Part shown: piece after piece, positions 1-20,000 of the stretch | Layout: each line of letters begins with the position of its first letter | How positions within the stretch are numbered: position 1 is the stretch's first letter | Source: an uncultured virus (IMG/VR IMGVR_UViG_3300043411_002804) | Taxonomy: Duplodnaviria > Heunggongvirae > Uroviricota > Caudoviricetes | Reading direction: 5' to 3' (one strand) | Virus record (IMG/VR): IMGVR_UViG_3300043411_002804 | DNA length: 20,000 nucleotides | Notes under the pieces: generated by a model | What the model was told of the DNA's origin: nothing | The model's input: only the letters and a program-made list of their open reading frames with translations | Database searches by the model: none | Program-made: the position numbers and the translations under genes

Positions 1-39
1 CGAAACCTCTTAGAGGGTTTTGCAGACCCTCTCCCTAAC

Positions 40-300
40 CTAAGGTCTAGACCATTTAGATTTAAATATATTACTGCACCAGGATACTTTACTGGTGTTC
101 GAGTCAAAAACACCATACAAAATTTCTTCAGTATCCATCTCCCAAATATGAACCCAATCTTTGGGATGTTTACTGATAAGTAGTTTCTCACCCAAAGTCT
201 TAAGTTCATTTAAGTTCTTTGACTTAGAAACGCAATCTCTCATTCCGCCAAGTGGTGAACAATCATTGTAAGCAAACAGATAATACATAATAACATCCAT
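40..300 (-). CDS. hypothetical phage protein
   Basis: 86-aa ORF packed 9 bp downstream of the 310-681 ORF; no motif recognised. Confidence 0.65.
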   Translation of the reverse strand: MDVIMYYLFAYNDCSPLGGMRDCVSKSKNLNELKTLGEKLLISKHPKDWVHIWEMDTEEILYGVFDSNTSKVSWCSNIFKSKWSRP

Positions 301-309
301 TACTCATAA

Positions 310-681
310 CTATCGGCGAAAATATTGAGTCATTCCAATACCAATAAGATGGTCTCGCATATCTTTCGGATTCATTCGAAATTCGAAATGCGATTCCATA
401 TCTGAAACCCCTTTGAATTTTGGAATAACATTTCGCACATCAGATGTACGAATATTGTCCTGAAGACAATGATGCTTATCATAATAAGCTTTTGGAGAAA
501 TCCAAGCATAAGAATAAGATGCATAATTCGTCCTCGATGACCACCCATCGTCACCAAGAATCTTTGCAATAATATCTGAATCAGGACCATCAAAGTGTGG
601 ATCTAGCATTAACTGATGTGGATAATCCCGCCAACCATGACCAGTTTCAACATCACGATCTTCGATAAATACAAATTCCAT
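310..681 (-). CDS. hypothetical phage protein
   Basis: 123-aa ORF with AAGAGG RBS upstream of ATG. Confidence 0.75.
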   Translation of the reverse strand: MEFVFIEDRDVETGHGWRDYPHQLMLDPHFDGPDSDIIAKILGDDGWSSRTNYASYSYAWISPKAYYDKHHCLQDNIRTSDVRNVIPKFKGVSDMESHFEFRMNPKDMRDHLIGIGMTQYFRR

Positions 682-735
682 ACAAACCTCTTAAACTTGC
701 TCACGAGTAGGCCGGTCATAAAGCATTGGTTTCTC

Positions 736-951
736 TTAGTAGGGAAGTACAATGATAGAGTCGTACGTAATTCCGTTTTCCAGCATCAAGGCAGAGAGCG
801 CTGCAAATTGCGCTTCAGTGAGCTGGATTACCCGGTCATTAAGTACCAGGTCCCGAATGTCAGTTGCCCGAACTCGACAATCAACAAGGGCCTTAATCAG
901 CAGTCCTGCCGGCTTATTCATGAATTGGGGTGCGTACCGGATGTTAATCAT
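736..951 (-). CDS. hypothetical protein
   Basis: 71-aa ORF with GGAG RBS; same orientation as neighbours; locally higher GC. Confidence 0.55.
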   Translation of the reverse strand: MINIRYAPQFMNKPAGLLIKALVDCRVRATDIRDLVLNDRVIQLTEAQFAALSALMLENGITYDSIIVLPY

Positions 952-1149
952 AGGCTCACTCCATCTGCGAGATATTGGATGTCGTGTTGCAGGGTGCGGA
1001 TATTCTGATCATTTTCGACGCTTGAAAACATCGTATGCTTCTCCGTATCTAGTTTTGCCGTGCAGCATAACGCCACAACGAATTAATTCAAGATATCCCT
1101 AATCTTCATCATATTAACATTCAAATAAATGCATAACATCCTCTGTCCC

Positions 1150-1200
1150 TCTATAACTCCATATCTTTTTTTAGCAAATCTTGAATTAATATTTTACATT
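1150..1200 (-). promoter_or_regulatory. conserved phage promoter motif, copy 1
   Basis: Minus strand TGTAAAATATTAATTCAAGATTTGCTAAAAAAAGATATGGAGTTATAGA; TTGCTA-N16-TATAGA. Confidence 0.75.
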
Positions 1201-1296
1201 TACCGGCCACCCACCCCGCGGGAGCAAATTTCAACAAAAATTTTAGACCCACGAAGTCTCCCCACAATAACATTAGCGCGTTAGAATGAATAAAAA

Positions 1297-1497
1297 CTAA
1301 CTAGCTGTTGTTAGTCCCATTCTCTTTATAATTTCTTCACTAATATCAGCAAATTCTTTTTCAAGCTTTATAACTTGCTCTTCCGATTCATCATCGTAAT
1401 GCAAAGCATACTTTAAATCAGCTTTGTTAAGCTTAATTGATGCAATTCTAATACAGTCAAGTAATTCAACCGCTGTCATCATTGAATAATCATTCAT
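1297..1497 (-). CDS. small helical hypothetical protein
   Basis: ATG at 1497 follows AAGGAG; coupled to the upstream ORF. Confidence 0.65.
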   Translation of the reverse strand: MNDYSMMTAVELLDCIRIASIKLNKADLKYALHYDDESEEQVIKLEKEFADISEEIIKRMGLTTAS

Positions 1498-1499
1498 AA

Positions 1500-1952
1500 T
1501 CACTCCTTATGAGAGGTTTTACACAACCTGACAAAATCAAGTTGAGGAATCATTTTACTAAAAGCTTCCCACTTCTGAGCCATAATTTCTGGGTCAGAAT
1601 AAATACATAAAGCATTCAGATATTCTTTTGCTGGACCGGGGTCTTCATTATTATCAAGTTTTGTATAATAATTTTTTGCAGCAACAACCATTTCTTTGTG
1701 CCACAAAGATGTAAGTTCTGGATCTGGAGTCTCTGTTAGTCCTGAAACAGACCATCCAGCATGAGTATTGTACTCAATATTTTGTTTGTTTAGCCAAACA
1801 ACAATTTCATCTTTGTAAGAAAGAGCATCTTCCATCATATTCTGATTGTATAGACGTCCAATCAACTGAATTGCTGACTGATATTTTTTTGACATTTCAT
1901 CATAACGTTTTTCAACTTCAACCAAATAAAGCTTAAGTTCTTCATCAGTCAT
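1500..1952 (-). CDS. hypothetical protein
   Basis: 150-aa ORF overlapping the upstream ORF by 8 bp. Confidence 0.75.
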   Translation of the reverse strand: MTDEELKLYLVEVEKRYDEMSKKYQSAIQLIGRLYNQNMMEDALSYKDEIVVWLNKQNIEYNTHAGWSVSGLTETPDPELTSLWHKEMVVAAKNYYTKLDNNEDPGPAKEYLNALCIYSDPEIMAQKWEAFSKMIPQLDFVRLCKTSHKE

Positions 1953-2253
1953 TGTATAATCCTAGATGCTGGCTTTCAATAGTAAGCTCTGTAGAGAAAT
2001 CATGCATAACATGATACAAATCATGAATAAAATCATCCCCACAAGTAATTTCAGGAATCTCCCCTGAGAGGAAACCTGACTTAATCACACTAAGAAACCT
2101 CACAGACTGATCTTCTGTCCATGTAGCTTCAATCTTCCCCTCTGTCGGAGTTTCACAGCTATCTCCAAAAGATGTTAGAATGAAAAGACCATATCGCTTG
2201 GTTAACGTGTAATGAAGCATAGAATCCAGAATTACATCAATATTATTACTCAT
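1945..2253 (-). CDS. hypothetical protein
   Basis: 102-aa ORF with GAGG RBS. Confidence 0.7.
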   Translation of the reverse strand: MSNNIDVILDSMLHYTLTKRYGLFILTSFGDSCETPTEGKIEATWTEDQSVRFLSVIKSGFLSGEIPEITCGDDFIHDLYHVMHDFSTELTIESQHLGLYND

Positions 2254-2288
2254 ATTTAATCCTCAATATTATTTACTGTACGATTTCT

Positions 2289-2852
2289 TTAATCGGGACA
2301 AACATTTGAATTCAGATGACTCTGATAATTCTTTCGAAAGTTATCAGGATCACTTTTCATAATTCTTACGGCAACAATCCAAATAGTCTTGTTACGCTCG
2401 ATTGAGGTCCTGATCATTTCATTATTTTGAAAAATAATTTCCTCAATCTCAACATTCCTTTTCCGAGCGTTTTCAATCTTATTTTCGAAGTTATTTAGCT
2501 CGTGATAATATCGTTCATATTCAGCTGAATAATCAAGATTATCAGCGTTATAACTAATAAAGATTCCCTTCTTCGACCTACAAGTAGGGAGTTCATCCTC
2601 GCCCTCATTGATATCACCGTATCTAACCGAAATAGACGAAGGACTAACATTATTGAGACAACCAATCTTCTGGACCAAAGATTCCCAGTTATCTTCTGGT
2701 GTAATCAGGGTTACATAATCTTTAAAATGAGAGGGTTCCTTTGGCTTTTGCTTTGGGAATTCCAACTTACGAGGAATCTTCCTTAGAGGCTTAAACAAAT
2801 TTGGATGAAATTCAGATAGCATATTATAAAATTCATAATTATGATTCGACAT
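2289..2852 (-). CDS. hypothetical protein with probable C-terminal coiled coil
   Basis: 187-aa ORF with GAGG RBS; charged helical C-terminal half. Confidence 0.75.
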   Translation of the reverse strand: MSNHNYEFYNMLSEFHPNLFKPLRKIPRKLEFPKQKPKEPSHFKDYVTLITPEDNWESLVQKIGCLNNVSPSSISVRYGDINEGEDELPTCRSKKGIFISYNADNLDYSAEYERYYHELNNFENKIENARKRNVEIEEIIFQNNEMIRTSIERNKTIWIVAVRIMKSDPDNFRKNYQSHLNSNVCPD

Positions 2853-2903
2853 TTAACATCCTCAGTGATAGTCTGTTAAAGACATTTTCCGTAGTTATCT
2901 GAA

Positions 2904-3377
2904 TTAGAATTCAAAAGCTATAATGTATTGTTCAGATTGAGCTTTATATGCATTATAACAAGCCCAAGTATCTTCTTCATATGAAGTGTCTGGATCATAA
3001 TATTCTACCTTCATACCCATATCACGAAGTTCTTTCGCCAACTTAAGGACTAATTCATATTTGACCTCAATGTCAGCTTCGGAATTAAAGACAGTTGTCA
3101 TCTCATCAACATGCTCAACGAAAAGCTTGGCTTTGATCTTTGTTACGCTAGAAGTGTTTAGTGGCACCCCAAATGCATCACCCCACTCTAGATCTGGATA
3201 CCTATCAAGTAGATCCAAAACACGATCCAAATCAGAATTTATAAAATTAGCAACACGATCTGGAGCACTGCGACCAGATTGTAAGTTATGAATCCAACCA
3301 CGAATGGAACTAACTGTACACTTCATTTGATCTTTTGGATTTTCTTGTCCCTCATTCTTTAAGCGAATAACTTTCAT
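2904..3377 (-). CDS. hypothetical phage protein
   Basis: Start moved to ATG 3377 (AGGAGA RBS, ATGA overlap with the upstream stop); C-terminal YYDPDTSYEED segment. Confidence 0.75.
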   Translation of the reverse strand: MKVIRLKNEGQENPKDQMKCTVSSIRGWIHNLQSGRSAPDRVANFINSDLDRVLDLLDRYPDLEWGDAFGVPLNTSSVTKIKAKLFVEHVDEMTTVFNSEADIEVKYELVLKLAKELRDMGMKVEYYDPDTSYEEDTWACYNAYKAQSEQYIIAFEF

Positions 3378-3658
3378 TTCATCTCCTGGTTCATGAGGTG
3401 ATTCCACCAAGTACTATGTTCATGTTCCATGGTATCCTTCCATACCCAAATCCCTTTCTTTTTTGGTCCAACCTGAGAAATTCCTTCTGAAATCGGCCCT
3501 GAAAATCCATTCTTTCTCGCTTGAGTCTTTGAAAAGAGATTCGCAGCTACCATTACATCTTCCATAGTAGCTGACCATGGCAACCTAGTAAAGGTTTCAG
3601 AAAAAAATTCTATAACCAAATCTTCATCAACGGGCCCAATTACAAAATGTTTTTCCAT
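3374..3658 (-). CDS. hypothetical protein
   Basis: ATG 3658 after GAGGGAAGG; first gene downstream of promoter copy 2. Confidence 0.7.
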   Translation of the reverse strand: MEKHFVIGPVDEDLVIEFFSETFTRLPWSATMEDVMVAANLFSKTQARKNGFSGPISEGISQVGPKKKGIWVWKDTMEHEHSTWWNHLMNQEMK

Positions 3659-3679
3659 AATTTTTCCTTCCCTCATCTA

Positions 3680-3730
3680 AATATATCTCTTTATCTTTTT
3701 TTAGCAATACCTGAATTAAAATTTTACATT
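3680..3730 (-). promoter_or_regulatory. conserved phage promoter motif, copy 2
   Basis: + strand atatatctctttatctttttttagcaatacctgaattaaaattttacatt matches the consensus. Confidence 0.75.
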
Positions 3731-3740
3731 TATCAATGTA

Positions 3741-3766
3741 GGTCCAGTTGTTTTGGACCCTTTTTT
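3741..3766. terminator. hairpin, possible terminator
   Basis: GGTCCA-N7-TGGACC downstream of the RNA ligase gene; the T-tract is on the + strand side. Confidence 0.35.
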
Positions 3767-3800
3767 AAGAAGAATTTATTCTAGATAATAAATACGATAA

Positions 3801-4985
3801 TCAGTCCCCCGCATTTTGCTGATCAAAAAATGATGATTCCTCATATTCTTTTCTAAAGTTTTCAATCGCCTTAATTCCAAGACCAAGAACTTTGGAGCCA
3901 ATCAATTTCTCAACCTCTCCATTTCCATAAAGATATTCTATACCTACCTGGAATAGATAAGAATCATTTTCGGAAAGCTTCTTCATCTCAAGAACAGCCT
4001 CCTTTCGAGAGAGATTTGCAAACCCCTCCCTTTTAATGATTTCTAGAAACTGATTAACTTGCTCCCTTACGAACTTAAGACGTTCTATATACGAATTGAA
4101 CATAGGCTCAAGAAATGAGCATACCTCAAAGTCTAATCCAATTAGAAACAAACTTTCCTTCAATTGATCAAAGGTTTCAATATTCTTCATCCAACAAAAT
4201 TGAGTGAAACGTTCCTCCGTCATCTGATACTTAAAAGTATGAATTCTGATATATTCCGCTGCCTTAATCTTGCAAGGGAGAATTGTTCCGTTCGGAAGAT
4301 AAGACCATACAACAATGCCTTCTGCGCTCTTCCAATTGCGGATCTTCTCAACGATATCCTTTAACGACCCATTTAAATCGTAAAACTTAACTGCTGGAGT
4401 TCCATAAGTCTCCTCCAAAGACTTTACAGTCTCTGGAGATGAAACAAACTCAGGCGGATCAGCTGAAAGATCCATTAGACCCAAAACTGTCAGAGTAGAC
4501 TCATCATACTTGACAACAATTTGATTCTCAGGACCAGTATACTCAAACAAAACTGAGTATCGTGTATCCAATGATGGATCCAACAATCGAGGATATCTTG
4601 TCTGCACAAGATTCATAATGTTTGTATCAAACGGATACCCCAAATTATGAGAACCCCTTGTACGAAAATGTACCTGACCATTAATTACAGAACGAATCAA
4701 CAACGATCCATCCATCTTTTCTGAGAAAATAGATGTTCCGTTTCGAATAGATTCTTCGGTAAGAATATCTAAATCAGGACATTCACCATAATTATGGAAT
4801 TTCATCAGAGATGCAGAAATAACATGCCCTGATGCATCCAAAAGCAAACTCCGAAGATGTCGATCTTCGGAAGACCACTTATGCTTCGTGAAAGTGGGGC
4901 CGATCAACCAAACCTTTTCACCATTCAAGATCCTTGACTGAACTTGAAAATCATCCTTGTTGATTGTATCAACATCAATGTACAT
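3801..4985 (-). CDS. rnlA: RNA ligase, T4 Rnl1 (RnlA) family
   Basis: KFHNYGE (KFFN-like), motif I EKMDGSL (KxDG), FRTRGS, motif III VLFEY, NQIVVKY, motif IV EGIVV, motif V KIK; start placed at ATG 4985 after AAAGGA. Confidence 0.9.
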   Translation of the reverse strand: MYIDVDTINKDDFQVQSRILNGEKVWLIGPTFTKHKWSSEDRHLRSLLLDASGHVISASLMKFHNYGECPDLDILTEESIRNGTSIFSEKMDGSLLIRSVINGQVHFRTRGSHNLGYPFDTNIMNLVQTRYPRLLDPSLDTRYSVLFEYTGPENQIVVKYDESTLTVLGLMDLSADPPEFVSSPETVKSLEETYGTPAVKFYDLNGSLKDIVEKIRNWKSAEGIVVWSYLPNGTILPCKIKAAEYIRIHTFKYQMTEERFTQFCWMKNIETFDQLKESLFLIGLDFEVCSFLEPMFNSYIERLKFVREQVNQFLEIIKREGFANLSRKEAVLEMKKLSENDSYLFQVGIEYLYGNGEVEKLIGSKVLGLGIKAIENFRKEYEESSFFDQQNAGD

Positions 4986-4998
4986 TTTGAATCCTTTT

Positions 4999-5181
4999 TT
5001 AATCTTTGATACACTCGCAGACTGTACCGTAATTTGTGCTGTTACTATACCCTTGCACAGCACAAGTATTTTGACACGTTATTTCAACAGTTTTGCTAAC
5101 TACGGCACCAAGTAAAGAAAGCGTAAAGATTACTGCGGCTACCAACATAAAAATGTTTATCAATAGATTTTCATTGTCCAT
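4999..5181 (-). CDS. small membrane-anchored Cys-containing protein
   Basis: N-terminal hydrophobic helix followed by CxxxC and CxC; GGAG RBS. Confidence 0.65.
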   Translation of the reverse strand: MDNENLLINIFMLVAAVIFTLSLLGAVVSKTVEITCQNTCAVQGYSNSTNYGTVCECIKD

Positions 5182-5189
5182 TCTTTATC

Positions 5190-5240
5190 TCCATATCATT
5201 TTATGTTTTTTTAGCTAAACCAAAAATAAAACTTTATATC
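5190..5240 (-). promoter_or_regulatory. conserved phage promoter motif, copy 3 (degenerate)
   Basis: TAGCTA-A6-CATAAAATGA-TATGGA; same 16-nt spacing, diverged upstream block. Confidence 0.5.
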
Positions 5241-5391
5241 TCTAGATTTTTGACTGTTTAATAATTCTTAAATAATCCGCCTCGTGACCCAATGGAGGAA
5301 TTCCCGATTTAATTCCATCAAAAACTTTTTTAGCTAATTGTGTTTGAAGCTTTGATCGGATATGAAAAGTCTGTATCAAGTAAATATACCA

Positions 5392-5781
5392 TTATATTTT
5401 ATCCCCTCGTCTAATTTTTTCAGATAATGCTAACGCATAAGATTTTAAATCTCGAAGAGGATTCTGGACCTTTTTGGATAATGCCAACGCATAAAAACTT
5501 AAATTTTGAAGAGGATTCTGGCTAATCACAAGTTGTTGTGACCATAAACTCCATGCTGTAATTCGTAAACTCTTTTCGCCTTCTTTATGATTAAAAACAT
5601 TGCCTGGTGTTAATCCTTCTTCAAGAGACCAATCAATAATTTTTTTACAAGTTTCAGAGTCAAGCAATAACATGTGACCAACATTTTGGGCCAAATAAAT
5701 GCATGCATAACCATCTGCGGAAAAGGCCCTGTAAGTTGCATTACTATTACATAGCTCAACTTCAAAAATTGAATTCGGCAC
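5392..5781 (-). CDS. hypothetical protein with an 18-aa C-terminal tandem duplication
   Basis: GTG start abutting the upstream stop; QNPLQNLSFYALALSKKV / QNPLRDLKSYALALSEKI. Confidence 0.65.
   Translation of the reverse strand: MPNSIFEVELCNSNATYRAFSADGYACIYLAQNVGHMLLLDSETCKKIIDWSLEEGLTPGNVFNHKEGEKSLRITAWSLWSQQLVISQNPLQNLSFYALALSKKVQNPLRDLKSYALALSEKIRRGDKI
5423..5521. repeat. 54-bp-period imperfect tandem duplication
   Basis: gataatgc.aacgcataa...gaagaggattctgg at 5423-5467 and 5477-5521. Confidence 0.85.
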
Positions 5782-6360
5782 TTATGACTCTTCTTTAAAT
5801 GAGGCAATAGTTGTATTGCCAAAATTCGTCAAAGCAAGACATGGTTTATTTGGATCAAGGTACTCTTGACATTCAGTCAAACCCCATAGGTAGGATAAAG
5901 CTTTCTTATAGATAGAAATATCTGTAATATATCTATTTAAATCTGAATCTACATGTTGTAGGATCATAAACGGGGCATCATCCATCCATACCGTAAACAT
6001 GTCATTGTGAATCATTTTAATCGAAATGCTTGAATCTTCTGGAAGAGAATGTAATGTTGTAATCTCAGGAAATAGGCTACTAAGTTCGTGCCAGTTATAA
6101 ACTGGATCTTCCCTGAGGGTGGGAACCTTATAAAGATCACTCGCACAATAAATTGTTAGTGGTTCTGCTCGCTTTACGATCGAATTGCCATCAAACATGT
6201 GGGTAATGAAATCAAATGTTTTGATTTCAATATTTTCGAACACTTTTTCGTACCTCTTTTTTATATTTTCTATTGCATCTAAAGATGCACTTGTAGTAAG
6301 AATCATGCTTTCTTGATTGTTAAAACGAGTTCCTGTGTAATAGAGTGCATAAAAAGTCAT
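5782..6360 (-). CDS. hypothetical protein
   Basis: 192-aa ORF with GGAGA RBS. Confidence 0.75.
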   Translation of the reverse strand: MTFYALYYTGTRFNNQESMILTTSASLDAIENIKKRYEKVFENIEIKTFDFITHMFDGNSIVKRAEPLTIYCASDLYKVPTLREDPVYNWHELSSLFPEITTLHSLPEDSSISIKMIHNDMFTVWMDDAPFMILQHVDSDLNRYITDISIYKKALSYLWGLTECQEYLDPNKPCLALTNFGNTTIASFKEES

Positions 6361-6371
6361 TACTTATCTCC

Positions 6372-6563
6372 CTATTCCGTAAAACAATAGTAAATTTGAG
6401 ACAATACTCTTTCAGTATCAAATTTTGATTCCGGATCATTATCCTCATAATAATGAATCCGACATTTAAATTCGTTAGCTAACCTTTTACGCTCATTCGA
6501 AATAGCGTCATTAACCGCATTTTCAATCATTTTGGATATGGTATAATAATCTTCATCTGTCAT
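6372..6563 (-). CDS. small hypothetical protein
   Basis: ATG 6563 after AAGGTG. Confidence 0.65.
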   Translation of the reverse strand: MTDEDYYTISKMIENAVNDAISNERKRLANEFKCRIHYYEDNDPESKFDTERVLSQIYYCFTE

Positions 6564-6578
6564 AATGATCACCTTGTG

Positions 6579-6728
6579 CTAAAGAATGTTTTTAGGCCCA
6601 ACCTCAAAAATTGAGGCCCACCAATGAGTGATATATACACTCATTTCCTTTTTATGAAGATTATGTTCTTCTGCATAATCCATGTCAATCCAACACATCA
6701 AAGGTAAATCACAAAATGGATTATCCAT
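6579..6728 (-). CDS. 49-aa hypothetical protein (not in the ORF track)
   Basis: AGGAG RBS; MDNPFCDLPLMCWIDMDYAEEHNLHKKEMSVYITHWWASIFEVGPKNIL* fills the gap between neighbours. Confidence 0.55.
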   Translation of the reverse strand: MDNPFCDLPLMCWIDMDYAEEHNLHKKEMSVYITHWWASIFEVGPKNIL

Positions 6729-6747
6729 CTCAAACTCCTATGTTTTA

Positions 6748-6981
6748 CTAATCTGGGCAAAAAATCTCGTAAGGTTGAAGATTATGTTCTGACCACAACC
6801 ATGCAATTTCATAATGCTCTCTCATTCCGCTCTTATCAGAAATGAGAGACTTGCGCCATAAAAGCCATACATCCATCTCTTTACACAAGTGGTCATTAAT
6901 TCCACCACGAAACATTCCCTGAAAAATTTGATTTCGACAAAATGACTTAATTGACCAAACGTTGTTCTGATAAACAATCAT
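6748..6981 (-). CDS. hypothetical protein
   Basis: Start moved to ATG 6981 (MIVYQNN); the longer ORF call overlaps tRNA-Asn. Confidence 0.55.
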   Translation of the reverse strand: MIVYQNNVWSIKSFCRNQIFQGMFRGGINDHLCKEMDVWLLWRKSLISDKSGMREHYEIAWLWSEHNLQPYEIFCPD

Positions 6982-7032
6982 ATGTAACCTACCCATCAAC
7001 AATGTTTGTTTTTTTATTAAGGAATGTATAAA

Positions 7033-7104
7033 CGAGCCCACCTGGATTTGAACCAGGAAAAACAGATTAACAGTCTGTCGTGATACCAATTTCACCATGA
7101 GCTC
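7033..7104 (-). tRNA. tRNA-Asn(GTT)
   Basis: Acceptor GAGCTCA/TGGGCTC, anticodon arm ACAGA-CTGTTAA-TCTGT, T arm CCTGG-TTCAAAT-CCAGG, discriminator G; CCA not encoded. Confidence 0.93.
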
Positions 7105-7161
7105 TAAACATTAGATGTAGGGATTAAACCTACCAAACCTAATGTGATTCGGTTCCTTTAA

Positions 7162-7302
7162 GGGCCCCGTTGAAGCTGTTCTTCACTTAATTGTTCAAAC
7201 CATTCCTCTTGACCCACATCCCGGTCAGTCGACCGGGCCCCGTTGAAGCTTGGGAATAATAAACTCCATTAAGATACCATTCTTTTTCCCACATCCCGGT
7301 CA
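7162..7302 (+). CRISPR. CRISPR mini-array: two spacers, one full and two half repeats, no cas genes in window
   Basis: Full repeat 7213-7249 CCCACATCCCGGTCAGTCGACCGGGCCCCGTTGAAGC (37 bp; 7-bp stem CCCGGTC/GACCGGG, 4-nt loop). Exact last 15 nt at 7162-7176 and exact first 15 nt at 7288-7302. Spacers of 36 bp (7177-7212) and 38 bp (7250-7287). Orientation inferred from the TTGAAGC end. Confidence 0.85.
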
Positions 7303-7460
7303 ACTTACTACTTACTTAGTTCAACGTGTTTTTATGCGGGGGTTTTAAGGCGGAAGTTAACACTCTCACGAATTTTCCCGCCTAATTCCTACCGCTTACT
7401 TCCCCGGTAGGTGGGTTGATTTGATACATCTTGCATTACTCCTTTGCCATCTTACACCTA

Positions 7461-7510
7461 ACTATATCTCAGTATTTTTTTTTAGCAAATCCTGAATTAA
7501 GATTTTATAT
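7461..7510 (-). promoter_or_regulatory. conserved phage promoter motif, copy 4
   Basis: TTGCTA-A8-TACTGAGA-TATAGT; points toward the mini-array and tRNA-Asn. Confidence 0.8.
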
Positions 7511-7518
7511 CCTACCTT

Positions 7519-7827
7519 TTAGGAAGGCTTCAAATATGGATCCAATAAATACAGCTCATGTGGGGCTAATCGATGAGGATCTCTCCACTTAAATAGTGGT
7601 GCAACATCATCTTTGTTTAAGAGAAAAAAATTGATAGCATGATCATAAGCTTCGTATCTGTGTTTAGCCCTACCTATAAATGTTTTATAATCAGTATTAT
7701 TACATCTGATAAAAACCTGATACAGGAAAAGACCATATTCAGTATCATCTCCATAATGACCCCAATATTTACCTGAACGATCATATCCTTTTTTGTTAAG
7801 TTTAATTCTTTTTGATGTTGAATACAA
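7519..7827 (-). CDS. hypothetical protein
   Basis: 102-aa ORF with TTG start abutting the upstream stop. Confidence 0.6.
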   Translation of the reverse strand: MYSTSKRIKLNKKGYDRSGKYWGHYGDDTEYGLFLYQVFIRCNNTDYKTFIGRAKHRYEAYDHAINFFLLNKDDVAPLFKWRDPHRLAPHELYLLDPYLKPS

Positions 7828-8184
7828 TTAAGCCTTACCTTTATGGTTTGAGTTACCTGCATTTTCACCAATTTTTTTGAATTTCATACCAGACATAGAA
7901 GTCAAATGTGTCCCCAACTGACAACTTTTGCCTTTATTTTGACCAGAGTTATTTCTCCAAGCATTGGCATACTTTTCCCTACTCTTTTGGTCTTCAAAAG
8001 CTAAAAGCGTAATGCTAGCCATTTTGCCATCGCCTGAAGCAACACCCAAGTATTTAGGTGGAGATTGATCTCCACCTAATTCTTCAAGACAGTCCGGGCA
8101 TTCATTAATAAGTCCACCGGCCAATTTCTTTTGGCGGCTAAACAAATTGAATTCTGACTCACACCATTTACAAACTTTGATCAT
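7828..8184 (-). CDS. Zn-ribbon-containing hypothetical protein
   Basis: CKWC and CPDC pairs in the N-terminus. Confidence 0.7.
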   Translation of the reverse strand: MIKVCKWCESEFNLFSRQKKLAGGLINECPDCLEELGGDQSPPKYLGVASGDGKMASITLLAFEDQKSREKYANAWRNNSGQNKGKSCQLGTHLTSMSGMKFKKIGENAGNSNHKGKA

Positions 8185-8193
8185 TGGAAAACC

Positions 8194-8859
8194 TTAAATA
8201 CAGATAAGTTGAATAGTTTTCGCACTATTCACAAAAGTAATATTCATTTCTTGTTTAACTTGCCCACCACAATGATGAACGTGACCAAAGAAATGATGTG
8301 TTATTCTATGATTTTGGTAAGTCATAGCACTAGTTTGATTTGCTACCCCACAATGCTCCCCACAAGATTCGGCATCCAAGATGCCTGCTGGTGGTGCATG
8401 AGTAACAAGGATTGTAGGATCTGCATCCATTGCCTTCTGGACAATTAATGAGAAATCATGAGATTCTCCTGGCCATTCGCCTGCAATAAATGGAATTTCC
8501 CTATATCCCGAAAATCTTTGCTCTGCAAAGTCTACCGGACCCAAACTCAAATCAAAAGAAGAAGCGCAATATTTGGCTTCAACAAGCTTTTGATGCAAAG
8601 AAATAAAATCATGGTTTCCTGCAATCCAAATTACAGGCTTGCCTTTTAATTTATCCATAATAGATTGAGATTTATAAGACCACCATCTTTCCTGAAAAAG
8701 ACGCTCGTAAACTGGATCAATCTTACCCTGCGTCTTTGTTCCTCTACCATAATTTGGAAAGAAATCTCCTGTAATGAGCCATAGATCAAAATCTAAATCA
8801 CCAACCTTGGTAAGCTTTTTGTAAGAACCATGAAGATCGCTTGCATGAGCAATAATCAT
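8194..8859 (-). CDS. calcineurin-like metallophosphoesterase
   Basis: All five motifs present: SDLHG, ITGDF, AGNHD, VTHAPP, FGHVH; AAGGAGG RBS. Confidence 0.92.
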   Translation of the reverse strand: MIIAHASDLHGSYKKLTKVGDLDFDLWLITGDFFPNYGRGTKTQGKIDPVYERLFQERWWSYKSQSIMDKLKGKPVIWIAGNHDFISLHQKLVEAKYCASSFDLSLGPVDFAEQRFSGYREIPFIAGEWPGESHDFSLIVQKAMDADPTILVTHAPPAGILDAESCGEHCGVANQTSAMTYQNHRITHHFFGHVHHCGGQVKQEMNITFVNSAKTIQLICI

Positions 8860-8880
8860 TATTATACCTCCTTACCAATT

Positions 8881-9153
8881 CTACTCTAGAAATTCATAAC
8901 TGCCATAAAAATCAATGGAGAAATCTCCAAACAAATAGATTCTGATTTTTCCATCAATCATATCATACCAATCCACATGATGTTCAATTACCTTACATTT
9001 GATTGCAACATCACATTTATTATGTCTACATAAAATTGGAGATACATCAATAATTTCTACTGTATCCCATAACGATTTGTACTTTTCACCAACTTTCACT
9101 TGGTGAGTAGTTGTGTCATCAATCACATGTTCGATTTCTTGCTCATACCACAT
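8881..9153 (-). CDS. hypothetical protein
   Basis: 90-aa ORF with GAGG RBS. Confidence 0.7.
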   Translation of the reverse strand: MWYEQEIEHVIDDTTTHQVKVGEKYKSLWDTVEIIDVSPILCRHNKCDVAIKCKVIEHHVDWYDMIDGKIRIYLFGDFSIDFYGSYEFLE

Positions 9154-9187
9154 TAAAACCTCAGCAAAACTTGTAATTTGTTCCTCA

Positions 9188-9466
9188 TCAGAGGAGATTA
9201 TAATGCGTAGTAAGATTCAAAGACAACTCGAACCCAATCTCGTTATCAGAAGAAATTATTGTAATACGACCACAATTTCGGATGATTGACTCATCAGTTT
9301 TATCAATATCTTCTGCCAAATACTTTACCATATTTTCAATGGCTTGATGTGAAGGCACCCCGACTGAAAATTCATTACTCCAAGTCCAGTTATTTTGAAT
9401 GAAAACCTTGTGAGCTACCTTTGCAAAATCATGAATGTATTCTTTCCGAGTCTTTTCCTTATACAT
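9188..9466 (-). CDS. hypothetical protein
   Basis: 92-aa ORF with GGAGG RBS; first gene after promoter copy 5. Confidence 0.7.
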   Translation of the reverse strand: MYKEKTRKEYIHDFAKVAHKVFIQNNWTWSNEFSVGVPSHQAIENMVKYLAEDIDKTDESIIRNCGRITIISSDNEIGFELSLNLTTHYNLL

Positions 9467-9487
9467 TTTTCATGCCTCCGGTAAATA

Positions 9488-9537
9488 GACATAACTCATT
9501 ATCTTTTTTTAGCAAAACCTGAATTAAAATTTTATAC
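9488..9537 (-). promoter_or_regulatory. conserved phage promoter motif, copy 5
   Basis: TTGCTA-A6-GATAATGAGT-TATGTC with upstream TATAAAATTTTAATTCAGG. Confidence 0.75.
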
Positions 9538-9541
9538 AAAC

Positions 9542-9961
9542 CTAATCATGTTCATCAAAACGTTCTTTGGAAACTTTCGTGGGAGTCACCTTGACAATCA
9601 AGTGATCTCCTAGCATAGTCTTTAGCAAATCATTATATCCCAATAGATTACGGATTTCTGCAAGTTCTTTTTTAAGAAGAGCATCTTGCTTAATATCCCA
9701 GCAATCTTCTATAAAATTGAAATCGCCATTTTTTTCATCATCTAGTTCTTTTTGACTTAGGCCAAAAAAATCATTTGCACTGAAATCACAAGTATCTCCA
9801 TCATTAAAATATGGGGTATACTGAGACCAACGTACCTCTAATACATTGGGATATTTTTGAAAGAAGTCACTAAATACTTCGAGAATTAGTTCTTCGCCTC
9901 TCTGGAAGAGCTCAGCTTCAATGGCAAGCATACGATCTTTGATTTTTTCAAATTGTGACAT
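9542..9961 (-). CDS. conserved phage hypothetical protein
   Basis: 139 aa with AGGAG RBS; WSQYTPYFNDGDTC motif recalled from uncharacterised phage proteins. Confidence 0.75.
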   Translation of the reverse strand: MSQFEKIKDRMLAIEAELFQRGEELILEVFSDFFQKYPNVLEVRWSQYTPYFNDGDTCDFSANDFFGLSQKELDDEKNGDFNFIEDCWDIKQDALLKKELAEIRNLLGYNDLLKTMLGDHLIVKVTPTKVSKERFDEHD

Positions 9962-9973
9962 TAAATCTCCTAT

Positions 9974-10462
9974 TTAATCATTTACTCTAATTAATAATCT
10001 GCGCCCAAGTTCTACCGCAGCAGAACCACGATGAATTGTATTGTTAGTGTAAGTAACAACTTCAAAATCTTTTAATTGATTTGTTGGTTGTTTAACTACA
10101 CGATTCAAATTATGACAAAAGATCTTCATATTAGAAGAGTATGGGACTTCGACTTCAAGAAGTGCAAAATCCGTTTTCGACACCCCGGCTGTCATCAATA
10201 CATAATTTGTATTTTTATCAGGACCTGAATCTAAATGCCATCCAGGTAAACATGGTACTTCTCCTTTTTCTAGATCCTGAACTTTCAAATCAAACACTTT
10301 AGCCTGTCTAGGTAATAAAGATGCTAAATATTTAATTTGATTATTTAATGGATAATCATCTACATTACGGATTGAAATATTTTTGTACCAAATAGGCTCT
10401 AAAGCTTGAAGATCAATTGGTGTTAAAAAACCTAAAGATTTGGCCTGACTAATTAACTTCAT
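9974..10462 (-). CDS. putative 2OG-Fe(II) dioxygenase-like protein
   Basis: PGWHLD (HxD), then TIHRG (H), then RRLLIRV (R): facial-triad pattern. Confidence 0.6.
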   Translation of the reverse strand: MKLISQAKSLGFLTPIDLQALEPIWYKNISIRNVDDYPLNNQIKYLASLLPRQAKVFDLKVQDLEKGEVPCLPGWHLDSGPDKNTNYVLMTAGVSKTDFALLEVEVPYSSNMKIFCHNLNRVVKQPTNQLKDFEVVTYTNNTIHRGSAAVELGRRLLIRVND

Positions 10463-10707
10463 TCTGAGATCTTACCCAATTCCTTATTCCATAAGGATTC
10501 AAATAGAACTAATGAACCCGGCCCTGGGTTAAGTCCTGAAATAACAGGAGATATAATTCCCTGATCCGAACATTCAATAAAATGATTGGCAATTTTTTTC
10601 TGAATAGATGGCCAAAAATCTTTTTTATTAAGTTCCATCAAATTTGATGGAATCTCAACGGTTAAAAAATCTTGATGAAAGAATATATTTAATTTGAGAT
10701 TATTCAT
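10459..10707 (-). CDS. hypothetical protein
   Basis: 82 aa with 4-bp overlaps on both sides. Confidence 0.65.
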   Translation of the reverse strand: MNNLKLNIFFHQDFLTVEIPSNLMELNKKDFWPSIQKKIANHFIECSDQGIISPVISGLNPGPGSLVLFESLWNKELGKISE

Positions 10708-10964
10708 TTTTTTCCCTTGGATTTACTATGAGTGTTTGCTGAAAATAATTCTAAAAAACCCAAAAGGATGAAGAAGAAAATCCATAGAGGATGAACCTGA
10801 TTTTCAAAGCAATAATCTGCAATTAAAAACCTAGGGAACAAAATTGCTCCAATTACATCCAATGCGTATGGAACTTCATTATGAGGAATTGTCCCATTCA
10901 GGTAAGCAATTAATAAGGTCCACCTTGGAAAAAATAGACCAAAACACAAAAACCAATAAGACAT
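10704..10964 (-). CDS. small integral membrane protein
   Basis: Three hydrophobic segments, repeated FPR motif, basic C-terminus. Confidence 0.7.
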   Translation of the reverse strand: MSYWFLCFGLFFPRWTLLIAYLNGTIPHNEVPYALDVIGAILFPRFLIADYCFENQVHPLWIFFFILLGFLELFSANTHSKSKGKK

Positions 10965-10976
10965 TATAAACTTCCT

Positions 10977-11240
10977 TTAGGCTGACCATTCAAATGAGAC
11001 CACAATCAATTCTTTTGTAGAACTTGAATTTTTTGCCATATATTGCATTGGAAATAGCTTCAAGTAAGAAGGTGTCTCTTCAAGTTCTTTGATAAAAGAC
11101 AAAGCTTCGTTTTCGGTGCCAAAAAACTTTACTGAATTATAGTCAAAATGATAAAAAATAGACCCTGAGCCATAAGACCTATAATCATACTTCATACCCG
11201 AGAAAAACAAATCCTCGGACTTAGATTTAATGGCATACAT
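10977..11240 (-). CDS. hypothetical protein
   Basis: Start moved to ATG 11240 (AGGAGG RBS). Confidence 0.7.
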   Translation of the reverse strand: MYAIKSKSEDLFFSGMKYDYRSYGSGSIFYHFDYNSVKFFGTENEALSFIKELEETPSYLKLFPMQYMAKNSSSTKELIVVSFEWSA

Positions 11241-11462
11241 TATACCTCCTAATGAATTAGAATGGTCACGTGAGAAAATATAAGATACTGGCAAAAGCCA
11301 TAGATAATTCCGCCGATTAAAGCAGAAATAATACACATGCCAATCATATCAGACTTTTCAAGAAACATATTGATTTCTATCCATTTTAAATGTTTTCGAA
11401 AGAAAATTTGTCTCGAAGAAATTAACTTACTCCATTAGCATTTTTTTTCTATGAAATGTAAA

Positions 11463-11699
11463 TTATGTGTAGAGTGTGTGTTTCGCCATATACAGGACGA
11501 TATCTCCGTCAGGAGTCGAAATAGACTTCTGATTGCTATCGCTTCTACGAAGTTCAGTGAATGCAGCGGTTACATATTCCAACAAATGAACTGGAAAATT
11601 TCGAATTCGAAGTTCGTTTTCCAAAGCGCATGTCTCTTCAGTCACATATAGAGTTTCAAAAATATTGGAATGCAAAAGACTGATTTCATAAATAGTCAT
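11463..11699 (-). CDS. hypothetical protein
   Basis: ATG 11699 after GGAG. Confidence 0.55.
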   Translation of the reverse strand: MTIYEISLLHSNIFETLYVTEETCALENELRIRNFPVHLLEYVTAAFTELRRSDSNQKSISTPDGDIVLYMAKHTLYT

Positions 11700-11724
11700 A
11701 ACAACTCCATTCAATTTAATTTAA

Positions 11725-11795
11725 TGGGCATGGTGGAAATCGAACCCACACGTTAAAAAACATCCAAATTTGAGTCGGACCTGGCTACCACGCCC
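11725..11795 (-). tRNA. tRNA-Leu(CAA)-like gene lacking the D arm (pseudo-tRNA or atypical tRNA)
   Basis: Acceptor GGGCGTG/CATGCCC plus A, anticodon arm TCCGA-CTCAAAT-TTGGA, long variable arm GTT-TTTT-AAC, T arm GTGGG-TTCGATT-TCCAC; only GTAGCCAGG between acceptor and anticodon stems. Confidence 0.7.
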
Positions 11796-11917
11796 TTGAA
11801 TGATCATCCACGCACACATACACAAATATTTTTAAATATATCTCAATGCAGGAGTTTTTCCTCTTAAAATCTACGCTTCGCTTCGTAACATTATCTACGT
11901 TACTCAATTTAATAGAA

Positions 11918-11991
11918 TGGCACCCCTGGGATTCGAACCCAGACTATACGGGATTTGAAGCCGTCTCCTCTACCAGTTGGGATAGGATGCC
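11918..11991 (-). tRNA. tRNA-Leu(CAA), short variable loop
   Basis: Acceptor GGCATCC/GGGTGCC plus A, D arm TCC-CAACTGGTAGA-GGA, anticodon arm ACGGC-TTCAAAT-CCCGT (31-39 mismatch), T arm CTGGG-TTCGAAT-CCCAG. Confidence 0.85.
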
Positions 11992-12022
11992 GATATTTCA
12001 TGTTATTACATATCATCACATA

Positions 12023-12256
12023 TTACCAAACGTTTTTTTGTTCCACCGAAACCATGGTGTAGCCACCATCATCATAAAGATAAGGGGTATTCATATTTTC
12101 CATTGCCCATCGAAATCCACGAACAACAGAATTAATATCAATATCACCAAACTTCTTGGTTTTCAGAAAACGAGTTAAACCAAATTCATCTCGGCAAAAA
12201 CATTCGCTTACCGCTTCGTGTAAAAAACAACGAAAAGTTACTCGATAAATTTTCAT
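12023..12256 (-). CDS. hypothetical protein
   Basis: 77 aa with GGAG RBS; downstream of promoter copy 6. Confidence 0.65.
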   Translation of the reverse strand: MKIYRVTFRCFLHEAVSECFCRDEFGLTRFLKTKKFGDIDINSVVRGFRWAMENMNTPYLYDDGGYTMVSVEQKNVW

Positions 12257-12308
12257 AGATGAAACTCCGTCTTCCTGAATACATAAATTGAAAATTCACC
12301 CTTACTTA

Positions 12309-12357
12309 ACTATATCCAAATATCTTTTTTTAGCAAAACTTGAATTATTATTTTACA
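12309..12357 (-). promoter_or_regulatory. conserved phage promoter motif, copy 6
   Basis: TTGCTA-N16-TATAGT with upstream TGTAAAATAATAATTCAAG. Confidence 0.8.
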
Positions 12358-12366
12358 ACTGACTTA

Positions 12367-12561
12367 TTAATAAGCTCTTTTTAAGTCTCCTAAATTTGAA
12401 TGAATATGGCCACACTTAATCTCATGGCATTCAAGTTCTTCTTCCTCCATATAATTATACTCGTCACACATAAGTTCTCGAGCCTGAGATTCCGTTTCTG
12501 CGATCACAACAATACATCCTCGCCAAGAATGATCCTGAATCCAAACCTTAAGATTTTCCAT
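12367..12561 (-). CDS. small hypothetical phage protein
   Basis: 64 aa with GGAG RBS; VVIAETESQAREL pattern is common in small phage proteins. Confidence 0.7.
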   Translation of the reverse strand: MENLKVWIQDHSWRGCIVVIAETESQARELMCDEYNYMEEEELECHEIKCGHIHSNLGDLKRAY

Positions 12562-12604
12562 GTAATTTCTCCAATTCTATAATGTTAACTCTCATTGACT
12601 CCTC

Positions 12605-12654
12605 GTCATAACCCAACATATTTTTTTAGCAAACCCTGAATTAAAATTTTATAT
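12605..12654 (-). promoter_or_regulatory. conserved phage promoter motif, copy 7
   Basis: + strand cataacccaacatatttttttagcaaaccctgaattaaaattttatat. Confidence 0.75.
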
Positions 12655-12743
12655 CCAAGGCCGGCGCGCCGGGTCTAAAATCCATCACCCCGACCCGCGC
12701 GGAGCAAATTCCGATCTAAATTTTAGACCTATAAGCAGTGGGG

Positions 12744-12773
12744 GGGGGCGATCGAATTGACGCCCCCATTTTT
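12744..12773. terminator. GC-rich hairpin, possible terminator
   Basis: GGGGGCG-N10-CGCCCCC right at the end of the 12772 ORF; T-tract on the + strand side. Confidence 0.45.
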
Positions 12774-13158
12774 AGTATCCGACCCGCAATCCTCGGCAAC
12801 CAGTAATATTCCCTTCCGTATCCCGAATCGCATCGCCAGGCGATGCGAGATCAAATGGAGTACGTTCCTCAGGTCTTGACTCCCTCCAAGAAGCACCATA
12901 TTGGCGGTAGGACTGGTATCGAGTCATGACTGCATCCAAAACCATCCCTGATACAATTAGTGTCACTCCATCAACCGGATCAGGCAAATTGATGGGATAT
13001 CCAAACATTGTTACTACGCAAGGCACACCCTCACGTTCCGGAGCTGGAAAACTTGCTGCCGCAACACGTACGGGACACTGAGTGTTTGCAGGAATTTCCA
13101 AAAATGTACCGTCGGAACGCTGAATATTTAGCTTATGAGGCATTAAGTTGATCAACAT
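12772..13158 (-). CDS. NL(T/M)PH-motif protein, possible Crn4-like ring nuclease
   Basis: Start moved to MLINLMPH (13158 or 13164); motifs INLMPH, VRV, LPDPVDGVTLIVS, DLASPG, IRDTEGNITGCRGL. The CDS is solid; the function is recalled and unverified. Confidence 0.45.
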   Translation of the reverse strand: MLINLMPHKLNIQRSDGTFLEIPANTQCPVRVAAASFPAPEREGVPCVVTMFGYPINLPDPVDGVTLIVSGMVLDAVMTRYQSYRQYGASWRESRPEERTPFDLASPGDAIRDTEGNITGCRGLRVGY

Positions 13159-13189
13159 GATCATATCCCATTTGTTTTTGTTTTTTTGG

Positions 13190-13495
13190 TTAGAAAGACT
13201 TATGGAGATTATTCCAATAAGTCTCGTTATCCGAAAGCCAACGATCTTCATCATCCATGAAATAAGACTCAGCATATGCCTGAATGATTTCCTCCTCATC
13301 ATCCTCATCTGGATCAAAACAACCATCACATCCACATCGAATATAAACATCCTTATTGTGTTCGGGATTGATTGTGTAAATTCCACAGTTGCGACATACC
13401 CAAACAGCATATTCACCATTTGGAGCCTGACGCACCGCAGCACGAATTTCGCTATCAGACATATCAGAGTGAATCTTAGCCGTGACAATGCTCAT
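13190..13495 (-). CDS. Cys-rich, probably Zn-binding protein with acidic tail
   Basis: CRNC and CGCDGC; GGGGG RBS-like run upstream. Confidence 0.7.
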   Translation of the reverse strand: MSIVTAKIHSDMSDSEIRAAVRQAPNGEYAVWVCRNCGIYTINPEHNKDVYIRCGCDGCFDPDEDDEEEIIQAYAESYFMDDEDRWLSDNETYWNNLHKSF

Positions 13496-13518
13496 TATTC
13501 CCCCAAATTAATCGGTAT

Positions 13519-13788
13519 TCAGCCGGTAACTGCCTGAGTAATAGACTTATGTAAGTCTTGCAAATCAGTTCCTTTCCCATATACCCATATCTCTTGGGTA
13601 ATATCATGTTGCTTAGTTTCTAAGTACAACGTCCATAACATTTCTCTATCTGGCTTATTCTTAATCCAACGCAACTCAATGCGAAAAACATCTTCTGTTG
13701 GAAAGTACTGAAGAAACTCTTCCATAGAAGAAAATTCTCGCCTCATCGAGCCAAACCAATTTGACATCTTATGTCTACAATCAAACAT
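13519..13788 (-). CDS. hypothetical protein
   Basis: 89 aa with GGAGG RBS. Confidence 0.7.
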   Translation of the reverse strand: MFDCRHKMSNWFGSMRREFSSMEEFLQYFPTEDVFRIELRWIKNKPDREMLWTLYLETKQHDITQEIWVYGKGTDLQDLHKSITQAVTG

Positions 13789-13873
13789 GTCTGCCTCCGT
13801 TTTTACACTTCACCACGAAGAAATAAGCCTCCCATAGCCGCGAGCGGAGAGGTTTACCTTCAAGATTACCACA

Positions 13874-14098
13874 TCAATCAAAGAGTCGCTTTGCATGATG
13901 CCAAACTACATCATTCTTTTGAAGAACATATCCAGTCATATCCCAGATACGAACGCCAACAACATTTGGAGACTCACATAGCGCGTAGAAGACCACGAAT
14001 GAATCATGCCCTAAACCTGCGACCACAACCTTGGAAAGAATAGGGAATCCATTATCACAATCTGGTTCTTGCCGCCAAAAAACCTCGAAACAATACAT
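13874..14098 (-). CDS. hypothetical protein
   Basis: 74 aa with GAGGTG RBS. Confidence 0.65.
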   Translation of the reverse strand: MYCFEVFWRQEPDCDNGFPILSKVVVAGLGHDSFVVFYALCESPNVVGVRIWDMTGYVLQKNDVVWHHAKRLFD

Positions 14099-14118
14099 AT
14101 GTCACCTCAAGATAGGTA

Positions 14119-14520
14119 TTATGGTTTCCAGTAAGAAGCTTCGAAATTCGAACAGGTCTGAATAAATTCTCCCGGTTCGACTCCATAACTACCATTCCAT
14201 GCGTAATACTCGAAATCCATCTCAATGCCATGACCATTAGGAAGGATAAGCTTGGCTTGTTCAAACCAAACCTTAGCTGGCAACCGTGGCCACTTGTTTA
14301 CAATTGAATTTCCTTCCTGATCCAGGGAGTTTATAATCTCCCCAGCCTCACGAACCTTTGTGATTAGGTCCTTCAAAAAGTCCGTATTTCGTTGCTCCTC
14401 AAACACCTTATCTTTTGCAGAGAGGATATGCTCCTCATAAACAGATTTCGCTGGCTCATCCTGAGTAAAGATGTTAATCTCTACCTTTAGAAATTTCCAG
14501 GACTGAACATCATCCCACAT
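14119..14520 (-). CDS. hypothetical protein
   Basis: 133 aa, packed 9 bp after the upstream stop. Confidence 0.7.
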   Translation of the reverse strand: MWDDVQSWKFLKVEINIFTQDEPAKSVYEEHILSAKDKVFEEQRNTDFLKDLITKVREAGEIINSLDQEGNSIVNKWPRLPAKVWFEQAKLILPNGHGIEMDFEYYAWNGSYGVEPGEFIQTCSNFEASYWKP

Positions 14521-14529
14521 CTTTTCACC

Positions 14530-14859
14530 CTAAGCAAAAGGGTTGAATCCACCATGCAAAACCGACTCGGTAACCTTCCCAGACTTCTCTTCCTTTTCCT
14601 TCAACTTCCGAGGAGTAACAACCTTTCGCTCAGGCTTCGGAGGATGACGAGAAAAATTGTAAATCTCATCAAGACCTCGCTCCTTCGCAAGAGTCGAAAG
14701 ATCCTGTTGAATCACAAGAGGAAGAATCGTGCTCGGGGGCAAAGAACGGAACGACTTCACCGTTACCCAATTCCCTTCGCTACCAAGAGCGGTTTCCAAT
14801 GCCCGCACAAAACGAAAATGACCGAAATCAGGAATGATCAACTCAGGAGCGTTTTCCAT
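14530..14859 (-). CDS. hypothetical protein with basic C-terminal region
   Basis: 109 aa with GAGGTG RBS; first gene after promoter copy 8. Confidence 0.7.
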   Translation of the reverse strand: MENAPELIIPDFGHFRFVRALETALGSEGNWVTVKSFRSLPPSTILPLVIQQDLSTLAKERGLDEIYNFSRHPPKPERKVVTPRKLKEKEEKSGKVTESVLHGGFNPFA

Positions 14860-14875
14860 TATTCACCTCACACCT

Positions 14876-14926
14876 AATTATAACTATTTATCTTTTTTTA
14901 GCAAAACCTAAATGTTTATTTTATAT
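14876..14926 (-). promoter_or_regulatory. conserved phage promoter motif, copy 8
   Basis: TTGCTA-A6-GATAAATAGT-TATAAT (perfect -10). Confidence 0.85.
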
Positions 14927-14975
14927 CTTAAATAAAACCACCCCCCGCTCGGCCGGATCGTAAGCTCTGCGAACG

Positions 14976-15677
14976 TTACGGGTTAGAACATAAATCGTAA
15001 TCTAATAAGTGATTTCGAAAATCCTTCACTCCATCAAAGCCAAAAATAGGCATCGGCAATAAAGGATTCTGCGTATTGTTATCATCAGATATCATAATCG
15101 GGGTATAACTTATACGAACAAATGTTCGCTTTGTATTTGCCACCAATTTCGGACGACGGTGAATTACATAAGGATCCATACAATAAACCGTCTTCGGCTC
15201 CAAGATTTTTGGCTGACCCGAAATTCGACGTTGAATGAAAAGATGAACGTTATGAACCATCGGATCAAAATCGGTCGGAAAAATCATCGGTATCTCAGCG
15301 CATTCCGTCGGAGTATGATCTACCCAAATATAATTCTGTTCAGGTAAATGAGTAATCTTAGTGGAAAATCCATCAACATGCCACAAATCATCACTCTCTG
15401 ACGCTACCAAACCATGTCGCACAGTAATGTAAAGATAAGGATGTCGAACACCAATCACGTGTTCTTGGTTAAAACTAGATACCTCAATCATTTTGCGGAC
15501 CCATTCCAATTCCAAAGGAAGTCGCAATTCGTGATATGGCTGCTTAACCAACATCCGAAGAATGTACTGTCTGAAATCTGGCGGGGTTAAATCCAAAGGA
15601 GCGATTTTCTCAGGATGTGAATTCTGCTGAAAATGCTCCAAAGAAAGAATCTGCTTGGATCGATTCCTAATTGACAT
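14976..15677 (-). CDS. putative 2OG-Fe(II) dioxygenase-like protein
   Basis: LWHVDG (HxD), then VIHRRP (H), then KRTFVRIS (R); same motif order as 9974-10462. Confidence 0.62.
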   Translation of the reverse strand: MSIRNRSKQILSLEHFQQNSHPEKIAPLDLTPPDFRQYILRMLVKQPYHELRLPLELEWVRKMIEVSSFNQEHVIGVRHPYLYITVRHGLVASESDDLWHVDGFSTKITHLPEQNYIWVDHTPTECAEIPMIFPTDFDPMVHNVHLFIQRRISGQPKILEPKTVYCMDPYVIHRRPKLVANTKRTFVRISYTPIMISDDNNTQNPLLPMPIFGFDGVKDFRNHLLDYDLCSNP

Positions 15678-15716
15678 TTAACACCTTCATTAAGGAATGA
15701 GTTCTTTGGAACGAAC

Positions 15717-16094
15717 CTAAAACCAAATCGGATCATCAGGCCAAATAATGGCCGGATAAATCTCGATCTCTTTATCCATATCAGGGGCGACAAAAATTCG
15801 CCATTCTACTCCACCCTCACCCTTCACTGCAGCCTTGACAGGTAGATTAATGATCTTTGACCACTTAAGCATATCTTTTCCAAGACCATACCACTTGATA
15901 TCGTGTCCTACTGCATCCGGAACTTCAATCACACTTTCAATTTCCTTTACATCGCAGATAACATCAGATGCTGTCTTCGAAAGCTGCACCAATGCTCGAA
16001 TCTCAGAGAGTGTAGGACTACGCCAGCGTGTTGCCTTTCTCTCCCGACGGTTGATATCACCAACAAATAATTCAAAATCAATCGTGTAACCCAT
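15717..16094 (-). CDS. hypothetical protein
   Basis: 125 aa with AAGGTGGTG RBS. Confidence 0.7.
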   Translation of the reverse strand: MGYTIDFELFVGDINRRERKATRWRSPTLSEIRALVQLSKTASDVICDVKEIESVIEVPDAVGHDIKWYGLGKDMLKWSKIINLPVKAAVKGEGGVEWRIFVAPDMDKEIEIYPAIIWPDDPIWF

Positions 16095-16124
16095 TGTTCA
16101 CCACCTTTCTAAAAAGAAAGTCTG

Positions 16125-16514
16125 TCAGTTCCTGTCGGTTCCTACCTCTCGAACAATATCCGAGATAATCTCCTTCGCATACATCTTTGAGGAAATCTTC
16201 AACTCCCGAATCAACTCGGTCTTCAAATGATTGATTCGATCAATCCGAGATCCCTTCTCACTTGGAGTCTTTCGAACCTTGGTGTCTTCAATCTCCACAT
16301 CCTCTTCCGAGGTAGTATCAGAAACTTCAACCAATAGTTCTGTTTTGCGGGGCACAACTCCAGATGTACGCAATGGATTCAAAACAGATGGCAAACGTAG
16401 AGACGATCCAAATACCGCAGCGCAATTTGGACACACCTTGGAACGTACCCCAATATACTTCTGACACGAATTGCAGAACTTACGGCCGCGACCTGGAGCG
16501 TTATGAATTGCCAT
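16125..16514 (-). CDS. N-terminal Zn-finger protein
   Basis: GRGRKFCNSCQKYIGVRSKVCPNC (CxxC-x10-CxxC); GAGGTG RBS. Confidence 0.75.
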   Translation of the reverse strand: MAIHNAPGRGRKFCNSCQKYIGVRSKVCPNCAAVFGSSLRLPSVLNPLRTSGVVPRKTELLVEVSDTTSEEDVEIEDTKVRKTPSEKGSRIDRINHLKTELIRELKISSKMYAKEIISDIVREVGTDRN

Positions 16515-16570
16515 CTTATCACCTCACCCTTGATTTCTTAAAGCATTTTTCTTGGTCGTTCTACTCCCTA

Positions 16571-16620
16571 ATCATATCTAGATATCTTTTTTTAGCAAAG
16601 CCTAAATGTTTATTTTATAT
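16571..16620 (-). promoter_or_regulatory. conserved phage promoter motif, copy 9
   Basis: TTGCTA-A6-GATATCTAGA-TATGAT; upstream block nearly identical to copy 8. Confidence 0.8.
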
Positions 16621-16637
16621 CTAAAAAAGTAGGGGAC

Positions 16638-16847
16638 TTATTTTTTTATTTCTATATCACCAATCTTGGCACCCTTTGGCGAAAATTCTAAATCATCATA
16701 AATAAAGTCACCTAACACCTTTGCTTCCGCTGGACCTAAACCAACAAAGCCTTCTCCATAAGCTATCAACTTAACATTGTGTTTCTTGCATAACTTCATC
16801 ATGTCTCTAGCGAAAGATTTATAGTCCGGCGTTCTCATTGTATTCAT
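16638..16847 (-). CDS. hypothetical protein
   Basis: 69-aa ORF directly downstream of the second intergenic motif. Confidence 0.6.
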   Translation of the reverse strand: MNTMRTPDYKSFARDMMKLCKKHNVKLIAYGEGFVGLGPAEAKVLGDFIYDDLEFSPKGAKIGDIEIKK

Positions 16848-16853
16848 CCTATT

Positions 16854-16876
16854 TTATATGGCATTTTCTGAAAAAA
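16854..16876 (-). repeat. second intergenic motif, copy A
   Basis: ttatatggcattttctgaaaaaa, identical to 17305-17327 and similar to 17821-17845. Confidence 0.75.
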
Positions 16877-16909
16877 CTAGTTACCTACTCGAAACTTCTT
16901 TCGTCAATT

Positions 16910-17293
16910 CTATTTACGATAAGGTAAAGGTCTTGCAAAAATGGCACGCATTCCATCCTCACCATCATAGCTATATTGACACTTAATGTAATTTAACGAT
17001 ACGAATGCTCCCTTTGGGTTCCCAAAGTGTTGAATGTACTTTTTCATAACATCCAACACTTCTTGTGGATCTCCACAAACCAATTTTCTATCCGAACCAC
17101 TTTCGTCAAAAATCACCCACAATCTACTTTCAAAGGATTCTTTGACTATGAATTCATCATTAAAACAATCCTTCTTATCCAAGCCAAATAATTCACAATA
17201 AGAGATCAGAGTCTTTTCAAACCTACTCGTGCTTGCTGCAAATAATGCCATACCATATTGGTCATAGGCAACAACGATTGTATGAGTCTCCAT
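16910..17293 (-). CDS. hypothetical protein
   Basis: 127 aa with AAGGA RBS. Confidence 0.7.
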   Translation of the reverse strand: METHTIVVAYDQYGMALFAASTSRFEKTLISYCELFGLDKKDCFNDEFIVKESFESRLWVIFDESGSDRKLVCGDPQEVLDVMKKYIQHFGNPKGAFVSLNYIKCQYSYDGEDGMRAIFARPLPYRK

Positions 17294-17304
17294 GAATCAA
17301 ATCC

Positions 17305-17327
17305 TTATATGGCATTTTCTGAAAAAA
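17305..17327 (-). repeat. second intergenic motif, copy B
   Basis: Exact 23-bp match to 16854-16876. Confidence 0.75.
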
Positions 17328-17393
17328 AATTCTGAGAAAAAAATAGCATCTTGCGTTTTAAGAATCATCAAGGCTTAGGTTTCCATTTTCCCG

Positions 17394-17768
17394 TCAAAAG
17401 GAGTTGAGTTCATCAATCAACTTTGCGTAATACCAATGGAAAGCACATTGGCTAACTAACCCTGAACAAGAATCATAATAAATTGCCCGAGGTTGCCAAC
17501 CAGTAGCTCGAACCACATACTCTTTTGGAACCGAATAAATTCGAAGGCAAAACCCACCTTGATTCAAAAAATCCCAATAAGGTGCAATCCAACTTAAATC
17601 TTCTAATCGTTCTACACCAGCAATGTACTTCTCATTAAAAGAGCCAAACTCATCGAGACAAAAATCTTTGACTTTGGATCCTTCCCACGGTGTTCCATCA
17701 GAATTCTTTGCAGAACAATGTTCGAGAATGTCACCATGAGAAAGATTGATTGCTTCACTTCTGGTCAT
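17394..17768 (-). CDS. hypothetical protein
   Basis: 124 aa with GGAGG RBS. Confidence 0.7.
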   Translation of the reverse strand: MTRSEAINLSHGDILEHCSAKNSDGTPWEGSKVKDFCLDEFGSFNEKYIAGVERLEDLSWIAPYWDFLNQGGFCLRIYSVPKEYVVRATGWQPRAIYYDSCSGLVSQCAFHWYYAKLIDELNSF

Positions 17769-18051
17769 TCAAACCTCCACCAAAACAAATTAGGACAAGA
17801 GCCCTGAACCTCATATAGGCTTATATGCCTTTTTTGAATAAAAAATTTTCCGGAAAAAATCGCGGTTTGACTTTTGGAACCCCCAGGAGGGCTAAAAAAC
17901 CTTATTTCTAAAAAAAAACAAAAAAACGCTCAGGGTACCAGGAGCCCGATTTTTGAGTATATCGAAAAAAGTTTCAAGATTTTAATGAAGTTTCCCTATA
18001 TAGAACGTGAAATATGAAAAGACAATTGAAATTCAGGAGAGAGTTGTTAAT

Positions 18052-18420
18052 TTAATAAGAGTTGTTGTTATTAAACCAAGACATAACTTGATTGATCCAG
18101 TCACTACCGGTTTGATGAGGAAGATGAATAGCGGGAGTTTCATAATCATTCAAGATAGCAAGAATATTTCGAGAACCGGCATGATTATGCGAAGAAATCA
18201 CAACAGGGATAGTACGTTCAGAAAGGAAATTCTGAGCGAAGAATGTTCCATTATCAAATGGCATATCATGATCAAGACAAACCCCAAAAATGTTTGAAGT
18301 TTGGAAATAGAATTCCACTTCTTCTTTTCGGCAAGAGACAATAACGTTGATATGCTTAAAAGTTTTGGCCAAATCCAAATACCTGATGGGCATATCATCA
18401 ATACATAGAATGGTGTTCAA
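18052..18420 (-). CDS. cyclic-phosphate-processing receiver (cREC)-like domain protein
   Basis: Receiver-fold pattern ILCIDD, VCLDHDMP, NG, VVISSHNHAG; LDHD plus SxNxxG distinguishes it from classical response regulators; TTG start after GAGGTG. Confidence 0.65.
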   Translation of the reverse strand: MNTILCIDDMPIRYLDLAKTFKHINVIVSCRKEEVEFYFQTSNIFGVCLDHDMPFDNGTFFAQNFLSERTIPVVISSHNHAGSRNILAILNDYETPAIHLPHQTGSDWINQVMSWFNNNNSY

Positions 18421-18456
18421 ATTTCACCTCTAGCTTTTTGACCACAACATCTATCT

Positions 18457-18506
18457 TGATATAACTCAATATTTTTTTTTAGCAAACCCCGAATTAAAAT
18501 TTTTCA
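18457..18506 (-). promoter_or_regulatory. conserved phage promoter motif, copy 10
   Basis: TTGCTA-A8-TATTGAGT-TATATC with upstream AAAATTTTAATTCGGGG. Confidence 0.75.
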
Positions 18507-18553
18507 CATACGATTAGCAGCCAGCCTCTCATTTTGTTAGAGGTTAAGAAGAC

Positions 18554-18817
18554 TTAGGATCTACGCTTTGAGAGATTACTCTCAACTGTAGCACATCCAT
18601 TTCCATAACCATCTCCATCTCCAAATCCATATCCATATCCATATCCAGATCCTTCTCCAGATCCAGATCCATATCCTTCTCCAGATCCATCTCCATAACC
18701 ATCTCCATCTCCAAATCCAGATCCATAACCATCTCCATCTCCAAATCCAGATCCAAATCCATATCCATTTCCATTTCCCACAGGCATTTTTTCCATGTTA
18801 AACCTCTCAATTTCCAT
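18554..18817 (-). CDS. (Gly-X)n repeat protein, cassette 1
   Basis: Leader (MEIERFN)MEKMPVG, G-X core, tail ATVESNLSKRRS; alternative ATG at 18796. Confidence 0.65.
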   Translation of the reverse strand: MEIERFNMEKMPVGNGNGYGFGSGFGDGDGYGSGFGDGDGYGDGSGEGYGSGSGEGSGYGYGYGFGDGDGYGNGCATVESNLSKRRS

Positions 18818-18828
18818 GTTAATCTCCC

Positions 18829-19191
18829 TTAGGATCTACGCTTTGAGAGATTACTCTCAACTGTAGCACGTCCATATCCAGATCCATATCCATATTCATA
18901 TCCTTCTCCAGATCCAAATCCATATCCATCTCCATATCCATATCCATATCCATATCCATATCCATATCCATATCCATTTCCATATCCATATCCAGATCCA
19001 TCTCCATATCCATCTCCATTTCCATTTCCAAATCCAAATCCATTTCCATACCCATCTCCATTTCCAGATCCATATCCATTTCCAGATCCATACCCATCTC
19101 CATTTCCAGATCCAAATCCATCTCCATATCCCACAGGCATTTTTTCCATGTTAAACCTCTCATTTTCCATGTTAAACCTCTCATTTTCCAT
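18829..19191 (-). CDS. (Gly-X)n repeat protein, cassette 2
   Basis: Same leader and tail; in-frame ATGs at 19191, 19170 and 19149 from a duplicated 21-bp unit. Confidence 0.65.
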   Translation of the reverse strand: MENERFNMENERFNMEKMPVGYGDGFGSGNGDGYGSGNGYGSGNGDGYGNGFGFGNGNGDGYGDGSGYGYGNGYGYGYGYGYGYGYGDGYGFGSGEGYEYGYGSGYGRATVESNLSKRRS

Positions 19192-19202
19192 GTTAATGAC
19201 CC

Positions 19203-19712
19203 TTAGGATCTACGCTTTGAGAGATTACTCTCAACTGTAGCAGATCCCTTTCCATATCCCTTTCCAGATCCCTTTCCATATCCAAATCCAGATCCATTTC
19301 CATATCCATATCCATTTCCATTTCCATATCCATATCCAAATCCATATCCATATCCAGATCCATATCCATATCCATATCCATATCCATATCCATATCCATT
19401 TCCATATCCATATCCATTTCCATTTCCATATCCATATCCAAATCCATATCCATATCCAGATCCATATCCATATCCATATCCATATCCATATCCATATCCA
19501 TATCCATTTCCATATCCATATCCATTTCCATTTCCATATCCATATCCAAATCCATATCCATATCCAGATCCATATCCATATCCATATCCATATCCATATC
19601 CATATCCATTTCCATATCCATATCCATCTCCATTTCCATATCCCTCTCCATTTCCATATTCAGAACCATATCCCACAGGCATTTTTTCCATGTTAAACCT
19701 CTCATTTTCCAT
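19203..19712 (-). CDS. (Gly-X)n repeat protein, cassette 3 (longest, Gly-Tyr rich)
   Basis: Same leader and tail; ATGs at 19712 and 19691; core has a threefold higher-order repeat. Confidence 0.65.
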   Translation of the reverse strand: MENERFNMEKMPVGYGSEYGNGEGYGNGDGYGYGNGYGYGYGYGYGYGSGYGYGFGYGYGNGNGYGYGNGYGYGYGYGYGYGYGSGYGYGFGYGYGNGNGYGYGNGYGYGYGYGYGYGSGYGYGFGYGYGNGNGYGYGNGSGFGYGKGSGKGYGKGSATVESNLSKRRS

Positions 19713-19723
19713 GTTAATCACCC

Positions 19724-19984
19724 TTAGGATCTACGCTTTGAGAGATTACTCTCAACTGTAGCAAATCCATATCCAGATCCAAATCCATTTCCATATCCAT
19801 CTCCATCTCCAAATCCATATCCATATCCATATCCATTTCCATATCCAGATCCATATCCAGATCCATATCCATATCCATTTCCATTTCCATTTCCAGATCC
19901 AAATCCATATCCATATCCATTTCCATTTCCATAGCCATCTCCATATCCAGATCCATATCCATTTCCCACAGGCATTTTTTCCAT
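19724..19984 (-). CDS. (Gly-X)n repeat protein, cassette 4
   Basis: GAGG RBS before MEKMPVG at 19984; same tail. Confidence 0.65.
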   Translation of the reverse strand: MEKMPVGNGYGSGYGDGYGNGNGYGYGFGSGNGNGNGYGYGSGYGSGYGNGYGYGYGFGDGDGYGNGFGSGYGFATVESNLSKRRS

Positions 19985-20000
19985 GTTAAACCTCATTTTT

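What the first reader, a model, noticed from the sequence alone, without database searches (positions are those of the whole stretch)
7177..7287. The two spacers read as abutting fragments of a single protein-coding target
Seen: the reverse complement of spacer 2 (AAAAAGAATGGTATCTTAATGGAGTTTATTATTCCCAA) translates to KEWYLNGVYYSQ, and that of spacer 1 (TCAAGAGGAATGGTTTGAACAATTAAGTGAAGAACA) to QEEWFEQLSEE. Joined at the shared Gln they give KEWYLNGVYYSQEEWFEQLSEE. The base before CAA differs (C vs T), suggesting different alleles or paralogues. Recalled and unverified: this resembles the C-terminus of the 'HREDGPA...KEWYLNG' repeat proteins often multicopy in large phages. Inference: both guides focus on one conserved gene family, in a competitor phage or in this phage itself. 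If the array is read on the + strand, both crRNAs are antisense to that mRNA, as RNA-targeting type III or a silencing role would require.
Basis: partly seen in the sequence, partly recalled or inferred. Interest (0 to 1): 0.9.

Follow-up and report, generated by a model that had tools for sequence, protein, structure and literature searches.

The report
Phage mini-CRISPR with two abutting spacers
A large uncultured phage carries a tiny CRISPR array copied from a bacterial type I-G system, and its two guides come from overlapping pieces of the conserved tail of a repeat-protein gene that such phages keep in many copies, so it is probably a tool or a decoy in phage-phage or phage-host conflict.

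Summary
At 7162-7302 lies a two-spacer CRISPR mini-array. It has one intact 37-nt repeat flanked by two 15-nt repeat halves.

- **Repeat origin:** the repeat is identical to a 16-copy array beside type I-G cas genes in a Myxococcota MAG. Its geometry (7-bp stem, then 4 + 8 nt) fits the published I-G processing rule, so crRNA sense is the window's + strand.
- **Target:** read in reverse complement, spacer 1 encodes the constant C-terminal tail, and spacer 2 the last repeat unit, of HREDGPA/WYLNG (DUF6745, MORN-like) proteins. These occur as tandem multicopy genes in large phages.
- **Abutment:** in 14 of 14 homologous gene copies the two segments sit in the register given by a 4-nt overlap. Metagenome contigs from the phage's own samples run from spacer 1 straight into spacer 2 without the repeat.
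- **No perfect target found:** the commonest copies match spacer 1 at 35/36. Their depth tracks the phage's, so they are probably in its own genome.
- **Unsupported:** type III RNA targeting. The linked system is DNA-targeting I-G.
- **Complication:** the phage's own promoters would transcribe the array antisense.

Best reading: a captured mini-array that guides the host Cascade against related phages (0.45). Rivals are an inert relic or an antisense or decoy RNA.

The parts
7162..7176 (+). Left half repeat: the last 15 nt of the repeat (3 stem bases + CCCC + the 8-nt handle GTTGAAGC). It has no hairpin.
   Evidence: (family D2)
7177..7212 (+). Spacer 1 (36 nt, GC 0.33). Its reverse complement encodes QEEWFEQLSEE, the constant C-terminal tail of the target family.
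7213..7249 (+). The only intact repeat (37 nt): 7 nt, a 7-bp stem with a 4-nt loop, then 4 + 8 nt. It is identical to the repeat of a type I-G array in a Myxococcota MAG.
7250..7287 (+). Spacer 2 (38 nt, GC 0.26). Its reverse complement encodes KEWYLNGVYYSQ, the last repeat unit plus linker of the target family. Its first 4 nt overlap the last 4 nt of spacer 1 in the target.
7288..7302 (+). Right half repeat: the first 15 nt of the repeat, cut inside the palindrome. The host array's truncated repeat (17 nt kept) is cut at nearly the same place.
   Evidence: (family D4)
7108..7145 (.). Hairpin between the array and tRNA-Asn. It is a multicopy element: summed depth 91 against a baseline of 30 in run X1.
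7033..7104 (-). tRNA-Asn (GTT), downstream of the array on the phage's coding strand.
7303..7460 (-). Non-coding, GC-richer stretch (GC 0.44 for 7303-7422) between the promoter-like element and the array. It holds a multicopy hairpin element at 7364-7415. Positions 7138-7422 are absent from a paralogous junction (joint 7137->7423).
7461..7510 (-). Promoter-like element (TTGCTA-16-TATAGT), one of 10 same-oriented copies in the window. It would drive minus-strand transcription through the array, in antisense to the crRNA, into tRNA-Asn.

Best explanation
This is a virus-borne CRISPR mini-array of bacterial type I-G origin, sitting in the tRNA region of a large AT-rich phage.

Shown:
- It has one intact I-G repeat, two spacers and two outer 15-nt repeat halves.
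- The two spacers are two protospacers that overlap by 4 nt on the same strand. They lie in the same order as in the target.
- They come from the 3' end (last repeat unit plus constant C-terminal tail) of an HREDGPA/WYLNG (DUF6745, MORN-like) gene.
- That family is multicopy in large phages and abundant in the phage's own samples.

Inferred origin:
- A type I-G host acquired spacer 2, and then spacer 1 next to it, as primed adaptation would do.
- A repeat-spacer-repeat-spacer piece then entered the phage by a break inside the repeat palindrome. The two outer halves together make one repeat that lacks 7 nt.

Inferred function:
- If transcribed on the + strand, host Csb2 cuts the central repeat.
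- That would yield a spacer 1 RNA with the 3' hairpin and a spacer 2 RNA with the 8-nt GUUGAAGC handle.
- Host Cascade and Cas3g would then be directed against the multicopy gene of co-infecting related phages, giving superinfection exclusion.
- The carrier's own copies would escape through a mismatch at spacer position 2 and a different flank on the PAM side.
For: - **Repeat identity:** the repeat is 37/37 identical to 16 copies in Myxococcota MAG contig L002. That contig carries Csb1, Csb2, Cas3g and the Cas3-extension protein.
- **Repeat geometry:** 7-bp stem + 4 + 8 nt. This fits the published rule that Csb2 cuts 4 nt 3' of a 7-bp stem and leaves an 8-nt handle (PMC9638904, passages).
- **Host array orientation:** the host array decays at its right end, which agrees with + orientation.
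- **Spacer lengths:** 36 and 38 nt lie inside the host range of 34-40 nt. Spacer GC of 0.33 and 0.26 is like the phage and unlike the host spacers at 0.62-0.81.
- **Target family and register:**
- **Contiguous form:** joints 7212->7254 in X2 and X3, plus the loose ends.
- **Own-copy mismatch:** the commonest copies stop matching at 7179. They read TC where the spacer has TG, then go on with a different tail (EED... rather than EEQ...).
- **No host target:** the host MAG holds neither spacer at up to 3 mismatches, and one family protein used as query found no match there.
- **Stability:** the array shows no differences in runs X1, X2 and X3, which come from three studies. X1 may be the source of the window.
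- **Precedent:** viral mini-arrays of one or two spacers, with host-identical repeats, that mostly target related viruses while the carrier's own locus is mutated (PMC6858448 passages; PMC11656645 passages).
Against: - **Transcription direction:** all 10 copies of the window's promoter-like element, both tRNAs and nearly all ORFs point along the minus strand. The element at 7464-7510 would therefore transcribe the array as the complement of a crRNA.
- **No + strand promoter:** no convincing one lies upstream. The single 9/12 match at 6951-6978 is within chance expectation.
- **Processing problems:** spacer 1 has no upstream hairpin for 5' processing. Spacer 2 has no 3' hairpin for Csb2, which stays bound there in I-G.
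- **No perfect target:** none was found in IMG/VR, INPHARED, JGI metagenomes or the four laid runs.
- **PAM mismatch:** the inferred flanks (CTC, ATC) are not the TTN PAM reported for another I-G system.
- **Host doubt:** the host MAG is 68% GC and the phage 37%, so the real host is uncertain.
- **No conservation signal:** X1-X3 are essentially one strain, so identity across them says nothing about selection.
Confidence: 0.45

Rival explanations
1. Inert relic. A fragment of a host array, excised by repeat-repeat recombination and joined into the phage at a break in the repeat palindrome, sits as recent passenger DNA. It makes no functional crRNA.
For: - Both outer repeats are truncated inside the palindrome and have no hairpin.
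- The host contig also has an insertion of about 4.5 kb inside a repeat at nearly the same point, leaving 17 and 14 nt. The palindrome therefore looks fragile.
- The array lies antisense to phage transcription.
- It lies inside a 285-nt stretch that is absent from a paralogous junction (joint 7137->7423).
- No cas genes were found among the 44 window ORFs scanned.
Against: - Two of two captured spacers match the phage's own kind of gene. None of the 16 main-array host spacers measured is AT-rich (GC 0.62-0.81), and the 2 distal host spacers and the 2 host-type spacers seen in X3 and X4 also read GC-rich. A random capture would seldom give that.
- The GC-rich repeat and both halves are still letter-perfect in a 37% GC genome.
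- The pieces kept are exactly those that end up in mature crRNAs.
Confidence: 0.27
2. RNA anti-CRISPR. Transcribed from the phage's minus-strand promoter, the locus gives an RNA complementary to the host I-G repeat and to host crRNAs against the constant tail of the phage's multicopy gene. Such an RNA could titrate those guides or block Csb2 processing. Alternatively, as a Racr-like mimic in + sense, the repeat could sequester Csb2 and Cascade subunits.
For: - The promoter-like element at 7464-7510 is one of 10 same-oriented copies. Eight of the 10 lie 7-60 nt upstream of a minus-strand ORF start. This copy has no ORF downstream, only the non-coding stretch, the array, a hairpin and tRNA-Asn.
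- The retained half repeats extend complementarity to pre-crRNA beyond the spacers.
- The near-identical (35/36) multicopy sequence is probably in the phage's own genome, which would make host guides against it dangerous to the phage.
- Racrs and viral crRNA-like RNAs are established (PMC10651486 passages; bioRxiv 10.1101/2024.10.29.618823 abstract).
Against: - No phage antisense-to-crRNA inhibitor turned up in one full-text search.
- Racrs are solitary repeats. The Racr paper's own finder would file a full repeat with nearby partial repeats as a mini-array.
- There are no RNA data.
- No acr genes were recognised nearby: PHROGs and Pfam found none among 44 ORFs.
Confidence: 0.18
3. RNA-level or binding-only action on the family's transcripts or genes. 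Either the crRNAs, being antisense to the mRNA, are used by a type III system, or Cascade binds the phage's own imperfect copies without cutting and so tunes the gene family.
For: - In + sense both spacers are antisense to the target mRNA.
- Own-genome copies appear to be near-matches, not perfect ones.
- crRNA-like RNAs with partial matches do regulate genes in other systems (abstract).
Against: - The only cas genes linked to this repeat are type I-G.
- Cmr2 scored 21 bits against a cut-off of 79. Csm1 had no hit in the incomplete MAG.
- Two spacers landing on one strand is a 1-in-2 event.
- The transcription direction argues against any crRNA at all.
Confidence: 0.07

Closest known systems
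Virus-borne mini-CRISPR arrays (Saccharolobus portogloboviruses SPV1/SPV2; Medvedeva et al. 2019, PMC6858448; review PMC11656645)
   Same: One or two spacers. Repeats identical to a host array. No cas genes nearby. Spacers match genes of related viruses, while the carrier's own locus is mutated.
   Different: - Those arrays have complete repeats and a host-like leader with a promoter. Here both outer repeats are 15-nt halves and no leader was recognised.
- The array lies antisense to the phage's transcription.
- It is bacterial type I-G rather than archaeal.
- The two spacers overlap by 4 nt in one multicopy gene.
RNA anti-CRISPRs (Racr; solitary repeat units; Camara-Wilpert et al. 2023, PMC10651486)
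   Same: A host-type CRISPR repeat carried by a phage without cas genes. It could bind the Cas6-type subunit.
   Different: Racrs are single repeats without genuine spacers. This locus has two target-derived spacers, and that paper's finder would class it as a mini-array.
Viral crRNA-like regulatory RNAs (Cracr; bioRxiv 10.1101/2024.10.29.618823, abstract only)
   Same: Phage-borne mini-array-like units that load host Cas proteins.
   Different: Cracr spacers match host cas or toxin promoters. Here the spacers match a phage gene family and nothing in the host MAG.
Type I-G CRISPR-Cas (Thioalkalivibrio sulfidiphilus effector; Shangguan et al. 2022, PMC9638904)
   Same: A repeat of 36-37 nt with a 7-bp stem and 4 + 8 nt after it. 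The identical repeat sits beside Csb1, Csb2 and Cas3g in a MAG.
   Different: Only a fragment of an array is present, in a phage and without cas genes. The flanks inferred here (NTC) do not fit the TTN PAM cited there.
CRISPR arrays of huge phages
   Same: Very large uncultured phages carrying arrays, sometimes without cas genes, with spacers against other phages.
   Different: Comparison rests on recall. No such array with this repeat was found in IMG/VR.

Membership tests
Virus-borne CRISPR mini-array | Repeat identical or nearly identical to a cellular CRISPR array | tested here: met
   37/37 identity to 16 repeats in MAG contig L002. Contigs of repeat, GC-rich spacer and repeat also occur in runs X3 and X4.
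Virus-borne CRISPR mini-array | Only one or two spacers, located in a viral genome without adjacent cas genes | tested here: met
   There are two spacers. The window is phage-like: T4-type RNA ligase, tRNAs, jumbo-phage homologues. No cas family was found among the 44 ORFs scanned. The rest of the genome was not available.
Virus-borne CRISPR mini-array | Spacers match related viruses or other mobile elements | tested here: inconclusive
   The match to a phage gene family is clear. Near-identical contigs are present in the same samples. No perfect protospacer was found, and which genome holds the copies is unresolved.
Virus-borne CRISPR mini-array | Leader or promoter giving transcription in crRNA sense | tested here: not met
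   No convincing + strand promoter was found. The phage promoter-like element points the other way. Consensus scans cannot exclude an unrecognised promoter.
Virus-borne CRISPR mini-array | Production of mature crRNA and interference through host Cas proteins | not testable with these tools
   No RNA run was listed. This needs an experiment.
Type I-G CRISPR repeat | A repeat of about 36 nt with a 7-bp hairpin, followed by 4 nt and an 8-nt 5' handle | tested here: met
   The fold is 7 nt, a 7-bp stem with a 4-nt loop, then 12 nt. The rule comes from PMC9638904.
Type I-G CRISPR repeat | Genomic association with Csb1, Csb2 and Cas3g | tested here: met
   TIGR02570 7.8e-20, TIGR02165 2.3e-82, TIGR02621 4.1e-229 and NF049934 1.9e-96, all on the contig that carries the identical repeat. 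Cas8g and Cas1/Cas4 were not seen on that contig. One cas1 lies on another short contig.
Racr (solitary repeat unit RNA anti-CRISPR) | A solitary repeat without flanking spacers or partial repeats | tested here: not met
   There is a full repeat plus two partial repeats within 40 nt, and two genuine spacers.
Type III (RNA-targeting) guide | Cas10-containing effector in the host that uses this repeat | tested here: inconclusive
   Cmr2 scored 21.4 bits against a cut-off of 79.4. Csm1 had no hit. The MAG is incomplete and may not be the real host.
HREDGPA/WYLNG repeat proteins (Pfam DUF6745; MORN-variant-like), the target family | Tandem units W[YF]LNGxxHREDGPAxE..G.K with the constant tail ...SKEEWFEQLTEEQQEK | tested here: met
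   - 17 distinct proteins from 8 contigs.
- DUF6745 at 6e-10 and MORN_2 weak.
- 7986 relatives with E <= 0.001 among the 8000 candidates scored.
- The tail is present in 5 of the 120 listed.
- The spacer peptides align to the last unit plus the tail.

The most novel reading that the evidence does not exclude
The locus may be expressed only from the phage's own minus-strand promoter, as an 'anti-crRNA'. That RNA would be the exact complement of the host type I-G repeat. It would also complement the two host guides that hit the constant tail of a gene the phage itself carries in dozens of copies. By pairing with pre-crRNA or crRNA it would disarm the guides most dangerous to this phage, or block Csb2 processing in general. 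This would be an antisense, sequence-specific RNA anti-CRISPR built from a stolen piece of the host's immune memory.
Probability: 0.15. Interest if true: 0.85.

Novelty: new member of a known kind. Interest (0 to 1): 0.6.

Why it matters
- **Host link:** it ties a very large, AT-rich, uncultured freshwater and groundwater phage to a type I-G CRISPR system through an identical repeat.
- **What the immunity aims at:** the constant C-terminal cap of a hyper-expanded MORN-like gene family. One guide there meets many copies, so escape by point mutation should be hard.
- **Adaptation signature:** two spacers that overlap by 4 nt, on one strand and in target order, are a rare natural record of how neighbouring spacers are taken up. 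This could be priming or a shared precursor fragment.
- **Testable question:** the conflict between crRNA sense (+) and phage transcription (-) lets one ask directly whether phage-borne array fragments act as guides, decoys or nothing.

Tried and rejected
**Searches for the spacers or repeat elsewhere**
- Exact spacers and the exact repeat in IMG/VR: 0 hits.
- blastn of each spacer against INPHARED: only chance-level pieces (E >= 1). These included 21-23-nt matches of spacer 1 to nrdB/nrdF, which I set aside once the family match was found.
- Megablast of 6000-9000 against INPHARED: no match.
- Degenerate pattern for EWYLNGVYY: 0 hits in IMG/VR and in JGI metagenomes.
- The 19-nt repeat half in IMG/VR: 1 hit. 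It is a chance match inside GC-rich coding DNA with no hairpin.
- Self-target inside the window: none at up to 3 mismatches or by motif.

**Searches for the phage or its relatives**
- Relatives of the phage through its RNA ligase in IMG/VR: 1 weak, irrelevant locus.
- Whole genome of the window: none is held.

**Protein-level searches**
- Search with a family member, and with its tail region only: neither gave a protein with the exact spacer peptides.

**Host-side checks**
- Host-array spacers against INPHARED, to derive a PAM: no match.
- The cas-proximal 'mini-array' of the host contig was first considered a cas-regulating crRNA-like unit. I rejected that. It is the distal end of the same array, split by an insertion of about 4.5 kb inside a repeat.
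- Cas10 families in the host MAG: nothing over the cut-off.

**Other**
- No RNA holder was listed for the stretch.
- In run X4, 7092-7163 and 7308-7355 have no cover, so nothing can be said about the array in that relative.
- Rfam found nothing in 7105-7520 at E <= 1.
- Earlier scan notes by place and by sequence: nothing.

Full report
**What is there**

Positions 7162-7302 read as follows:
- GGGCCCCGTTGAAGC (15 nt)
- a 36-nt spacer (7177-7212)
- the 37-nt repeat CCCACATCCCGGTCAGTCGACCGGGCCCCGTTGAAGC (7213-7249)
- a 38-nt spacer (7250-7287)
- CCCACATCCCGGTCA (15 nt)

There is therefore one intact repeat. Each outer 'repeat' is only a half: the left keeps the last 15 nt and the right keeps the first 15 nt. 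The intact repeat folds as 7 nt, a 7-bp stem with a 4-nt loop, then 12 nt. The two halves have no hairpin.

The window is phage-like and AT-rich (GC 0.37). Nearly all ORFs and both tRNAs (Asn at 7033-7104, Leu at 11918-11991) lie on the minus strand. It encodes a T4-type RNA ligase and a metallophosphoesterase. One protein is 43-47% identical to proteins of 230-640-kb jumbo and huge phages. No whole genome is held for it. Neither IMG/VR nor INPHARED holds a close relative.

**The repeat is a bacterial type I-G repeat**

A scan of one genome per prokaryote species with 30 nt of the repeat found one contig, from a Myxococcota MAG (L002). It has 16 perfect 37-nt copies at the contig start, with spacers of 34-40 nt.

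The same contig encodes Csb1/Cas7g, Csb2 (a Cas5-Cas6 fusion), Cas3g and the I-G Cas3-extension protein.

Passages of PMC9638904 state that:
- in type I-G, Csb2 cuts 4 nt 3' of a 7-bp stem and leaves an 8-nt 5' handle;
- Csb2 stays on the 3' hairpin;
- the 5' handle contacts only Cas7.1;
- a TTN PAM was reported.

Our repeat has exactly stem + 4 + 8 nt (CCCC + GTTGAAGC) on the window's + strand. The reverse strand would leave only 3 nt. The host array also decays at its right end: a repeat with 2 mismatches, then a degenerate one. The crRNA sense is therefore the window's + strand.

Host-type contigs of repeat, GC-rich 37-nt spacer and repeat also occur in runs X3 and X4 beside the phage (table 5c).

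**The spacers and their target**

Neither spacer recurs in the window. A degenerate pattern for EEWFEQL[S/T]EE hit one 211-kb IMG/VR contig (4 loci) and 7 JGI metagenome contigs (14 loci).

These loci hold tandem sister genes. There are 17 distinct proteins of 96-255 aa. They are built from units W[YF]LNGxxHREDGPAxE..G.K and end in ...K.W.LN[GD]xxxSK[EG]EWFE[QR]LTEEQQEK.LF.SEV. Pfam gives DUF6745 (6e-10) and a weak MORN_2 match. The wider repeat family is very large: 7986 proteins with E <= 0.001 among the 8000 candidates scored. Only 5 of the 120 listed carry this tail.

In 14 of 14 distinct gene copies, the spacer-2-like segment lies 34 nt upstream of the spacer-1-like segment, which is a 4-nt overlap. 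Nucleotide identities are 25-30/36 for spacer 1 and 21-26/38 for spacer 2. These marine genes are therefore relatives of the target and not the target itself.

One result counts against over-reading this. The spacer 2 peptide scores about as well on internal repeat units, and the abutting placement was best in only 6 of 17 proteins. Two details do favour the last unit:
- the conserved Ser four residues after NG;
- both spacers encode Gln (CAA) where all 14 homologues have Lys.

**Direct proof of abutment**

Four public runs hold the phage or relatives: X1 freshwater (possibly the source), X2 groundwater, X3 freshwater and X4 activated sludge. All are kept as Logan contigs. They were laid on 6900-7600 at 80% likeness or more.

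- Contigs join 7212 to 7254, skipping 41 nt (the 37-nt repeat plus the 4-nt overlap). This is seen in X2 (depth 11.7) and X3 (depth 3.72).
- Further joints, 7212->7263 to 7266, come from more diverged copies.
- Loose ends show the junction letter by letter. After ...CTCTTG comes GGAATAATAAATCCCGTTAAGACACC (X3). After ...CTCTTGA comes GAATAATTGACCCCATTAAGATACC (X2), GAATAATTAATA (X3) or GAATAATGAACTCCATTAAGAAACC (X4).
- Translated, these copies read W[YF]LNGV[NH]YSQEEW... and, in one contig, WYLNGVLYPQEEW....

**How close are the copies, and whose are they?**

In all four runs, 3-4 contigs stop matching at 7179 and continue with TTTTAGATTCCAGATTGCTTCTAATTTATC. The target there reads TC where spacer 1 has TG. 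That makes 35/36 identity, with the mismatch at spacer position 2 next to the handle, and the protein continues ...SEED KLEAIWNLK instead of ...SEEQ....

On the other side, 4-5 contigs in each of X1 and X2 stop at 7285 and continue with the reverse complement of GPAIE.PNGY.

The phage's own contigs break inside spacer 1: records end at 7208 and restart at 7182. I take this as shared exact 31-mers with other copies, which is an inference about the assembler. Spacer 2 is spanned without a break, so it has no such exact copy in X1 or X2.

Summed depth, against the phage baseline of 30 (X1), 11.8 (X2) and 3.7 (X3):

| Region | X1 | X2 | X3 |
|---|---|---|---|
| Spacer 1 | 1580 | 563 | 29.9 |
| Spacer 2 | 278 | 109 | 7.7 |

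That is about 50x and 9x the baseline in both X1 and X2. Single paralogue contigs have depths of 30.8 and 32.5 in X1, and 10.5, 10.2 and 11.7 in X2. This fixed proportion across samples from different studies suggests that many copies sit in the phage's own genome. This is an inference, not a demonstration.

Earlier notes of this scan describe HREDGPA families of 8 to more than 30 genes in other very large uncultured phages. Those notes are leads only.

**Origin**

Two spacers on one strand, overlapping by 4 nt and in the same order as in the target, would be very unlikely if they were drawn independently from a genome of several hundred kb.

The simplest account rests on established knowledge of primed adaptation in type I systems and was not tested here. 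A host acquired spacer 2 and then spacer 1 from the DNA immediately on its PAM side. One literature search for overlapping or adjacent protospacers together with primed adaptation gave a single paper, which I did not read.

The two outer halves add up to one repeat lacking 7 nt of the palindrome. That is what a looped-out repeat-spacer-repeat-spacer circle, opened in the hairpin, would give.

The host contig shows that the same spot is fragile. An insertion of about 4.5 kb (IS21-like, AAA and MBL-fold genes) splits one repeat into 17 and 14 nt. It leaves a two-spacer distal remnant with the same half-full-degenerate look. I first took that remnant for a cas-regulating unit and then rejected the idea.

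The 16 main-array host spacers have GC 0.62-0.81, and the phage's two have 0.33 and 0.26. The phage's spacers were therefore taken from AT-rich phage DNA. The MAG is at best a relative of the real host.

**Transcription**

A 47-nt element (TTGCTA-16/17-TATAnT with an A/T-rich upstream part) occurs 10 times in the window, always in the same orientation. Eight of the 10 copies lie 7-60 nt upstream of a minus-strand ORF start.

The copy at 7464-7510 is followed on the minus strand by no real ORF. Instead it is followed by, in order:
- a GC-richer structured stretch;
- the array, in antisense;
- a hairpin (7108-7145);
- tRNA-Asn.

A paralogous junction without 7138-7422 exists elsewhere (joint 7137->7423, at about twice the phage depth).

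On the + strand only one chance-level promoter-like site was found, at 6951-6978. No RNA run was listed.

**Mechanism**

I commit to a captured type I-G mini-array that, if read on the + strand, arms the host's Cascade and Cas3g against the multicopy gene of related phages, with the carrier's own copies protected by the position-2 mismatch and a different flank (0.45). This has precedent in virus-borne mini-arrays (PMC6858448 and PMC11656645, passages).

The rivals are:
- an inert, recent relic (0.27);
- an RNA anti-CRISPR, either antisense or Racr-like (0.18; PMC10651486 passages; Cracr abstract; one search found no antisense precedent);

The flanks inferred in + sense are CTC before spacer 2 and ATC before spacer 1. 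They share NTC but not the TTN cited for another I-G system. The PAM of this system could not be derived.

**Verdict**

The finding is correct, and better founded than its author could know. The two spacers are abutting, 4-nt-overlapping pieces of one gene family's constant tail. As a kind of object it belongs with known viral mini-arrays. Three things remain unusual and unexplained: the truncated architecture, the probable self-family target and the antisense placement.

Noticed in passing
window 1153-1199, 3683-3729, 5193-5239, 7464-7510, 9491-9537, 12312-12358, 12608-12654, 14880-14926, 16574-16620, 18461-18507: Ten same-oriented copies of a 47-nt promoter-like element. On the minus strand it reads TAAAAT..TTAATTCAGG.TTTGCTAAAAAAAGATA....TATAT. 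Eight of the ten lie 7-60 nt upstream of a minus-strand ORF. In the metagenomes the element is highly multicopy (summed depth 835 against 30 in X1).
   Followed up: partly
window 18500-20000: A strongly skewed (GC skew down to -0.77) hexamer and dodecamer repeat, CCATATCCATATCC... Two overlapping minus-strand frames stay open across it. It would encode Gly/Tyr/Asp-rich low-complexity proteins.
   Followed up: no
window 11711-11751 versus 11904-11944: A 41-nt stretch 193 nt upstream of tRNA-Leu is 73% identical to the 3' part of that tRNA. It may be a second, degenerate tRNA-like gene that ARAGORN did not call.
   Followed up: no
window 7364-7415 and 7108-7145: Two short hairpin-forming elements flanking the array are themselves multicopy in the metagenomes: a 52-nt contig at depth 82, and a summed depth of 91, against a baseline of 30 in X1. 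A contig joins 7137 directly to 7423. The array and 7303-7422 therefore look like an insertion of about 285 nt relative to a paralogous junction.
   Followed up: partly
L002 1188-5712 (Myxococcota MAG contig): The host's type I-G array is split inside one repeat (17 nt and 14 nt remain) by about 4.5 kb. The inserted DNA carries an MBL-fold protein with a weak match to an anti-phage 6A-MBL family, an AAA protein and an IS21-like transposase N-terminus. The array and the cas operon converge on each other.
   Followed up: partly
window 5417-5521: A tandem 51-nt duplication (84% identity, spacing 54) inside the ORF 5392-5781 on the minus strand.
   Followed up: no
window 7971-8080 (minus strand): A sub-threshold Rfam match to the DUF805 RNA motif (25.9 bits against a gathering score of 51.1, E 0.57), with a 49-nt insertion. 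Probably chance.
   Followed up: no
L003-L006 (IMG/VR contig of 211 kb, positions about 204.8-211 kb) and L007-L009, L017, L018 (a 21-kb metagenome contig): At least 5-8 HREDGPA/WYLNG genes stand head to tail, with 2-10 repeat units each and a near-identical 3' tail. In one search the other two frames of the same strand also stay open across them.
   Followed up: partly

Follow-up and report, generated by a model that had tools for sequence, protein, structure and literature searches.

A CRISPR fragment in a phage-like genome

The window, by which we mean the entire 20,000-nucleotide stretch analysed here, has a GC content of 37% and its open reading frames (ORFs) lie almost all on the minus strand. 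It encodes a T4 Rnl1-type RNA ligase (3801-5063; PHROG 562, 3e-30), a metallophosphoesterase (8194-8859), proteins of several PHROG families without assigned function and a pair of tRNAs, Asn(gtt) and Leu(caa), the former at 7033-7104 on the minus strand (65.9 bits). The ligase, the PHROG hits, the two tRNAs, the one-strand gene order and a repeated promoter motif identify the carrier as viral; no structural genes lie within the window, which has the look of an early region from a large uncultured phage. Comparison of positions 6000-9000 with 50,697 GenBank phage records by megablast revealed no close relative, and the RNA ligase has only distant ones (at most 26% identity to known phage ligases; one weak locus).

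Upstream of tRNA-Asn, considering the minus strand, lies a fragment of 141 bp (7162-7302) whose parts we describe as they read on the plus strand: a 3' repeat stub (7162-7176), spacer 1 (7177-7212, 33% GC), the only whole repeat (7213-7249), spacer 2 (7250-7287, 26% GC) and a 5' repeat stub (7288-7302). This is the stub-spacer-repeat-spacer-stub layout of 15, 36, 37, 38 and 15 nt that the original prediction had described, and all copies are exact. The 3' stub duplicates 7235-7249, or, counting the adjoining base, 7162-7177 duplicates 7235-7250 (16 nt, 100%), and the 5' stub duplicates 7213-7227 (15 nt, 100%). The whole repeat consists of a 7-nt flank, a 7-bp stem enclosing a 4-nt loop, a 4-nt linker and an 8-nt handle. 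Of these elements the 3' stub retains the last 3 nt of the hairpin's 3' arm, the linker and the handle, while the 5' stub retains the 7-nt flank, the 5' arm and the first base of the loop; no repeat similarity continues past 7302. A functional array would be expected to have at least two whole repeats flanking each spacer; here there is one. Scanning the 20-kb window for further copies returned only this single 37-mer at up to three mismatches (0 expected from 200 shuffles).

In the predicted fold of the whole repeat a 7-bp stem closes a 4-nt loop and 12 nt trail at the 3' end, and folding of both stubs yields no replacement hairpin in either. Note that the stem is identical in sequence on both strands and folds from either, whereas the loop and flanks of the hairpin differ on the antisense strand. 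Folds of the region as a whole are uninformative (z of -1.4 and -2.0), and a search of 6500-8000 against Rfam, at E up to 10, found neither CRISPR-DR nor any other family except tRNA.

PADLOC assigns a Cas model to none of the 46 ORFs in the 20-kb window, and Pfam and PHROGs give no cas family for any of the 19 largest, in keeping with the claim that the window is free of cas genes. The small ORFs around the fragment belong to no family above threshold, and no acr-like gene context could be recognised.

The repeat matches a type I-G array in a Myxococcota genome

We used the 22-nt 3' part of the repeat as a query to scan one genome per prokaryote species. The scan returned a single matching locus, at the start of a 21.9-kb contig of a metagenome-assembled genome (MAG) from the Myxococcota (G001:C52). 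Sixteen repeats in the array on this contig are identical to the phage repeat over 37 of 37 positions, one more differs at two, and the spacers measure 34-40 nt. The contig encodes cas3g (4e-229), csb2 (2e-82), csb1/cas7g (8e-20) and a Cas3-extension gene (2e-96), with csx17/cas8g and cas1 on other contigs of the same MAG. Within the MAG's order the repeat occurs in one of 154 genomes, G001 itself, and neither the repeat nor the array pattern nor shortened forms of it match anything in the viral_contigs or metagenome_contigs collections. The repeat search that had been suggested for finding host and subtype thus leads to a Myxococcota array accompanied by type I-G cas genes. Because it matches a cas-linked array elsewhere exactly, the fragment is beyond chance, and the core of the original prediction, a cas-less, CRISPR-derived mini-array in a phage-like genome, stands.

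What is described of type I-G processing allows the repeat to be oriented. According to the available text of bioRxiv 10.1101/2022.08.08.503147, Csb2 cleaves 4 nt 3' of a 7-bp stem to leave an 8-nt 5' handle, binds the repeat hairpin tightly (43-55 nM) and stays associated with the hairpin at the 3' end, no Cas5 holds the handle, and the PAM is TTN. Parsed as 7 + 7 + 4 + 7 + 4 + 8 nt, the phage repeat fits this cleavage rule only on the plus strand. A wider sample of Myxococcota points in the same direction: csb2 is present in 65 of 301 genomes, 20 loci downstream of csb2 were examined, 10 of these contain arrays, and in all 10 the consensus repeat is 35-37 nt long and its sense 3' end reads TTGAAGC. 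Given the cas-linked identity (37/37 beside cas3g, csb1 and csb2), the Csb2 rule and the TTGAAGC end, the guess that the repeat is of type I-G was right and, judged by sequence, the subtype of the fragment is type I-G and the CRISPR sense strand is the plus strand of the window.

By the same match, the Myxococcota MAG is the only known carrier of this repeat among the genomes scanned. A phage of 37% GC and a MAG contig of 71% GC would make an unusual phage-host pair, which counts against the link. In its mild favour, the codons read by the phage tRNAs, Asn(gtt) and Leu(caa), are presumably rare in a host of 71% GC.

Shortened repeats also occur in natural type I-G arrays

Why should both outer repeats be shortened to stubs? 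The original prediction held that the trimming keeps just what each spacer needs. Two observations argue against this idea. First, the left stub has no hairpin, so Csb2 could not cut it and could not release the handle of spacer 1; spacer 2, in turn, is not followed by the 3' hairpin that Csb2 holds. Second, similar stubs are found in bacterial arrays. The same MAG contig carries a small array (L002:5700-5835), about 130 bp past the 3' end of the Cas3-extension gene, that consists of a 14-nt 3' stub, a 35-nt spacer, a repeat with two mismatches, a 36-nt spacer and a 14-nt 5' stub, which is the layout of the phage fragment. Its spacers and flanks are unrelated to those of the fragment. About 4.5 kb separate it from the main array, a stretch with genes for an AAA ATPase and an MBL-fold protein, the latter weakly similar to an anti-phage system, and with an IS21 fragment. 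An apparent likeness between a spacer of the small array and spacer 5 of the main array was discarded, its score of 13 being equalled by the best random pair (13).

Stubs are not confined to the small array. The main array of G001 terminates in a 17-nt 5' stub, and terminal repeats at four further loci (L064, L070, L074, L060) retain the 5' part but have lost the handle. In another array (L073) the last repeat breaks off cleanly within the hairpin loop, leaving a 16-nt 5' stub, and at L060 a natural array has, both within it and beside it, 3' stubs of 13-17 nt whose first base falls in the 3' arm. Stubs of this kind are ordinary wear and deletion scars of type I-G arrays, and the breaks cluster in the hairpin. 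With comparable stubs in natural arrays, trimming need not be design; the idea of a purposeful trimming is not required and does not fit well with type I-G biology. We infer that the centre of the palindrome is a hot spot for breaks or deletions. Both breaks in the phage fragment likewise fall inside the repeat hairpin, and the fragment looks as if two such breaks had set it free, or as if it were an array's trailer end, in which case its right-hand stub may be the worn terminal repeat natural to such arrays.

The spacers match abundant phage-like contigs

If the fragment were simply a random piece of a host array, we would expect its spacers to resemble those of the host. In length they do (36 and 38 nt against 34-40 nt in the host array). 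In composition they do not: both are AT-rich (33% and 26% GC), whereas all 18 spacers of the MAG contig have a GC content of 62-81%.

To see what the spacers resemble instead, consider the contigs of four DNA runs (X1 to X4; X2 is from groundwater and X3 from freshwater), which we compared with positions 6600-7800 of the window. In X1 the summed depth is 1235 over spacer 1 and 210 over spacer 2, against a baseline of 30 for the phage, and X2 to X4 show a comparable excess over the spacers. In all four runs, other contigs, AT-rich and coding, match 7179-7212 of spacer 1, and in all four, joints lead from 7212 directly to 7254 or to 7263-7266, so that 7254-7285 of spacer 2 directly follows 7212 without the intervening repeat; these joints rest on short sides of 21-31 letters, a class that calls for caution. 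Independent support comes from the letters at loose ends, which are spacer-2-like right after 7212 and spacer-1-like right before 7249. The flanks of the spacer-bearing contigs differ from those of the window on both sides, and these contigs are therefore not variants of the fragment.

When 7254-7285 and then 7179-7212 are read on the minus strand they form one open frame which, reading by hand, stays open in the flanking consensus letters. In the target, the first 4 nt of spacer 2 overlap the last 4 nt of spacer 1, three of the four being alike. From this side-by-side, repeat-free position inside an open frame we conclude that the two spacers, as far as the assembled letters tell, copy abutting parts, overlapping by 4 nt, of one protein-coding, phage-like gene that is common in the samples. 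A joint in X4 that goes back 34 letters hints at internal repeats in the target gene.

The two spacers differ in their fit to a target. The letters before the spacer 1 matches are TTA, which fits the TTN PAM, and our reading of the tables shows one mismatch to the contig consensus, PAM-proximal at position 2. Spacer 2, read from the same tables, has its PAM-proximal mismatch at position 4 and CTC in the place of the PAM; TTG appears only after a slip of 3 nt.

Neither spacer has a further match in the 20-kb window or in the 21.9-kb host contig. When the phage spacers, the spacers of the host's small array and the 16 of its main array were compared with the window and the host contig, all matches were at chance level (best 24/38), and none of the 18 MAG spacers matches the window. 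Against GenBank phages, blastn gave only matches with E of at least 1 for the phage spacers. The GIY-YIG homing endonuclease gene of Aeromonas phage phiAS4 was considered as a target and rejected, the few shared residues being attributable to chance. Scans of IMG/VR and JGI with the core of spacer 1 and with a wobble-tolerant two-spacer pattern returned no match, nor did the promoter motif match the public collections of viral and metagenome contigs. The phage group and the target gene are absent from those public collections.

The same runs speak to persistence and to the host. Apart from the possible source run, contigs of two other studies contain the fragment without change, with 0 differences over 7183-7393 in X2 and 0 over 6902-7210 and 7248-7415 in X3. 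The flanks vary: in one variant 7415 is joined to 7453 through 118 other letters, and in X1, X2 and X3 a joint from 7137 to 7423, weak in that its shorter side has only 28 letters, skips the segment 7138-7422 that contains the fragment. The latter may mark a relative, or a paralogous promoter-tRNA unit, without the fragment. X3 and X4 further hold repeat-spacer-repeat contigs with the same repeat and GC-rich 37-nt spacers (2/2), which indicates that bacteria with such arrays co-occur with the phage-like sequences.

The only convincing promoter is antisense to the CRISPR sense strand

Whether the fragment could deliver a guide depends on the strand that is transcribed. On its other side from tRNA-Asn, the fragment is flanked by a conserved phage promoter of sigma-70 type (7461-7510, minus strand; TTGCTA, a 16-nt gap and TATAGT, called by the scan at 7488-7461). 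It is one of 10 copies in the window of a 47-nt motif (family D6), all in one orientation; those copies that were checked, at 3683, 9491 and 14880, sit just upstream of the start of a minus-strand ORF. The promoter reads leftwards through the fragment, antisense to the CRISPR sense, towards tRNA-Asn, with no minus-strand terminator predicted on the way. Hence the original prediction was correct in placing the fragment between a phage promoter and tRNA-Asn, but the promoter faces the wrong way for a crRNA.

All 10 convincing promoters in the window, the motif copies, lie on the minus strand, and this counts against any guide function. On the plus strand the only upstream candidate is a weak sigma-70-like site (6951-6978, 9 of 12 matches), and plus-strand promoter-like sites in the region are at chance level (2 found, 3.8 expected). 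A terminator-like hairpin (7392-7414, plus strand) lies downstream of the fragment in the CRISPR sense, and this too is not significant on its own (1 found, 0.8 expected). In 7105-7161 we see by eye no GCTCG leader motif, which is found upstream of most of the type I-G arrays compared, and the first repeat is not preceded by a leader with a promoter as in a functional array. Note that a hairpin of the type that Csb2 binds is predicted in the transcript of either strand. With the convincing promoter running antisense, the strand of transcription is the weak point of all models in which the fragment supplies a guide.

What might the fragment do?

Taking as our starting point the identity and subtype of the fragment, its link to a cas-bearing genome, its stubs and the side-by-side spacer sequences, all of which are observed, we think that the phage probably carries this piece of an array to borrow or disturb the CRISPR machinery of its host. 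There are several scenarios for how it might do so. The one we favour, tentatively and with rather less than even confidence, is that a captured type I-G array fragment supplies a guide, mainly spacer 1, to the host Cascade against rival phages. The fragment would most likely have been cut from an array of the phage's own host, a bacterium bearing this repeat. Imagine a plus-strand transcript of it in such a cell: host Csb2 would cut it once, 4 nt past the hairpin that the whole repeat forms. The handle sequence would then precede spacer 1, a hairpin bound by Csb2 would follow it and its targets would have a TTA PAM, and the RNA of spacer 1 could be loaded into host Cascade and direct Cas3 at rival phages that carry the gene. 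Spacer 2, which is not followed by a hairpin and lacks a canonical PAM, probably works weakly or not at all. Supplying a guide is what would be expected from the class of viral mini-arrays, but it needs transcription of the plus strand. Further points against it are that Csb2 could not form the 5' end of a spacer 1 crRNA at the left stub, that both spacers carry a PAM-proximal mismatch to the contig consensus, that the joints have short sides and that none of the 18 MAG spacers matches the window.

That weak point lends some credit to a simpler scenario, which we nevertheless regard as somewhat unlikely, in which the fragment is an inert passenger. It would have arrived by illegitimate recombination and would now ride in the 5' leader of tRNA-Asn, transcribed in the antisense direction only and lost once RNase P has cleaved the transcript. 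Like the tRNA, the promoter at 7461-7510 lies on the minus strand, no terminator is predicted from one to the other, there is neither a leader nor a credible plus-strand promoter, and the stubs resemble ordinary decay or break scars of type I-G arrays. The absence of any mismatch in 67 repeat-derived bases would fit a recent capture, and all copies being identical, there is no evolutionary depth in which selection could reveal itself. However, a random piece of a host array should bear GC-rich spacers, as do 18 of 18 in the MAG and 2 of 2 in the X3 and X4 contigs, whereas both phage spacers are AT-rich and match phage-like contigs. This difference makes random capture unlikely and suggests that spacer content matters. 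Moreover, the fragment has persisted unchanged: contigs from two other studies have it, with two versions of the flanks.

Could the antisense transcript itself be the active product? One possibility, which we consider unlikely, is an RNA decoy of the Racr type, in which the whole hairpin draws host Csb2, and perhaps Cas7g, into dead-end complexes and so lowers type I-G immunity. The stem being identical whichever strand is read, even the antisense leader RNA could do this, and a strong early-type promoter drives the minus strand. The hairpin binding by Csb2 reported in the available text of bioRxiv 10.1101/2022.08.08.503147 is tight and lasting (43-55 nM), and Racrs, which are solitary phage repeats, are described for almost all CRISPR types in the accessible part of PMC10651486. 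On the other hand, a decoy has no need of spacers, yet two full-length, phage-matching ones have been kept; each transcript would offer one hairpin only, with a loop and flanks that are not the same in the antisense RNA; and the gene context is not acr-like, the neighbouring ORFs having no family above threshold.

A further step down in probability, and one that we would regard as improbable, is an antisense anti-CRISPR. Here RNA from the early promoter would, as a tRNA leader, pair with host pre-crRNA or crRNAs of these spacers, and with repeats generally. With no greater probability, the pairing would block processing by Csb2 or expose the duplex to RNase III, and the host's memory would be erased. 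The orientation fits the only strong promoter, which transcribes the strand this scenario uses; the spacers match phage-like contigs from the same samples, as if hosts hold them against the group; and the right stub resembles a natural trailer end, as seen at L073 and in the G001 main array. The trailer end of an array is where spacers common to the whole host population reside. Against it, no host array with these spacers was found (0 of 18 in G001, 0 of 2 from X3 and X4), mutation of the seed or PAM would be a cheaper escape, and no such mechanism appears in the titles and abstracts of the papers listed by one literature search.

Finally, a regulatory crRNA-like RNA of the Cracr or CreR kind, in which Cascade would repress a host cas promoter, or a toxin promoter, through partial pairing with a spacer, is very improbable despite the cas-silencing phage crlRNAs, including two- and three-spacer arrays, described in the accessible text of bioRxiv 10.1101/2024.10.29.618823 and 10.1101/2023.03.03.530964 and despite the small array of the same layout beside the Cas3-extension gene in the host MAG, in that the 21.9-kb host cas contig has no site where 11 or more of the 12 counted PAM-proximal positions agree with either spacer, the small array's two spacers have nothing in common with those of the phage, complementarity to the phage-like contigs runs near full length rather than over the seed only, and the spacers are AT-rich against a host of 71% GC.

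Implications

Whichever scenario applies, the repeat ties an uncultured phage of 37% GC to a host of 71% GC, a link that host prediction based on composition would miss. It also raises the questions of whether one whole repeat is enough for the loading of a single guide, and of whether it makes a difference which strand the phage promoter transcribes. In the abutting origin of the spacers, together with the antisense setting, we may have signs of a new form of counter-defence at the RNA level; if the antisense scenario were true, we would be looking at an RNA anti-CRISPR that erases specific immune memories. If, conversely, the fragment is a mere capture scar, it remains a record of the way in which palindromic repeats are broken and passed between host and phage.

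Comparison with known systems

Cas-less viral mini-arrays are already known as a class. The present case extends the class to type I-G, ties an AT-rich phage to a GC-rich host, and shows a layout of one repeat and two stubs that array wear explains, spacers from abutting parts of one gene, and an antisense setting. In the literature searched, type I-G, which has received the least study of all type I subtypes, does not figure among the viral mini-arrays described; a term search finds I-G in none of PMC11656645, PMC10651486 and bioRxiv 10.1101/2023.03.03.530964.

The closest parallels are the cas-less mini-arrays of SPV1 and SPV2 of Sulfolobales and of many phages. As the available portion of PMC11656645 describes them, viral mini-arrays have one or two spacers, most of which target related viruses, and repeats identical to those of the host. 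The phage fragment shares with them the one or two spacers, the host-identical repeat, the lack of cas genes and spacer matches to other virus-like sequences of the same habitat (PMC11656645, same portion). It differs in being of type I-G with one whole repeat between outer repeats that are 15-nt stubs, in running antisense to the flanking promoter with no recognisable leader or sense promoter of its own, and in having two spacers that derive from abutting parts of one gene.

With Racrs the fragment has in common a single whole hairpin of host type, the lack of cas genes and a setting in a small early-type gene region. Racrs, however, have no real spacers and lie just downstream of a sense promoter in the accessible part of PMC10651486, whereas the phage repeat is flanked by two full-length spacers, the promoter nearby is antisense and no acr genes are recognised.

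Short phage arrays with worn outer repeats are likewise a feature of Cracr and of the host CreR/CreA mini-arrays, going by the available text of bioRxiv 10.1101/2024.10.29.618823 and 10.1101/2023.03.03.530964, and the small array beside the cas genes of the Myxococcota host provides a further parallel to CreR/CreA. Unlike in Cracr, the phage spacers are full length, match phage-like contigs and have no seed match on the host cas contig. The types listed in the accessible text of these studies are V-A, I-F, I-E, I-C and I-B, not I-G (bioRxiv 10.1101/2024.10.29.618823; 10.1101/2023.03.03.530964).

The last comparison is with the type I-G arrays of Myxococcota, those on G001:C52 and at the 10 further loci. 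The fragment differs from these in lacking cas genes and a visible leader motif, in having one whole repeat and in its AT-rich spacers, whereas it shares the repeat itself (G001) or the signature of the family, 36-37 nt in which a hairpin is followed after 4 nt by a handle whose end reads TTGAAGC, along with the range of spacer lengths and the kinds of stub.

Variation and repeated elements around the fragment

Immediate surroundings of the mini-array come in more than one form. In some contigs of the DNA metagenome runs X1, X2 and X3, 37 nt at window 7415-7453 are swapped for 118 other letters while the fragment itself is unchanged, and this 118-letter form gives the fragment locus a second version of its flank.

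A 47-nt promoter motif (family D6) recurs ten times in the window, always in the same orientation and reading on the minus strand (1153-1199, 3683-3729, 5193-5239, 7464-7510, 9491-9537, 12312-12358, 12608-12654, 14880-14926, 16574-16620 and 18461-18507). Read on that strand, it consists of an AT-rich upstream part followed by TTGCTA, 16 nt and a TAT-type -10, and a minus-strand ORF begins immediately downstream of each copy that we checked (those at 3683, 9491 and 14880). Many metagenome contigs match the motif too, with a summed depth of 831 in X1.

Stubs and leaders in natural type I-G arrays

Partial repeats also occur in a natural array. Repeat stubs of both the 5' and the 3' kind lie inside the I-G array of L060, one of the Myxococcota loci sampled downstream of csb2, along with a 22-nt mini-spacer and repeats that carry small deletions; a second, worn unit of two repeats lies about 1.8 kb past the trailer end of this array (features at L060 12480-12680 and 15008-15098, reverse strand). 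Viewing the upstream flanks of L055, L056, L060, L061, L064, L066, L071 and L074, we noticed by eye that a short motif of the GCTCG type recurs in most of these I-G leaders, at much the same spacing from the first repeat.

In the Myxococcota genome that bears the identical repeat, the main I-G array is separated from a small array by an interval (L002 1205-5699, contig G001:C52) that encodes a 738-aa AAA ATPase, a 484-aa MBL-fold protein and an IS21 transposase fragment. The MBL-fold protein is weakly similar to the anti-phage 6A-MBL enzyme, at a value (2e-07) below our cut-off. The interval may represent a defence cassette that entered the array by insertion.

Other phage genes

Four tandem paralogous small genes occupy window 18554-19996 on the minus strand, each with a long shadow ORF that runs in a different frame; their glycine/tyrosine-rich, low-complexity products have an N-terminus and a C-terminal tail in common, and none matches a family in Pfam, PHROGs or PADLOC. 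ORF 5392-5781 carries two 51-nt tandem copies (5417-5521, family D10; period 54 nt, 84% identity), which encode a repeated peptide close to the C-terminus of its product. A 238-aa protein (12772-13488, minus) matches the PADLOC model 'Unk_01, unknown small protein sometimes fused to CARF' at 6.5e-16; this candidate may interact with defence signalling based on cyclic nucleotides.

A stretch at 11711-11800 (minus; family D13) resembles tRNA-Leu in the 3' half of that tRNA, with 73% similarity, and also holds T-arm-like sequence. It drew no call from ARAGORN or Rfam and could be the decayed remnant of a second tRNA. Near the two phage tRNAs of the window lie genes for a T4 Rnl1-type RNA ligase (3801-5063, minus) and a metallophosphoesterase (8194-8859, minus). 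Together with the tRNAs, these genes read like a tRNA repair set that would counter host anticodon nucleases.
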